The notes under the pieces were generated by a model. It searched no databases. It was not told where the DNA came from and was given only the letters and a program-made list of their open reading frames with translations. A DNA stretch of 64,000 bases from Eubacteriales bacterium. GTDB lineage: Bacteria > Bacillota > Clostridia > Oscillospirales > Oscillospiraceae. Below are positions 1-64,000 of this stretch, in pieces. The translations under genes were made by a program, and so were the position numbers. The stretch covers positions 2,097 through 66,096 of the forward strand of contig JAUNND010000002.1 of NCBI GenBank assembly GCA_030531595.1, written 5' to 3'. The stretch's first letter is position 1, and each line of letters begins with the position of its first letter.

Positions 1-651
1 ACAGGTGCTGCCGCTGCCGGAAAATGGGTCAAATACCGTATCACCGACATTGGAGCTTGCCAGAATGAGCTTTGCAAGGAGCTTTTCCGGCTTTTGAGTT
101 GGGTGAGCCGTGTTTTCGGGCATCGACCAGAAGGGGACTGTTATGTCGTCCCAGAAATTGGAGGGACAGGTCAGACGGTAACTGCCGTTTTTATCCTCGA
201 TCCAATCTTTCGGCTGACCGTTTATGCGGTAAGGAGCGATAACTTTACGGCGCTGCTTTACCGCTTCGAGGTTAAAGGTGTAGTTCTCGCTTTTGGTTGC
301 AAACCAGATGTCCTCCATCGAGTTTTTCCAGTTTGCGCTCGCGCCGCGCCCCTTTTCTCTCTGCCACGTGATGCGGTTTCGGACAACGGCAAGCTCCGAC
401 AGTAAGTTTCCTATGACCAGACTGCTCTCCCAGTCACAGCAGACATAGATCGTACCCTCCGGTTTAAGAAGGCGTAATGCTTCAACGAGCCAGCGCCCGG
501 TATATTCCTCATATTCCCGCATTGACTTTTTTGAAAAGACTCTGCCGTTGAAGGCTTTTGTGAGATTATATGGCGGATCGGCTATGATGAGGTCGGCAAA
601 TCCTTCCGGTAAAAGCGGCATTACCTCAAATGTATCTCCGAGGACGATCAT
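1..651 (-). CDS. DNA methyltransferase (N6-adenine/N4-cytosine, DPPY type); its 3' end runs off the left edge
   Basis: It is missing from the ORF track because it is open at the window edge. Reverse-strand translation gives MIVLGDTFEVMPLLPEGFADLIIADPPYN (DPPY motif, rc of about 560-650). It then gives FDPFSGSGST (AdoMet motif I, rc of 1-33). The frame stays open up to about 770, but no ATG/GTG/TTG lies upstream of the ATG at 651. Confidence 0.8.
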   Translation of the reverse strand, partial: MIVLGDTFEVMPLLPEGFADLIIADPPYNLTKAFNGRVFSKKSMREYEEYTGRWLVEALRLLKPEGTIYVCCDWESSLVIGNLLSELAVVRNRITWQREKGRGASANWKNSMEDIWFATKSENYTFNLEAVKQRRKVIAPYRINGQPKDWIEDKNGSYRLTCPSNFWDDITVPFWSMPENTAHPTQKPEKLLAKLILASSNVGDTVFDPFSGSGSTC

Positions 652-891
652 ATCCGTTATTTTTGCCGTGTCGGCTACGGCTTCGGTAATACCTATACAC
701 TCGGAGAGATATTGTTTACCGTCTTCAATGGAGGTATCTATTGTTTTGTTGCGGTCTGATATGGCAATAGCGCATCACCTCTGATGAAAGTATAGCAAAA
801 CATTAATTTTATTACAAGTCAAAAAATATCCCCCGTAGGGGCTTCCGTCCGCGGGAAAGGAATGCTATAATACTGTCCGGGAGGTGGGACA

Positions 892-2031
892 ATGAAAAAA
901 ATGTTTTCACTATTTTTGTGTGTTGTGATCCTTTCGGGCTGCTTTGCCTACGCTGAGAGTGCGGAAAGTCTTATTATAACAGATATGATCGGCAGAGAGG
1001 TCGAAATCTTTCCCGGGAAATATGAGAGAGTCGTGTGCATCGGTGCGGGCGCACTGCGGATGTACAGCTATGTCGGGGACATTTCTCTGCTGTGCGGCGT
1101 AGAGGACATTGACAACGAAACGCTTGAGGCGAGACCGAAAATGTTTGATGCGGTAGCCAGACCCTATGTGCTAGCTTACGGCGATGTGTTTTCATCCCTC
1201 CCGTCCTGCGGCGTCGGCGGTCCCAACGCGCAGACTGCCGAGGCGGAAAAAATCCTCTCCTGCGCCCCCGACATCATCATTTCCGAGTATGAGGATGCGG
1301 AGAAGGCAAACGCTCTGCAGGAGCAGACGGGTGTGCCGGTGATCACGCTCAAAACAGGACCGGACGGCGTATTTTCCGAAGCCTTTGTTCAGTCAATGCG
1401 ACTTTTGGGCAAAGTTTTCGACCGCAGCGACAGGGCAGAGAAGCTTATTTACTTTGTTGACGGTGAAAGAGCCGAAATAAGTTCAAGGACGGCAGGTGTT
1501 TCGGAAACCGACAGACCTCTTGTTTATATCTGCGGTCTGGGGAACTGGGGCACAACGGATCATCTGACGACCGCGCCGAATTATATCTCCTTTGATATCG
1601 CCAATGTTCAGAACGTCTGCGCAGGTATCACGGGGAAGGGCGTTGTACCGATCGAGGAAGAAAAGTTTATCGAGCTGGGCGAGAGCATGGATATCATGAT
1701 CATTGACGCTGCGGCTGTCAAAAATATCCGACCGATGTATGCAGAGGATAAAACGATCTTTGACACCTGTAAGGCCTATCAGAACGGTGAGGTCTATCTA
1801 CAGCTTGCCTACAACGCATATTATACAAATTTTGAGATCGCTCTTATCAATACGTGGTTTACGGCAAAGACCGTGTATCCCGAACTTTTTGCCGACATTG
1901 ATATGACCGAAAAAACTGACGAGGTCACAGAAATGTTTCTCGGAAAGCCCCTTGCGGACAGGATATTTGCCTGTCAGGCAAGCTTTGGCGGATTTCAGAA
2001 AATCAATACCGACACATTTTTTGAACAGTGA
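892..2031 (+). CDS. ABC transporter substrate-binding lipoprotein (iron-siderophore/cobalamin type periplasmic binding protein fold)
   Basis: A 379-aa ORF with an SD (GGGAGGTGGG) upstream. It has a signal peptide with lipobox LSGC. The overall sequence resembles FecB/BtuF-class binding proteins. Confidence 0.65.
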   Translation: MKKMFSLFLCVVILSGCFAYAESAESLIITDMIGREVEIFPGKYERVVCIGAGALRMYSYVGDISLLCGVEDIDNETLEARPKMFDAVARPYVLAYGDVFSSLPSCGVGGPNAQTAEAEKILSCAPDIIISEYEDAEKANALQEQTGVPVITLKTGPDGVFSEAFVQSMRLLGKVFDRSDRAEKLIYFVDGERAEISSRTAGVSETDRPLVYICGLGNWGTTDHLTTAPNYISFDIANVQNVCAGITGKGVVPIEEEKFIELGESMDIMIIDAAAVKNIRPMYAEDKTIFDTCKAYQNGEVYLQLAYNAYYTNFEIALINTWFTAKTVYPELFADIDMTEKTDEVTEMFLGKPLADRIFACQASFGGFQKINTDTFFEQ

Positions 2032-2043
2032 AAGGGAAAGAAT

Positions 2044-2721
2044 GTGACACAGCTGAAGGAAAAGCTTTTTGCGCTTTCGGATAAAGAATACGCCGCATTT
2101 CAGTCAAAGCTCACACCGACAGTCGACGCCGAAAAATTTATTGGCGTCAGAGTGCCCGTACTGAGGGAATTTGCAAAGGAGTTTTCAAAACAGGCTGAAT
2201 GTGCCGAATTTCTTGACACATTGCCGCATGAATACTATGACGAAAATCTGCTCCACTCGGTAATTCTCGAAAAGGTAAAGAGATATGATGAGTGTCTTGC
2301 GCTTGTTGAAGCATTTCTGCCTTATGTTGATAACTGGGCGGTGTGCGATACGCTCCGACCGAAGGATTTTGCAAAGCATAAGGAGGAGCTTCTTCCTAAA
2401 ATCAAGGAATGGATAGCCTCGGATAAAACATACACCTGTCGCTTCGGGATCGATATGCTGATGACGCACTATCTTGATGCGGCTTTCAGACCGGAATACC
2501 CCGCGCTCGTCACGGCGGTGCACAGTGAGGAATACTACGTGCGTATGATGGCGGCGTGGTACTTTGCAACGGCACTTGCCAAGCAGTGGGACACGGTGAT
2601 TCCTTATATCGAAAACAGGCAGCTCGACAGATGGACGCATAACAAGGCCATTCAGAAGGCGATCGAGAGCTACCGCATCACGCCGGAACGCAAAGACTAT
2701 CTGAGAACATTAAAAGAATAG
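2044..2721 (+). CDS. DNA alkylation repair protein (AlkD-like HEAT-repeat family)
   Basis: A 225-aa ORF. The N-terminal pattern (LSDKEYAAFQSKLTPT...IGVRVPVLREFAK) and NWAVCDTL are typical of the DNA alkylation repair enzyme family. Confidence 0.6.
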   Translation: MTQLKEKLFALSDKEYAAFQSKLTPTVDAEKFIGVRVPVLREFAKEFSKQAECAEFLDTLPHEYYDENLLHSVILEKVKRYDECLALVEAFLPYVDNWAVCDTLRPKDFAKHKEELLPKIKEWIASDKTYTCRFGIDMLMTHYLDAAFRPEYPALVTAVHSEEYYVRMMAAWYFATALAKQWDTVIPYIENRQLDRWTHNKAIQKAIESYRITPERKDYLRTLKE

Positions 2722-2764
2722 ATCATGCACGGAGGCAGGATTTTCCCGCCTCCGTTTAAAACAC

Positions 2765-2793
2765 TTGACAAGTGACCAAATGGTCACTATAAT
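2765..2793 (+). promoter_or_regulatory. Sigma-A type promoter with an embedded TetR-type operator palindrome
   Basis: TTGACA (2765-2770), a 17-nt spacer, then TATAAT (2788-2793). The spacer is the near-perfect palindrome AGTGACCA-AA-TGGTCACT (2771-2788). A further half-site CGGTCACT lies at about 2809-2816. The site is directly upstream of the TetR gene. Confidence 0.7.
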
Positions 2794-2835
2794 ATAAGGT
2801 GTCCAAACGGTCACTTTGGCGATACGGAGGTTGCA

Positions 2836-3429
2836 ATGGAAAACACGACAAAAGAAAAAATACTGGACGCGGCGCTTGAAAGCTTTGCCGAAAACGGCTA
2901 TAAGGGGACAAATCTGCGTGATCTTGCCGCTATGCTGGGGCTGAGCAAATCCGCTCTTTATAAGCATTACGAAAGCAAGGAAGAGATATGGAATGCGCTT
3001 ATAGACAAAATGGAGGCCTATTACACCGCCCGCTTCGGCTCAAGTGAGAATATGCCGCCGATACCGGCTTCCGGCGATGAGCTGTTAGAAGTGACCATGC
3101 GTATGCTGGACTTTACGCTGCACGACCGGAAAGTTATCCTCACAAGGAGGCTGCTGCTTACGGAGCAGTTTCGTGATGATAGAGCCAGAAAATTTGCAAC
3201 GCTGCATTTTTTGACCGGCACAAAGGACATCTACACAAAAATCTTTTCGGAAATGATGAAGAATAATCTTCTGAAAAAGGACGATCCCGAAATGCTTGCA
3301 TTCGGCTATACCGCACCGATCACGGCGCTGGTACACCTGTGCGACCGTGAGCCGGAAAGGGAAGCGGAGATCGTGCGGGAGATCGAGGCCTTTGTACGCC
3401 ATTATATCAAAGAACATGAAAACGTATAA
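2836..3429 (+). CDS. TetR/AcrR family transcriptional regulator
   Basis: A 197-aa ORF with a GGAGG SD. The N-terminal HTH (KEKILDAALESFAENGYKGTNLRDLAAMLGLSKSALYKHY) is characteristic of TetR_N. Confidence 0.85.
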   Translation: MENTTKEKILDAALESFAENGYKGTNLRDLAAMLGLSKSALYKHYESKEEIWNALIDKMEAYYTARFGSSENMPPIPASGDELLEVTMRMLDFTLHDRKVILTRRLLLTEQFRDDRARKFATLHFLTGTKDIYTKIFSEMMKNNLLKKDDPEMLAFGYTAPITALVHLCDREPEREAEIVREIEAFVRHYIKEHENV

Positions 3430-3435
3430 GAAGGA

Positions 3436-4056
3436 ATGAAGGAAGCTATGAACAAAGCGGTGATCTATATACACGGCAAGGGCGGAAACGCCGCTGAAGC
3501 CGATCATTACAAGCCTCTTTTCAATGATCGCGATGTACTTGGCTTTAACTACCGAGCCGAAACACCGTGGGAAGCAAAAGAAGAATTCAGCGGGTATTTT
3601 GAAAAGGCAGAAAAGGAATATGACTCTGTTATTCTGATCGCCAACAGCATCGGCGCGTTTTTTGCGATGACCGCCATGCAAAACAGTAAAATTGAAAAGG
3701 CGTATTTCATTTCACCTGTCGTCGATATGGAAAAGCTTATCAAGGATATGATGACATGGGTGAATATTACCGAGGAGGAGCTTTCCGAGAAAAAGCTTGT
3801 CGAAACGCCGTTCGGAGAAACGCTTTCGTGGGAATACCTCTGTTATGTGCGGGAAAACCCCGTAGAATGGGATGTTCCGACACATATTCTGTACGGTGAA
3901 AAAGACACGCTGACCTCGTTTGAAACGGTGTCCTCCTTTGCCGAAAAAGTCGGCGCCTCACTCGAGGTTATGGCAAACGGCGAACACTGGTTTCACACGG
4001 ATGAACAGATGGCGTATCTCGACCTATGGATAAAAGAAAGGGAGCATAATGGATAA
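3436..4056 (+). CDS. Alpha/beta hydrolase
   Basis: A 206-aa ORF. It has the IYIHGKGG oxyanion region, a nucleophile elbow ANSIG, and a C-terminal GEHWFH histidine. Confidence 0.6.
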   Translation: MKEAMNKAVIYIHGKGGNAAEADHYKPLFNDRDVLGFNYRAETPWEAKEEFSGYFEKAEKEYDSVILIANSIGAFFAMTAMQNSKIEKAYFISPVVDMEKLIKDMMTWVNITEEELSEKKLVETPFGETLSWEYLCYVRENPVEWDVPTHILYGEKDTLTSFETVSSFAEKVGASLEVMANGEHWFHTDEQMAYLDLWIKEREHNG

Positions 4057-4339
4057 TTTTTTTGATTTTATGTCGGCGGCTCTGCCGTGGCTGTGCATGG
4101 GGCTGCTGCTGGCGGTATTCTTTGCAAAACAGACGCAGAGGAATAAAAAAGGAGATAAAGAAAATGATCCGGAAAAAAAGAAAGAAGATTACGGTATGGA
4201 GGGGATGTGCTTCGGAATGTGTTTCGGCACTGCACTCGGCGCATCCCTCGGAAACAATACAGGTATCGGCATGTCGCTTGGGATGCTGTTGGGGCTTGTG
4301 ATCGGGTCGTGCATTGAGAAAAAGGAGAAAAACGGATAA
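4049..4339 (+). CDS. Small membrane protein with a glycine-zipper segment
   Basis: A 96-aa ORF with a GGGAG SD. It has an N-terminal TM helix, a KKGDKENDPEKKKED linker, and GxxxG repeats (GMCFGMCFGTALGASLGNNTGIGMSLGMLLGLVIG). Confidence 0.5.
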   Translation: MDNFFDFMSAALPWLCMGLLLAVFFAKQTQRNKKGDKENDPEKKKEDYGMEGMCFGMCFGTALGASLGNNTGIGMSLGMLLGLVIGSCIEKKEKNG

Positions 4340-4399
4340 TAAAAAATTATATCGCATCATGCTCGTTATAAGGAAGAACAGGAAAAGGAGTGTGGAATA

Positions 4400-4498
4400 A
4401 TGGAATACGGCGTAAGCATAGCAGTGCTTTTTATGATAGCCGTCGGTGTTTATGCGGGTAAAAAGAAGAAAGATAATAAGTCGGAGAAGGAGAAATGA
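4400..4498 (+). CDS. Candidate 32-aa membrane micro-protein (MEYGVSIAVLFMIAVGVYAGKKKKDNKSEKEK)
   Basis: It is below the ORF-track size cutoff. An AAAAGGAG SD lies 9 nt upstream. The product has one hydrophobic helix plus a Lys-rich tail. Its TGA (4496-4498) overlaps the ATG of the GNAT gene (4495), an ATGA coupling. Confidence 0.35.
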   Translation: MEYGVSIAVLFMIAVGVYAGKKKKDNKSEKEK

Positions 4499-5031
4499 TG
4501 ATAGAAACAAAAAGGCTGCTCCTCCGACCGTGGGAGGAAACGGATGCGGAGAGCTTATTTGAATATGCAAAGGACGAGCGGGTAGGGCCGATCGCCGGAT
4601 GGCCGGTACATACAAGCGTTGAAAACAGCCGTGAGATCATAAAAACTGTGCTGTCCGTACCGGAAAACTACGCGGTCTGCTTAAAAGAGGATAACAGGGC
4701 TATTGGCTGTGTCGGCTTGCGCCTCGGCCAAAGCAGCAATCTTGCCATTCCCGAAAACGAGGGTGAGATCGGCTACTGGATCGGCGTTCCGTTCTGGGGA
4801 CAGGGTTTGATCCCCGAAGCGGTAAGGGCGCTTATCCGTCACGCTTTCGACGAATTGCACCTTGCAAGACTTTGGTGCGGGTATTTCGACGGCAACGAAA
4901 AATCAAAACGGGCACAGGAAAAGTGCGGCTTTATCTACCATCACACGAACAGAGATATATACTGGGAGGCGATGAACGATATCCGCACCGAGCATATCAC
5001 CTGCCTTGAAAACAGTATCTCTGACCGCTGA
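4495..5031 (+). CDS. GNAT family N-acetyltransferase (RimJ/RimL-like)
   Basis: A 178-aa ORF. It shows the TKRLLLRPWEETDAESLFEYA pattern and the WGQGL acetyl-CoA loop, both typical of the Acetyltransf_3/RimL group. Confidence 0.8.
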   Translation: MMIETKRLLLRPWEETDAESLFEYAKDERVGPIAGWPVHTSVENSREIIKTVLSVPENYAVCLKEDNRAIGCVGLRLGQSSNLAIPENEGEIGYWIGVPFWGQGLIPEAVRALIRHAFDELHLARLWCGYFDGNEKSKRAQEKCGFIYHHTNRDIYWEAMNDIRTEHITCLENSISDR

Positions 5032-5058
5032 AATCCGACTTTTAAGGAGAAAAATGCT

Positions 5059-5207
5059 ATGATATTTACAGAATATAAGGAACTGCTGCCGCAGGAAATT
5101 CAGGAAAAGATATTGAAAAAGCAAAGAAATATTATCACGATCTGTTCGGTCTTGAAATGCTTGCAGACAATGGCGGAAATCTGACCGAGGTCGGAACACC
5201 GATGTGA
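5059..5207 (+). pseudogene. Remnant of a glyoxalase/VOC-family gene (5' fragment, probably frameshifted)
   Basis: One frame reads KDIEKAKKYYHDLFGLEMLADNGGNLTEVGTPM-stop, the typical first beta-alpha-beta unit of VOC proteins. Only about 35 codons remain. The SD-preceded ATG at 5059 is in a different frame. Confidence 0.35.
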
Positions 5208-5249
5208 GTGTCAAATAAGAATTTTCAGGAACATATACAGAGGTTTTTA

Positions 5250-5927
5250 ATGAATTTATTAGAAGTACAATCCCTTTCCAAAACCTACGGAAGCGGAAAT
5301 ACGGCCGTTCATGCTCTGAAAAACGTGAGCTTTTCGGTGCCTAAAGGCGAATTTGTCGCGATTGTCGGAGAATCCGGCTCGGGAAAAAGCACGCTGCTGA
5401 ATATGATCGGCGCGCTGGATGCACCGACAGATGGTAAAATATATATCGACGGAAAGGATATTCTTTCCATGGACGATAACGCCATGACGGTTTTCCGCCG
5501 CCGGAATATCGGCTTTATTTTTCAGGCGTTTAACCTGATACCGGAGCTTAATGTGGAGCAGAATATCATCTTCCCCGTTCTGCTTGATTACCGGAAGCCC
5601 GACATGGCATATCTCAACGAGCTTTTGACCGTTCTGAATTTGCAGGAGCGCAGAAACCATTTGCCGTCGCAGCTCTCGGGCGGTCAGCAGCAGAGAGTGG
5701 CGATCGGCAGAGCACTGTTCACAAGACCTGATCTTATCCTCGCCGACGAGCCGACGGGAAATCTCGATTCTCAGAACACAAATGAGGTGATCGCGCTCTT
5801 AAAGGAAACATCGAAAAAATACGCTCAGACGATCGTTATGATCACGCACAGCCGCTCGGTTGCCGAGACAGCCGACCGTATTTTACAGGTTTCCGACGGT
5901 GTGCTGACGGAGCTCGGGAGGCAATAA
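5250..5927 (+). CDS. ABC transporter ATP-binding protein (MacB/LolD/FtsE-like)
   Basis: Walker A GESGSGKST, signature LSGGQQQRVAIGRAL, and Walker B LILADEPTGNLD are present. The track ORF starts at GTG 5208. I prefer ATG 5250 (MNLLEVQSLSKTYG), which has an AGAGG SD. Confidence 0.9.
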   Translation: MNLLEVQSLSKTYGSGNTAVHALKNVSFSVPKGEFVAIVGESGSGKSTLLNMIGALDAPTDGKIYIDGKDILSMDDNAMTVFRRRNIGFIFQAFNLIPELNVEQNIIFPVLLDYRKPDMAYLNELLTVLNLQERRNHLPSQLSGGQQQRVAIGRALFTRPDLILADEPTGNLDSQNTNEVIALLKETSKKYAQTIVMITHSRSVAETADRILQVSDGVLTELGRQ

Positions 5928-5929
5928 AC

Positions 5930-8560
5930 GTGAAAAGCTATCTTTCCATGATCCCTATCTCCGCCAAAGTGCATAAACGTCAAAACGCAATGACGATATG
6001 GTGCATCGTCATTGCCGTTTTTCTGGTGACGGCTGTTTTTTCCATGACGGAAATGGCTGTCCGGCAGGAAACGGCGAGACTTGTCGCCAAGCACGGTGCC
6101 GAAGAAGTCACATCCATTTTTACATCCGAAGCGTTCCGGTCATTGCTTCCGATTGCCGCCCTGCTTTTCCTGTTCGTCCTCTGCGCGGGCATTTTTATGA
6201 TAGCGGGCAGTATGAACAGCAATGTGGCGCAGAGAACTCAGCTTTTCGGAATGCTGAGATGCATCGGAATGAGTAAAAAACAGGTCATCCGCTATGTAAG
6301 GCTTGAAGCACTGAACTGGTGCAAAAGCGCGATCCCGATAGGGCTTGCGTCAGGCACCGTTGCCACATGGGTTTTGTGTGCGGTTTTGAAATATGCTGTC
6401 GGCGGCGAGTGGGCGGATATGCCGCAGCTTAAAGTCAGCATCCTCGGAATCGTGAGCGGTGCCGCAGTCGGTATTCTCACTGTGCTGATCGCCGCCGGAA
6501 AACCTGCCAGAAGAGCCGCAAAGGTAACGCCGCTTTCCGCTCTTTCGGGTATTTCCGAGGAGAATAATTCCTGTGTCATAAAAACGGTAAAGAACATCAA
6601 AATTGAAAAGGTATTGGGAATCCGCCACGCCGTGCAATCAAAGAAAAACCTGTTTCTGATGATAGGTTCGTTCGCGCTCAGCATCATTCTTTTTCTGAGC
6701 TTTTCCGTGATCATCGATCTTGTGAACTGTATGATGCCGCAGTCTTCCGCCGCTGCCGATATTGAAATATACGCGGAGGATGGAGGCTGGATCGAAAACC
6801 GGCTTCTTGCGGAGACAGAGAACTCGGACAGTGTGGAACGTGCTTTCGGGCGGCGGGCAGTTTTTGATGTGGAGGCAGACTGCGACGCTGTTTCGTCTGT
6901 AAAGTGCGTAGATATAATCTCTCTGTGCGAGTTTGATCTTGAGGCACTCAAAAAAGACGGGCTTCTTGACAGAAACTGCGAGTTGGACAATGTCATAAGC
7001 GGTGACGCGGCGTTAGTTATTACGGATGAAGCAATTCAAAAGGGAAGTACGGTATCTGCTTTCGGAACGCAGCTCGCGATTGCCGAAAAGCTGAAATACG
7101 ATCCGTTTACCTCCGACGGAGGTACGGAGGGCAGAACAACGCTGATTGTATCGGAGGAGGCGTTTCGGGATATGACCGGAATATCTGACTACACTATGCT
7201 GCTTGTCCGACTTTCCAATCTGGCAGAGGAGAAAGACGTTGAAGCATTGAAAACGCTGATCGGTGACAGGTACAAATGGGTCGATAATCGGGAATACGAC
7301 ACCCACGGAACGTATGTCGCATTTCTTGTATGTGTATACAGCTTCCTTGTCATTATTGCCCTTGTGACGGTTCTGAACATCGTGAACAGTATTTCCGTGA
7401 GCGTATCGGCAAAAATAAAACAGTATGGCATCATGCGTGCCGTCGGTATGTCAAAAAAGCAGCTCGGAAGTATGGTGAAAGCGGAAACGCTCACATACTC
7501 CTGTCTCGGCTGTGCGGTCGGACTTATCATAGGACTTTTATTCAGCAGGTGGCTGTACGGTTATCTGATCACGTCCCACTATGCCTACGCTCAATGGCAC
7601 CTGCCGGCCGCAGAGCTGACCGTGATAGGAGCGTTCTTTGCTCTGTCTGTCGCTGCCGGTATAAGAGCACCTGTAAGGCGTCTGAATGAAATGTCAATAA
7701 CGGAAACCATACGAATGCAATGGAGGGGCTGTACTAAGGGAAGATATTCTGTGCAGACTCAGGTTAAAATGAATGACAAAAAGACAGTGAAACGGTGCGG
7801 TGTTATTGCCGCCGTAATACTTGCGGTGCTGTTGCCGGTGATCGGAATACCTCTATGCACCTTGTCTTTTGATGAATCTGTCCCAATTGTCTCACCGGAA
7901 GATTTATACGAAGAGCCGAGAATTGATTTATCCGATACCGTCAGAAAAAATACGAAGGGTGAAAGCGTCTTTGCGATTTCTTTGGAAGACTTTATCGACC
8001 GGTATAACGCCGTATATCGGCAAAGGAACGGGAGCGATTATCTGAATTTGGAAAACTCCGATAACTGGTATCGTTATTCTGAGCTTTCTCCCTGTTTTGG
8101 ATATGAGTCCGTTCGGAATCAGTTTACTGCGGACAAAACGGTCTGGCCAATGCCGACGATCTCTTTCTACACAGAAGATCAGAAGGAGATTTTTGAAATT
8201 CGTATGACCTTTGACGATCACGGCTATCAGGAGCGTTTTCATGAGCTTTTCAAGGAGCTGTGCATCTGTATGGAAAAAATGATGATCTCAGAGCTAATGG
8301 AGGAAGAAGCGGATGTAATGTTTGAAAAGCTCTATTCCGAAGCCTCTGCAAACTTTTTCGGCAATCATGCCGCTTACGGAGACCTTGAGCGTCCGCCGCT
8401 CACTGCGGTGACGGTCTGCGACAGGATCGGGATGTACTGCTTTTACGGCGCGGGAAACATTGAAATATGCTTTATCCCGTTGACGGAAAATGCAGTCAGC
8501 ATTCTTAAAGCAGAAAATACAGCTTTTGATGATTTCGGGGAGATTGGGATAATTCAATAA
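5930..8560 (+). CDS. FtsX-family ABC permease (two FtsX modules) fused in frame to a 263-aa TM-anchored domain of unknown function
   Basis: An 876-aa ORF. Residues 1 to about 613 have two FtsX-like TM bundles separated by a large soluble loop, and they end in the usual ...SITETIRMQ. The frame then continues without a stop into MNDKKTVKRCGVIAAVILAVLL... (ATG at 7769). Confidence 0.75.
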   Translation: MKSYLSMIPISAKVHKRQNAMTIWCIVIAVFLVTAVFSMTEMAVRQETARLVAKHGAEEVTSIFTSEAFRSLLPIAALLFLFVLCAGIFMIAGSMNSNVAQRTQLFGMLRCIGMSKKQVIRYVRLEALNWCKSAIPIGLASGTVATWVLCAVLKYAVGGEWADMPQLKVSILGIVSGAAVGILTVLIAAGKPARRAAKVTPLSALSGISEENNSCVIKTVKNIKIEKVLGIRHAVQSKKNLFLMIGSFALSIILFLSFSVIIDLVNCMMPQSSAAADIEIYAEDGGWIENRLLAETENSDSVERAFGRRAVFDVEADCDAVSSVKCVDIISLCEFDLEALKKDGLLDRNCELDNVISGDAALVITDEAIQKGSTVSAFGTQLAIAEKLKYDPFTSDGGTEGRTTLIVSEEAFRDMTGISDYTMLLVRLSNLAEEKDVEALKTLIGDRYKWVDNREYDTHGTYVAFLVCVYSFLVIIALVTVLNIVNSISVSVSAKIKQYGIMRAVGMSKKQLGSMVKAETLTYSCLGCAVGLIIGLLFSRWLYGYLITSHYAYAQWHLPAAELTVIGAFFALSVAAGIRAPVRRLNEMSITETIRMQWRGCTKGRYSVQTQVKMNDKKTVKRCGVIAAVILAVLLPVIGIPLCTLSFDESVPIVSPEDLYEEPRIDLSDTVRKNTKGESVFAISLEDFIDRYNAVYRQRNGSDYLNLENSDNWYRYSELSPCFGYESVRNQFTADKTVWPMPTISFYTEDQKEIFEIRMTFDDHGYQERFHELFKELCICMEKMMISELMEEEADVMFEKLYSEASANFFGNHAAYGDLERPPLTAVTVCDRIGMYCFYGAGNIEICFIPLTENAVSILKAENTAFDDFGEIGIIQ

Positions 8561-8561
8561 A

Positions 8562-9059
8562 ATGATAGCCGACATTATTACGATAAGCCGAATACTGTTT
8601 TCCGTGCTGCTGCTTTTCTTCCCGCCGTCTTCTTCCGCTTTTGCCCTGTGCTATCTTTTATGCGGCGCTACCGATGTGCTGGATGGGTTTGCCGCGAGAA
8701 AGCTCCAAACGGAAAGCGAAAAAGGTGCGATGCTCGACAGTGCGGCCGATCTGTTTTTTGCCGTCATCTATGCCGTTAGAATACTGCCGCTTCTGTCTGT
8801 CCCGTTATGGATATGGATCTGGACGGCAATAATCACAGTAATAAAAGTTATAGGTATTATGATCGTAAGCAAGAAAACACACGGATTATTGATCGAACAT
8901 TCCTTCGGAAACAAGCTTACGGGGCTTTTGCTGTTTTTTCTGCCGTTGTCGACTTACTTGACAGATGTGAAATACGGAGCAATAATTGTATGCGTGATTG
9001 CGACGTTGACAGCGATCAAAGAAACAATCAATTATTGGGGAGAAAAAAATGCCGTTTGA
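8562..9059 (+). CDS. CDP-alcohol phosphatidyltransferase family protein
   Basis: A 165-aa multi-TM ORF. It carries the family motif D-x2-DG-x2-AR...G-x3-D-x3-D (TDVLDGFAARKL...GAMLDSAADLF). Confidence 0.75.
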   Translation: MIADIITISRILFSVLLLFFPPSSSAFALCYLLCGATDVLDGFAARKLQTESEKGAMLDSAADLFFAVIYAVRILPLLSVPLWIWIWTAIITVIKVIGIMIVSKKTHGLLIEHSFGNKLTGLLLFFLPLSTYLTDVKYGAIIVCVIATLTAIKETINYWGEKNAV

Positions 9060-9681
9060 TTTTAAAAAAGAATACAAAGAGTTTTATATGCCGAAGAATA
9101 AGCCGGAGATCGTCAATGTACCGTCGGCAAATTATATTGCCGTGCGCGGAAATGGCGATCCCAACGAGGAGGACGGCGAATATAAAAAAGCCATCGCCGT
9201 TTTGTACGCTGTTGCCTATACGCTGAAAATGAGCTATAAGACTGATCACCATATCGAGGGCTTTTTCGATTATGTCGTACCGCCGCTGGAGGGCTTCTGG
9301 TGGCAGGAGGGTGTGGACGGCGTCGATTATTCTGATAAAAGCACATTTCGCTGGATAAGCGTTATCCGCCTTCCCGATTTTATCACAAAAGCGGATTTTG
9401 CCTGGGCGGTCGAGACTGCTGAAAAGAAGAAAAAGCTTGACTGCTCGAAAGCGGAGTTTATGACGATAGACGAGGGACTTTGCGTGCAGATGATGCACAT
9501 AGGTGCGTTTGACAACGAACCGGTCAGCGTTGCGATAATGAATAAGTATCTGGAAGATAACGGCTATGCAAATGACTTTTCTGATATAAGACGCCACCAT
9601 GAAATATATCTTTCCGATGCGAGAAAAATCGCGTCGGAGAAATGGAAAACCGTCATCCGCCATCCGATCAGAATAAGGTAA
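9049..9681 (+). CDS. GyrI-like small-molecule-binding domain protein
   Basis: A 210-aa ORF with a GGGGAG SD. The N-terminus FDFKKEYKEFYMPKNKPEIVNVPSANYIAVRGNGDPN is typical of GyrI-like/SOUL-type effector-binding proteins. Confidence 0.55.
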   Translation: MPFDFKKEYKEFYMPKNKPEIVNVPSANYIAVRGNGDPNEEDGEYKKAIAVLYAVAYTLKMSYKTDHHIEGFFDYVVPPLEGFWWQEGVDGVDYSDKSTFRWISVIRLPDFITKADFAWAVETAEKKKKLDCSKAEFMTIDEGLCVQMMHIGAFDNEPVSVAIMNKYLEDNGYANDFSDIRRHHEIYLSDARKIASEKWKTVIRHPIRIR

Positions 9682-9839
9682 ACGATGAAAAGCAGATACC
9701 GGAGCGATGATGCCGCTGCCGACCGGTGAAGCGCATTATAAAAATTTTTTAAAAAAGTATTTTCTTTTCCGACGTTTTGTGTTATGTTAACTATATGAAT
9801 AATACGCTCAGACATGGCATAAGGATGAACAGAGGAATT

Positions 9840-10727
9840 ATGAAAATGATGAAAAAAAGACTTTCCGTTTTTTTGTTAATACTGCTTCTCGTCGCATCCG
9901 GTACTTCGGCGTGGGGCGACAGCATACAGTGCCGTGCTGTGATTGCCTCCGACCTTACGCCGGAGCAGGTGACGCAGATGTATCAGACCTTCGGCGTTCA
10001 GCAGGGGAGCATACCCGAGCTTACTCTTACCAACGCCGAGGAGCGCGGCTATCTGGAGGGCTATGTGGCCTCATCCGTGATCGGTACAAAATCCATCTCC
10101 TGTGTGTATGTCCAGCTTATGCCCGAGGGGAGCGGGATGAATGTCACCACGAACAATATAACATGGTGCACATCCGAAATGTATACGGGTGCTCTGGCAA
10201 CAGCAGGTATAACCGATGCCGTCATCAAGGTCGCCGCACCCTTCCCCGTGAGTGGCACGGCGGCATTAGCCGGCATTTACAAGGCCTACGAGGATATGGC
10301 AGGGGAGGAGCTGGACGCCATTGCCAAAGACGTCGGTACGCAGGAGCTGACGGTCACGGGTGAGCTTGCAGAGGAAATCGGCAGCACTGATTCCGCCTCA
10401 ATTGTATCGGAGCTTAAATCAATGCTCAATGAGACCGCTCAGATGAGTGATGAACAGCTTCGCACGGAGATCACCTCTCTTGCACAGCGCTATAAGGTAA
10501 GGCTTACCGATACGCAGGTAAACCAGCTTATCAATCTCTGCCGTTCGCTTGAAAAACTCGATACAAACGGTCTGAAAACCCGCGTCGGGGATGTACAAAG
10601 CACTATCAGCAAGGTGGGTGAGGCCAAGGAAGAGGTCGAAGGCTTTATTTCAACGATAAAGGGTATTATTGAGTCACTGCAGGGGATCGTTGAAAGGCTT
10701 CAGTCTCTGCTTGACAGATTTTCGTAA
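9840..10727 (+). CDS. Secreted DUF1002-family protein
   Basis: The track ORF starts at 9777. I prefer ATG 9840 (MKMMKKRLSVFLLILLLVASGTSAWG signal peptide), which has an AGAGG SD. The core (SISCVYVQL...ITWCTSEMYTGALATAGI) resembles DUF1002. Confidence 0.55.
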   Translation: MKMMKKRLSVFLLILLLVASGTSAWGDSIQCRAVIASDLTPEQVTQMYQTFGVQQGSIPELTLTNAEERGYLEGYVASSVIGTKSISCVYVQLMPEGSGMNVTTNNITWCTSEMYTGALATAGITDAVIKVAAPFPVSGTAALAGIYKAYEDMAGEELDAIAKDVGTQELTVTGELAEEIGSTDSASIVSELKSMLNETAQMSDEQLRTEITSLAQRYKVRLTDTQVNQLINLCRSLEKLDTNGLKTRVGDVQSTISKVGEAKEEVEGFISTIKGIIESLQGIVERLQSLLDRFS

Positions 10728-10795
10728 TTGCTTGACGGAAAATAAAACAGGATATATAATAGCCCTCGTTTAATGAAATCAACGAGGGCTTATCT

Positions 10796-11713
10796 ATGAC
10801 TTTGACAAAGCATACAAAGGCGATCCTTGCCGCTTTAGGCGTATATTTTATCTGGGGCTTTACTTTCCTTGCATCCTCTGTCGCCCAGCGCAGCGCTTCC
10901 CCTATGGTACTGCTGATGTACAGATTTGATATCGCCTCGATCCTTTTGCTACTGCCGGTTCTGGTCGGCAGAAAGTCGATCCGATTGAAAGGAAAAAAGC
11001 TTTTACCGCTGCTCATGATGGGCGTATGTGAACCGGTCATATATTTTATCGGTGAGCAGTACGGCATAAAATATACGAACTCCTCCTTTGCCGGAATATG
11101 CATTTCCGTTATTCCGCTTGTCACTATGTTTATGGCGGCCATTTTCCTTAAAGAAAAGCCGCAGCCGATCCAATGGCTTTTCAGCATCGTGAGTATAGGC
11201 GGAGTCATAGCAATAAGCATTTTTACCTCTGAGGCGGGAGGAAGCATTACGGCAAAGGGCGTATTATGGCTTGTTCTCGCAATTGTAACGGCTGCCGCTT
11301 ATGTTATATTAAATCGCGTATCCTCTTCCGGCAGCTTCACGGTATTTGAGCGCACTGTAATTATTCAGATCGAAGGAGCCGTCTTTTTCACGGTATCGGC
11401 TCTTTTTGAAAATATAAACGATCTTCGCTCACTTATAGTGCCGTGTACTCAGCCGAGCTTTTTCGTGGCAGTTTTGTACCTTGCGCTTTTCGCATCAGTT
11501 ATCGGATATACCCTGCAGAACTACGCCCTCGACAACGCGCCGGTCGCAAATATCACAACGCTTAATGCGCTTGTTACGGTCATTTCCGTTATCGCCGGTG
11601 TTGTCATACTCCATGAGCCATTTTCGATCAAGGCGGCTGTGGCAATGGTCGTTGTGCTCGCTGGTATATGGGGCGTGCAGAGATTTACACCTGAACAGCT
11701 GAAAAAGACCTGA
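10796..11713 (+). CDS. DMT superfamily transporter (EamA-like)
   Basis: A 305-aa ORF with about 10 predicted TM helices in two EamA-like halves. Confidence 0.7.
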   Translation: MTLTKHTKAILAALGVYFIWGFTFLASSVAQRSASPMVLLMYRFDIASILLLLPVLVGRKSIRLKGKKLLPLLMMGVCEPVIYFIGEQYGIKYTNSSFAGICISVIPLVTMFMAAIFLKEKPQPIQWLFSIVSIGGVIAISIFTSEAGGSITAKGVLWLVLAIVTAAAYVILNRVSSSGSFTVFERTVIIQIEGAVFFTVSALFENINDLRSLIVPCTQPSFFVAVLYLALFASVIGYTLQNYALDNAPVANITTLNALVTVISVIAGVVILHEPFSIKAAVAMVVVLAGIWGVQRFTPEQLKKT

Positions 11714-11731
11714 TCTTGGAGCGAATAAACT

Positions 11732-12742
11732 ATGAAAAAGAAGATACTCCTTATATATACGGGCGGGACTATCGGTATGCTGAGTACCGGTCGGGGTTAT
11801 GCCCCCTCAAAAGAGAGCTTTTATCGGCTCCTTGACAATATGCCTGAGCTCCACGCGGAAACAATGCCCGAATGGGACATCGTTGATATGGAGCCGCTTC
11901 TTGACTCGTCCAACATAACGGTCAACGAGTGGAACAAGATGGGGCGTATCATCCGTGATGCTTACGACCGATATGACGGCTTTGTCGTGCTCCACGGCAC
12001 GGATACGATGGCGTATACCGCCTCGGCACTTTCCTTTATGCTTGAAAACTGTGCAAAGGCCGTCATCCTGACCGGCTCGCAGATACCTCTGTGCGAAGTT
12101 AGAAATGACGCCCGTGATAATCTGATCACCGCAATGATGATCGCCGCCGAGGGGATCGTGCGGGAGGTCTGCCTTTATTTCGGAGGAAAGCTTCTGCGTG
12201 GAAACAGAGCGGTCAAGTATTCGGCCGATGAAATGATCGCCTTTGTCTCACCGAATTTTCCGAGTCTTGCGGACGCCGGCATAAGCATAAAATACCGCCC
12301 CAATATGCTCAGATCACCTGACGACGGGAAATTCAGCCTTCGTGAGCTTGTCAATACTCCCATCGGTGTTATCAAGGTCTTTCCGGGAATACAGTTCGAG
12401 CTTTTCGATTCCATCATGACAGAAAGACTCAGAGGGATCGTACTTGAGACCTTCGGAGCGGGCAATATTCCCGGGAACGGGGATGCACTCTTACCGATCA
12501 TTCGGAAAGCGTCCGCCAACGGAACGATCATGGTCGTCTGCTCCCAGTGCCCTCAGGGAACGGTCTCTCTCGGAACATATGAGACCTCGTCTCAACTGAA
12601 ATCGGCAGGTGCACTCAGCGGTCAGGATATCACGACCGAAGCGGCTGTTGCAAAGCTGTACTATCTTTTCAGCTGCGGTTATAACGGAGAAGAGATCAAA
12701 AAGCTTATGGGCGAGGATCTCAGAGGTGAAATAACGGTATAA
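11732..12742 (+). CDS. ansA: L-asparaginase, type I
   Basis: A 336-aa ORF. It has the N-terminal active-site motif ILLIYTGGTIGM and HGTDTM, typical of cytoplasmic asparaginase I. Confidence 0.85.
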   Translation: MKKKILLIYTGGTIGMLSTGRGYAPSKESFYRLLDNMPELHAETMPEWDIVDMEPLLDSSNITVNEWNKMGRIIRDAYDRYDGFVVLHGTDTMAYTASALSFMLENCAKAVILTGSQIPLCEVRNDARDNLITAMMIAAEGIVREVCLYFGGKLLRGNRAVKYSADEMIAFVSPNFPSLADAGISIKYRPNMLRSPDDGKFSLRELVNTPIGVIKVFPGIQFELFDSIMTERLRGIVLETFGAGNIPGNGDALLPIIRKASANGTIMVVCSQCPQGTVSLGTYETSSQLKSAGALSGQDITTEAAVAKLYYLFSCGYNGEEIKKLMGEDLRGEITV

Positions 12743-12796
12743 AAATCCCCCTCCGCGTGATGATGCGCTGAAATCATCAGACGGAGGGGAAAAATG
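12741..12796. terminator. Bidirectional intrinsic terminator between convergent ansA and the ygjV-like gene
   Basis: A long hairpin with outer stem CCCCTCCG/CGGAGGGG and inner stem TGATGAT/ATCATCA. It is flanked by an A-run on the left and a T-rich run on the right. Confidence 0.7.
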
Positions 12797-12798
12797 TT

Positions 12799-13308
12799 TT
12801 ATTGGGCTGCTTTTCTGTCCTTGATGATACCGAAAATGGATATGGTATTCGTCACGGCGGATGCTATATCGAAAGGTACGGTAGCATAATTCCGGATGGA
12901 AAAATCATAGACGGCCCACAGAAGCTGAGAAACGATCACGATGATCTTAAGCAGGAGCATATTTTCCGTGTCCATGAACCATGTGAAAACACAGGCGCCG
13001 ATCACCGGGAACCACATGATGATACTATCACAGCCGAAGTATGCAGTCAGACCGATCTGAAGAGCGATGAAAATGATCTTCCAAAGCTTTGTCATTTCAA
13101 ATTTCAGGCAAACAAAATTGCGCAGAAGTGTGACAAGATTGACGATCGCTCCCGATATCCCTCCGAGCGTGAGATTACCGACAATAAATACGGCGTTCAT
13201 CCCGCTCTGCGCAAGGATGAAACGACGCTTTTTTTTGATAAGACCCATCAGGGTCATAATGATGGAGGCGATAAAGCAGAGAGCATTTCCGATAAGTAAG
13301 GTATTCAT
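12799..13308 (-). CDS. YgjV-family inner membrane protein
   Basis: A 169-aa ORF with 5-6 TM helices, similar in size and pattern to the Imp-YgjV family. Confidence 0.5.
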   Translation of the reverse strand: MNTLLIGNALCFIASIIMTLMGLIKKKRRFILAQSGMNAVFIVGNLTLGGISGAIVNLVTLLRNFVCLKFEMTKLWKIIFIALQIGLTAYFGCDSIIMWFPVIGACVFTWFMDTENMLLLKIIVIVSQLLWAVYDFSIRNYATVPFDIASAVTNTISIFGIIKDRKAAQ

Positions 13309-13685
13309 TTACGGCTCCTTTCTTTGCAAAGGTCGATAAAACAGTTGAAAAGGGCTTTCATTTGATCGTCAGATAACAGGCTTCATTCGTGCCTCTGTGA
13401 ACTATATAATAAATTATACAACAATCTGTAAAAAAAGGAATACCAAATTTGAATGTTTTATGTTATATTGTTTTTGGGAGTTTTACCAAGCATGCTGTGA
13501 AAGCAATAGTATTCTGTCCGCAGATAACGGCATGAATGTATAGCGCGGCTCTTTATACGGCTGCGCCTGCTTCGGAGCTGATCATGTGTTCGAGGATATT
13601 GAAATCATGGAAAATGCACCAAAGCTTCCGAAGGCGGCGCTGAGATTACAGAGAAAAGGACTGACATTTTTCAGGAGGATAGCTT

Positions 13686-14585
13686 ATGCCTGCTGCAACC
13701 CACCAGATACTTGTAATATTCATCGCACTGGCCGCCGGTTTTGTCTGCCGCAAGCTAAAGGTCATAACCGAGGAGGGGACATCCACGCTCTCCGGAATAG
13801 TTGTAAAGGTGATACTGCCGTTTTATCTTTTCAACGCCATCGCAAGCTCAGATGCGGGGGTTGACGCATCGGGAGTCGGCATTGCGATCGCTCTTTCGGC
13901 GGCGATGTTTGCAGTCTGCGGACTTGTCGGGCTTATTTTTGTGACAGTTTTCAAGCCTTCAAAGGACGACAGGGGCGTATATATTTTTGAGCTGCTCTGC
14001 GCAAATGTTACATACATCGGTATTCCCGTCTGCGGTGCGGTCTTCGGAAGCAATGCCGCGTTTTATGCCTCGCTTCTCAATATTCCCTATAATCTCGTAT
14101 GTTTCTCGTTGGGAATTTATATCCTCAGCGGTAAGCTCTCATTCAAAACGGCACTCAATCCCGCCTTCCTTTCCGGAGTTTTAGGCAGCCTTTTCTTTAT
14201 TTTCAAAATTCCTCTGCCCTCTGTCGTGTCCGATGCCTGTGCATTTATCGGTCAGGCCACATCGCCGTGTGCCATGCTTGTCGTGGGCTCGGTTCTGGGC
14301 AGCGTTGCGATCAGAGATGTGTTCGGCCAGTGGCGTGCGATACCGTATACGGTTATTCGTCTTTTCGGAACGGCGGCACTTGTCCTGCTTCTGACAAAGC
14401 CGCTCAACATTGACCCGACACTTCGCGGTGTGCTTGTGCTGATGGCCGCCATGCCTGCTGCGACAAATTCGACCATGCTCTGCTCCATCTACGGAGGCAG
14501 CAGGGAGCTTTCCGCAAAGCTCATATTTATCTCCACGGCGCTTTCCGTAATAAGCATCCCGCTCTGGGCGTCTTTCTTCAATTAA
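13686..14585 (+). CDS. AEC (auxin efflux carrier) family transporter
   Basis: A 299-aa polytopic membrane ORF with a CAGGAGG SD. Its composition and length are typical of Mem_trans/AEC permeases. Confidence 0.65.
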   Translation: MPAATHQILVIFIALAAGFVCRKLKVITEEGTSTLSGIVVKVILPFYLFNAIASSDAGVDASGVGIAIALSAAMFAVCGLVGLIFVTVFKPSKDDRGVYIFELLCANVTYIGIPVCGAVFGSNAAFYASLLNIPYNLVCFSLGIYILSGKLSFKTALNPAFLSGVLGSLFFIFKIPLPSVVSDACAFIGQATSPCAMLVVGSVLGSVAIRDVFGQWRAIPYTVIRLFGTAALVLLLTKPLNIDPTLRGVLVLMAAMPAATNSTMLCSIYGGSRELSAKLIFISTALSVISIPLWASFFN

Positions 14586-14612
14586 AAGCGGAGCAGTACA
14601 TTGTAAACAGAG

Positions 14613-15974
14613 TTGTCTGATCCCCTCAAAAATCTGATGGAGTATAATCTAAACAGACGGGGAGAAGAAAACGTAATAATTCATTCTCAACAGGTGGTGT
14701 TCAAAATAGAAATCCAAAATATTCTGATATTTCCGGCCGGAACAGAAATTGGTCTGGAAATCCATAATGCCTTAAAGTATTCCAAATTTGTCAAATTATT
14801 TGGAGCAAACAGTATTCCTGCCCATGAAGAGTTCGTCTTTGAAAACTATATCCCTGAGCCTGCCCCTTTTGCCGATTCATCGGAGCTTGTGCCGTATCTG
14901 AACAGGATCATCGATGAGCACCGGATAGACTGGATCTATCCCGCCCATGATTCGGTTTTGCTGGCTCTTGCCGAACAGCGTGAGAAATTACACTGTCCCG
15001 TAATTGCACCGGCAACAAAAACGGTTCAGATATGCAGAGATAAAAACAAAACCTATGATTTCTTCAACGGACAGTGGTATATCACCAATTACTATAAATC
15101 CGCCGATGAAGTACCGCATTACCCGGTTTTTATCAAGCCAACCATCGGACAGGGAGCAACGGATGCAAGACGGATTGATGACAGGGCGCATCTTGAAGAG
15201 GCCATAGCATCAGGCACAGAGTATGCGATCTGCGAGTTCCTGCCCGGAAATGAGTATACCATCGACTGCTTCACGGACAAGGACAGGAAGCTGATATTTG
15301 CCAATTTCCGTATGAGAGACGTCATAACCTCCGGAATTGCGGTCCAGTCCCATCCGATGCCGGTTGATGAAGAAGTCCGGAGAATAGCGGAAGATATAAA
15401 CGAAAAGCTGGAATTTAAGGGCTCATGGTTTTTCCAGCTGAAGAAAAATACAAGGGGGGAGTACAAGCTTCTTGAAATAGCTCCCCGAATTGCAGGAACG
15501 ACTACCGTAACACGCAATCTTGGTGTTAACCTTGAAATGCTGACCGTCTTCACCTTCTGCGGCTATGACGTTGAAATACTCAATAACGGCAATAAGGAAG
15601 TTATGAGCCGCTCTTTTGGCTGCTGCTTCAAGACAGACATAGTATATGATACTGTTTATCTTAACTTCGAAGACACACTTATTGTGCACGGAAAGGTAAA
15701 TGCGGAGCTTATCCGGTTTTTATATCAGGCAAGAGAGAAAGGAAAAAAGATATTATTGTTCAAACCCCAAACGGTCGAGCTTGACGATTATTGTATTTCC
15801 GAAAGACTGTTTGAAAAAATCCTGGATGACAGCTTTGAAACAAAAGCTATGTGTGTGACAAGTGACGGAATATATATTGATGAATCTTTCAGAGCTCGTA
15901 AGTATTTCCATGAAAAAGGAGTAGCTGTATTTGAACTCAGTATGGTGGAGAGCCTGATTGATCATCGAATGTGA
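14613..15974 (+). CDS. ATP-grasp domain protein with a HAD-like C-terminal extension
   Basis: A 453-aa ORF. The central region (YPVFIKPTIGQGATDARRI...FFQLKK...LLEIAPRIAGTT) looks like an ATP-grasp fold. The start codon is uncertain (TTG 14613 or ATG 14638). The gene looks more AT-rich than its neighbours by eye. Confidence 0.6.
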   Translation: MSDPLKNLMEYNLNRRGEENVIIHSQQVVFKIEIQNILIFPAGTEIGLEIHNALKYSKFVKLFGANSIPAHEEFVFENYIPEPAPFADSSELVPYLNRIIDEHRIDWIYPAHDSVLLALAEQREKLHCPVIAPATKTVQICRDKNKTYDFFNGQWYITNYYKSADEVPHYPVFIKPTIGQGATDARRIDDRAHLEEAIASGTEYAICEFLPGNEYTIDCFTDKDRKLIFANFRMRDVITSGIAVQSHPMPVDEEVRRIAEDINEKLEFKGSWFFQLKKNTRGEYKLLEIAPRIAGTTTVTRNLGVNLEMLTVFTFCGYDVEILNNGNKEVMSRSFGCCFKTDIVYDTVYLNFEDTLIVHGKVNAELIRFLYQAREKGKKILLFKPQTVELDDYCISERLFEKILDDSFETKAMCVTSDGIYIDESFRARKYFHEKGVAVFELSMVESLIDHRM

Positions 15975-16187
15975 GCGTCATGGCAGCCTGCGCTTCCGAT
16001 CCGGCTGCGCCTGACATTCACGCTTCACAGATAATTGGATCACAAATAAACAGGAAAGATATCTGTTATTGCTGAATTAACCGTCGTTTACCTTAATTAA
16101 GGTTATTTCGGAATTATTGACACATTTACGGATATATGATAGATTAAACACATTCATAAAACAAAAAACAAAAAGGAGAACAAGCAA

Positions 16188-17111
16188 ATGATCAATTTCG
16201 GACTTCTGACTGCGATCCTCGACGGCTGGAGCTTTGAAGAAGCTGTTGATATTGCCGCTGATTTGGGCTTTAAGTGCCTTGAGGTCGCCTGCTGGCCGGC
16301 CGGTAAGGCGGAGCGCCGCTACGCGGGAGTATCTCATATCGACTGCGAGAGAGTATGTGAGGATGACGCATATGCCAAGTACGTAAATGACTATGTACAC
16401 GCTAAAGGCATGACGATATCCTCCCTCGCGTTTTACCCCAACACCATGGACGCGGATCTTGCAAAGCGCAATGCAGCCATCGAGCACCTTAAAGCCGTTA
16501 TCCGTGCCTCCGGCAAATTAGGTGTCGGTATGGTGACGACCTTTATCGGACGCGATCAGCATAAGACGGTCGATGAAAATATCGAGCTGTTTAAGGAAAT
16601 CTGGCCCGGACTTATCGCTCTTGCCGAGGAGAATAACGTCAAGATCGCCATCGAAAACTGCCCGATGCTTTTCGGTAAGGATCAGTGGCCGGGCGGTCAG
16701 AACCTCATGTGCACTCCCGCCATTTTCCGCAGACTCTTTGAGATCATTCCTTCCCCCAATTTCGGCATCAACTTTGACCCCAGCCACTATGTCTGGCAGC
16801 AGATGGACTACATAAAGACTGTGCACGACTTTAAGGACAGAATTTTCCACGTCCATTTCAAGGATATAAAGCTCTATCCCGAAAAGCTCGCAGAGGTCGG
16901 CGTTTTGGCTTACCCGCTTGAATATATGTCTCCCAAGATCCCGGGACTCGGAGATGTGAACTGGTCGGCGTTCGTCTCCGCGCTCAACGACATCCGCTAT
17001 AACGGCGACGCCGTCATCGAGGTCGAGGACAAGGCGTTTGAATCCTGCCGTGAGGATATTCTCAAGTCCATCAGGCTCTCCAAGCGTTATCTTGACAATT
17101 TCATAATGTAA
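16188..17111 (+). CDS. Sugar phosphate isomerase/epimerase (xylose isomerase-like TIM barrel)
   Basis: A 307-aa ORF with an AAAAGGAG SD and an AP_endonuc_2-like pattern (IAIENCP...FDPSH...HVHFKD...IEVED). Confidence 0.75.
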   Translation: MINFGLLTAILDGWSFEEAVDIAADLGFKCLEVACWPAGKAERRYAGVSHIDCERVCEDDAYAKYVNDYVHAKGMTISSLAFYPNTMDADLAKRNAAIEHLKAVIRASGKLGVGMVTTFIGRDQHKTVDENIELFKEIWPGLIALAEENNVKIAIENCPMLFGKDQWPGGQNLMCTPAIFRRLFEIIPSPNFGINFDPSHYVWQQMDYIKTVHDFKDRIFHVHFKDIKLYPEKLAEVGVLAYPLEYMSPKIPGLGDVNWSAFVSALNDIRYNGDAVIEVEDKAFESCREDILKSIRLSKRYLDNFIM

Positions 17112-17118
17112 AAATCAG

Positions 17119-17147
17119 CAGAGTGTCGTTATCCGGCACTCTGTTTT
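17119..17147 (+). terminator. Intrinsic terminator
   Basis: CAGAGTGTCG-loop-CCGGCACTCTG followed by TTTT. The arms are nearly identical to those of the rpoC terminator at 31567-31599. Confidence 0.75.
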
Positions 17148-17163
17148 GAAACAGGGGAGAGAT

Positions 17164-17844
17164 ATGTTTACAAAATCGCTTAAAGATATTGATACGATGG
17201 TAGTCCTTGATACGGAAACTACCGGAATTTCTTACAAAAACGATGAAATAATCGAGCTTGCGGCGGTGAAGCTTGAAAGAATAAACGGCGAAATGACCGT
17301 GACGGACAGCATGGACGATTTCATTTTGCTCTCAGAGGGTCGGAAATTGCCGGAGGAGATAGTAAAGCTCACCGGCATTACGGAGAAGATGCTCCTTGAC
17401 GGCGGAAAAAGCAAAAGGGAAGTGGCTGAGCGTTTTACGGAAATGATAAGCAGGCCAAATACGCTGACCGTTGCCTATAACGCCCAGTTTGACATGAATT
17501 TCCTTTATTGGTTTCTTAAACGTGAGGGACTGGCAGAGGCGCTTAAAAACACCGTGATGCTCGACGCTATGACGGTATATAAGGACCGCAGACCCTACCC
17601 GCACAAGCTGTGCAGCGCGATAGACGCATACGGCCTTAAAACACAGAACACCCACCGCGCCATCGACGACGCACAGGCGACCTTAGAGCTGATGTGCGCG
17701 ATGGAAGACGAGTGTGCCGACCTTGACAGATACATAAATCTTTTCGGCTATTCTCCGAAATGGGGCGTATCGGGAAGCAGGATCGGTTCCGTAACATATA
17801 AGCCGCAGCATTCATATCCCGCACCGAAGCTGTATGATTGTTGA
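17164..17844 (+). CDS. 3'-5' exonuclease (DEDDh, DNA polymerase III epsilon-like)
   Basis: Exo I VVLDTETTG, Exo II (AYNAQFDMNFL) and Exo III HRAIDDAQAT are present. I prefer ATG 17164 (GGGGAGAG SD) over the TTG at 17146. Confidence 0.8.
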   Translation: MFTKSLKDIDTMVVLDTETTGISYKNDEIIELAAVKLERINGEMTVTDSMDDFILLSEGRKLPEEIVKLTGITEKMLLDGGKSKREVAERFTEMISRPNTLTVAYNAQFDMNFLYWFLKREGLAEALKNTVMLDAMTVYKDRRPYPHKLCSAIDAYGLKTQNTHRAIDDAQATLELMCAMEDECADLDRYINLFGYSPKWGVSGSRIGSVTYKPQHSYPAPKLYDC

Positions 17845-18080
17845 AATTGTACCATGCCGCGCTGACAATTACTTATTGCATTGACATTTTGCACAGAAAC
17901 ACCTTGCTCAAAGTCTTTATGTGAAAAGGTGTTTTTGGTTAAAAGCGAGAATGTTTTTTCATTGAACCGTAATTGATTGACAAGAAAAAAGAGCGATATA
18001 TAATATAAAAGGTTAAACGGATCGAAAGACCCACAATTATCAGCTGATTTATTTTTTTAATATTTGAAAGGGGTATTACC

Positions 18081-19685
18081 ATGGCAGTTATCGACCTTAC
18101 CAAGTACGGCATTACCGGTACCACCGAAATTATCCACAATCCCTCCTATGAGCAGCTTTTCAAGGACGAGATGGATCCCTCTCTCGAAGGCTTCGACAAG
18201 GGCGTTCTCACCGAGCTTGACGCAGTCAATGTTATGACCGGCGTTTACACCGGCCGTTCACCTAAGGATAAATTCATCGTTGTTGACGAAAACTCCAAGG
18301 ACACCGTGTGGTGGACCTCCGAGGGCTACAAGAACGACAACCATCCCGCCTCTCAGGAGTGTTGGAAGGCAGTCAAGGAGATCGCGGTAAAAGAGCTGTG
18401 CAACAAGAAGCTGTACGTAATGGACGCTTTCTGCGGCGCAAACAAGGATACCCGCATGGCTATCCGCTTCATTATGGAGGTCGCATGGCAGGCACACTTC
18501 GTAAAGAATATGTTCATCCAGCCCTCCGAGGAGGAGCTTGCAAACTTCGAGCCTAACTTCACCATCTACTGCGCATCCAAGGCCAAGGTCGAAAACTACA
18601 AGGAGCTGGGTCTCAACAGCGAGACAGCCGTTGTCTTCAACATCACCAGCCGTGAGCAGGTCATCATCAACACCTGGTACGGCGGCGAGATGAAGAAGGG
18701 TATGTTCTCCATGATGAACTACTACCTGCCTCTGCAGGGTATCGCCTCCATGCACTGCTCCGCAAATACCGACATGAACGGCGAGAACACCGCCATCTTC
18801 TTCGGCCTTTCCGGCACCGGCAAGACCACTCTGTCCACCGACCCCAAGCGTCTGTTGATCGGCGACGATGAGCACGGCTGGGACGACAAGGGCGTGTTCA
18901 ACTTTGAGGGCGGCTGCTACGCAAAGGTCATCAACCTCGACAAGGACTCCGAGCCCGACATCTATAACGCCATCAAGCGCAACGCACTTCTTGAGAACGT
19001 CACCGTGGACGAAAACGGCAAGATCGACTTTGCCGATAAGTCCGTCACCGAAAATACCCGCGTTTCCTACCCCATCCAGCACATCAAGAATATTGTCCGT
19101 CCCGTCTCCGCCGCTCCCGCAGCAAAGAACGTTATCTTCCTCTCCGCCGACGCTTTCGGCGTTCTGCCTCCCGTTTCCGTGCTGACTCCCGAGCAGACGA
19201 AGTATTACTTCCTCTCCGGCTTTACCGCAAAGCTGGCAGGCACCGAGCGCGGCATCACCGAGCCTACTCCCACCTTCTCCTCCTGCTTCGGTCAGGCATT
19301 CCTTGAGCTGCACCCCACAAAGTACGCCGAGGAGCTCGTCCGCAAGATGGAGATGAGCGGTGCAAAGGCATACCTCGTCAACACCGGCTGGAACGGCACC
19401 GGCAAGCGTATTTCCATTAAGGACACCCGCGGGATCATAGACGCCATTCTCAACGGCGATATCCTCAATGCCGACACCAAGGTCATTCCTTACTTCAACC
19501 TCGCAGTCCCCACAGAGCTGCCCGGCGTTGACACCGGCATTCTCGACCCCCGCGACACCTACGCCGACAAGGCTGACTGGGAGAATAAGGCCAAGGATCT
19601 CGCAGGCCGCTTCATCAAGAATTTCGTCAAGTACGAGTACAACGAAGCAGGCAAGGCACTCGTTGCAGCAGGTCCCCAGCTCTGA
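18081..19685 (+). CDS. pckA: Phosphoenolpyruvate carboxykinase (ATP)
   Basis: A 534-aa ORF with the kinase-1a motif [11 protein letters not shown], the IGDDEHGW motif, and overall PckA-like sequence. Confidence 0.93.
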
Positions 19686-19725
19686 TGCTTCTTGCCGGAC
19701 TGATCCGATATTAATAGAATTTCCG

Positions 19726-19757
19726 AAAGCTGCTGCCTGAATAAGGCGGCAGCTTTT
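19726..19757 (+). terminator. Intrinsic terminator of pckA
   Basis: AAAGCTGCTGCC-TGAATAA-GGCGGCAGCTTT followed by T residues. Confidence 0.75.
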
Positions 19758-19935
19758 GCAGTCAGCTGCAATACTGTCATTTTCTTAATGAAAATGCCTC
19801 TCTTTGAGCTTCGACCAGCCTGCCGGCGCTGTAAAGGTATACTGTTTTTTAACGAAGATAAGTATATTTGACAGTTGCAAAGGCGTGAAAAATGTTATAG
19901 AATATAGCAAATAAAGAAGTTCGGGGGGGAAGAGC

Positions 19936-21078
19936 TTGAAAGACAGGCATTCGTTTCTCTGCAAGGCGTGGAAGGTCATTACCCGTCTGATCAGACCGTT
20001 TGTTGTAAGACGCTTCAATCTGACATCTGAAAAAATCAACGTTGAAGGCCCCTGTATTGTTATTTCAAATCATGTCTGTGACTATGACCCGCTTCTGCTT
20101 TCACAGAGCTTTCCGGACAAGCAGCTTTATTTCGTCGCAAGCGAACATATTTTCAGGCTTGGTTTTGTAAGCAGACTGCTTGAATACTTCCTTGCGCCCA
20201 TACCGAAACGAAAAGCGTCTCTCGGAACCGATACCGTCATGAGCTGCCTGAGACATTTAAAGGCGGGACATTCCGTGTGTATATTCGCCGAGGGTGACGC
20301 ATCATGGGACGGGCTGACACACAGGGTCTTTCCGGCCACAGGCAAGCTTGTAAGAAACAGCGGCGCATCATTGATCACCTATAAACTGGAGGGCGCTTAT
20401 CTGTCAAGACCCAGATGGAGAACGAAGATAAGCCGCGGCAAGGTATACGGACACATGGTCAGGGTATATTCGCCCGAGGAGCTGAAGGCTATGAAGCCAG
20501 AGGAAATCACCGAGGCGATAAACAGTGATATTTACGAAGACGCGTGGGCGCGGCAGAAGGAAGAACAGACGGTTTATAACTGCCCTAATCCCGCCGATAA
20601 TATTGAGCAGGCGCTTTTCATGTGCCCGAAATGCGCTAAAGTCGGGACCGTATCGGGCAGCGGCAAAAGAGTTTTCTGTACCGCTTGCGGCTTTGAGACC
20701 TTCTTTGATGAGCTGTGCTTTTTTGACCCGCCGGAGCCTTTTGAAAACATTGCTCAGTGGGATAAATGGCAGCATGAAAATATCATTCCGAACGAAGAGA
20801 TCACAGGTGTGCTTTTCGGAGATGACGACCTGACTCTAAATGAGATCAGCGGCGACCATTCCGAAACGGCTCTCTGTACCGGGCGGCTGTGCGCTTACAC
20901 CGACAGAATGGAGATATGCGATCACTCGTTTACTCTGTCCGATATTTCCATGATGGCAATGGTACAGAAGAAATCACTGCTGTTTTCACACTGCAGCAAG
21001 TATTATGAGGTCAAAGCGAGTCGGGTGCTTTGTCTGAGAAAATATCTGGCTTTATATAACAGAACAAAAAATAATTAG
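19936..21078 (+). CDS. Lysophospholipid (PlsC-family) acyltransferase with a C-terminal zinc-ribbon region
   Basis: It has the HxxxxD motif (SNHVCDYDP) and EGD, then CPKCAKVG...CTACGFE. The start is TTG, preceded by a GGGGGGAAG SD. Confidence 0.65.
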   Translation: MKDRHSFLCKAWKVITRLIRPFVVRRFNLTSEKINVEGPCIVISNHVCDYDPLLLSQSFPDKQLYFVASEHIFRLGFVSRLLEYFLAPIPKRKASLGTDTVMSCLRHLKAGHSVCIFAEGDASWDGLTHRVFPATGKLVRNSGASLITYKLEGAYLSRPRWRTKISRGKVYGHMVRVYSPEELKAMKPEEITEAINSDIYEDAWARQKEEQTVYNCPNPADNIEQALFMCPKCAKVGTVSGSGKRVFCTACGFETFFDELCFFDPPEPFENIAQWDKWQHENIIPNEEITGVLFGDDDLTLNEISGDHSETALCTGRLCAYTDRMEICDHSFTLSDISMMAMVQKKSLLFSHCSKYYEVKASRVLCLRKYLALYNRTKNN

Positions 21079-21104
21079 AAGAGACACCGTCAGGAGGCGA
21101 AAAA

Positions 21105-22484
21105 ATGGACTATTCGGCAACAAATATTCAGTTGTGGTCTTTTGTCATTCAAATGGGGATCATAGCCGTCTGTATCATGTTTGCAAATCTGCTGCGAAAT
21201 AATATACCCGCGATCAAAAAAAGTCTGATGCCGGTCGCGGTCATTGCCGGCTTTTTCATGCTGTTTCTGAAGCTTCTCAACATTGTGAAGATCGATGTGA
21301 ACATCATGGAGGAGCTGGTATATCACTGCATCGCGCTTGGCTTTATCGCCATGTCTCTGCGTGTTCCGGTGGAAAAGACCGAGAGAAAAGGCGACAGGGT
21401 AGGACTTAAATCAGGTGCGCTTATTGTAGGTACATACCTTGTGCAGGCTGTTTTCGGTCTGATAGTAACGATCCTTCTCAGCTATACAATCAAACCGGGA
21501 TTTTTTAAAGCGGCGGGCGTACTGCTGTGCATGGGTTACGGACAGGGACCGGGGCAGGCGAACAACATCGGCGGAACCTATGAAGCGCTCGGATTTGTCG
21601 GCGGCAGAAGCTTCGGTCTTGCACTTGCCGCGGCGGGTTATCTCTGTGCGTGCATCGTCGGCGTGATCATTCTCAATATGCTGAGAAAACGCGGCAAACT
21701 GTCCTGCCTGAACAGTAAAGCGGATGACGATCTTACCGTCGGTTTTTTCCAGGACAAAAATGAAATTCCCGTTTCGGATTCGATCGACAAGCTATCCATT
21801 CAGATATGTATGGTTCTTGTTGTCTACCTTGTCACATACCTTGCGACCCGTGTCATCACGGCGGGGATCGGTGCGCTCTCGGAAGGTCTTGCAGATACGC
21901 TAAATACACTGCTCTGGGGTTTTAACTTCATTATCGGCGCGGGCGTTGCAATGCTGACGCGAAGTGTGCTCGAATGGGGAAAAAAGAAAAAGCTCATTGT
22001 ACGCCAGTACCAGAACAATTATCTGCTCAACCGGATTTCCGGCTTCTTCTTTGACATCATGATAGTTGCCGGCATCGCCTCCATCAATCCCGAGGATCTT
22101 TCCGGACAGTGGTTCCCGTTTGCAATTCTCGCCATCGGCGGCGGTATCTTCACATGGATATGGCTTGCCTACATCTGCAAAAAGATATATGCGGATTACT
22201 ATTATGAGGGACTTATCTCAATGTACGGCATGATGACCGGCACTATCGGTTCGGGCATTTTGCTCCTGCGTGAGATCGACCCGCAGTTTAATACCCCCGC
22301 CGCAAACAATCTTGTCTCCGGCAGCTCCTTTGCTATCATTCTCGGTATACCGATGCTTATTTTAGTGGGTCTGGCGCCGAAATCGACAACCCTGTGCTTC
22401 GTAACGCTGCTCCTGGCTGCGCTTTACTGGCTGCTGCTGTTTTTGCTGATACTCAAGCTGAAGAATAAAAAAATAAAAAAATGA
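21105..22484 (+). CDS. Sodium/glutamate symporter-like (GltS/ESS family) membrane transporter
   Basis: A 459-aa polytopic ORF with a CAGGAGG SD. It shows moderate resemblance to GltS in length and motif layout. The assignment is tentative. Confidence 0.45.
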   Translation: MDYSATNIQLWSFVIQMGIIAVCIMFANLLRNNIPAIKKSLMPVAVIAGFFMLFLKLLNIVKIDVNIMEELVYHCIALGFIAMSLRVPVEKTERKGDRVGLKSGALIVGTYLVQAVFGLIVTILLSYTIKPGFFKAAGVLLCMGYGQGPGQANNIGGTYEALGFVGGRSFGLALAAAGYLCACIVGVIILNMLRKRGKLSCLNSKADDDLTVGFFQDKNEIPVSDSIDKLSIQICMVLVVYLVTYLATRVITAGIGALSEGLADTLNTLLWGFNFIIGAGVAMLTRSVLEWGKKKKLIVRQYQNNYLLNRISGFFFDIMIVAGIASINPEDLSGQWFPFAILAIGGGIFTWIWLAYICKKIYADYYYEGLISMYGMMTGTIGSGILLLREIDPQFNTPAANNLVSGSSFAIILGIPMLILVGLAPKSTTLCFVTLLLAALYWLLLFLLILKLKNKKIKK

Positions 22485-22489
22485 AGCTC

Positions 22490-22525
22490 AAAGCACCTCG
22501 GAGTTTGATTCCGAGGTGCTTTTCA
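22490..22525. terminator. Bidirectional terminator
   Basis: AAAGCACCTCGG-loop-CCGAGGTGCTTT between convergent genes. Confidence 0.7.
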
Positions 22526-22565
22526 AGTGAGCTGAAAGATAGAAAAACACTATTATTTCTTGTCT

Positions 22566-23774
22566 TTAAGAAGGTGATTTCCGATGCCGAAAGCTTACAA
22601 AGGAAAAAATAACATAGCTCGCCGTAATGACCAGCGCAGAGATCAGCGCCCACGAGCCTCTGTTCATTGACAGAAGGAATTCCATTTTCAGATATGCGTA
22701 ATATCCGAGCAGGGAGGCAAATTGAACCAGAAGCGGCACAGCGGCGAGGGGAAGGACGATGAAAGCGAAGATGACCGAGAGAACGTCCGCACAGAAGAAG
22801 TATCTGTCATGCATATGCGGGAGAAGGAAGGGGATACCGATGGCAAAGAGCAGTGCCACAGTTACGATCATTCTGTCGGTAAGCTTCTTTCGGTTTACAT
22901 AACATACAACAAGCGCTGTCAGCATATAGGCGAACGCCGCGATGATGCCTGCCTTGGAAGCTGCGTTGTTGTATTTTTCCGGAAGAGAATACTGAAACAT
23001 CGCAAAGACGGAAGGGGAGTTGTAGTTAAGCCCGTCACCGATGCTGCCGGTCTGATTGAAATACAAAGTCAGCGTTTCAAGAAACGGTCTTCCGAGCAGA
23101 ACGGCAGGAAGTACGAGGGCGATATAGGTAAGCGGAAATATAACAAGGTGACGGATTTTTAATCTACCGTTAAAGAGAAACAGGACAAAAACAGGCAGGA
23201 TGAAAACAGATTGCAGTTTGAAGCCGAATGAGAGTGCCGCCAGAACCATCGAAAGCGCCGGTCTGTCATCCATGGCACAATAGACAGCGAGCAGAGCAAG
23301 GGCAACGTAGCTGCTGTCACACTGCCCCCAGAGAGAGCCGTTGAGAAACACGGTAGGAAGAAAGAGAACGGCGATAAAGCAGGTAAGCATTCTGTTTTTA
23401 CTGCCGGTGATACGACCTGTTATCAGCATCGCACCCCATGCGAGCAGAACATCAAATAAAATACTCAACAGCTTTATGAGATAGAGATCACTGATATCAG
23501 AATAAGAGAAAAGGGCGAGAAAATAGAGATAGGGGATGTTGTAATTGCCGATCTGGTGTTTCAGCGCGGCAAAACCACCGTTCAGACGAAAATAATCGAC
23601 CCAGTGGGCGAGAAAATCCGTGTAATCAGGAGTCTCATAGTCGAGAACAAGATACCGGAAATAAAAAGCGAGAAAAATAAGCGTACATGAAATGATAGTC
23701 TGTACCGCTGAGGGCTTTACGGTCTTCAATATCAGGTAAACTGCAAAGGCAAAAATGCAGAGCAGAAGGAGCAC
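22566..23774 (-). CDS. Polytopic membrane glycosyltransferase (Gpi18-like/DUF2029-type mannosyltransferase)
   Basis: A 402-aa ORF with about 10 TM helices. The N-terminal DYETPDYTDFLAHWVDYF...GNYNIPYLYF loop is typical of GT-C enzymes. Confidence 0.45.
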   Translation of the reverse strand: MLLLLCIFAFAVYLILKTVKPSAVQTIISCTLIFLAFYFRYLVLDYETPDYTDFLAHWVDYFRLNGGFAALKHQIGNYNIPYLYFLALFSYSDISDLYLIKLLSILFDVLLAWGAMLITGRITGSKNRMLTCFIAVLFLPTVFLNGSLWGQCDSSYVALALLAVYCAMDDRPALSMVLAALSFGFKLQSVFILPVFVLFLFNGRLKIRHLVIFPLTYIALVLPAVLLGRPFLETLTLYFNQTGSIGDGLNYNSPSVFAMFQYSLPEKYNNAASKAGIIAAFAYMLTALVVCYVNRKKLTDRMIVTVALLFAIGIPFLLPHMHDRYFFCADVLSVIFAFIVLPLAAVPLLVQFASLLGYYAYLKMEFLLSMNRGSWALISALVITASYVIFSFVSFRHRKSPS

Positions 23775-23884
23775 TGCGCGGATATCCGTAAAAAATCATC
23801 TCCCTCCATTTGGTGATTTTATATAAAAAAACAGGCAGGAGACTGACACTCCTACCAAAATCACAAAATTTAATCAAATTATTG

Positions 23885-23914
23885 TTGACATAAGGATACA
23901 CCAAATGGTATAAT
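23885..23914 (+). promoter_or_regulatory. Putative sigma-A promoter of rpoBC
   Basis: TTGACA (23885-23890), an 18-nt spacer, then extended -10 TGGTATAAT (TATAAT at 23909-23914). Confidence 0.5.
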
Positions 23915-24061
23915 AACTTGCTATCTATGCTGGACACATTATTTTGCTATCCCAACCAACATAAACAGTATAACACCGATAACCTGTAAAATCAACACCG
24001 ACTTTCAAATAAATGACAACAAAGCCGGGCGTTTGTGAATTTAATGAAGGAGAGTATGCTA

Positions 24062-27000
24062 ATGCCAAAAGATGTTCTATACGGCAAGACTCACAGAATG
24101 AGCTTTGCTCGTACCGAAGAGATCATGGACATGCCTAATCTGCTTGAGATCCAGAAGAGCTCCTACAAGTGGTTTCTGGAACAGGGTCTGCGTGAGGTCT
24201 TCCGTGACGTTGACTCTGTATCTGACTACTCCGGCAATCTTGAACTGAGCTTCATCGATTACTCCATGAACGAGAAGCCCAAATACGATATTGAGGAGTG
24301 CAAGGCACGCGACGCAACATATGCCGCCCCTCTCAAGGTGCGCGTGAGACTTCGCAACAAGGAGACCGAAGAGATCAAGGAGCAGGAGATCTTCATGGGA
24401 GACTTCCCGCTTATGACTCCAGGCGGCACCTTCGTCATCAACGGTGCGGAGCGTGTTATCGTCTCTCAGATCGTCCGTTCTCCCGGCGTTTATTTCGATA
24501 AAACTACCGATAAATCCATGATGAGCGTCTATGCCTCCACCATCATTCCTTATCACGGAGCATGGCTTGAGTATGAGACCGACTCTCTGGATGTATTCAA
24601 CGTCCGTATCGATAAAAACCGCAAGCTGCCCATCACATGGTTCCTGCGTGCCATGGGCAAGTATGTTGAAAATGAGCCCGCTACATGGCTTTCCTGCGTA
24701 AGCGATCCCGAAGTGGGCGCGATGACCAACGAGCGCATAAAGGAGATATTCGGCGAGGATGAGCGTATGATCGCCACCATCGACAAGGACACCTGTGCAA
24801 GCCGCGACGAGTGCCTTATCGAGATCTACCGCAAGCTCCGCCCCGGTGATCCTCCCACAGTCGAGTCCGCCGAGACTCTGCTGGACGGACTGTTCTATGA
24901 CCGCCGCCGCTATGAGATCAGCAATGTCGGACGCTATAAGTTCAACAAGAAGCTCTCTCTCTTCCCCAGAATCGCGGGCTATGAGCTTGCACAGCCTGTC
25001 GCCGATCCTCTGACCGGCGAGGTCATCGCCGATGCGGGTGAGGTCATTACCCGCGCCAAGGCCAAGATCATTGCCGATGCGGGCGTTGTCGATGTTATTC
25101 TCAATGTTGACGGTAAGCTCGTGCGCGTGTTCTCCAACGGCATGGTCGACCTGTCCCGTTATGTTGATTTTGACCCTGCTGAGATCGGCGTTAAGGAAAA
25201 GGTCCGCGGAATCGTTCTTGCAGACCTTATGAAGCAGTTCACCGGCGATGCTCTCAGGCAGGCTATTATCAATAACATAGATATTCTTATCCCCAAGCAC
25301 ATTGTTGCGGACGATATTTTCTCCTCCGTCAACTACCTCAACTGCCTTGCACACGGCATAGGCGAAGCCGATGATATCGACCATCTGGGCAACCGCCGCG
25401 TCAGATGCGTCGGCGAGCTCCTGCAGAACCAGTTCCGTATCGGCTTTGCACGTATGGAACGCGTTATCCGTGAGCGTATGACATTGCAGGATCTTGATAT
25501 CGTCACTCCCCAGAGCCTTATCAACATCCGACCCGTAACAGCCTCCATCAAGGAATTCTTCGGTTCCTCCCCTCTGTCTCAGTTCATGGACCAGACCAAC
25601 CCTCTGTCCGAGCTGACCCATAAGCGCCGTATGTCCGCTCTCGGTCCCGGAGGTCTTTCCAGAGAGCGTGCCTCCTTCGACGTTCGAGATGTTCACTATT
25701 CTCACTACGGCCGTCTGTGCCCCATAGAGACTCCCGAAGGACCCAACATAGGTCTTATCAACTACCTCGCGTCCTACGCAAGAGCCAATGAGTACGGCTT
25801 CCTTGTCGCTCCTTTCCGCAAGGTGGACAAGGAGACCGGTCGTGTCACCGATCAGGTCGACTATATGACAGCCGATCAGGAGGATCAGTTCACTGTTGCA
25901 CAGGCCTCCGAGCCGGTCGATGAAAACGGCTGCTTCATCAATAAGCGTATCACCTGCCGTCACAGAAACGATACCGTTTCCGTCAATAAAGAAGATGTTG
26001 ATTACGTCGACGTCAGCCCCAAGATGATGGTCTCCATAGCTACCGCTATGATACCATTCCTTGAAAACGACGACGCCAACCGTGCTCTGATGGGCGCGAA
26101 TATGCAGCGTCAGGCCGTTCCTCTGCTTACCACTCAGGCGCCTATCGTTGCCACCGGCATCGAGCACAAGTGCGCCGTTGACTCCGGCGTCTGTGTTTTA
26201 GCTGAGGGTGACGGTGTCGTCACAAGAGTAGACGCAAACTATGTCACCGTCCGCTACGACTGCGGCGAGATCAAGGATTACAAGCTTATCAAGTTTGCCC
26301 GTTCCAACCAGGGTACCTGCTTCAACCAGCGTCCCGTTGTCTCCGTAGGAGAGAGAGTCAGCGATGGCTGTGTTCTGGCGGACGGTCCCAGCACCTCTCA
26401 GGGCGAAATAGCGCTCGGCAAGAACATCCTTGTCGGCTACATGAACTGGGAAGGCTATAACTACGAAGACGCAGTTCTTCTTAATGAGCGCATGGTCATG
26501 GACGACGTATTCACCTCCATCCATGTGGAGGAGTACGAGTGCGATGCCCGTGATACAAAGCTCGGACCCGAGGAGATCACCCGCGACATTCCCGGCGTAG
26601 GTGACGATGCCCTCAAATATCTCGACGAGCGAGGAATCATTATGGTCGGTGCGGAAGTCACCGCCGGTGATATCCTTGTCGGTAAGGTCACTCCCAAGGG
26701 CGAGACCGATCTCACCGCAGAGGAGAGACTGCTCCGCGCCATCTTTGGTGAAAAGGCACGCGAAGTCCGCGACACCTCGCTTAAAGTTCCCCACGGCGAA
26801 TACGGCATTATCGTTGACGTCAAGGTATTTACCCGCGAAAACGGCGACGAGATGAATCCCGGCGTCAATCAGGTTGTCCGCGTATATATTGCACAGAAGC
26901 GCAAGATCTCCGTCGGCGACAAGATGGCGGGCCGTCACGGCAACAAGGGCGTTGTTTCCCGTATCCTGCCCCGTGAGGATATGCCTTATCTGCCCGATGG

Positions 27001-27805
27001 TACACCTCTCGACATCGTTTTGAACCCGCTGGGCGTTCCTTCACGTATGAACATCGGTCAGATTCTTGAAGTCCACCTCGGTTATGCAGCCGCCGCTCTC
27101 GGCTGGAAGGTAGCAACACCTATCTTCAACGGCGCAAACGAGACGACCATCCGCGAGACTCTGCGTCAGGCAGGTCTGCGTGAGGACGGAAAGTCCGTTA
27201 TGTATGACGGCCGTACCGGCGAGAAGTTTGATAACGACGTCACTGTCGGCTGGGTCTACTTCCTCAAGCTCCACCATCTGGTCGATGATAAGATCCACGC
27301 CCGTTCCACCGGTCCCTACAGCCTTGTCACACAGCAGCCTCTGGGCGGTAAAGCGCAGTTCGGCGGCCAGCGTTTCGGCGAAATGGAAGTCTGGGCTCTG
27401 GAAGCCTACGGCGCGGCATACACGCTGCAGGAGATCCTGACAGTCAAGTCCGACGATGTCACCGGCAGAGTCAAGACCTACGAAGCTATCGTAAAGGGCA
27501 ACAATATTCCTCAGCCCGGTGTTCCCGAGTCCTTTAAGGTCCTTATCAAGGAGCTTCAGTCCCTGTGTCTCGATGTCCGTGTTCTCGATAAGGACGGCGC
27601 TGAGATCGAACTCAAGGATGACGACGAGGATGAATTTGTTCCCAGCATCAAGGATGAGATCTACGCATCCGACGATGAAGAGATCGAAGCCGGCGGATAC
27701 AGCATCGAGGATGCTCCCGAAGGCGATGATGATTACAGCGATATGGAAGACGGCGATGATTTCGGCGTTTCCGATATGAATTTTGATTCTGAGGAGGATA
27801 TGTGA
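24062..27805 (+). CDS. rpoB: DNA-directed RNA polymerase subunit beta
   Basis: Unmistakable RpoB sequence. The track ORF begins at GTG 24035. ATG 24062 sits about 7 nt after the GGAGAG SD. The protein has an acidic C-terminal tail. Confidence 0.97.
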
Positions 27806-30800
27806 TGAGCTATGCACCGTTTGACGCAATTCAGATTGGTATCGCCTCTCCCGAGATGATCCTCAGCTGGTCTCACGGCGAAGTAAAAAAGCCGGAAACC
27901 ATTAACTACAGAACTCTCAAGCCCGAGCGCGACGGTCTTTTCTGTGAGCGCATTTTCGGACCCACCAAGGACTGGGAATGTCACTGCGGAAAATATAAGA
28001 AAATTCGCTATAAAGGCAAGATCTGTGACCGCTGCGGTGTTGAAGTCACCAAGAGCAAGGTTCGCCGTGAGCGCATGGGTCATATTGAATTGGCTGCTCC
28101 CGTATCTCACATCTGGTACTTTAAAGGTATTCCCAGTCGCATGGGTCTGATGCTCGATCTTACGCCGAGAATGCTTGAGAAAGTACTGTATTTTGCAAAT
28201 TATATTGTTATTGACCCCGGCTTCACTCCCATGCAGCGCTGCCAGATACTCACCGAGCGCGAGTACCGCGATATGCGCGAAAAGTATGAGGACGATTTCA
28301 AAGCAGGCATCGGCGCGGAAGCCATCAAGGAACTGCTTGCACAGATCGACTGTGAGAAGCTCGCTGTCGAGCTGCGTGAAGAGCTCAAGAGTGCATCCGG
28401 ACAGAAGAAGGCAAAGCTTGTCAAGCGCCTTGAGTGCGTGGAAGCCTTCCGTCAGAGCGGCAACCGCCCCGAGTGGATGGTAATCGATATTCTGCCCGTT
28501 ATTCCTCCCGAGATCCGTCCCATGGTTCAGCTTGACGGCGGACGCTTTGCGACCTCCGACCTCAACGACCTCTACCGCCGCGTTATCAACAGAAATAACC
28601 GTCTGAAAAAGCTCCAGCAGCTCAACGCGCCCGACATCATCGTCAGAAACGAAAAGCGTATGCTCCAGGAGGCTGTTGACGCTCTTATCGATAACGGTCG
28701 TCGCGGCAGAGCCGTCACAGGTGCAAACTCCCGCGCTCTCAAGTCGCTGAGCGATATGCTCAAGGGTAAGCAGGGACGTTTCCGTCAGAACCTTCTGGGT
28801 AAGCGTGTTGACTATTCCGGACGCAGCGTTATCGTTGTCGGTCCTGATCTCAAGATCTATCAGTGCGGCGTTCCCAAGGAAATGGCAATCGAGCTGTTCC
28901 GCCCCTTCGTCATGAAGAAGCTTGTTGAGGACGGTGTTGCCAACAACATCAAGTCCGCAAAGAAGATGGTCGACAAGCAGCGCACCGAGGTTTGGGACGC
29001 TCTGGAGGATGTTATCAAGGAGCATCCCGTTATGCTCAACCGTGCGCCTACCCTTCACCGACTCGGTATTCAGGCATTTGAGCCTGTCCTCGTAGAAGGC
29101 CGTGCCCTCAAGCTTCACCCTCTGAACTGCACCGCCTTCAACGCCGACTTTGACGGTGACCAGATGGCTATCCACGTGCCTCTGTCCGCAGAGGCGCAGG
29201 CGGAAGCACGTCTTCTGATGCTCTCGGCAAATAACCTCCTTCGTCCTCAGGACGGCAACCCCGTCACCGTTCCTACTCAGGATATGATCCTCGGCTCCTA
29301 CTACCTCACCATGATGCGTATCGGCAAGGTCGAGAAGGGCGCCGAAGAGCTTTGGGTCACCGATGCGGGCGACAGCGAGGTCGTTGAAGCCAACACTATG
29401 GTCGACGGTGATGTGATCTATGAGCAGAATAAAGAACTCAAGGCACACGGTCTTAAAGAGATCAGCTATATGCCGAAGCTCATGTACCGTGACGCCGCAG
29501 AAGCGATCATGGCATACAACGAGGGCGTTGTGGGTCTGCACGCTCCTATCCGTCTGCGTGTTACAAAGACCGTGAACGGCGAAGAAGTCAGCAGAATTAT
29601 TACCACCACCGTCGGACGTATTATTTTCAATGAGCCTATTCCTCAGGATCTCGGCTATGTTGACCGTACAGATCCGGAGCATATGTTTGACCATGAGATC
29701 AGCTTCCAGGTCGGCAAAAAGCAGCTCGGTCAGATCATTGACCGCTGCATCAGAAAGTACGACTTCGCAATTTCCGCAGAGGTTCTTGACAGTGTCAAGG
29801 CTCTCGGTTACAAGTATTCGACCCGTGCCGCCATCACTATCTCCGTTGCCGATATGACCGTTCCTTCCGATAAGAAGGAAATGATCGCGTCTACCGAGCA
29901 GGAGGTCGTCAAGATCGAGCGTCAGTACAAGCGCGGCTTTATCACCGATGATGAACGTTACCGTCTGGTCGTTTCCGAATGGGAAAAGACCACCAAGGAA
30001 GTTACCGACGCTCTGTCCAACTGCCTTGATGAATACAACCCCATCTACATGATGGCAAACTCCGGTGCCCGAGGCAGCATGAACCAGATCCGTCAGCTTG
30101 CCGGTATGCGTGGTCTGATGGCCAACACCGCAGGTAAGACGATCGAAATTCCTATCAAGTCCAACTTCCGTGAAGGCCTCTCCGTTCTGGAATACTTCAT
30201 TTCCACCAGAGGCGCCCGTAAGGGTATGGCCGATACCGCTCTTCGTACCGCCGACTCCGGTTACCTTACCCGTCGTATGGTCGACGTCTGTCAGGATGTC
30301 ATTATCCGCGAAGCAGACTGCGGTACGGCTGACGGTGTCTGGGCGTCTGCCGTCTATGACAGAGGTCAGATGGTCGAATCCTTCGGTACGGCTATCCACG
30401 GTCGTTTCCCCGTTTCTCCCATTACCGATCCCGAGAGCGGCGAGGTGCTGTTCGATACAAACCACATGCTTCTCAGCAAGGACGCAAAGGTTCTTGAAGA
30501 GCACGGCATTACCAGAGCCTATATCCGTTCTGTTCTTACCTGTGAGGCTAAGATCGGCGTCTGTGCCCGCTGCTACGGTATGAACCTTGCGATCGGCAAG
30601 CCTGTCAACGCAGGTGAAGCTGTCGGCGTTATCGCGGCTCAGTCAATCGGTGAACCCGGTACCCAGCTTACGATGCGTACCTTCCATACCGGCGGCGTTG
30701 CCGGTGACGATATCACTCAGGGTCTTCCCCGTGTTGAAGAGCTTTTCGAAGCACGCAAGCCCAAGAAGATGGCTGTCCTCTCCGAGATATCCGGTACAGT

Positions 30801-31548
30801 CGTTATCGACGAGGCCAAGAAGGGTGTCATGTACTCCATTACCGTTACAAACGAGGCCGACGGCGAGACATTTGTCACCACGGTTCCTCACTCCTCAGGT
30901 ATCCTTGTTCACAGCGGTGACCATGTCGATCGCGGTCAGGAGCTTACCTCGGGTGCTCTCAATCCCCACGATGTTCTGCGTGTCCGCGGCATTGATGACG
31001 ATGAATTCGGTCGTCAGGGCGTCCGCAGCTATATCACCAGCGAGGTCCAGAAGGTCTACCGTCAGCAGGGTGTTGACATCAACGACAAGCATATTGAGGT
31101 TATCGTCCGTCAGATGATGCGCAAGGTGCGTGTTGAGGAATCCGGCAGTACCGATCTGCTCTCCGGCTCCACGATTGATATCTCCACTCTTAAAGCTGCA
31201 AATAAAGCTCTTGATGAGCGCGAGGCAAACGGAGAAGAGGGACTTGTTCGGGCGACCTACACCCAGCTTCTCATGGGTATCACCAAGGCTTCTCTTGCTA
31301 CCGACAGCTGGCTGTCCGCCGCGTCCTTCCAGGAGACTACCAAGGTTCTCACCGATGCCGCTATCAAGGGTAAGGAAGACCACCTGATCGGTCTGAAGGA
31401 GAATGTCATTATCGGTAAACTCATCCCCGCCGGTACCGGTCTTGAACAGTACCGTGACTTTGAGGAGACGACCGATGAGTCCATTTCCGCAGAGCCCGAA
31501 AGCATTGTCGATCTCTCCGCTCTTGTGAGCAAGACCAACGCATTATAA
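27805..31548 (+). CDS. rpoC: DNA-directed RNA polymerase subunit beta'
   Basis: Unmistakable RpoC sequence (zinc-binding CHCGKYKK...CDRCGVEV; NADFDGDQM). The ATG at 27805 overlaps the rpoB TGA (TGATG) and has a GAGGAGGA SD 6 nt upstream. Confidence 0.97.
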
Positions 31549-31566
31549 TTTTCGGATAAAAAAAGT

Positions 31567-31599
31567 CAGAGTGTCGGAAAATTCCGGCACTCTGTTTTT
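31567..31599 (+). terminator. Intrinsic terminator of rpoC
   Basis: CAGAGTGTCGG-AAAATT-CCGGCACTCTG followed by TTTTT. Confidence 0.8.
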
Positions 31600-31619
31600 A
31601 TCATTTATCAGTGTATTTT

Positions 31620-33515
31620 TCAGTGTATTACCACATTCATGCCTGCGAGGTATTGCATGAGCGTGATGTAGTCGAATGCTTCTACCGTACCGCTGCCGTC
31701 GATGTCAAGAGCGTTCGGGTCGAAAAGCATCGTTTTGTCCCCTGCGTAATAGCGCATGAGCGTTATGAAGTCCTTTGTGCCGACATATCCGTCGCCGTTC
31801 ACATCTCCGGGTACTTTCCACACAGCATAAAGCGTTATGTCTGCATCGATCGTGTAGCTGCCGCCGCTTCTGTATATGACCTCTCTGCTTCCTCTGTCGA
31901 CTGCCCAGCCGACAAAAGAATAGCCATTACGGGTTGGTACCTCCAAAGAGAGCGTCAGATCCTCACCGGCAGTTTTAAACTGCGCGGCGATCACACCCTC
32001 ACCGCCGTTGGCATCATAGGTGACAAGATAACGGACTGTGGGTGTAATAGTTGTGCTGATCACGCTTGAAAAGCTGTTTGGCGTGTTCGACAGGGCTATC
32101 ACTGCCGCGCCTGCTTCTTGGAAAAATCCATAGATCTGGCTGCCTTCCGGGGCTGTGTACACGGTTTTGCTCTGACCGTCGGCGGGAGAATATGTATATA
32201 CGCGGTCTGCGTCGTTCAGCCAAAGCAGACCTTTGTCATATGAAAGGAACGAATATGTTCCCTGCCAATAGCCGGAGCCGCCTGACTTCCAGATTGTGTC
32301 AAGCGTGAGCAGAGCTTCTGAGATGCCGGTGAGCATATCTCGGCAGTAAAGCGTGACTGTATAGCCGTAACTGGAGGAGCTTTTGGTACCCAGCAGATAA
32401 TATGCGCTCTGCGCATCAGGCATTACGATCTGACTTTTGCTTTCCGTCCAGAAACCTCCCGCATCGTATGTCGTTGACTGACACGGGTGACTGCTCACCC
32501 AGTTATTATGATTAAGAGTTCCTCCCATTCTCTGGTCGCTGGCGAGAAAATGTGTATGCATGGCCTTACCCGGAACGCCCTGCTTGGCAGAATTGCTCTG
32601 GTCATCCCATGTAATATCTGTATGATACCAGTCGTTATCCAGCATGACAGCATTCCATGCATGCTGCATTGTGTCACTTGTCACTACTTCACATCCGATG
32701 CCGCAGTGCCTCAGAAGCTCAAAGTAGGCCAGTGCATAGCCTTGACATACACAGCTTCCGGTCACGAGCGCGTCATATGAATTAAAGCGTGACAGACTGT
32801 AGTCATAATCAATATGTTCCGCCAGATAATCATGTAGCACAAGAGCCTTCTGCAGATCCGTCATGCCATCCTTCACGCAGGCAAGCGCTTTCCGGATCGC
32901 CGCTTCATAGGCCTGCTCCGTATGAGAATAATTTGCATCATAGGTCAATATATATCTGGTTACATAGTTTCCCGTAGGGCTGTATCCGTAGTTGAACGTG
33001 TTACACACATAATACAGCTCCGGATGAGAGTTCAGCGTTTCGGTAAATACAGTCAGTACATCACTTACCGGAATTCTGAACTGGCGTACATCAATCTCTG
33101 TGGTATAATTTTTCATTCCGGCAACCAACGATTCAATTGCACCGCTCTTGTTATATGCGTTGGCGGTCAACAGGAACCTGCGCCGGGGAAGAAAACCACC
33201 CGATGACAGAACATTGGCGCTCGCATCAACATAAATATATTCTTCATCTTCACTGAATTCATTTGATGCAACGCCCGCTGATTTGAAGCTGTCTCCGATG
33301 ACCTCCGTGAGTATTTCAACATTCGGTAATTCCTCCGGAGTATCGGTAAGTGTCTCTGCCGATTCTTCAGGCAAAGCATCCTCTTCCGAAAGCTCAGGGA
33401 TATCTTCCGTTATCCGATCCACGGAAACAGATAATTCCTCCTCGGCGAATGCTCCGAGCGGAAACAGAGAAAGGAACATTGCGATACACAGGAACAGAGC
33501 GAAGGTCCTTCTCAT
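31620..33515 (-). CDS. Secreted transglutaminase-like (Cys-His-Asp) protein with a Listeria/Bacteroides repeat and a C-terminal type I dockerin
   Basis: It has a signal peptide (MRRTFALFLCIAMFLSLFPLGAFA). The transglutaminase core is GSCVCQGYALAY...HAWN...DITWDD. A Flg_new-like repeat reads VTYDANGGEG...NGYSFVGWA. The dockerin has duplicated Ca loops, DVNGDGYVGTKD and DIDGSGTVEAFD. Confidence 0.75.
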   Translation of the reverse strand: MRRTFALFLCIAMFLSLFPLGAFAEEELSVSVDRITEDIPELSEEDALPEESAETLTDTPEELPNVEILTEVIGDSFKSAGVASNEFSEDEEYIYVDASANVLSSGGFLPRRRFLLTANAYNKSGAIESLVAGMKNYTTEIDVRQFRIPVSDVLTVFTETLNSHPELYYVCNTFNYGYSPTGNYVTRYILTYDANYSHTEQAYEAAIRKALACVKDGMTDLQKALVLHDYLAEHIDYDYSLSRFNSYDALVTGSCVCQGYALAYFELLRHCGIGCEVVTSDTMQHAWNAVMLDNDWYHTDITWDDQSNSAKQGVPGKAMHTHFLASDQRMGGTLNHNNWVSSHPCQSTTYDAGGFWTESKSQIVMPDAQSAYYLLGTKSSSSYGYTVTLYCRDMLTGISEALLTLDTIWKSGGSGYWQGTYSFLSYDKGLLWLNDADRVYTYSPADGQSKTVYTAPEGSQIYGFFQEAGAAVIALSNTPNSFSSVISTTITPTVRYLVTYDANGGEGVIAAQFKTAGEDLTLSLEVPTRNGYSFVGWAVDRGSREVIYRSGGSYTIDADITLYAVWKVPGDVNGDGYVGTKDFITLMRYYAGDKTMLFDPNALDIDGSGTVEAFDYITLMQYLAGMNVVIH

Positions 33516-33637
33516 TGGTTTATCCTCCTGTTTAACGAATTCAGTAAATTATCTCAAACAATTCAGACGGGGGAAAATGCTCTTTGCGGATTCTGTCTTA
33601 AAATACTCTTAAACGGCAGTTATGGATTTGCAAGCGA

Positions 33638-34324
33638 TCAGTGAGCCTTCGGGTACTCATTGCAGAGCAGACGGTACGGTTCTTCGTCCTCTTCGATAGT
33701 CGGGAAGCGACCCACAGGCGGATTGAATCGGTTATCCGTGTTGTCATCATTGCACTGGCTTACTTCTCCGAGCAAAACAGGACCTGTGCCCGGTTCAACA
33801 TTAAAATCATGGTACATGAACTGCCGGATATGTATGCTCTCTCCCGGCGTCAGGCGCACCTGTGTACCTGCCGGGACGGTGTATGTCCTGCCGTCCGTAT
33901 ACACCGTTACATCGGATTCATAGTCGATAGATTCGTCCTGCAGAGAATTATATACTCTGATCAAAATATTGCCGCCGCAGCGGTTAATGATATCCTCAGT
34001 CTTATACCAGTGGAAATGATTGGGGCTGTACTGTCCCTCTTTCATATAAAGAAGCTTTTCGGCATAGACCTTCGGGTATTTCTCCGGCATGGCGCGATTG
34101 CCGTTTCTTATGGTGATAAGTGACATACCGGTCTTTTCAAAGTCCCCGAGACCGTAGTCGGTTATATCCCAGCCCAGCATACATTCACGGATCTCATCGT
34201 ACTCATGCCCGATGCCCTGCCACTGCTCCGGCGTAAAATGACAGAAGGGGGGCAGATTAATTTTGTTTTCCCCAATAAAGCTCTCCAGCTCGCGGAGAAC
34301 GGAGTTGATCTGACTTCTTTTCAT
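33638..34324 (-). CDS. D-lyxose/D-mannose ketol-isomerase (cupin)
   Basis: A 228-aa ORF. Its length and motifs (HFHWYKTEDIINRCGG...) resemble the Lyx_isomer family. Confidence 0.6.
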   Translation of the reverse strand: MKRSQINSVLRELESFIGENKINLPPFCHFTPEQWQGIGHEYDEIRECMLGWDITDYGLGDFEKTGMSLITIRNGNRAMPEKYPKVYAEKLLYMKEGQYSPNHFHWYKTEDIINRCGGNILIRVYNSLQDESIDYESDVTVYTDGRTYTVPAGTQVRLTPGESIHIRQFMYHDFNVEPGTGPVLLGEVSQCNDDNTDNRFNPPVGRFPTIEEDEEPYRLLCNEYPKAH

Positions 34325-34342
34325 TGTAAGCTTCCTCTGATA

Positions 34343-35035
34343 TTATTTCTGTCCGTAATATGCGTTGGCGCCGTGCTTTCTGAAATAATGCTTGTCCTGG
34401 ATCCGCTGCGGTGCGCTCATGGCAAAGGGCTTTATCTGTCTTGTATAGCGTGCCATTTTAGCGACTTCTTCCAGCACGACCGCATTCTCAACTGCTTTGG
34501 CGGGGGTTTTTCCCCAGGTAAAAGGACCGTGGCTTGCGCAGATAACTGCCTGAACGGCCTCCGGATCGATGCCTCTCTTTGCAAATTCCTCGATAATGAC
34601 CTTGCCTGTATTGCGTTCATAGTCCTCAAGCTCTTCGTCCGTCAGATCACGTGTGCATGGCACACAGCCGTAGAAATAATCCGCATGGGTAGTACCGAAG
34701 CACGGGATATCCTCGTGTGCCTGCGCCCATGCAACGGCGTTTGGAGAATGGGTGTGGACGATACCGCCAAGAGTCGGGAAAGCCTTATACAGCTCAACAT
34801 GGGTCTTTGTGTCAGATGACGGATTGAGATCGCCCTCAACAATATTGTTGTCAAGATCAAGCACAACGAGCTTTTCCGGCGTCAGATCCTCATAGGCAAC
34901 GCCGGATGGCTTTATCACGATAAGTCCCTTTTCTCTGTCGATACCGGAAACGTTTCCCCATGTGTATGTAACAAGATTTCTTTTCGGAAGCTCCATATTC
35001 GCTTCATATACGGTTTTTTTCAGTTGTTCAAGCAT
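34343..35035 (-). CDS. araD: L-ribulose-5-phosphate 4-epimerase
   Basis: A 230-aa ORF, class II aldolase/adducin fold. The motifs NVSGIDREKGLIVIKPSG and THVELY...VHTHS are typical of AraD. Confidence 0.85.
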   Translation of the reverse strand: MLEQLKKTVYEANMELPKRNLVTYTWGNVSGIDREKGLIVIKPSGVAYEDLTPEKLVVLDLDNNIVEGDLNPSSDTKTHVELYKAFPTLGGIVHTHSPNAVAWAQAHEDIPCFGTTHADYFYGCVPCTRDLTDEELEDYERNTGKVIIEEFAKRGIDPEAVQAVICASHGPFTWGKTPAKAVENAVVLEEVAKMARYTRQIKPFAMSAPQRIQDKHYFRKHGANAYYGQK

Positions 35036-35055
35036 GATCGATCCTCTTTTCTGAA

Positions 35056-35988
35056 TTAATATATTTTTCTTACGGGAATAAGCGCAAGCATTTCATCATA
35101 GCTCTCTCTTGTGCACATATCGGTTCCTTCACGTATCAGCGAGCCGTGCGCGCAGGCAACACCGGAGCGAAGCTGCTCCATTCCGCCGAGTCCCTTTTCA
35201 ACGGCGATGCATATACCGGCAACAACGGAATCTCCGGCACCCTGAAAGCCTCTGACTTCGATATCAAGCCCTTCCGAGAACCATGCGCCCTCACTGTCGG
35301 CAAGGATGCATCCGTCACTGCCCAGAGACAGACATACGGCTCCTGCCCCGAGTTTCATCAGCTCATGACAGCCATCGATACACTCATCAATACTGTTTAA
35401 GCTCCTGCGCAAAAGCTGCTCAAGCTCTGTCCTGTTCGGCTTGACCATATCGGGTCTTGCCGAGAGCCCCTTTTCAAGCAGTTCTCCCGAAGCGTCCAGA
35501 ACAGAATAAACATTCTTCTTTTTTGCAATATTTATCATACGGGCATATATGTCCGTGCCGATCCCGGGAGGGACGCTTCCGTCGGCAACGAGCACGTCGA
35601 CCCGCTCAAGAGCCTTCTCAAAGACTTCCATAAATGCGTTTTCTTCGAGCATGGTCATTTGAGGACCTTTACAGTTCAGCTCCGTCATGCAGCACGCATT
35701 TTCGTCAAATACTTTGGTATTTACCCGAAGTTCCGCATCTACATCGACCCCGTAAAACGGAATGTTCATGGAGCTCAGAAAGTCGGATACCTGATGGCCG
35801 TTCCGTATAAAGTCAAAGCCGGCGGCGCGTGTATCGATCCCGAGATTATGCAGCACGACGTTGACATCAATGCCTTTTCCCGCCACGACGTTCTGAACTC
35901 TTTGGACAACATTGTGCCCTCCGACATTGAGAGCATCGACCGACAGTGTCCTGTCAATGCACGGATTGAGCGTAACAGTCAATATCAC
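35056..35988 (-). CDS. PfkB-family sugar kinase (1-phosphofructokinase/tagatose-6-phosphate kinase type)
   Basis: It shows the ILTVTLNPCIDRT N-terminus and the GAGDSVVAG ATP motif. I prefer GTG 35988, which lies 6 nt after an AAGGAGG SD, over ATG 36012. Confidence 0.8.
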   Translation of the reverse strand: MILTVTLNPCIDRTLSVDALNVGGHNVVQRVQNVVAGKGIDVNVVLHNLGIDTRAAGFDFIRNGHQVSDFLSSMNIPFYGVDVDAELRVNTKVFDENACCMTELNCKGPQMTMLEENAFMEVFEKALERVDVLVADGSVPPGIGTDIYARMINIAKKKNVYSVLDASGELLEKGLSARPDMVKPNRTELEQLLRRSLNSIDECIDGCHELMKLGAGAVCLSLGSDGCILADSEGAWFSEGLDIEVRGFQGAGDSVVAGICIAVEKGLGGMEQLRSGVACAHGSLIREGTDMCTRESYDEMLALIPVRKIY

Positions 35989-36036
35989 GGTGATCCTCCT
36001 TTCACACTGCAATACCTCTTATATCTGTCGAGTCTC

Positions 36037-36091
36037 TGAAAACGTTGGAACGTTACACACCTATTATAATGTTTTTTATTCCCAATAGCAA
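36037..36091 (-). promoter_or_regulatory. Promoter and palindromic operator of the pfkB-araD-lyxose isomerase operon
   Basis: On the minus strand: TTGCTA (rc of 36086-36091), a 17-nt spacer, TATAAT (rc of 36063-36068). This is followed by the palindrome TGTAACGTT-CC-AACGTTTTCA (rc of 36037-36057). Confidence 0.55.
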
Positions 36092-36214
36092 GAATTTGTT
36101 ATTTTTTTGCTGATGAAATTCAAAAGCCGCCGTGAAGCAGCATGATACTTGCCGGAATAATAAAAAAGTTCAGAAAAACCTGCAAAAAAGCTTTTCTGAA
36201 CTCTTTTGATGAAA

Positions 36215-36569
36215 TGGAGATGAGGGGAGTTGAACCCCTGTCCGAAAGTACATCAACAGGAACCTCTCCGGGCGCAGACGGTTATTTACATTCCCTCGCC
36301 GGAGCGTGAGCCGTCACACTCACCGGCTTGGTAGCTTCATTGTTCATGGCACGCTCAAAGCTTTGCGCACTCACGTGCACCACTCGTCGACGCCCCATCC
36401 CGAGCCGTGGTACTCTCAGGCGGAACGCTCGCAATTAAGCTGCGAGAAGACCGTTTCTAACGGTAAAAGGTTTGTTCTTTAATTTATAAAGATTGCCCGT
36501 TTTATGGATGTCAGGCGCATCCGCCCGCTATTCCTGCCTCCGCGCCCCCGTCGAAACCGTTACATCCCC
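36215..36569 (-). ncRNA. ssrA: tmRNA (SsrA)
   Basis: The minus strand starts GGGGATGTAACGGTTTCGACGGGGG. It ends GGGGTTCAACTCCCCTCATCTCCA (T-arm plus acceptor with a G3-U pair). The internal tag frame reads ...NKPFTVRNGLLAA-TAA. CCA is not encoded. smpB lies 0.6 kb away. Confidence 0.9.
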
Positions 36570-36624
36570 GTATAAACTCAGAGCAATGCTCTGAGTGGGT
36601 GAAATCGGTTATGCGGGAAAAAGA

Positions 36625-37143
36625 TCAGCATTTTTCCGGCTGAGGATACTCAACGCCGAAGGTATCGACCGTGACGTTCTTCATGACCTGAGGAATTCTC
36701 GGTTTGTCATTATAGTCTGTGCGCACCTCGCATATCCTGTCAACGACATCAATACCCTCGATGACCTTGCCGAAGGAGGCATACTGACCGTCAAGATGAG
36801 GGGAGTCCTCATGCATCACAAAAAACTGACTGCCTGCGGAGTCGGGTGCATTTGTACGCGCCATTGACAGAACGCCTCTTGAATGCTTCAGCTCGTTTTT
36901 AAAGCCGTTTCTTGAAAATTCACCCTTGATGCAGTAGCCGGGACCGCCGGTGCCGGTGCCTTTGGGGTCGCCGCCCTGGATCATGAAACCGGGAATTACA
37001 CGGTGGAATATAAGACCGTTGTAAAATCCGCTCTTTACAAGAGAAATAAAGTTATTGACGGTGTTGGGGGCGATTTCGGGGTACAGCTCGGCCTTCATTA
37101 CATCGCCGGACTCCATTTCGATCGTTACAACAGGATTACTCAT
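36625..37143 (-). CDS. ppiB: Peptidyl-prolyl cis-trans isomerase (cyclophilin type)
   Basis: A 172-aa ORF with [15 protein letters not shown] and [16 protein letters not shown] motifs. Its start overlaps the smpB stop (ATGA). Confidence 0.9.
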
Positions 37144-37622
37144 TCATAGTTCCTCTCTTTCATCATTCTGTCAATATCACGTTTTGACTGGCGATCAGCT
37201 TCGCTGTCGCGCTTATCGTGCAGCTTTTTGCCTTTGCACAATCCGAGCTCAACCTTGACTCTGCTGTCCTTGAAATAAAGCGAGATCGGTATCAGCGCCA
37301 CGCCGTCCTGCATGATGCGGGCATTGAGCTTTAATATCTCACGCTTGTGCATCAGAAGCCGTCTCGGCCGCACAGGATCTTTGTTGAAGATATTTCCCTG
37401 CTCATAAGGGGAAATATGCATGGAGCGGATAAAAAGCTCCCCGTTCTTGATGGTGCAGAAAGCATCCTTGAGGTTGACGTTTCCGGCACGGATCGATTTG
37501 ACCTCTGTGCCTGCCAGCTCAATACCCGCCTCATAGCGTTCAAGGACAAAATACTCATGGAAAGCTTTCCGGTTCACCGCTATTTCTTTTTTTCCCTGTT
37601 GCTTCGGCAAGGCTGAACTCAC
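37140..37622 (-). CDS. smpB: SsrA-binding protein
   Basis: A 160-aa ORF with NRKAFHEYF...GTEVKS...H(I)SPY motifs. The exact start is uncertain (GTG 37622 or the TTG four codons downstream). Confidence 0.9.
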
Positions 37623-37783
37623 TTCCTCTCTTTGTTCAGTATACCATATACCGTGCAGGAATTAAAGTCTAAATTGAAAACATGAAATATTTTTTTCCGA
37701 TCGTATATATTATTTTATCCTCTGCTTGCGAAAATGTGTTTGATGTCGTATAATTACAAAATAAGAATCTAACGGAGGCTTCA

Positions 37784-39364
37784 ATGAAAAATTTTCTCAG
37801 AAGATATCTATCTCTCATTATCGCCCTGATCATTGTAAGCTCTGTCTGCTGCCTTTTTGCCGGCAGGAAAGAGGGCCTTTTTATAGATGAGGCCTATACC
37901 TACGGACTTTCAAACAGCTATTATGCACCTTATGTTTACGACATAAAAGACAAGGACATGATCGATAAGGTCATAAGCCATGAGGAGTTGCTTGATTACA
38001 TGACGGTAGGGGAGGATGACGCCTTTGCTTTCTGCTCGGTATATTACAATCAGTCGATGGATGTTCATCCGCCGCTTTATTACTGGCTTTTCAATTTTGC
38101 GTCCAGCCTTCACAGGGGCGTAATGGACTTCAAAGCGGGGCTTATACTTAATTACGTCATATATATACTTACGCTTGTTTTCCTTTATAAGCTTGCGTTT
38201 ATACTTTTTAACAGCCGTGACATAGCGGTGTCGGCGGTCGTACTATACGGTCTGAGCGTAATAGGGCTTTCAACGATGCTGATGATACGGATGTACGTGC
38301 TTCTGACGCTTGAAACGGTCCTGCTTGCGTATTTTATAGCTCTTAACATGCGCGAGAGAAAAACAAGATACTGCATCGCCGCCGGTATTACGGTATTTGC
38401 GGGGCTTATGACGCAGTACTATTTTGTGTTCTACGCATTTTTCGTGTGCCTTTCATATTTAATATTCGCACTTGCAAAAAAGGATATTCGCGGGACACTC
38501 GTTTTCTCTGTTTCGGCATTGCTTGGAGTCATCGCACTTGTCGTTGCCTTCCCGCCGTTTATAAAGCAGCTTACAGCCGACGCGCTCGTATCGGGCGGAA
38601 GCGCCGTTGAAAACGCGAAAAACACAGCGATGTATATGACAAGACTTTCGGGCTTTAGAGCGGATTGTACGCACAGGATGAAGGCAATCATATTTACGGC
38701 TCTTGCGTTTCTTGCCCTTTGCATTGTTTTTTGCAAAAAAATTGCCGTCAGTGCGAGAGAAGGAAAGCTAAGCTTTACGTCGCTTATTGTTATTATACCT
38801 GCTTTTGTGACCTTTGCTGTTGTTTCGATAGTATCTCCGGTCAACGAGCTTAGGTATGTGTACAACATAATCCCTCTTTTTGCGCTTGCCGTATGCTTTC
38901 TTATGTATCTTGCGGATGTATCTGCCGGAGAGTTCAGAAAAAGCCGGTTTATTAAAAAAGGCGTGCTTTTGCTTGTCACGGCTCTGGCACTCTGGGAGGC
39001 GAGGTGTCTGCCTCCGGATTATCTTTATGACGAATACTCCGACTATGACGCACTTCTGAAACCGCACACCGGCTCACCCTGTGTATATTTTGATAACAAT
39101 TACAACTCCCCCTTGACATACGACATGATGCAGATTATGCTGTTTGATGAAATTTTTGTCACAAATGATACGGCTTCGTCCGCAATGCTCGATTATATCG
39201 GGGATGCAGACGAGATGGTCACTTTTATCGATATCAGCAAAGACTGGGCCAGCGGATATGACAGTAAAGAAATTCTGGACGGACTGATGCAGAATACTGA
39301 TTTTACAACAGCCACACAGCTCTACTCAAATGGCTTTTCGGATGTATATCTGCTTGAAAAATAA
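37784..39364 (+). CDS. GT-C family membrane glycosyltransferase (GT39/ArnT-like)
   Basis: A 526-aa ORF with an ACGGAGG SD and about 11 TM helices. It has an early DE motif (FIDEAYTY), HPPLYY, and a soluble C-terminal domain. Confidence 0.6.
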   Translation: MKNFLRRYLSLIIALIIVSSVCCLFAGRKEGLFIDEAYTYGLSNSYYAPYVYDIKDKDMIDKVISHEELLDYMTVGEDDAFAFCSVYYNQSMDVHPPLYYWLFNFASSLHRGVMDFKAGLILNYVIYILTLVFLYKLAFILFNSRDIAVSAVVLYGLSVIGLSTMLMIRMYVLLTLETVLLAYFIALNMRERKTRYCIAAGITVFAGLMTQYYFVFYAFFVCLSYLIFALAKKDIRGTLVFSVSALLGVIALVVAFPPFIKQLTADALVSGGSAVENAKNTAMYMTRLSGFRADCTHRMKAIIFTALAFLALCIVFCKKIAVSAREGKLSFTSLIVIIPAFVTFAVVSIVSPVNELRYVYNIIPLFALAVCFLMYLADVSAGEFRKSRFIKKGVLLLVTALALWEARCLPPDYLYDEYSDYDALLKPHTGSPCVYFDNNYNSPLTYDMMQIMLFDEIFVTNDTASSAMLDYIGDADEMVTFIDISKDWASGYDSKEILDGLMQNTDFTTATQLYSNGFSDVYLLEK

Positions 39365-39379
39365 ATAAGGAGAAAACAG

Positions 39380-40300
39380 ATGCTTTCGGTAATACTTCCT
39401 TCTTATAACGAAGAAAAAATGATCCTGATCGCTGCGGATACTATCTCCCGTATCCTTTCAGCCGAGAAAATAGAATATGAGCTTGTTTTTGTTGACGACG
39501 GCTCAAAGGACACCACATGGGATAAAATACAGGAGGCAAATCAGAAAGATCCGAATGTTGTCGGAGTACATTTCAGCCGCAATTTCGGCAAGGAAGCTGC
39601 CATGTTTGCCGGACTTGAAAAAGCCTCCGGCGATTGCTGCGTTGTCATGGACTGTGACCTCCAGCATCCGCCTGAGAAGCTTGTGGAGATGTACCGCCTG
39701 TGGGAGCAGGGCTTCGAGGTCGTTGAAGGGATCAAAGAGGACAGGGGAGAGGAGAGCGGCTTCCATAAGTTTGCCGCAAACAGCTTCTATTCTCTTATGA
39801 GCAAGGCCATCGGCATGGATATGGGTTCATCCTCCGACTTCAAGCTTCTTGACCGCAAGGTAGTCGACACTTTGAATGCCATGTCGGAGAGAAATGTGTT
39901 TTTCCGTGCGCTTTCATTCTGGGTCGGTTTCAAAAAAGCATCGGTCACTTATTGTGTTCAAGAGCGTACAGAGGGTGAGAGCAAGTGGTCGACGAAATCG
40001 CTCATTAAATATGCCATCACAAATATCGGCTCTTTTTCTTCGGCGCCGCTCCATGTCATAACGATCCTCGGAATCGTAATGCTGATCACGGCGATCGTAT
40101 TCGGCGTTATTTCTTTGGTACAGAAGCTCACAGGACAGGCTGTCGCAGGATTTACAACGGTCATACTGCTCTCTCTGTTTTCCAGCAGCGTTATCATGAT
40201 AAGCCTCGGGATCATCGGCTACTATCTTGCACGTGTCTATGAGGAGATCAAGGGCAGACCCCGCTACATCGTTTCCAAAACGGTAGGAGAAAAGAAATGA
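39380..40300 (+). CDS. GT2 polyprenyl-phosphate glycosyltransferase (GtrB/ArnC/CsbB-like)
   Basis: A 306-aa ORF with the pattern SVILPSYNEE...VDDGSKD...DCDLQHPP and two C-terminal TM helices. Confidence 0.8.
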   Translation: MLSVILPSYNEEKMILIAADTISRILSAEKIEYELVFVDDGSKDTTWDKIQEANQKDPNVVGVHFSRNFGKEAAMFAGLEKASGDCCVVMDCDLQHPPEKLVEMYRLWEQGFEVVEGIKEDRGEESGFHKFAANSFYSLMSKAIGMDMGSSSDFKLLDRKVVDTLNAMSERNVFFRALSFWVGFKKASVTYCVQERTEGESKWSTKSLIKYAITNIGSFSSAPLHVITILGIVMLITAIVFGVISLVQKLTGQAVAGFTTVILLSLFSSSVIMISLGIIGYYLARVYEEIKGRPRYIVSKTVGEKK

Positions 40301-40791
40301 GAAAGCTTATACTGAATATTCTTGTTTTCTTCAAGAAACTTTTTCGTCCCGGAAGCAGGGGAGAAGCGTTCTTTCAGTTTTGGATAGACAAGATCGAGAT
40401 AGTTGTTTACCTTGTTGTGGGCGTCCTTACAACGATCGTCTCCTGGGCGGCTAAATTTGCATTTAATTTTGTTTTCTATGCCGGAACGGCACATCCGACC
40501 TCCGTACAGAATTTTATTCTTAGTGCCGTTAACTGGATAGCCGGTGTGGCTTTTGCGTATCCTACAAACCGGGCATGGGTCTTTGAAAGCAAAGATCCGA
40601 AAATACTGCCCGAATGTACGAAATTTGTCCTTTCGAGAGTATCGACTCTTGTCCTTGATATCGTAGTAATGCAGGTGCTCGGAGCTTTGGGCATGAATCT
40701 TTATGCCGCCACACTGATCTCTGCCGTACTTGTCATCATCGGAAATTATGTGTTCAGCAAACTGTTTGTCTTCAAAGCGCAGAAGAAGTAA
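40297..40791 (+). CDS. GtrA-family membrane protein
   Basis: A 164-aa ORF with 4 TM helices. Its ATG overlaps the upstream stop (ATGA). The FVFSKLFVF C-terminus is typical of GtrA. Confidence 0.7.
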   Translation: MRKLILNILVFFKKLFRPGSRGEAFFQFWIDKIEIVVYLVVGVLTTIVSWAAKFAFNFVFYAGTAHPTSVQNFILSAVNWIAGVAFAYPTNRAWVFESKDPKILPECTKFVLSRVSTLVLDIVVMQVLGALGMNLYAATLISAVLVIIGNYVFSKLFVFKAQKK

Positions 40792-40888
40792 ACTTTTAAG
40801 GATATGCCGATTAATTCGCCGCAAGCAGATGACGGAGGTGAATTATTCGGCGATTTCTTAAGAAAGCAGAGATTAAGAAGGTAAAAAG

Positions 40889-42019
40889 ATGCGTAAAAAG
40901 AAAGGTATTCTGATACTTGCGATTATTGTTGTGTTGATCGAGCTGCTTGTATGTGCATATTTTGTTTGGGAGAAGGCGCCGGATATAGCGACGAACAAGC
41001 CGGAAACGATCGAAGCAAGCCCGACGGAAACGCCTGTACAGACTGCCGCACCTGCTATGGAGCCTACTCCGGAACCGACTCCCACCCCTATTCCCGAGAT
41101 CGCGCCTCAGTCGGCAAGACAGGATGGAGTCTATACGATCCTCCTCGTCGGAGAGGATCAGATCTCCGGAAATACGGATACCATACTTGTAGGCAAGATC
41201 GACACCAATAACCATAAAATGGATTTTGTCAGTATTCCCAGAGACACGCTTCTCAATATGGACGGAGATATGCGAAAAATAAACTGCATATACTATAAAG
41301 CCAGGGCCAGAGGAGCGGATGCAGCTCATGAGCTTGTCAAAAAAGTGACCCAGATCATCGGATTTGAAGTTGACTGCTATGCAATTACAAATCTTGATGC
41401 ATTTATTGACACGATCGATGCGATCGGAGGGGTCGACTACTATGTAAATCAGGAGATCTGGATGGACGATGTCTGGCAGAATCTGTTCACTTGTCTCCCG
41501 GTCGGAATGCAGCATCTTGACGGCTATCACGCGATGTGCCTTGTTCGTTACCGTGCCGGCTATGCCGATGCCGACCTCGGAAGAATAAACGTTCAGCATG
41601 ATTTTCTGAAAACCCTTGCAAAGCAGATGATATCCCTCGGAAATATTCCTAATCTGCCGAAGGTCATCGATATTCTCACCGAAAACCTTGATACGAACCT
41701 TACAGCGTCCAATATCGCTTTCTTCATTCGTCAGGCTCTTATGTGTTCACCGGAGGATATCAATTTCTACACTGTTCCCGTTGTCGGAAAAACTCTCGGT
41801 GAAGGGATCAGCTATGCGGTGATCATCCTGTATCAATGGCGTGATATGCTCAACGCCTATCTCAACCCGTTTTCCGAGCCGCTGACATTTGAAAACCTTG
41901 ATGTGATGTACAATGATTACTTCGGCATCGGATGCACCGGAGAGATGCAGGGCGCTTGGTATTTTGTCGGTCTTGCGGAAGCCGAAATGGCTGCTGCCCA
42001 ACAGAATTATTCCTGGTAA
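40889..42019 (+). CDS. LCP (LytR-CpsA-Psr) family protein
   Basis: It has an N-terminal TM anchor and a Pro/Thr-rich linker. The LCP core reads ILLVGEDQISGNTDTILVGKID...FVSIPRDT...VRYR. Confidence 0.8.
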   Translation: MRKKKGILILAIIVVLIELLVCAYFVWEKAPDIATNKPETIEASPTETPVQTAAPAMEPTPEPTPTPIPEIAPQSARQDGVYTILLVGEDQISGNTDTILVGKIDTNNHKMDFVSIPRDTLLNMDGDMRKINCIYYKARARGADAAHELVKKVTQIIGFEVDCYAITNLDAFIDTIDAIGGVDYYVNQEIWMDDVWQNLFTCLPVGMQHLDGYHAMCLVRYRAGYADADLGRINVQHDFLKTLAKQMISLGNIPNLPKVIDILTENLDTNLTASNIAFFIRQALMCSPEDINFYTVPVVGKTLGEGISYAVIILYQWRDMLNAYLNPFSEPLTFENLDVMYNDYFGIGCTGEMQGAWYFVGLAEAEMAAAQQNYSW

Positions 42020-42153
42020 ACAAACGAAAGAGGTCATTTCTTTTGAAATGGCTTCTTTTTTTATGCGGAGCGGAAACAGCGATTGACAAACCATCGCTTT
42101 GTTATATAATAAATATGTAAAAGGATATCCAATCAAATTTATGGAGGGAAAAT

Positions 42154-43713
42154 ATGTCAACAGAAAAGAGATTTCTGCCATCCTACGATGTGATCGTTGT
42201 AGGTGCGGGAATGGGCGGCCTCACAGCGGCTGCCAGACTTGCGAAAGCAGGTAAGAGCGTTTTACTTCTTGAAAAGCATAATCTAACCGGAGGTTATGCT
42301 ACAAGCTTTGTTCGCGGAAGATATGAGTTTGAGGTCAGCCTTCATGAGGCGTGCGAGTTCGGAGACGGACTTAACGGTGCGGGCTACGGTGCCTGCAGAG
42401 CAATGTTTGATGATCTGGGAATAAAAATGGACTGGGTCAAGGTGCCGGATGCATATCGCGTCGTTCTCACGGATCAGAACATTGACTTTACCATGCCTTT
42501 CGGAATAGAAAACTGCATTCAGGCGATCGAAGCGCTTGAGCCGGGCAACGGAAAAAAAGTCCGCAACTATTTCAGACTTTTTGAAGAAATCAATGATGCA
42601 CTTGAGTACATCGGTTCCTGCGGTGCAAAAGGTCCCGACCCCAAGACGATGGCCACAAAGTATTCATCCTTCATGCGCACCGCCGCTTATGAGACCGATG
42701 AAGTAAACAAATCATTTAAGTTCGGTCCCAAGACGACTGAGGTACTCAACGCCTATTACGGCTACATCAGCCGTCATTTAAGTGAGGCAAGCTTTATTGT
42801 CTGGGCGCAGATGATATACCTCTATCTGCGTGACGGCGCACATATCCCCGCAAAGACTTCCCACGAGATCGCAAATGAGCTTGAGGCGGCGTTCAGACGC
42901 TTCGGCGGTCAGGTCGAGACCAATGTAAAGGTAAGCGAATATATTCTTGAAAACGGCCGCTGTGTGGGTGTGCGCACCGAAAACGGTGACGTGATCAGGG
43001 CAAAGTTCGTCGTTTCCAACGGCAACCCCACCAAGGCTGTTGCCGATATGATGGACAGAAAACAGGTTCCTGAGAAGGCATTGAAGCTGGCAAACGTCAG
43101 AAAGCAGCTCGCGTCTCCATTTGTTGTGTACCTTGGTCTGGACGCCGCTCCGCAGGATATGGGCATTGAGAGCTATGAGTACTTTGTGGGCGAGAATATG
43201 GATACCGAGAAAATTTATAATACAACAAACAACTGGGTCAGTCACCACAGAGTTTCCGCGACCTGCCCCGATGTGGCAATACCCGGCTTTTCCGGCGAGG
43301 GTCGCTGCCAGATCAACCTCACAAGTATGTATTCTCCCGATGCAATGAACAAGTCAACTCTCTCCAAGTATGACTATCTGCCCGAGAATGAGCGTTTTGC
43401 CAACTGCATGATCGACACCTTTGAGGAGATCACCGGCGCAAGGATACGTGACCATATCGAAGAGATAGCGATAGCAACGCCCGCGACCTTTACACGCTAC
43501 GCAGAGGCCTTCCGCGGCAACATCTACGGATATGCCTGCACGGCGATTGACGGCGCTGTTCCGCGTACCATGAATCAGGAAGCCGACAGACTTATACCCG
43601 GACTTGACTTTGTAGGCAGTGCAGGCTACCGCGCACACGGCTATTCCAGCGTTATCACCAACGGCTATCAGACCGCCGGTGTAGTACTCGCAAAACTGGG
43701 AGGTATGAAATAA
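42154..43713 (+). CDS. FAD/NAD(P)-dependent oxidoreductase, phytoene desaturase (CrtI) family
   Basis: A 519-aa ORF with the dinucleotide fold YDVIVVGAGMGGLTAAARLAKAGKSVLLLEKHNLTGG. Confidence 0.7.
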   Translation: MSTEKRFLPSYDVIVVGAGMGGLTAAARLAKAGKSVLLLEKHNLTGGYATSFVRGRYEFEVSLHEACEFGDGLNGAGYGACRAMFDDLGIKMDWVKVPDAYRVVLTDQNIDFTMPFGIENCIQAIEALEPGNGKKVRNYFRLFEEINDALEYIGSCGAKGPDPKTMATKYSSFMRTAAYETDEVNKSFKFGPKTTEVLNAYYGYISRHLSEASFIVWAQMIYLYLRDGAHIPAKTSHEIANELEAAFRRFGGQVETNVKVSEYILENGRCVGVRTENGDVIRAKFVVSNGNPTKAVADMMDRKQVPEKALKLANVRKQLASPFVVYLGLDAAPQDMGIESYEYFVGENMDTEKIYNTTNNWVSHHRVSATCPDVAIPGFSGEGRCQINLTSMYSPDAMNKSTLSKYDYLPENERFANCMIDTFEEITGARIRDHIEEIAIATPATFTRYAEAFRGNIYGYACTAIDGAVPRTMNQEADRLIPGLDFVGSAGYRAHGYSSVITNGYQTAGVVLAKLGGMK

Positions 43714-44924
43714 TGGCTAAGAAAGCAAAAGTGTCCGTAAGAGGATATTTCAAGGATCTGACGGGCTTTTTCGGTCTGACCAAGGCTCGTGAAGCTTGGA
43801 TCGAAAGCGGCAGTACCGAGTTTGATATGTCAGACCATGCCGCCGATCTGGCAAAACAGCTCCATTCCGAGCTGACAAGGGCAGTCATCACCGACATCAA
43901 AGACGAAACTCCCAGCACAAAGACCTTCACCTTCAAGGCTCTTGACGGCTACACTCTTCCGTATTTCTACGCCGGTCAGCATATCAGCGTTAAGCTGTGC
44001 ATTAACGGAAAAACGGTAACACGTCCGTTCTCCGTTTCCTCCGCGCCGAGCGATACCGACAACGGTATTTTACAGATCACTCTGCGTAAAAAGCCCAACG
44101 GCTATGTGACAGGATGGGTATGGGATAACTGGAAGGTCGGCAGCGAGGTCAGCTTTGACGGTGCCTTCGGTGACGGTTACTGGTCATCCATCCGCGATAC
44201 AAAGCATCTTGTCGGCATAGCGGGCGGCTCCGGAATTACCGCTTTCCGTTCTATCGCACGGGAAATGGCAGTTTCAAAGCGTCCGGAAAAGTTTACAATT
44301 CTCTACGGCTCAAGAAACGAAAACGACATTATCTTCTTCGACGAACTCAATGAGCTTGCAAAAAACTCAGACGGTGCTATCGAAGTATACAATGTTCTCT
44401 CCGAGGCAGGTGAGGGCTGGACAGGGGAGAGGGGCTTCATCGGTGCAGAGATAATAAAGAAGCTCGTTCCCGACTGGGATAAAGTAACTTATTTTGTCAG
44501 CGGTCCTCAGCCCATGTACGATTTTCTTAATAAAGAATTTGCAGCAATGGGCATCAGAGAGAAATACATCCGCATGGAGGAGTACGGCGAGACCGACGAT
44601 ATTACGGCATCACCGCTCTATCCGAAAGGACATGAGAACGAGATCTTTAAGATCAAAGTCATTTTCGGTACCGATGAGCAGATAATTGACGCAAAGGCGA
44701 CAGATACGGTCGTTGTCTCCCTTGAAAAGGCAGGACTTGCACCCGATACCCATTGCCGCAGCGGTCAGTGCGGCTGGTGCAGAAGCCTTCTGCTCGAAGG
44801 GGAGGTATGGCAGCGTCCTCAGTCCGACGGCGTCAGAGCCTCAGATAAGGATCACGGCTATTTCCATCCGTGCTCAGCATATCCTATGAGCGACATTACA
44901 ATTAAGGTCGATTCAAGACTGTAA
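43713..44924 (+). CDS. Ferredoxin-NAD(P) reductase-like flavoprotein with a C-terminal plant-type 2Fe-2S domain
   Basis: It has an FAD-binding RPFSVSS, an NAD-binding GIAGGSGITAF, and the cluster motif CRSGQCGWC...C. Its ATG overlaps the upstream TAA (TAATG). Confidence 0.7.
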   Translation: MAKKAKVSVRGYFKDLTGFFGLTKAREAWIESGSTEFDMSDHAADLAKQLHSELTRAVITDIKDETPSTKTFTFKALDGYTLPYFYAGQHISVKLCINGKTVTRPFSVSSAPSDTDNGILQITLRKKPNGYVTGWVWDNWKVGSEVSFDGAFGDGYWSSIRDTKHLVGIAGGSGITAFRSIAREMAVSKRPEKFTILYGSRNENDIIFFDELNELAKNSDGAIEVYNVLSEAGEGWTGERGFIGAEIIKKLVPDWDKVTYFVSGPQPMYDFLNKEFAAMGIREKYIRMEEYGETDDITASPLYPKGHENEIFKIKVIFGTDEQIIDAKATDTVVVSLEKAGLAPDTHCRSGQCGWCRSLLLEGEVWQRPQSDGVRASDKDHGYFHPCSAYPMSDITIKVDSRL

Positions 44925-44926
44925 AC

Positions 44927-44968
44927 AAAAAATCTCTGCCTTATAAACGAATAGGGCAGAGATTTTTT
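44927..44968 (+). terminator. Intrinsic terminator
   Basis: AATCTCTGCC-13 nt loop-GGCAGAGATT followed by TTTT. Confidence 0.75.
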
Positions 44969-44987
44969 CATAAATAAACAAGAACAT

Positions 44988-45021
44988 ATAACTTCGCATA
45001 ATATCAATTTAACGAAGTTGA
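44988..45021 (+). promoter_or_regulatory. lox-like 13-8-13 candidate recombinase binding site
   Basis: ATAACTTCGCATA-ATATCAAT-TTAACGAAGTTGA. By hand alignment it is 25/34 identical to loxP: left arm 12/13, spacer 4/8, right arm 9/13. The inverted-repeat core is AACTTCG/CGAAGTT. The right arm overlaps the -35 box of the recombinase promoter. Confidence 0.4.
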
Positions 45022-45046
45022 CAACAAAGAAAAAGTGTATTATACT
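45018..45046 (+). promoter_or_regulatory. Sigma-A promoter of the Xer-like recombinase gene
   Basis: TTGACA (45018-45023), a 17-nt spacer, then TATACT (45041-45046). Confidence 0.6.
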
Positions 45047-45093
45047 GTGTTATGTAAAGTAAATCGTTCTTGCGCTTTTACGGAGGTATAAAG

Positions 45094-46089
45094 ATGAATT
45101 TAGATCGGATAGATGACGCGCCCGATATTCTGATGGAGTTTCTGGAATACCATTCAACCGTACGCGGTCATTCGGATAAGACGATCATGGCCTACTATAC
45201 CGATTTGAAAATTCTTTTCCGATATCTGAAAATTCGCAGACATATCGTTCCTTCCAATACACCTTTTAATGAGATCGACATTACCGATGTTGATATCGAT
45301 TTTATTAAATCCATTAAAATCGAAGAGCTTTACAGGTATCAGAGCTTCTCACCCGAATCGGTTAATTCCTCAAACACGCTGGCCGCTGCCAGCCGCTGCC
45401 GCCGTACATCAAGCGTTAAATCTTTTTTTAACTATATAGTTAACAAGAGACATTTGATTGATAAAAATATAACACAAGAACTGGATATGCCCAAACGTCC
45501 GGCTTCTCTGCCGAAATATTTAGAGGAAAACGAATGTGAACGACTGTTGACCGCCTGTGAAGGCAAATTTGAGTATCGGGATTATGCCATACTTATGCTT
45601 TTCATCTCCTGCGGTCTTCGTATTTCGGAGCTGTGCTCGTTAAATCTTACCGATGTGGCCGAAGATCATGTGCGGGTCATCGGTAAAGGTAACAAAGAAC
45701 GGATCGTTTTCTTTGCCGACGGCTGCCGCGAAGCGATCGACGACTATCTTGCGGTCAGAGACAACGGAAAGATCAATGAAAAAGACCGGAATGCCCTGTT
45801 TATCAGCAGTGTCAACCGCAGGATCACTCCCCGAGGAGTTGAGCAGATGGTCGAAAAGAAGCTTCTTATGGCAGGTCTTGACGCAAGCCGATATTCACCG
45901 CATAAGCTGCGCCATACAGCGGCGACATTGATGCTTAAAAACGGCGTTGATACAAGGGCATTGCAGGAGGTCCTCGGACACAGTAATCTGAATACAACGC
46001 AGATATACACCCATCTCGATAACGCTTCCCTGCATGAGGCAGCTATGGCAAACCCCATCGGACGCATGAAGAAAAAAGACATAGAGTAA
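45094..46089 (+). CDS. Tyrosine recombinase, XerC/XerD-like
   Basis: I prefer ATG 45094 (ACGGAGG SD) over the TTG at 45070. It has an N-terminal SAM-like domain and a catalytic domain with GLRISE (Arg), HKLRHT (HxxR) and GHSNLNTTQIYTH (His/Tyr). The gene looks more AT-rich than its neighbours by eye. Confidence 0.85.
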   Translation: MNLDRIDDAPDILMEFLEYHSTVRGHSDKTIMAYYTDLKILFRYLKIRRHIVPSNTPFNEIDITDVDIDFIKSIKIEELYRYQSFSPESVNSSNTLAAASRCRRTSSVKSFFNYIVNKRHLIDKNITQELDMPKRPASLPKYLEENECERLLTACEGKFEYRDYAILMLFISCGLRISELCSLNLTDVAEDHVRVIGKGNKERIVFFADGCREAIDDYLAVRDNGKINEKDRNALFISSVNRRITPRGVEQMVEKKLLMAGLDASRYSPHKLRHTAATLMLKNGVDTRALQEVLGHSNLNTTQIYTHLDNASLHEAAMANPIGRMKKKDIE

Positions 46090-46095
46090 AATACC

Positions 46096-46279
46096 GCCTC
46101 TCATACTATTCTCCAATAAAAAGTAGAACTTCTTATTGGAGAGATGCCGCCTATGGCGTCATCCATTTGCTTACGCAAATGACGTCTCATACGATTCTCA
46201 ACGCACCTGACGGTGCTATAAAAAGTAGACTTTGTCTACTTTTTAATGAGAATCAGTATCACTTCTCCGTGAGAGGCAG
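46096..46279 (+). repeat. Structured 1.5-copy repeat, same family as the insert at 63743-63906
   Basis: An outer 8-bp stem pairs GCCTCTCA (46096-46103) with TGAGAGGC (46270-46277). There are hairpins at 46110-46142, 46143-46163 (TAT loop) and 46164-46181. A three-way-junction module lies at 46189-46259. The 11-mer CGTCTCATACG (46183-46193) is identical to 63825-63835. Confidence 0.6.
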
Positions 46280-47011
46280 TATGCTTCCAATATCAAAAAT
46301 GCTATCGTCTGTAAGGAAAACCGGCTCTATTCCCCTGCTTTTCAGAAAATCAAGTATTATTTCAGCGTCAGGATGATCGTTAATCGAACCGGTAAACGCA
46401 AGTTCACCGGCTGAGATTTTGAAACTGCTTCCGCCGATAAAGCCATATGGAAAGCCTTCCAGTTCTATATGCCCCTCTTTTATCAGAAGCGAGGCAAAAC
46501 CGGCTTTTTCGGCTGCCGTATGAATACTGCGGTCGGAAGTAATTATGGAGCTTTCGTCCACAACGCATACAGCGCATTTGGTATAGCCCTGTTTTACGGA
46601 CAGGGGTTCAACTCCCCTCATCCCGAGGATATCAACGCACGCTCTGTCGGCAGATTTCGGATTGCAGAAAAACACTTCTCCGCAGATACAGATATTCAGG
46701 GCGGAATCGAGCGGATATGCTCTCATTTGAGTATCAGAAAATGATATTTCAGATCCCAGTTCATTTATTCTCTTTGAAAAGTTTGAATTTTTCAGAAAAG
46801 GAGCTAAAACAAGTCTGTTTTCTCCGAGATGAAGCACAGAAAGGTCGGCATGACCGGATAGCCTTTCGTCCACATACGGATTATCCGGAACATAGATCGG
46901 TCTCAATCCGTGTTTGATAAGTGCCCCGTCAAGTTTATCTCTGTATTTATCACCCAGCAGCACAATATCTGCCTTCTCTGACAGATTTGGTTTGAGTACA
47001 AACTTACTCAT
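46259..47011 (-). CDS. Conserved hypothetical protein
   Basis: The track ORF starts at 47077. I prefer ATG 47011 (MSKFVLKPNL), which overlaps the radA stop by 8 nt. I recognise no motif with confidence. Confidence 0.5.
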   Translation of the reverse strand: MSKFVLKPNLSEKADIVLLGDKYRDKLDGALIKHGLRPIYVPDNPYVDERLSGHADLSVLHLGENRLVLAPFLKNSNFSKRINELGSEISFSDTQMRAYPLDSALNICICGEVFFCNPKSADRACVDILGMRGVEPLSVKQGYTKCAVCVVDESSIITSDRSIHTAAEKAGFASLLIKEGHIELEGFPYGFIGGSSFKISAGELAFTGSINDHPDAEIILDFLKSRGIEPVFLTDDSIFDIGSILPLTEK

Positions 47012-48377
47012 GCTTTCCGAGCACCGATTTGATCGCACTGCGCACATTTGTGACCGGTATAAGGGTAAGACCGTCATACTGTTTAAGCTCGTTTCTGATA
47101 TGAGCCGGTATCACACAGCGCTTAAATCCGAGTCTTGCAATTTCGGAAAGCCTCTGATTAAGCATATTTACGCTTCGTATTTCACCCGAGAGCCCGACTT
47201 CGCCGATAGCGGCAATGTCGGAGCCGAGGGGAAGGTCAAAATAGCTGGAGGCAATGGCCAGCACGGTAGCAAGGTCTGCTGCCGGCTCGTCAAGATATAA
47301 GCCTCCGATGACATTTATATAGGAATCGCAGTTCGAGACCTGCACTCCTCCGCGCTTTTCAAGCACAGCCAACAGCATGGCGGCCCTATTGAAATCAACG
47401 CCGTTGCTGCGGCGCGCAGGATTATAGCCCGCCTGCGATAAAAGTGCCTGAACCTCCGCGAGAATTGGTCTGCTTCCCTCCATGATACAGGCAACGCACG
47501 TTCCCGGGCTGTTCTCCGGCCGGCCTGCCAGAAGCATTTCCGAAGGATTTTCAACACACGTCAATCCGCTTTCGTCCATTTCAAAGATCCCGATCTCATT
47601 GGTGGAGCCGAAGCGGTTTTTTGCGGCGCGAAGGATTCGGAAGCTGGTGCTCCGTTCTCCCTCAAAGTAAAGAACGCAGTCCACCATATGCTCGAGCACC
47701 TTGGGACCGGCAATACTGCCTTCCTTGTTGATGTGACCGACAATAAAAACGGTAAGTCCAAGCTCCTTTGTAAGACGCATTATCCGCATGGTGCACTCCC
47801 GCACCTGACTGATGCTCCCCGGGGCTGATGCCACGTCCGCATCGGATACGGTCTGAATAGAGTCGATTATTACCGCATCCGGCTTTATATCGTCAATGCA
47901 GGCAATGATCTTATCCAGATCGGTTTCCGAAAGAACATATATCTCACCGCAGCTTACGCCGAGTCTTTCGGCGCGAAGCTTAAGCTGCCGTTCACTTTCC
48001 TCGCCGGTCACATACAAAACCGTTCTGTCTTCGCCGATCTTACCGCACATCTGCAGCAAAAGCGTGGATTTGCCTATTCCGGGAGCTCCTCCGACAAGAA
48101 CGAGCGATCCGACGACTGCACCGCCTCCGAGAACTCTGTCAAGCTCTCTTATTCCCGTGTCAAAACGGATCTCCTCGGAGGTATCGAGAACGGAAAGCTT
48201 TTTGGGTTTGTTTTCGACGCCGTACATATGCGCGGATTTTGACGGACTGCCGCCGGATTCTATTTTTAATTCAACAAGCGTGTTCCAGGCTCCGCAGTTC
48301 GGGCATTTGCCTGCCCAGTTCGGCGTCTCACTGCCGCAGTCCGAGCAGCAGTAAACTGTCTTTGATTTCTTTGCCAT
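47004..48377 (-). CDS. radA: DNA repair protein RadA
   Basis: It has a zinc finger (CSDCGSETPNWAGKCPNCGAW), Walker A GGAPGIGKST, KNRFG, and a Lon-like C-terminal domain. I prefer ATG 48377 (MAKKSKTVY), which has a GGAG SD. Confidence 0.93.
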   Translation of the reverse strand: MAKKSKTVYCCSDCGSETPNWAGKCPNCGAWNTLVELKIESGGSPSKSAHMYGVENKPKKLSVLDTSEEIRFDTGIRELDRVLGGGAVVGSLVLVGGAPGIGKSTLLLQMCGKIGEDRTVLYVTGEESERQLKLRAERLGVSCGEIYVLSETDLDKIIACIDDIKPDAVIIDSIQTVSDADVASAPGSISQVRECTMRIMRLTKELGLTVFIVGHINKEGSIAGPKVLEHMVDCVLYFEGERSTSFRILRAAKNRFGSTNEIGIFEMDESGLTCVENPSEMLLAGRPENSPGTCVACIMEGSRPILAEVQALLSQAGYNPARRSNGVDFNRAAMLLAVLEKRGGVQVSNCDSYINVIGGLYLDEPAADLATVLAIASSYFDLPLGSDIAAIGEVGLSGEIRSVNMLNQRLSEIARLGFKRCVIPAHIRNELKQYDGLTLIPVTNVRSAIKSVLGKHE

Positions 48378-48393
48378 ATTTCTTATCTCCGGT

Positions 48394-49137
48394 TCAGATA
48401 TCGGCTTTTTCTGCGCTGAACTGAATATATGAAGCAAGCATTACGGCTGCAAGCGCCGTTTGATAGCTGCTGTCAGTCAGTTTTCCGATATCAAAATGAT
48501 TAGATACAAAACCGCACTCAACAAGCACGGCAGGACATGACACATTCTCCAGTACATACAGTCTGTTATTATCCTTCTGCGCAAGGTGACGGTTATCAGA
48601 TTCAAGAGAATTGACTATATTGGTCTGGAAGATGCCGCCAAGTCTCTCGCTCCGGCCGTTTGCGGAGTATATGACCTGTGCTCCACCCGGCTGAGCTGTG
48701 GGATAGTAGTTCTGATGAATACTGACAAGAACAGGGTTTTTTGTACTGTTTGCAAGGTCAGCTCTGTATTTCAGTTCCGAATGCTCACTGTATTGGTCAT
48801 TTTCAGTCTGTGAACGGTCGTCAACTCTTGTCATAATCGCTCGTTTACCGGCAAAAACCGAAGCGGCAAACAGTTTTTTCGCGATTGCGAGGTTGATGTC
48901 GCTCTCTTTACTCCCGTCAACGCCTATCGCACCTCCGTCAATTCCGCCGTGACCCGCGTCGATGACAAGAACCGTATCATCTGAAGAAAAAACAGGAACC
49001 ATATCGCTGTTTAGCCATATAGCATCTGTTACCGCATATATTGTTGCGGCAGCGCAGATCATCACGCCGATCGCGAATGCGATTCGATCCCGTCTGTATA
49101 CAAACTGCCTGAGTAACATCATAAAGTCGTTTTTCAC
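48394..49137 (-). CDS. N-acetylmuramoyl-L-alanine amidase (CwlD-like, Amidase_3)
   Basis: It has an N-terminal TM helix. The pattern VIDAGHGGIDGGAIG...ESDINL...SIHQN...VECGF is present. Its position next to spoIVA fits a germination/cortex amidase. Confidence 0.75.
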   Translation of the reverse strand: MKNDFMMLLRQFVYRRDRIAFAIGVMICAAATIYAVTDAIWLNSDMVPVFSSDDTVLVIDAGHGGIDGGAIGVDGSKESDINLAIAKKLFAASVFAGKRAIMTRVDDRSQTENDQYSEHSELKYRADLANSTKNPVLVSIHQNYYPTAQPGGAQVIYSANGRSERLGGIFQTNIVNSLESDNRHLAQKDNNRLYVLENVSCPAVLVECGFVSNHFDIGKLTDSSYQTALAAVMLASYIQFSAEKADI

Positions 49138-49331
49138 CTGATATTATACAGTTTTTGTTCCCGATAGTCAATCAGACTCACAGTAAATTCCCACCGTAAA
49201 TCCCCATGCGCAAAACGAGCACCACTATAAATGAAAGCATAATGCGCATGGGAATTTTTCGCATCCGTTCCGGCTGCCCCGTCATGGGCGAAGAACGGGC
49301 GATAATTATAATCACTATGGGAGCGGAGCTT

Positions 49332-50810
49332 TCATAATAAAATGCATATCAGACCACTGCTGCCTTCGTTGATTATTCTCTCCAGAGTTTCACGCAGTTT
49401 CTTTTTTGCATTCTCAGGCAGTGCCTCGATCTTGGAGGTGAGCCCTTCCTCCGCGATATCATTGAGGGATTTCCCGAAAATATTTGACTGCCAGATACGG
49501 TTTACATCTCCGTCAAACCCTTGAAGGAGGAAATTGATAATGTCCTCTGAGGCTGTCTCGCCGCCTATGGCCGGAGTGACCTCCGTTTCCACCTCAGTCC
49601 TTATCATGTGGATAGCCGGTGCATTGGCCTTGAGCTTTACGGTGTATTTCCCTCCCTGCCTGACGATCTGCGGTTCTTGCATATTCATTTGAGAAGAATC
49701 GGGTATCACAACTCCGTAGCCGCTTTCCTTTACCGACTCGAGCGCTGTCTTTATTCTGTCATATTCCTTCTTTACAACGCTCATTTCACTTAATATGGAG
49801 ATAAGATCGCCGTCATTATTGACTTCAAGCCCCGTATTGCTGCTGATGACCTCATAATAAAGCCTTCGCGGTATCTTTAACTGTATTTCAACGCTTCCGT
49901 TTCCGAGGTCGCTGCCGATGATCTCCGCAGCGGAAATATGTTCATATGCCTCCAGTTCACAGAGGACTTCGGAACAGTCTTTTATCTTTTTAACGCTTTT
50001 GCTGCTGTTTAGTATCCGGGCAAACAGTTCGGATTTGAGTCCGCCGCTGTCCGACAGCGCATCCAGCCATTCGGGCAGATAAAATCCGAGAGCTCTTACA
50101 GGAAATTCTTTAAGCACGGATTTGACAATGCTCCCGATCGTTTCCTCGTCCAGCTCAAGGCAGTTGACGGCGATGCACTGCACGCCGTATTGCTCCGCAA
50201 TCTCCCGGGAGATAGCAGCGGCATTCTCTGATCTCGGAGATGCACTGTTGAGCAGAACGATAAACGGTTTCCCGATCGCTTTCAGCTCATTTATAACACG
50301 CTCTTCCGCGCTGACATATTTTTCTCTGGGAATATCGCAGATCGTTCCGTCGCATGTCACGACGATTCCGATCGTCGAATGCTCGGTGATAACTTTATAT
50401 GTTCCCTTTTCGGCCGCCTCCGTAAGAGTTACCTCGCGGTCAAACCACGGCGTCGTAACGAGCCTCTCGTCTCCGTCTTCAAACTGTCCCACAGCGCCGT
50501 CAACCATATAACCGACGCAGTCGACGAGCCGTACAGAGAGAGTATCTCCGGAATCAAGAGATATGCTGACGGCCTCCTCGGGTACAAATTTGGGCTCTGC
50601 CGTCATGATCGTTCTTCCGGAGCCGCTCTGAGGAAGCTCATCGAGAGCGCGTTCCCGGACATAGGCGTTCTCAATATTAGGTATGATAAGCGTCTCCATG
50701 AAACGCTTGATGAATGTGGATTTACCCGTTCGGACAGGCCCGACAACACCGAGCATGAAAGCCCCGTCAGTCCTTGCGGCAATATCCTGGTATATTGATG
50801 TATCGGTCAT
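49332..50810 (-). CDS. spoIVA: Stage IV sporulation protein A
   Basis: MTDTSIYQDIAARTDGAFMLGVVGPVRTGKSTFIKRFME matches the SpoIVA N-terminal Walker A region. I prefer ATG 50810 over the TTG at 50819. Confidence 0.92.
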   Translation of the reverse strand: MTDTSIYQDIAARTDGAFMLGVVGPVRTGKSTFIKRFMETLIIPNIENAYVRERALDELPQSGSGRTIMTAEPKFVPEEAVSISLDSGDTLSVRLVDCVGYMVDGAVGQFEDGDERLVTTPWFDREVTLTEAAEKGTYKVITEHSTIGIVVTCDGTICDIPREKYVSAEERVINELKAIGKPFIVLLNSASPRSENAAAISREIAEQYGVQCIAVNCLELDEETIGSIVKSVLKEFPVRALGFYLPEWLDALSDSGGLKSELFARILNSSKSVKKIKDCSEVLCELEAYEHISAAEIIGSDLGNGSVEIQLKIPRRLYYEVISSNTGLEVNNDGDLISILSEMSVVKKEYDRIKTALESVKESGYGVVIPDSSQMNMQEPQIVRQGGKYTVKLKANAPAIHMIRTEVETEVTPAIGGETASEDIINFLLQGFDGDVNRIWQSNIFGKSLNDIAEEGLTSKIEALPENAKKKLRETLERIINEGSSGLICILL

Positions 50811-50819
50811 AAAAAGCAA

Positions 50820-50877
50820 ACCTCCGCTTCCATGTTCTCGTTTGTACGAGTCTATGAGAAGCGGAGGTGATATATGA
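50820..50877 (-). promoter_or_regulatory. Composite hairpin (upstream-operon terminator/RBS sequestrator) with an embedded sigma-E-like promoter for spoIVA
   Basis: An 11-bp perfect stem: ACCTCCGCTTC (plus-strand 50820-50830) with GAAGCGGAGGT (plus-strand 50858-50868). On the minus strand the order is TCATATA, 14 nt, CATAGACT. The minus-strand 5' arm (rc of 50858-50868) lies in the promoter spacer. The 3' arm (rc of 50820-50830) carries the spoIVA SD. Confidence 0.45.
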
Positions 50878-50888
50878 CCGTTTACCTG

Positions 50889-51641
50889 TCAGCAAAATTC
50901 AATAATTGCCTTATGCGCAGCCGAAACGCAGAAGTGAACGTCCGGATACCTTGCCGAAAGCTTTTCAAAAAGCATCGGTATGACCGGCTGCTCGGTACCG
51001 AAATGGTCTCCGTCAATGAGATTTATGCCCAACTCCTGAGCAGCGAGAAATTCATGGTATTTGACATCGGCGGTTAAGAATGTATCACAGCCTTTTTCTG
51101 CGGCATCCTCCAGAGCGTCTGCGCCGCTGCCGCCCAAAACGGCTATTTTTTTTACGGCTCTGCCTGCATCATAGTACCGCAGACCGTTCGCGGGAAGCTT
51201 TGAACGACACAGGCGGAGAAAATCAGACAGAGCCGTTTCTTCCGGAAGTATCCCGACTCTTCCGCAGTTGTCTTTATCAAGATTTTCAACGAACTCTGCT
51301 CCAAACAGCGAAAGCAAAACATCGTTCACGCCGCCTTCGGCTATGTCAAGGTTCGTATGCATGGAAATGACCGCAATATCATTTGCTGCCAGTTTTATCA
51401 GCTTACTGTCTGTGAGCGCTTTCAGCGGGTGAAATATCACCGGATGATGTGAAATGATCATATCGGCACCGTTATCGATCGCTTCATCGACGACAGCTTC
51501 GGTAACATCAAGAGCCAGAATAACATTACGGATCATCTTCTCTTTTCTGCCGATAAGAAAACCGGAGTTATCAAAGCTCATCTGTTTCTCCAAAGGCGCA
51601 AGCTCACACAAATAAGTGAAAAGTTCATTTCCCGTTATCAC
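50889..51641 (-). CDS. Nif3-like dinuclear metal centre protein (YqfO/YbgI family)
   Basis: It has the pattern FDNSGFLIGR...ISHHP...MHTNLD...GDHF. I prefer GTG 51641 (GGAGG SD 7 nt upstream; GTGA overlap with the trmK stop) over ATG 51710. Confidence 0.85.
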   Translation of the reverse strand: MITGNELFTYLCELAPLEKQMSFDNSGFLIGRKEKMIRNVILALDVTEAVVDEAIDNGADMIISHHPVIFHPLKALTDSKLIKLAANDIAVISMHTNLDIAEGGVNDVLLSLFGAEFVENLDKDNCGRVGILPEETALSDFLRLCRSKLPANGLRYYDAGRAVKKIAVLGGSGADALEDAAEKGCDTFLTADVKYHEFLAAQELGINLIDGDHFGTEQPVIPMLFEKLSARYPDVHFCVSAAHKAIIEFC

Positions 51642-52336
51642 CGCATATCCTCCGAAAGCCTTTCTTTCATTTCTCTCAGTCCCATAAGTATTTTTTCGTT
51701 TATACCGCATCTTGAAATCACATCCGGCCTGCCGCTGTTTTTCATTCCCGTGATACTTTTTCCGAAGCTTCCGATCAGCTTTTCAAGTCTTTCGGGAAAG
51801 TGTTCCGAATTCTTTATCAGTTCATATTTACCGGTAAAAAGCTCTGCGTCGCTGGTTTTTCCGGCGTTTCCCGGGACGGCTGTAATTATCTGATAAAAAG
51901 TCCCTTCGTCCCTGACAAGCTCCTCGCTCTTTATTTCAAAGCTGTTATTGATCAGCCAATATCTGAGGATCTCGGACTTTGTCATCGGCTGCAGTATCAG
52001 CTTGAATGACCAGGTGTAAAGCCATTGTGTCCTGTCAAGAATGCCGCATATGGTATCACCGCCCATACCGGCGATTATTATTGTATCGATCCTTTCGTGA
52101 GGACAGCTTTCAAGTCCGTCACACAGCAGAAAGTCGATCCTGCCTTCCAGACCTGCCTCCTTTGCGTTTTCGATCCCTTTCAGGAGGGGAGCATAGTTTA
52201 TATCCGATGCTATCAGATTACCGTTATATCCGTTCTGAGCGAGATATATGGGGATATAACCGTGATCGGTCCCGACATCGACAACCCCTCTGCCGTCTCT
52301 CACATGAGATGCAATTGTAAGAAGTCTCTTATCCAT
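51638..52336 (-). CDS. trmK: tRNA (adenine(22)-N(1))-methyltransferase
   Basis: A 232-aa ORF. VVDVGTDHGYIPIYL...IAGMGG is typical of TrmK, and it has the usual trmK-nif3 pairing. Confidence 0.8.
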   Translation of the reverse strand: MDKRLLTIASHVRDGRGVVDVGTDHGYIPIYLAQNGYNGNLIASDINYAPLLKGIENAKEAGLEGRIDFLLCDGLESCPHERIDTIIIAGMGGDTICGILDRTQWLYTWSFKLILQPMTKSEILRYWLINNSFEIKSEELVRDEGTFYQIITAVPGNAGKTSDAELFTGKYELIKNSEHFPERLEKLIGSFGKSITGMKNSGRPDVISRCGINEKILMGLREMKERLSEDMR

Positions 52337-52388
52337 AATTTATAAAAAAACCCCGGCTTCTTAATGCCGAGGAATTATCCGATGATCA

Positions 52389-52589
52389 TCAGACGGTTTC
52401 AAGAAAAGCCTTGAGAGCAACGACAAACTCATCAGGGTCTACGCCGTGGGCATAGCAGGCCTGCTCGAGATTTTCACCGCTTGCCATGGCACAGCCCATG
52501 CAGTGCATTCCGATGGCCTGGAATGCGGGCATTGCCTGAGGGCAGTTCTCAACGATTTCGGAAATAAGGGTTTCTTTAGTGATTTCCAT
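52389..52589 (-). CDS. DUF1858 domain protein (hybrid-cluster-protein-associated redox disulfide domain)
   Basis: It has the pattern MEITKETLISEIV...GMHCMGCAMASGENLEQAC. I prefer ATG 52589 over GTG 52598. Confidence 0.6.
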   Translation of the reverse strand: MEITKETLISEIVENCPQAMPAFQAIGMHCMGCAMASGENLEQACYAHGVDPDEFVVALKAFLETV

Positions 52590-52615
52590 AGCTGTCACCT
52601 TTCGTTTTAATAAGC

Positions 52616-52647
52616 ATAAAAATTGGGACGCCTAAGCGCCCCAATTT
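52616..52647 (-). terminator. Intrinsic terminator after the zinc-ribbon gene
   Basis: On the minus strand: ATTGGGGCGC-TTAG-GCGTCCCAAT followed by TTTTT. Confidence 0.7.
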
Positions 52648-52659
52648 CTGTCAGGCGGA

Positions 52660-52938
52660 TCAGGCCTGCTCTCTCATTTTAGCAAAGCATTCGCTGCAGT
52701 ATACGGGACGGTCGGATTTGGGCTCAAAGGGAACCTTTGCCTCGCCGCCGCAGGCAGCGCAGACTGCTGTAAAGAACTCACGGGGACCACGGGCTGCGTT
52801 CTTGCGTGCATCGCGGCAGACCTTGCAGCGCTGAGGCTCATTCTGGAAGCCGCGCTCTGCGTAGAACTCCTGCTCACCTGCGGTGAAAACGAACTCTTTA
52901 CCACACTCTTTGCAAACTAAAGTCTTGTCTTCGTACAT
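52660..52938 (-). CDS. Zinc-ribbon protein (three CxxC pairs)
   Basis: A 92-aa ORF with a GAGAGGA SD. It contains CKECG...CKVCR, then CAACG...CSEC. Confidence 0.6.
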   Translation of the reverse strand: MYEDKTLVCKECGKEFVFTAGEQEFYAERGFQNEPQRCKVCRDARKNAARGPREFFTAVCAACGGEAKVPFEPKSDRPVYCSECFAKMREQA

Positions 52939-53261
52939 TTCGAATCCTCTCTTTTGATAACGTGCCTATTTCGGCTGTATTTGCGATCAGCTCTTGCTGC
53001 AAACGCCAGAATAAATCTCCGTATAGCGGAGTCCCGACAACGTCTGTCGGGTGATTAAATGTTCCATGCTCTCCGGCCAACTAAGTATCCTGCAATCAGG
53101 GGTTACCAAAAGAAGGTATTCGAGAGTTGCTCAGATCAAACTGAACGGAAAAAACAAAAAATCGGATAAATGAATACATCTATTTAATATAAACTAACAC
53201 GTTATATTATACAGCAAGCGTGATTTTTGTCAATAATTATTTGCAAAAAAACCGAAAAAAA

Positions 53262-54302
53262 TTATAAATCAAGCTCCTGCTGACCGGCAAATACAATACC
53301 GAGATGCTCATAAGCCCTGCGTGTGACGCATCTGCCGCGCGGCGTGCGGGTAATAAACCCTTTCTGCAGCAGATAAGGCTCGTAAACATCCTCCAGAGTG
53401 ACGGCTTCTTCGTTTATTGTTGCGGCCAATGTCTCAAGCCCCACGGGTCCGCCGTTATAGTATTCGATGATGCTTCTGAGCATCCTTCTGTCAAGCGCGT
53501 CAAGCCCGAGCTTGTCTACCTCCAGACTGGAAAGCGCCATATCGGCAACGGAGTTTGTTATTACGCCGTCGGCCATGACCTGTGCATAGTCACGCACGCG
53601 CCGGAGAAGCCTGTTGGCTATTCTCGGTGTACCGCGTGAACGCGAGGCTATTTCATAAGCGCCGCTCTCTTCGATATCCACATTCAGTATCCCGGCGGAG
53701 CGGGTGACGATCTTTTTCAGCTCCTCCGGAGTGTAGAGCTCAAGCCGGAGAGAAACGCCGAAACGGTCACGCAATGGCGCCGTGAGTTGTCCCGACCTTG
53801 TTGTTGCGCCGATCAGAGTGAAATGCGGCAGATCAAGATGGATCGAATTTGCTGAGGGACCTTTGCCGAGGATGATATCGATGGCATAGTCCTCCATTGC
53901 GGGATAAAGGATCTCCTCGTATGCACGGTTCAGACGATGGATCTCGTCAACAAACAGTATATCGCCTTCATTGAGGTTTGTAAGCATTGCCACAAGGTCG
54001 CCGGGTTTCTCAATGGCAGGACCTGAGGTAATGCGCATATTGACGCCCATCTCATTTGCTATCACTGAGGCCAAAGTCGTTTTTCCGAGTCCCGGAGGAC
54101 CGTGCAGAAGTACATGGTCAAGCGGCTCGTTTCGCATTTTGGCGGCATTGATGAAAATGCTCAGATTTCCCTTCGCTTTCTCCTGACCGATATACTCATT
54201 TATCGATTTCGGGCGAAGAGAACCCTCATTGTTGTCTTCTGACAGACGGGCGGCACTGGTAATTATCTCTTCATTTGATTCTTCCGAAAAACTGATACTC
54301 AT
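53262..54302 (-). CDS. ruvB: Holliday junction branch migration DNA helicase RuvB
   Basis: Walker [10 protein letters not shown] and Walker B (FVDEIHRL) are present, with overall RuvB-like sequence. Confidence 0.95.
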
Positions 54303-54311
54303 TGTGTCACC

Positions 54312-54911
54312 TTATTTAACCATTTTTTTCAGAACGGCTTTAATGATCTGCTCTGCGGTCATATCCGCCGTTTCAAGCGTTTTGAGAGCAGATGCAATGT
54401 CACTGCTGCTGTACCCGAGCACAGCCAGACCGGCTAAAGCGTCGTTCATACTGCTGTTTGAGGCGGAGGCTGAAGCGGGAATACGGATATCGATCGTCTG
54501 ACCGCCCATTTCCTTGCTGATCTTATCCTTGAGCTCAAGAATTACCCTCTGCGCTATCTTCTTACCTATTCCGGGAGCGACGGTCAACGCCTTTTCGTCG
54601 CTGTTCATTATAGCCAGCGCAAGAGATTCGGGGGTGTTGTACGACAATATCGAAATAGCAGCTTTCGGACCGATGCCGGAGACTGCCGTCAGCATTTCAA
54701 AGCATCTTTTCTCAGATTTAGTATAAAACCCAAACAGATCAAAAGCGTTTTCGGTTATGGATTCTGCGACAAAAAGCTTTGAGCGTGCTCCTTTTTTGAG
54801 GCAGCTTATCGTGTTGGCAGAGGCGTTGAGCGCATAACCGACGCCTGCACAGTCAATAACAGCCATATTCGGCTCAAGCTCGGCAACAGTACCTTCTATA
54901 TGGTAGAACAT
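54312..54911 (-). CDS. ruvA: Holliday junction branch migration complex subunit RuvA
   Basis: A 199-aa ORF with MFYHIEGTV..., HhH motifs (VSGIGPKAA, APGIGKKIAQR), and a position between ruvC and ruvB. Confidence 0.92.
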   Translation of the reverse strand: MFYHIEGTVAELEPNMAVIDCAGVGYALNASANTISCLKKGARSKLFVAESITENAFDLFGFYTKSEKRCFEMLTAVSGIGPKAAISILSYNTPESLALAIMNSDEKALTVAPGIGKKIAQRVILELKDKISKEMGGQTIDIRIPASASASNSSMNDALAGLAVLGYSSSDIASALKTLETADMTAEQIIKAVLKKMVK

Positions 54912-55408
54912 TCTTCATTTTCTCCTTTGAACAAAAGTGATGAGGAGCTTCTCGCATGGCACAGCGCCAGCGCAACGGCATCTGCCGCGTCATCCGGCTT
55001 CGGAGCCTCTTTGAGTGAACACAATCGTCTGACCATATCCATGACCTGATGCTTCTCGGCCCGTCCATAGCCCACCACAGACTGTTTTACCTGCAAGGGT
55101 GTATATTCGTATATTTTCAATCCGTGTTTATGGCAGGCAAGCAGTATCACTCCCCTGCCGTGCGCTACCGAAATACCGGTCGTAATGTTAGTATTGAAAA
55201 AAAGCTCTTCGATCGAAACGCAGTCCGGTGAGAACATCTCGATCAGCTCACTCAGGTCATCATAGATCCTGTCGAGTCTCATTGAAAGGCTCGTGTGTGC
55301 CGGTGTTGTGATAACGCCGCACCTGACGAGTCTGTATCTGCCATTATCAAAATCAAGAACGGAAAAGCCGATCGTTGCTATTCCCGGGTCAATGCCTAAA
55401 ATCCTCAT
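54896..55408 (-). CDS. ruvC: Crossover junction endodeoxyribonuclease RuvC
   Basis: A 170-aa ORF with MRILGIDPG... and catalytic acidic residues in the RuvC pattern (...DAADAVALAL). Confidence 0.92.
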   Translation of the reverse strand: MRILGIDPGIATIGFSVLDFDNGRYRLVRCGVITTPAHTSLSMRLDRIYDDLSELIEMFSPDCVSIEELFFNTNITTGISVAHGRGVILLACHKHGLKIYEYTPLQVKQSVVGYGRAEKHQVMDMVRRLCSLKEAPKPDDAADAVALALCHARSSSSLLFKGENEECSTI

Positions 55409-55497
55409 GCAATCACATCCGTTCTGATTTTAGCATATTTTTTCTTCGTTATCAATATAAAAAAGCCGCTGCAATGCAACGGCTTTCGGTAACAATA

Positions 55498-56388
55498 TCA
55501 GGCTCTCGGGTGAGCCTTTGCGTATACATCCTTGAGCTGTTTCTTTATCAGGTGAGAATAGACCTGTGTTGAAGAAATATCGGAATGTCCGAGCATCTCC
55601 TGAATGGAGTGGATATCTGCACCGTTTTCAAGAAGATGCGCTGCAAAGGAGTGGCGCAAAGTATGAGGAGTAATATCCTTTTCGATCTTGGCTTTTTTCT
55701 GATAGTACTTTATGATCTTCCAGAAGCCCTGTCTTGACATTCTGTCACCGCTTACATTAACGAAAAGAGAAGGCTCATCCGGGGAAGCTATCATCTGAGG
55801 ACGTACAAGAGTGATGTAGTCGTTCAGAGCCTTGACTGCGGCCTGATACATGGGGATGATGCGCTCTTTTCCGCGGTTCACGCAGCGAATGGCTCCGGAG
55901 GTGAGATTTACATCGCTTATATTCAGGTCGATCAGCTCGGTTACTCTTATTCCGGTCGCATAAAGCAGCTCAAGCATGGCCTTATCTCTGTAACCCTTTG
56001 CGTCAATGCAGTTGGGCTGATTAAGCAGCAGCTCGACCTCATTGGAAGTGAGGATCTGGGGAAGCTTCTGGACGTTCTTGTCGGGGACAAGCTTCAACGC
56101 GGGATTAAATTCCACATAGCGTTTGATGCAAAGGTGGGTATACAGGCACTTTATAGAAGCTATCGACCGGGACACGGTCGCCACAGACTTGCCTATGGAG
56201 CGCAGATAATCAATATATGCGCCGAGCTCTTCGTCGGCAGCGTTTATGATCGTTGTATCAAAATTTTCTTCCAGGTATTCTCCAAGCTGACGAATATCAC
56301 GCATATAGGAGCTGAGGGTATTCGCGGAAGCCTTCTTGTCTTCTCTCAGATATCTTTCAAATATTTCATATACTTCATTATTCTGCAT
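55498..56388 (-). CDS. xerD: Site-specific tyrosine recombinase XerD-like
   Basis: It has the pattern FLEYL-type N-domain...ATGIRVTELIDL...HTLRHSFAAHLL...GHSDISSTQVYSH. I prefer ATG 56388 (AGAGGGA SD). Confidence 0.85.
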   Translation of the reverse strand: MQNNEVYEIFERYLREDKKASANTLSSYMRDIRQLGEYLEENFDTTIINAADEELGAYIDYLRSIGKSVATVSRSIASIKCLYTHLCIKRYVEFNPALKLVPDKNVQKLPQILTSNEVELLLNQPNCIDAKGYRDKAMLELLYATGIRVTELIDLNISDVNLTSGAIRCVNRGKERIIPMYQAAVKALNDYITLVRPQMIASPDEPSLFVNVSGDRMSRQGFWKIIKYYQKKAKIEKDITPHTLRHSFAAHLLENGADIHSIQEMLGHSDISSTQVYSHLIKKQLKDVYAKAHPRA

Positions 56389-56718
56389 AAACGATCCCTC
56401 TGTTCTCAACGCGTGAAAGCGTTATTATCTCTTTGGAAAAAGAATTATGTGATTTCGGTTAACCTGATTATTTTTCGCAGGCGTTCTTTCCGCTTTCGGA
56501 TTAATGTCTCGGGAAATAAATTAACATAACCGAGAACAGTTACAATATATTACAAACCGAAATAAAAATCAAGTCTTTTTTTACTTTTTTCAAATTATTT
56601 TTTTGCTTATGTAAATCGTATCTACAATAATTGTAACTATTGCAGGGAAAACGTGTATAATTTTCATCTGAAAACAGTCGTTTTGCTTTCAAAATGTAAT
56701 GTAATTATGTTAAACCGC

Positions 56719-57168
56719 TTATGTGGATGCTTTTATCCGCCATGTCTTCTTTTTCTTTACCGGTCCGAAAACACAGCCTGAAAATATTCCGGCAAATGAA
56801 AAAGTCGAAAGGCTCAGAATCCCCGAAATATCGATACCGGAAGAGTCAATAAGGAAACCCGCAAGCAGTGCTGAAATAATAATTACAGCCGAAACAGTCA
56901 AGGCTTTTACAAAAACCCCTTCGGTCAGATGTGAAAGAACGATTTTTGCGGTTACAAATGAAGATATAAAGCTCACTGCCGATATGCTGTATCCGAAAAC
57001 AGCTTCGCAACTGCATAACCGATGCAGAATAAAGCTTACGATAATGACTGTTACCAGACTGCACAGCATCCAGAGTGCAGCAGAACGAGGAATAAGATAG
57101 ATCATGCTTTCATCAGCTTGCTTTTTTCGCAATAAAAAACACCCCCGAATAACAGATATACGATCCAT
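56719..57168 (-). CDS. Small polytopic membrane protein
   Basis: A 149-aa ORF (shorter if it starts at the internal Met) with 3-4 TM helices, located downstream of yajC. I recognise no motif. Confidence 0.4.
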   Translation of the reverse strand: MDRISVIRGCFLLRKKQADESMIYLIPRSAALWMLCSLVTVIIVSFILHRLCSCEAVFGYSISAVSFISSFVTAKIVLSHLTEGVFVKALTVSAVIIISALLAGFLIDSSGIDISGILSLSTFSFAGIFSGCVFGPVKKKKTWRIKAST

Positions 57169-57205
57169 TATTACGGGGGTGTTTCTTATAAAAGAACCTG
57201 TCTGA

Positions 57206-57550
57206 TTATTTTTTTCTGCCCTGAGTTCTTGCTTTCATGGCTTCGGCTTCAGCGGCCTCGATCTTATCGGTGGTGGAAATGGCCCACTTCTTTGTCTGAA
57301 TACGGACTCTGTCCTCACCGGTCTCAAAGGTGATGGTATCTTCGGTGATCTGAACGATCTTGCCGGTGATACCGCCGATGGTGGTGATACCGTCGCCGAG
57401 AGAAAGAGAGTTGCGCATCTCTTCGGTCTTTTTCTTTTTCTTATTTTCGGGGCGGATGATCAGAAAATAGAAGATAGCGAACATCGCTAAGAGCATTATG
57501 ATCATGGAACTGCCGCCTCCGGCAGCTGCTGCTGTGTTTGCTGTGTACAT
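57206..57550 (-). CDS. yajC: Preprotein translocase subunit YajC
   Basis: A 114-aa ORF with a GGAGG SD. It has a single TM helix, then RPENKKKKK...GDGITTIGGITGKIV, typical of YajC. Confidence 0.88.
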   Translation of the reverse strand: MYTANTAAAAGGGSSMIIMLLAMFAIFYFLIIRPENKKKKKTEEMRNSLSLGDGITTIGGITGKIVQITEDTITFETGEDRVRIQTKKWAISTTDKIEAAEAEAMKARTQGRKK

Positions 57551-57616
57551 TCTGAGAGTACCTCCAAAAGATTATGTCGATATATTATACATTGTACTTG
57601 CGGCAAATTCAAGCAT

Positions 57617-58747
57617 TTAAATACGCTTATCTAAAATTTCGCGGTATTTTTTTCTGAATACGTCAAAGCATCCCTCGTCAAGACTGTTTCTGATCCTCCT
57701 CGTGAGGCTGTTGTAGAAATACAGGTTGTGCATGACAGCAAGGCGCATCGCCAGCATCTCCTCCGCCTTGAAAAGATGCCGGATATATGCCCTTGAATAT
57801 CTGCGGCATACCGGGCAGTCACACTGCGGGTCTATCGGCCGGGAGTCCTTTGCGTATTTTTCGTTTTTTATGTTGATAATGCCGCCCCATGTGAAGAGGT
57901 GTCCGTGCCTGCCGTTTCTCGCAGGCATTACGCAGTCAAAAAAGTCAACTCCCCGATATACGCTTTCGATGATGTTGACCGGCGTACCGACGCCCATCAG
58001 ATAGCGCGGTTTGTCCTTGGGCATATATTCCTCGACAGCCTCGATGGTGTCGTACATCTCCTGATGGGTCTCCCCTACCGCCAGCCCGCCTATGGCGTAA
58101 CCCGGCAGATCAAGTTCTGCAATCTTTTTCATATGCTCAATACGGAGATCGTGGAATACGGCGCCCTGATTGATCCCGAAAAGCATCTGCCCCGGGTTTA
58201 CCGCGTCATCCTCGCTGTTGTATTCTGCGTTTGCCTTCTTGCAGCGTTCAAGCCAACGATATGTCCTGTCACATGAGCGCTTCACATACTCGTGCGGAGA
58301 CGGTATCTTGATGCACTCGTCAAATGCCATCGCAATGTCCGAGCCGAGATTGGACTGTATCCTCATGCTCTCCTCAGGACCCATGAAGATATGTCTGCCG
58401 TCGACGTGGGAGTTGAATTTAACGCCTTCCTCCGTGATCTTACGAAGCTTCGCAAGGGAAAAGATCTGAAATCCGCCGCTGTCGGTGAGGATAGGACCGT
58501 CCCAGGTCATGAATTTATGCAGACCGCCCATCTCTTTTATCAGAGTATCTCCGGGGCGGACGTGAAGATGGTAGGTATTAGAAAGCTCGACCTGACAGTC
58601 AAGGGTCTTAAGATCGCAGGCTGACAGAGCGCCCTTTATGGCTCCCTGCGTACCGACGTTCATAAATACTGGCGTCTGAACTGTCCCGTGAGGAGTTTCC
58701 AGTTCTCCTCTTCTGGCGCGTCCTTCCTGTTTTTTTAATCTGTACAA
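57617..58747 (-). CDS. tgt: tRNA-guanosine(34) transglycosylase
   Basis: The sequence includes RRGELETPHGTVQTPVFMNVGT..., the zinc site CDCPVC...H, and GLAVGE. I prefer TTG 58747 (MYRLKK..., GGAGG SD 8 nt upstream) over GTG 58807. Confidence 0.9.
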   Translation of the reverse strand: MYRLKKQEGRARRGELETPHGTVQTPVFMNVGTQGAIKGALSACDLKTLDCQVELSNTYHLHVRPGDTLIKEMGGLHKFMTWDGPILTDSGGFQIFSLAKLRKITEEGVKFNSHVDGRHIFMGPEESMRIQSNLGSDIAMAFDECIKIPSPHEYVKRSCDRTYRWLERCKKANAEYNSEDDAVNPGQMLFGINQGAVFHDLRIEHMKKIAELDLPGYAIGGLAVGETHQEMYDTIEAVEEYMPKDKPRYLMGVGTPVNIIESVYRGVDFFDCVMPARNGRHGHLFTWGGIINIKNEKYAKDSRPIDPQCDCPVCRRYSRAYIRHLFKAEEMLAMRLAVMHNLYFYNSLTRRIRNSLDEGCFDVFRKKYREILDKRI

Positions 58748-58767
58748 ATCGTTTTCCTCCGAGCCGA

Positions 58768-59994
58768 TCACATTGATCTGAGAATACGGTCTATCCTGTC
58801 GGCGCACTCAACAGCGTCCTGTTCCTTCCAGCCCTTTGTGGTCATGGCGGCAGTGCCTATTCTGACACCGCTCGTCTGCATCGGAGAGCGTTTTTCGTTG
58901 GGAACGCAGTTTTTATTCAGAGTGATGAAATGCTTGTCCAGCTCATCCTGAACGGCCTTGCCGCTGAGGTTAGGATGAGTGCGTGTAAAGTCGATCATGA
59001 AGAGATGGTTGTCCGTGCCTCCCGTTACGACCTCATACCCGAGCTCGATAAATCTGTCTGCCATTGCTCTGGTATTCAAAACGACCTGATGGATATAAGC
59101 TCTGTATTCCTCCGTGCATGCCTCTCTTGCCGCGACGGCCTTGCCGGCGATAATATGGAGCAGAGGTCCGCCCTGAGAGTACGGGAAGATCGCGCTGTCG
59201 ACCTTTTTTGCAAGCTCGGGTCTTGAGAAGATAAGACCGCCGCGGGGACCGCGCAGGGTCTTGTGACAGGTAGTGGTCACAATGTCGGCAAGACCGAATG
59301 GCGTCGGATGCTCACCGGTGATCACTAGACCGGCAATATGTGCCATATCTACCATAAAATAAGGCTTGTATTCATCGGTTGACAGAGAGTCAATAATTCC
59401 TCTGATCCTGGCGAAGTCGATTACTCTGCTGTACGCACTGGCGCCCGCTACGACGAGAGCCGGATGAAACTCTTTTATTTTCGCCTCGATATCGCCGTAG
59501 TCGATAAAGCCTCTGTCATCTACCGTATAGTGAACGGCGTTGTAAATGTTGCCGGAAAAGTTCACGGGACTTCCGTGTGTAAGATGTCCGCCCTGCTCAA
59601 GGTTCATGGCGAGGATCGTGTCGCCCGGGGTAAGGACGGAGGCAAAGGCGGCGCTGTTGGCCTGACTTCCGGAATGGGGCTGAACATTGCAGTGGTAGTC
59701 GGTATGGAAGGCTTTTCTGCACCAGTACATCGCTTCAAGCTCCACCATGTCAACATTTTCGCAGCCGCCGTAATAACGTCCGGTCTTGCCGTAATGGACA
59801 TAGTCGGGATGGGTAAGGCAGAATTTTTCGATAGAAGCCTTTGAGGGATACCCTTCCGCATATTTGTTCGTGAGGCATGAACCGACCGCCTTTTTCACAT
59901 CCTCGGAGACAAAGTTTTCACTGGCGATCAGCTCGATATTTTTTTCCTGTCTTTTGCCTTCTTCTTCAATATAGGTAAATACATTGTTTTCCAT
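58768..59994 (-). CDS. glyA: Serine hydroxymethyltransferase (variant with an insertion of about 20 aa)
   Basis: It has LIASENF, TNKYAEGYP...RYYGGCE, VQPHSGSQAN, and the PLP lysine in TTTCHKTLRGPRGG. The start is either ATG 59994 (GAGGAA SD) or ATG 60009 (ATGA overlap with the queA stop). Confidence 0.88.
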   Translation of the reverse strand: MENNVFTYIEEEGKRQEKNIELIASENFVSEDVKKAVGSCLTNKYAEGYPSKASIEKFCLTHPDYVHYGKTGRYYGGCENVDMVELEAMYWCRKAFHTDYHCNVQPHSGSQANSAAFASVLTPGDTILAMNLEQGGHLTHGSPVNFSGNIYNAVHYTVDDRGFIDYGDIEAKIKEFHPALVVAGASAYSRVIDFARIRGIIDSLSTDEYKPYFMVDMAHIAGLVITGEHPTPFGLADIVTTTCHKTLRGPRGGLIFSRPELAKKVDSAIFPYSQGGPLLHIIAGKAVAAREACTEEYRAYIHQVVLNTRAMADRFIELGYEVVTGGTDNHLFMIDFTRTHPNLSGKAVQDELDKHFITLNKNCVPNEKRSPMQTSGVRIGTAAMTTKGWKEQDAVECADRIDRILRSM

Positions 59995-60005
59995 TTCATA
60001 ATTCC

Positions 60006-61028
60006 TCATTTAATAAACATAGCATCTCCAAAGGAGAAGAAACGGTACTTGTTCTCGACAGCTGTCTTATAGGCATTGAGCACGTTTTCTCTGCCCGCAA
60101 GAGCCGAGACAAGCATGATGAGCGTACTCTCGGGCAGGTGAAAATTCGTAACGAGCGCATCGATGCACTTGAATGTATATCCCGGATAGATGAAAATATT
60201 TGTCCAGCCGGAGGATGCGTCGAGCGTACCGTCAGCGTTTGCAAAGCTTTCAAGCGTTCTGCATGAGGTCGTGCCTACCGCAATGATTCTGCCGCCGTTT
60301 TTCTTTGTTTCGGTAACCGTCCTTGCGGTCTCCTCGGGGACGATGCAGAATTCCGAGTGCATCTCGTGATCTTCTATCTCATCCTCTTTTACGGGTCTGA
60401 ATGTGCCGAGACCCACATGGAGAGTCACATAGCAGACCTTAACACCTTTTGCCTTTATCTTTTCAAGCAGCTCAAAGGTGAAATGCAGTCCCGCCGTGGG
60501 TGCCGCCGCGCTTCCGAGCTCTTTTGAATAGACCGTCTGGTATCTCTCCGAATCCTTCAGCTCCTCTTTTATATACGGTGGGAGAGGCATTTTGCCGAGG
60601 CGTTCAAGCACCTCAAGGAATATACCCTCATAGTGGAAGCGGACTATTCTGTTGCCGCCCTCGCATACGCTTTCGACTGTTGCCGTAAGCTCACCGTCTC
60701 CGAAAGTAAGCTCTGTTCCTGGCTTTGTTTTCCGTCCCGGGCGGCTGAGACATTCCCAGCAGCCATTCCCGAGGTCGCGCAGCAGAACAAGCTCCACAGC
60801 ACCTCCCGAAGCTCTGCTGCCGATCAGTCTTGCGGGCAGTACACGGGAATTATTCAACACAAGACAGTCTCCCGGAAGCAGAGATTCCGGCAGCTCATAA
60901 AAATGCCTGTGCTCAATTTCGCCCGTATTCTTATCCAGATGCATAAGACGCGAACCGTCGCGCCTTTCAAGGGGGGTCTGAGCAATAAGTTCTTCCGGCA
61001 GATCAAAATAAAAATCAGCTTTTCTCAT
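60006..61028 (-). CDS. queA: S-adenosylmethionine:tRNA ribosyltransferase-isomerase
   Basis: A 340-aa ORF. The motifs [28 protein letters not shown] and GTT(S/T)xR are typical of QueA. Confidence 0.93.
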
Positions 61029-61168
61029 CTGTATATCTCCGAAAATGTTTATTGAACTTTGTAAGTATATCAGAAAGGAAAAGAAATTTCAATCGTCAGG
61101 TATATTAATTGTCAGGCATCGAATATAAATGACTTTGTACATTATTTTGTATATCCGGAGGGTATTAT

Positions 61169-62065
61169 ATGCTCAAATCACCTGTATTCAAAGGCTCCTG
61201 CACTGCACTTGTGACTCCGTTTACGGACGGCGGCACAGTCGATTACAAGCGTCTCAGGGATAATCTGGAATTTCAGTATGAAAACGGTACCTCTGCCGTT
61301 GTTATCTGCGGCACGACCGGAGAAAACGCCTCTCTTTCATCTAATGAGTTTGAGGAGCTTATCAGATTTACAGTAAGGGAAACCAACGGAAGAATGAAGG
61401 TCATCGCGGGTGTGGGGAGCAACAACACTCTCACCGCACTGAAAAAGGCCGAGAGTGCAAAATTCATCGGCGCGGATGCTATGCTGATGGTGACACCGTA
61501 TTATAACAAGACTACACAGAAAGGACTCATTGAGCACTTTTCCTATGTGGCCGACAGGGTGGAACTGCCGATGATCCTTTACAATGTACCGTCAAGAACC
61601 GGAATGACAATAAAGCCGGAGACATACAAAGCTCTTTCCGCTCATCCGAACATAGTCGGTGTAAAAGAGGCTTCCGGAGACATTTCTCTTATTGCGCAGA
61701 TCGCGGCCATGTGCGGAAACGATCTGTATATATGGAGCGGGAACGACGATAATACGGTAGCAATGATGGCTCTGGGGGCGCTTGGAGTAATATCCGTCGC
61801 CTCAAACATAGTCCCGGGTGCCGTGGCAAAGCTCTGTCAGAACTGTCTTGAAGGGAAATTCGGCGAGGCAAATGAACTGTATACAAAATACGCCTCTCTT
61901 TTCTCAGCACTTTTTGTTGAGACAAATCCGATCCCCGTTAAAACGGCCATGAAGCTTTTAGGCACCGATACAGGTGCTCTGAGACTGCCGCTGACATCAA
62001 TGAGTGAAGAAAACTACAATTATCTGCGCAGAGTCATGAGTGAAGCCGGTCTTAGTATTTTCTGA
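61169..62065 (+). CDS. dapA: 4-hydroxy-tetrahydrodipicolinate synthase
   Basis: A 298-aa ORF with GTTGE, YNVPSRTG, and the Schiff-base lysine in GVKEASG. Confidence 0.92.
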   Translation: MLKSPVFKGSCTALVTPFTDGGTVDYKRLRDNLEFQYENGTSAVVICGTTGENASLSSNEFEELIRFTVRETNGRMKVIAGVGSNNTLTALKKAESAKFIGADAMLMVTPYYNKTTQKGLIEHFSYVADRVELPMILYNVPSRTGMTIKPETYKALSAHPNIVGVKEASGDISLIAQIAAMCGNDLYIWSGNDDNTVAMMALGALGVISVASNIVPGAVAKLCQNCLEGKFGEANELYTKYASLFSALFVETNPIPVKTAMKLLGTDTGALRLPLTSMSEENYNYLRRVMSEAGLSIF

Positions 62066-62103
62066 AAAAACAGCCTGTGCCAATTCGGCACAGGCTGAAA
62101 AAT
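62065..62103. terminator. Bidirectional terminator
   Basis: CAGCCTGTGCC-AATTC-GGCACAGGCTG flanked by A- and T-runs between convergent genes. Confidence 0.75.
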
Positions 62104-63290
62104 TATTTTGCCATAACTTCTGAAATTGCCTCTGAAAGAAGCTTTATGCCCTTATCCATCTGCTCATCCGAGCTGTTGGAGTAGTTAAGCCTCATTGTGC
62201 GTACGCCGCGCTCGTCCTCATAGAACGGGTCGCCGGCACAGACCGCAACACCTTTTTTGATTGCCTCCGCCTGAACGTCAACAGCCTTCACGCCCTCGGG
62301 AAGTGTCGCCCAGATGAACATACCGCCCTCGGGCTTTGTATAACTTACGCCTTCGGGGAAATACTTAGCCATGCAGGACATCATGTATTCCGCCTTCTGC
62401 TTATACAGCACTTTTGTCTTTTCGATATGCTCGTCAAGGTCGTTCTCGCTTAAATACTGGGTAAGAACCATCTGGCAGAAGATGTTGGTATGCAGGTCCA
62501 TGGTGGACTTGTAGTTAAGCAGCTTTTCGAAAATGTCCTTCTGCTTGCAGACTATCCAGCCGATACGCATACCGGGAGAGACGATCTTGGAGAAGGTGCC
62601 CAGCAGACAGCACTGCTCGCCTAAGTACCACGCAAAGGAATGACCCTCCTTACCGGAGAAGCGAAGCTCACCGTAGGGGTTGTCCTCAAGAACCATGACA
62701 TTTGAGCCCTTGAATACCTCGGCTGCCTTTGCACGGACTTCCTCGGTATAAGTAAGACCGGTGGGATTCTGGAAGTTGGGGATGAGATAGATAAACTGCG
62801 GCTTCTGTGCGACCGCTGCCTTGAGCTGCTCGACATCGATACCGTCATCATTGAGGTCAACGGAGAGAACGACCGGATCATACAGGTGGAAGGTCTGGAG
62901 CGCAACGAGATATGTGGGCTTTTCCATGATTATCTTGTCACCGGGATCGAGCATAACGGCGGCGAACATATCAAGAGCCTGCTGTGAGCCGTTGGTGATG
63001 ATTATCTCTGAGGGGTCTACCTCGATATCCATCTTCTTATAACGCTCCGCAATATACTTTCTCAGCGGCAGATAGCCCTGGGTGCCGCTGTACTGAAGAG
63101 CCTGCACGCCTGATGCCTTGAGTACCTTGTCGGCTGCATCGTCCATGGCGTGTACGGGGAAGGATACGGGATTGGGCAATCCGCCGGCAAAGGAGATCAA
63201 CGTGGGGTCCGCGGCTGCTTTAAGGATGCCTGCGGTAAATTCTCCCTGAAAGTCAGGCTTGCTCATTCTTTTTGATATTTTTATATTCAT
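62103..63290 (-). CDS. PLP-dependent aminotransferase (class I/II fold, 2-aminoadipate/aromatic transaminase-like)
   Basis: A 395-aa ORF with the PLP lysine region SFSKIVSPGMRIGW and NPTG. Confidence 0.8.
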   Translation of the reverse strand: MNIKISKRMSKPDFQGEFTAGILKAAADPTLISFAGGLPNPVSFPVHAMDDAADKVLKASGVQALQYSGTQGYLPLRKYIAERYKKMDIEVDPSEIIITNGSQQALDMFAAVMLDPGDKIIMEKPTYLVALQTFHLYDPVVLSVDLNDDGIDVEQLKAAVAQKPQFIYLIPNFQNPTGLTYTEEVRAKAAEVFKGSNVMVLEDNPYGELRFSGKEGHSFAWYLGEQCCLLGTFSKIVSPGMRIGWIVCKQKDIFEKLLNYKSTMDLHTNIFCQMVLTQYLSENDLDEHIEKTKVLYKQKAEYMMSCMAKYFPEGVSYTKPEGGMFIWATLPEGVKAVDVQAEAIKKGVAVCAGDPFYEDERGVRTMRLNYSNSSDEQMDKGIKLLSEAISEVMAK

Positions 63291-63469
63291 CTGTATACAT
63301 CCTTTCCGATGAGTAATATTATACTCAAATTTATGAAGTCATTTTGCACTTTTTATGTCGATTTGTCAAGCAATTTTTGAATAAATATCCTCAATATTCA
63401 TCATATATGAATTCAAACAGTCTCTCCGGTTTTTCTGATGCGGTTTTGTCTGAGATTTTCAGGAAGTGA

Positions 63470-63656
63470 ATGTATATTTCTTTTCTCGTACCTGTCCTTG
63501 CGGGTTCCTTTCAGCCGGAGACAGTCACCGGCGGGATTTGCGTTGTGAGAAGCATAGTAATGCCCGAAGCAGCGCATTGACGGAACGGCGGCGTTGCTTG
63601 ATTGCTATGTCGGGCTATACGAACACTATAACGAATATACGGGGGCGATACAATGA
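63470..63656 (+). pseudogene. Possible frameshifted remnant of a phage head-tail connector gene
   Basis: Two overlapping frames are involved. One runs 63470-63580 (...SIVMPEAAH-stop). The other runs 63561-63656 (...RIDGTAALLDCYVGLYEHYNEYTGAIQ-stop). The second stop overlaps the next ATG (ATGA). Multiple stops lie upstream. Resemblance to connector C-termini is weak. Confidence 0.25.
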
Positions 63657-64000
63657 AGCTGAAAGACAAGAAAATTGAAATATTGCGGCAGATAACGACC
63701 CGCGACGAACACGGGTTCGGCACGACAACGCTTGATACTATTAACTGATTAAAAATAGACATTTTTAATCAGTTCTTTTGAAGCATTCAAGAGCCGCGCT
63801 ATGCGCGGTTAATGCTTCAAAAGGCGTCTCATACGAAAACTACGCCGCTGCGGCGGCTATTAAAACAAGCCACTTTGTGTCTTGTTTTAATCAGTTTTCA
63901 GTATGAACCCATTTCTGCCCCGGTATGGGCGTATTTCCGGCAGTTATCCGGCAAGGAAGTATTCGCGGCGGCTACCACCAATTACAAGGAAGAAGTCCTG
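63653..64000 (+). pseudogene. Phage head-tail adaptor (head-tail joining family) gene interrupted by the 63743-63906 element; runs off the right edge
   Basis: A GGGGG SD precedes ATG 63653, which gives MKLKDKKIEILRQITTRDEHGFGTTTLDTIN-stop (TGA 63746). The same frame resumes as ...QYEPISAPVWAYFRQLSGKEVFAAATTNYKEEVL, the typical WA...SG.E...A pattern of this family. Confidence 0.6.
63743..63906 (+). mobile_element. MITE-like hairpin-rich insertion, same family as 46096-46279
   Basis: It has 12-nt perfect terminal inverted repeats, AACTGATTAAAA (63743-63754) and TTTTAATCAGTT (63885-63896), flanked by TT on both sides. It contains a 14-bp perfect hairpin at 63743-63774 and a nested hairpin at 63775-63823. 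A three-way-junction module lies at 63829-63906. Confidence 0.55.

What the first reader, a model, noticed from the sequence alone, without database searches (positions are those of the whole stretch)
63743..63906. A hairpin-rich element of about 155 nt splits a phage head-tail adaptor gene, and both halves stay in one reading frame
The adaptor ORF starts at 63653 and is cut by TGA at 63746. Recognisable adaptor sequence (EPISAPVWAYFRQLSGKEVF...) resumes at 63905 in the same frame.

The intervening DNA has these properties:

- Perfect 12-nt terminal inverted repeats at 63743-63754 and 63885-63896, each flanked by TT.
- Three consecutive structures: a 14-bp perfect hairpin, a 13+6-bp nested hairpin with a TAT loop, and the three-way-junction module.
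- Two in-frame stops, at 63746 and 63779.

Deleting 156 nt (63743-63898, the element plus one TT) gives ...GTTTLDTI-QYEPISAPVWA... as one ORF. Deleting 159 nt (63743-63901) also works.

The insert also supplies an in-frame ATG at 63812 that reads through into the C-terminal adaptor half.

This looks like a MITE-type insertion with a 2-bp target duplication. Alternatively it could be a small intervening sequence of an unknown kind inside a phage structural gene.
Basis: partly seen in the sequence, partly recalled or inferred. Interest (0 to 1): 0.72.

Follow-up and report, generated by a model that had tools for sequence, protein, structure and literature searches.

The report
Small transposon interrupting a satellite head-closure gene
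A 168-base, hairpin-rich, non-coding mobile DNA element (a MITE) has recently jumped into a TGA inside the head-closure gene of a decayed phage-satellite island, breaking the gene; this is an ordinary kind of event, though the element family has not been described.

Summary
Intact homologues (98% identical, 107 aa) read ...GFGTTTL|EPISAPVW..., so the extra DNA is 171 nt (63734-63904), not 156 or 159 nt.

At DNA level, two uninterrupted relatives carry a single TGA at this site. The window carries TGA (63733-35), then 168 nt, then TGA (63904-06). That is a 3-bp target duplication, not the proposed "TT".

A second copy, 92.5% identical and 174 nt long including both TGAs, lies at an unrelated locus in a Candidatus Limivicinus MAG. 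Similarity there stops exactly at the two TGAs.

The element has 19-nt terminal inverted repeats (16 of 19 match), stop codons in all six frames, no Rfam match, and very stable hairpins (z about -11).

[quoted passage not shown] Its target behaviour (TNA target, 3-bp repeat) matches the IS1031 group of the IS5 family.

The in-frame halves need no special explanation, because 168 + 3 = 171 is divisible by three. The gene is the last gene of a capsid-forming-PICI-like satellite island. In this window only the final 30 codons of terL precede it, so the island is a truncated remnant. An intron, translational bypass or native domain is not supported. Low interest: new member of a known kind.

The parts
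63561..63656 (+). Remnant of the large-terminase gene (terL): the last 30 codons plus the stop, which overlaps the ATG of the next gene (ATGA). Similarity to intact islands starts at 63559.
   Evidence: blastn to L001 and L002 starts at 63559 at 95-97% identity. The translation PKQRIDGTAALLDCYVGLYEHYNEYTGAI matches the C-terminus of the gene upstream of HCP in L001, which is TerL (PF03354/PF20441) in L002.
63653..63733 (+). 5' part of the head-closure (PF05521, Phage_HCP) gene, codons 1-27 (MKLK...GFGTTTL).
   Evidence: Alignment A1 to intact 107-aa homologues; Pfam hit; ORF list.
63733..63735 (.). Left copy of the duplicated target, TGA.
   Evidence: The single TGA at L001 350-352 aligns to both window 63733-35 and 63904-06. 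The L008 copy has the same flanks.
63736..63903 (+). Body of the MITE: 168 nt, with stop codons in all six frames.
   Evidence: Similarity to the second copy (L008 1594-1767) covers exactly 63733-63906 at 92.5% identity with no gaps. Six-frame translation.
63736..63754 (+). Left terminal inverted repeat, TACTATTAACTGATTAAAA.
   Evidence: the repeat finder I1; pattern search.
63885..63903 (-). Right terminal inverted repeat (reverse complement TACTGAAAACTGATTAAAA). 16 of 19 bases match the left repeat, including the first 4 and the last 12.
   Evidence: the repeat finder I1 and D2; pattern search.
63743..63774 (.). Hairpin 1: 14-bp perfect stem with a 4-nt loop. The stem is the 12-nt repeat motif and its inverted copy.
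   Evidence: (I2). The stem is identical in both copies; only the loop differs.
63775..63823 (.). Hairpin 2: 13-bp outer stem, internal loop, and an inner G+C stem with loop TAT.
   Evidence: (I5). In the inner stem the closing pair changes from C:G to T:A in L008.
63829..63906 (.). Three-way-junction module. The outer stem pairs TCATACGAAAACT with AGTTTTCAGTATGA. It encloses a 5-bp G+C hairpin and a 15-bp hairpin (63859-63891). The outer stem uses the right tip and the right TGA.
   Evidence: (I3, I8). The top pair of the 63859-91 hairpin changes from C:G to T:A in L008.
63904..63906 (.). Right copy of the duplicated target, TGA.
63905..64000 (+). 3' part of the head-closure gene (EPISAPVWAYFRQLSGKEVF...). 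It runs off the end of the window.
   Evidence: Differences from L001 and L002 are mostly synonymous.

Best explanation
The feature is a non-autonomous DNA transposon (a MITE) of 168 nt.

**Inferred mechanism**
- A transposase encoded elsewhere binds the 19-nt terminal inverted repeats. The 12-nt core AACTGATTAAAA occurs three times in the element.
- The transposase makes a 3-nt staggered cut at a TGA in the target, and repair duplicates that TGA.

**What happened here**
- The element landed in the TGA formed by codons 27 and 28 (CTT GAA) of a head-closure gene (PF05521).
- It added 171 nt carrying stop codons, so the gene now ends after 31 residues.
- The downstream half stays in frame only because 168 + 3 is a multiple of three.
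- The in-frame ATG at 63812 has no ribosome-binding site and lies inside a 13-bp stem, so the C-terminal half is probably not made.

**The host gene**
- It is the last gene of a small capsid-forming-PICI-like satellite island.
- In this genome the island has already lost everything upstream of the last 30 codons of terL, so the insertion is probably neutral.

**Shown versus inferred**
- Shown: empty site, filled site, 3-bp repeat, inverted repeats, second copy with identical boundaries, no coding capacity.
- Inferred: a DDE-type cut-and-paste or copy-in mechanism, an IS1031/IS5-like transposase, and loss of gene function.
For: - **Junction from proteins.** Intact homologues read TTTL|EPIS with nothing in between (A1).
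- **Empty site.** L001 and L002 are 94-97% identical on both sides. Their one TGA aligns to both window TGAs.
- **Second copy.** It lies in another genome (L008, Candidatus Limivicinus MAG), between a lipoprotein gene and the 3' end of an ABC-F ATPase gene. Similarity starts and stops exactly at TGA...TGA, and the flanks are unrelated.
- **Inverted repeats reach the tips.** TACT and AGTA abut the two TGAs.
- **No coding capacity and no RNA family.** Stops in all six frames; no Rfam match at E up to 10.
- **Recent insertion.** Window exons differ from L001 by 6 synonymous changes and 1 changed residue, so the gene was under purifying selection until recently.
- **Matching target behaviour.** The IS1031 group of the IS5 family prefers TNA and makes a 3-bp repeat; one Firmicutes member duplicated TGA (PMC12016507).
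- **Truncated island.** Similarity to the island begins at 63559 inside terL. A full island is seen in L006.
Against: - Only two copies are known. None was found in IMG/VR, GenBank phages or PLSDB plasmids, or JGI metagenomes with the hairpin-1 pattern.
- No translated trace appears among 5.8 billion proteins.
- Multi-copy status within one genome, a usual MITE trait, is therefore not shown.
- No autonomous partner with the same inverted repeats was found.
- Both copies have TGA in the same orientation relative to the element. An internal TCATAC... segment pairs with the right tip plus the right TGA. This would also fit an element that carries its own terminal TGA and inserts next to a TGA without any duplication.
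- The inverted repeats do not resemble those of the one IS1031-group element I could read (GAACCTGTCTAGTATCT).
Confidence: 0.8

Rival explanations
1. The element is 171 nt (TACT...TATGA) and inserts site-specifically just 3' of a TGA without duplicating the target. Single-strand HUH/Y1 transposition (IS200/IS605-type palindrome-associated elements) works this way, as could another site-specific recombinase. On this reading the right TGA belongs to the element.
For: - Both copies sit as (T/C)TGA|TACT...ATGA| in the same orientation.
- The element has hairpins close to both ends.
- The internal TCATACGAAAACT pairs with the right tip including the TGA (I8).
- Differences between the copies keep the hairpins, with C:G to T:A double changes.
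Against: - IS200/IS605-type ends are not inverted repeats. Here a 16-of-19 inverted repeat reaches exactly to the bases next to both TGAs.
- The four bases 5' of each end hairpin (TATT, GGCT) show no consistent complementarity to the putative cleavage sites (read from the sequence).
- Two copies cannot establish orientation bias, and a TNA-specific DDE element explains the same data.
Confidence: 0.12
2. The insert is an intervening sequence that is removed so that a working head-closure protein is made. Removal could be by RNA self-splicing, by ribosomal bypass as in T4 gene 60, or by precise DNA excision on induction.
For: - Both halves are in frame and 98% identical to intact proteins.
- The fold is extremely stable.
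- The tips can pair and bring the two junctions together (I1).
Against: - The insert has a 3-bp target duplication, and its second copy lies outside any comparable gene context.
- There is no Rfam hit to any intron or ribozyme family at E up to 10.
- At 171 nt it is far below group I or group II intron size.
- No matching take-off and landing codons would restore L|E (read from the sequence).
- The in-frame property follows from 168 + 3.
- The island lacks terL, portal and capsid genes here, so nothing requires the gene to function.
Confidence: 0.03
3. The insert is an assembly artefact or a chimeric join at a repeat, not a real feature of the genome.
For: - The window's source genome is not in the collections searched.
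- The terL truncation and the 146 unmatched bases at 63413-63558 could not be checked against an independent assembly.
Against: - An independent MAG carries the same 174-nt unit with the same boundaries.
- The junctions show a clean target duplication rather than a random join.
Confidence: 0.03

Closest known systems
Bacterial MITEs (for example Correia/NEMIS elements of Neisseria, RUP of Streptococcus pneumoniae, ERIC/IRU of enterobacteria; comparison from general knowledge)
   Same: 100-200 nt, non-coding, terminal inverted repeats, short target duplication, fold into stable hairpins, found in intergenic regions and at gene ends, moved in trans.
   Different: No sequence similarity to any of them was seen. 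The target duplication is TGA rather than the TA of Correia and RUP. There are two extra internal hairpins and a three-way junction beyond simple pairing of the repeats. Only two copies are known so far.
IS1031 group of the IS5 family (for example ISLrh of Lacticaseibacillus rhamnosus, PMC12016507)
   Same: Preference for a TNA target and an exclusive 3-bp direct repeat. ISLrh itself duplicated TGA. It occurs in Firmicutes.
   Different: Those are about 860-bp autonomous elements with transposase genes. The ISLrh repeat GAACCTGTCTAGTATCT is unlike TACTATTAACTGATTAAAA. No transposase is linked to the element here.
Rickettsia palindromic elements (RPE; comparison from general knowledge)
   Same: Small palindromic mobile elements inserted in frame inside protein-coding genes.
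   Different: RPEs are translated as part of the host protein. This element has stops in every frame and truncates the protein.
Palindrome-associated transposable elements of the IS200/IS605 family
   Same: Small size, hairpins near both ends, and a fixed short sequence next to the left end.
   Different: Those have no terminal inverted repeats and no target duplication. Here both are present.
Capsid-forming PICIs (cfPICI; PMC10085698). This is the host island, not the insert.
   Same: Relatives carry integrase, repressor, HTH, VapE-type primase, portal, fused protease-capsid, HNH, TerL and a head-tail joining gene in about 10 kb, with no tail or lysis genes (L006). The paper notes the fused protease-capsid as typical of Firmicutes cfPICIs.
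   Different: No run of the SatelliteFinder model was possible. In the window only the last 30 codons of terL and the head-closure gene remain.

Membership tests
MITE (non-autonomous DDE-type DNA transposon) | Small size and no coding capacity | tested here: met
   168 nt, with stops in all six frames in both copies.
MITE (non-autonomous DDE-type DNA transposon) | Terminal inverted repeats that reach the element tips | tested here: met
   TACT[ATT/GAA]AACTGATTAAAA, 16 of 19 matching, at 63736-54 and 63885-903. Conserved in L008 except for one tip base.
MITE (non-autonomous DDE-type DNA transposon) | Target-site duplication shown against an empty site | tested here: met
   One TGA in L001 and L002 against TGA...TGA in the window. 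An element-borne TGA cannot be fully excluded.
MITE (non-autonomous DDE-type DNA transposon) | Several dispersed copies at non-homologous sites | tested here: inconclusive
   Two copies in two genomes at unrelated loci. None elsewhere in the 64-kb window. Copy number within a genome is unknown, and the collection scans needed exact 19-24-nt matches.
MITE (non-autonomous DDE-type DNA transposon) | Autonomous element with the same inverted repeats | not testable with these tools
Nothing was found in viral contigs, phages or plasmids.
IS5 family, IS1031 group (as source of the transposase) | TNA target with a 3-bp direct repeat | tested here: met
   TGA at both copies. The family property is taken from PMC12016507 and PMC2516522.
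IS5 family, IS1031 group (as source of the transposase) | Inverted repeats similar to family members, or a linked DDE transposase | tested here: not met
   No resemblance to the ISLrh repeat, the only one compared. No transposase is linked. I therefore do not file the element as a member; it only behaves like one at the target.
IS200/IS605-type palindrome-associated element | No terminal inverted repeats and no target duplication; hairpins near the ends; insertion 3' of a fixed tetra- or pentanucleotide | tested here: not met
   Hairpins and a fixed TGA are present. However, an inverted repeat reaches both tips and the TGA is present on both sides.
Self-splicing intron or small ribozyme | Match to a known catalytic RNA core | tested here: not met
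   cmscan of 63300-64000 against 4227 Rfam families at E up to 10 gave only chance hairpin hits.
Programmed translational bypass (T4 gene 60 type) | Matching take-off and landing codons flanking the gap, with a stop just after take-off | tested here: not met
   Read from the sequence. The codons before the stop are GAT ACT ATT AAC, and the codon before GAA 63905 is TAT. No identical in-frame pair exists. The gap would be 171 nt, against 50 nt in gene 60 (from general knowledge).
PF05521 head-closure / head-tail adaptor (the interrupted gene) | Pfam match above the curated cut-off that spans the junction | tested here: met
   E = 6.4e-6, 27.1 bits against a cut-off of 25, in one stretch covering residues 6-61. 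PHROG 25 head closure Hc1. 437 homologues, the best 98% identical in alignment A1.

The most novel reading that the evidence does not exclude
The 171-nt unit may not be a passive DDE-type MITE. It could be a structured, TGA-specific element of an undescribed mechanism whose hairpins and three-way junction are kept by selection. Three C:G to T:A double changes between the two copies, and an internal guide-like segment that pairs with the right junction, hint at this. Such an element might be mobilised as single-stranded DNA or RNA, or be removable from the head-closure gene.
Probability: 0.06. Interest if true: 0.6.

Novelty: new member of a known kind. Interest (0 to 1): 0.22.

Why it matters
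This adds an undescribed, rare MITE family in gut Clostridia with a clear TGA target duplication, and gives a clean example of a satellite-island structural gene being inactivated. For annotation, the split gene should be called a pseudogene interrupted by a mobile element rather than two ORFs or an intron-containing gene. The locus should be read as a decayed capsid-forming-PICI-like remnant, not a prophage. It does not open a new mechanistic question unless the structured core proves to have a function.

Tried and rejected
- **Rfam.** An E-value search of 63300-64000 gave only chance hairpin hits.
- **Other copies in the window.** None found.
- **Viral contig scans.** Five patterns were tried: the hairpin-1 pattern, three conserved blocks of 19-21 nt, and the inverted-repeat pattern. 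The result was 0 hits, or 50 single chance hits that extend no further than 23 nt.
- **GenBank phages and PLSDB plasmids.** blastn found nothing meaningful.
- **GTDB genome scan with both repeats.** One true copy (L008) and one chance hit in a Bacteroidales gene (L007).
- **JGI metagenome scan with hairpin 1.** 45 loci, all chance. Nine of them are one conserved terminator of an unrelated bacterium.
- **Six-frame translation of both copies against 5.8 billion proteins.** No hit, so no other called ORF runs through a copy.
- **Attempts to see beyond position 64000.** Exact look-ups of window proteins found either no record or only short contigs.
- **Native extra segment of the protein family.** Rejected, because no homologue has residues at this position.
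- **The 156- and 159-nt deletions and the TT duplication.** Rejected.
- **Insertion targeted at a stop codon.** Rejected. In L008 the TGA is not the stop of either neighbouring gene, and in the window it straddles two sense codons.
- **The 3' module as a nested insertion.** Rejected. Its flanks are TCA and TGA, which are not a direct repeat.

Full report

The ORF list shows a 31-codon ORF at 63653-63748 ending in TGA. Translating the same frame through to 64000 gives N*, a second stop at 63779, an in-frame Met at 63812, and then ...FQYEPISAPVWAYFRQLSGKEVF....

The 12-mer AACTGATTAAAA occurs at 63743-54. Its reverse complement occurs at 63763-74 and 63885-96. Those are the only three matches in 64 kb at up to one mismatch, against 0.47 expected.

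The stretch folds into a 14-bp hairpin, a 13-bp hairpin with an inner G+C hairpin, and a three-way junction.
- As RNA: -75.8 kcal/mol, z = -11.0.
- As DNA: -55.4 kcal/mol, z = -11.8.
- In both cases no shuffle folded as well.

**2. Where are the real boundaries?**

The conceptually joined protein hits PF05521 (Phage_HCP) in a single stretch across the junction and PHROG 25, head closure Hc1. A search of 5.8 billion proteins gave 437 homologues, mostly 102-108 aa.

In the alignment every intact homologue reads ...GFGTTTL-EPISAPVW... The extra DNA is therefore 63734-63904, which is 171 nt or 57 codons.

At DNA level, the contigs of the two closest homologues (L001, L002) match the window on both sides:
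- 63559-63735 at 95-97% identity.
- 63904-64000 at 94-96% identity.
- The two matches overlap by three bases in the relatives: L001 350-352 is TGA.

So one TGA in the empty site corresponds to two TGAs flanking 168 nt in the window. It reads TACT-ATT-AACTGATTAAAA on the left and TACT-GAA-AACTGATTAAAA (reverse complement) on the right, and it ends exactly next to the two TGAs (I1). The 'TT' flanks lie inside the element.

**3. Is it mobile?**

A scan of one genome per GTDB species, using both 12-mers 115-145 nt apart, returned one chance hit (L007) and one true copy (L008), on a 4955-nt contig of a Candidatus Limivicinus MAG.
- The similarity is 174 nt at 92.5% identity with no gaps. It covers exactly window 63733-63906, that is TGA + 168 nt + TGA. 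The flanks are unrelated.
- In L008 the copy lies after the terminator of a lipoprotein gene. It replaces the last three codons of a convergent ABC-F ATPase gene (read).
- Both hosts belong to the Clostridia. The window's aminotransferase has its named relatives in Oscillospiraceae and Ruminococcaceae MAGs. Limivicinus is placed in the Eubacteriales.

Both copies have stops in all six frames.

The 13 differences between the copies cluster in hairpin loops. Three are C:G to T:A double changes that keep a predicted pair. One of those three depends on the chosen pairing register. With two sequences this is only a hint that the hairpins matter.

**4. What it is not.**

- Rfam gave no intron, ribozyme or other family at E up to 10.
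- 171 nt is too short for a group I or group II intron.
- No identical in-frame codon pair could serve as take-off and landing sites that restore L|E (read).
- A flanking duplication of target bases is a mark of DNA transposition, not of splicing.
- The in-frame halves need no explanation, since 168 + 3 = 171.
- The in-frame ATG at 63812 has no Shine-Dalgarno sequence and lies in the 13-bp stem, so re-initiation is unlikely (inference).

**5. Context.**

In relatives the head-closure gene is the last gene of a roughly 10-kb island. The gene order is tyrosine integrase, CI-type repressor, HTH_17, VapE-type primase, portal, fused Peptidase_S78-capsid, small ORF, HNH, small ORFs, TerL, HCP (L006; L002).

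This is the gene set of capsid-forming PICIs. The fused protease-capsid is noted as typical of the Firmicutes variants (PMC10085698). I could not run the formal detection model.

Several relatives are already remnants without an integrase or portal gene (L003-L005).

In the window:
- Island similarity begins at 63559, inside terL. Only its last 30 codons remain.
- Synteny with a 95%-identical strain (L105) ends at 63412.
- The 146 nt in between match nothing I fetched.
- Everything upstream for more than 60 kb is housekeeping DNA, including glyA, queA, dapA and an aminotransferase.

The interrupted gene therefore sits in a truncated, presumably non-functional remnant. The exons still differ from intact relatives almost only at synonymous sites: 6 synonymous changes against 1 changed residue compared with L001. 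Both the truncation and the insertion therefore look recent.

**6. Mechanism.**

- Best reading (about 0.8): a MITE moved in trans by a DDE transposase that recognises the repeated AACTGATTAAAA motif and makes a 3-nt staggered cut at TGA.
  - The IS1031 group of the IS5 family prefers TNA and makes an exclusive 3-bp repeat. A Firmicutes member, ISLrh, duplicated TGA (PMC12016507; see also PMC2516522).
  - This is a match in target behaviour only. The inverted repeats differ and no transposase was found, so I do not assign family membership.
- Main rival (about 0.12): the right TGA belongs to the element, which inserts next to a TGA without duplication, as in IS200/IS605-type single-strand transposition or another site-specific system.
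  - Points for it: both copies share the TGA orientation, there are hairpins near both ends, and the internal TCATACGAAAACT pairs with the right tip plus TGA.
  - Point against it: the inverted repeat reaches both tips.
- Removal at RNA or DNA level, or an assembly artefact, each get about 0.03.

**7. How common is it?**

No further copy was found in any of these searches:
- IMG/VR viral contigs.
- GenBank phages and PLSDB plasmids.
- JGI metagenomes with the hairpin-1 pattern. The 45 loci were all chance matches, and nine of them are one terminator of an unrelated bacterium.
- 5.8 billion proteins, searched with a six-frame translation of both copies.

The collection scans need exact matches of 19-24 nt, and short repeats break metagenome assemblies, so copy number is unknown. 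Still, the family is clearly not abundant in public data.

**8. Verdict.**

The MITE interpretation is supported once corrected to 168 nt with a TGA duplication. The 'unknown intervening sequence' reading is not supported. This is a new member of a known kind and of low general interest. Its practical value is for annotation: a pseudogene interrupted by a mobile element, in a satellite-island remnant rather than a prophage.

Noticed in passing
window 63413-63656: The satellite island is truncated. Synteny with a 95%-identical strain (L105) ends at 63412, and island similarity (the last 30 codons of terL) starts at 63559. The 146 nt in between match nothing fetched. No tRNA gene lies nearby.
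   Followed up: partly
L006 1-10400; L003 6100-10400; L004; L005: Relatives of the head-closure gene lie at the end of roughly 10-kb capsid-forming-PICI-like islands in gut Clostridia, with a fused protease-capsid gene, an HNH gene and TerL just before HCP. Several are remnants without integrase or portal genes, lying next to ParAB genes or type I restriction-enzyme fragments.
   Followed up: partly
window 63829-63841 versus 63893-63906: An internal segment, TCATACGAAAACT, is a near copy of the reverse complement of the right tip plus its TGA. It forms the outer stem of the three-way junction, so the 72-nt 3' module looks like a mini-element with its own inverted repeat. Its flanks (TCA and TGA) are not a direct repeat, so it is not a simple nested insertion.
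   Followed up: partly
window 63799/63803 and 63873/63877, compared with L008: The closing pairs of two hairpin tips change from C:G to T:A together with their loops between the two copies. This may reflect selection for the hairpin or hairpin-templated repair. Two sequences cannot tell these apart.
   Followed up: partly
L008 1593-1770: In the Limivicinus MAG the element replaces the last three codons of a convergent ABC-F ATPase gene (...DLENQVR* becomes ...DLENHAEN*) and supplies its new stop codon.
   Followed up: yes
L014, L019, L021, L027, L032, L033, L040, L048, L052: Nine metagenome loci share one conserved intrinsic terminator (AAAAAACTGATTAAAATGGAGATATTTTAATCAGTTTTTTT) after the same gene of an unrelated gut bacterium. 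It matches hairpin 1 of the element by chance.
   Followed up: yes
window 63300-63358: There is a weak partial match to the Rfam uxuA RNA (15 bits against a gathering score of 66.8, E = 8.8) in the leader region upstream of the aminotransferase gene. It is probably chance.
   Followed up: no
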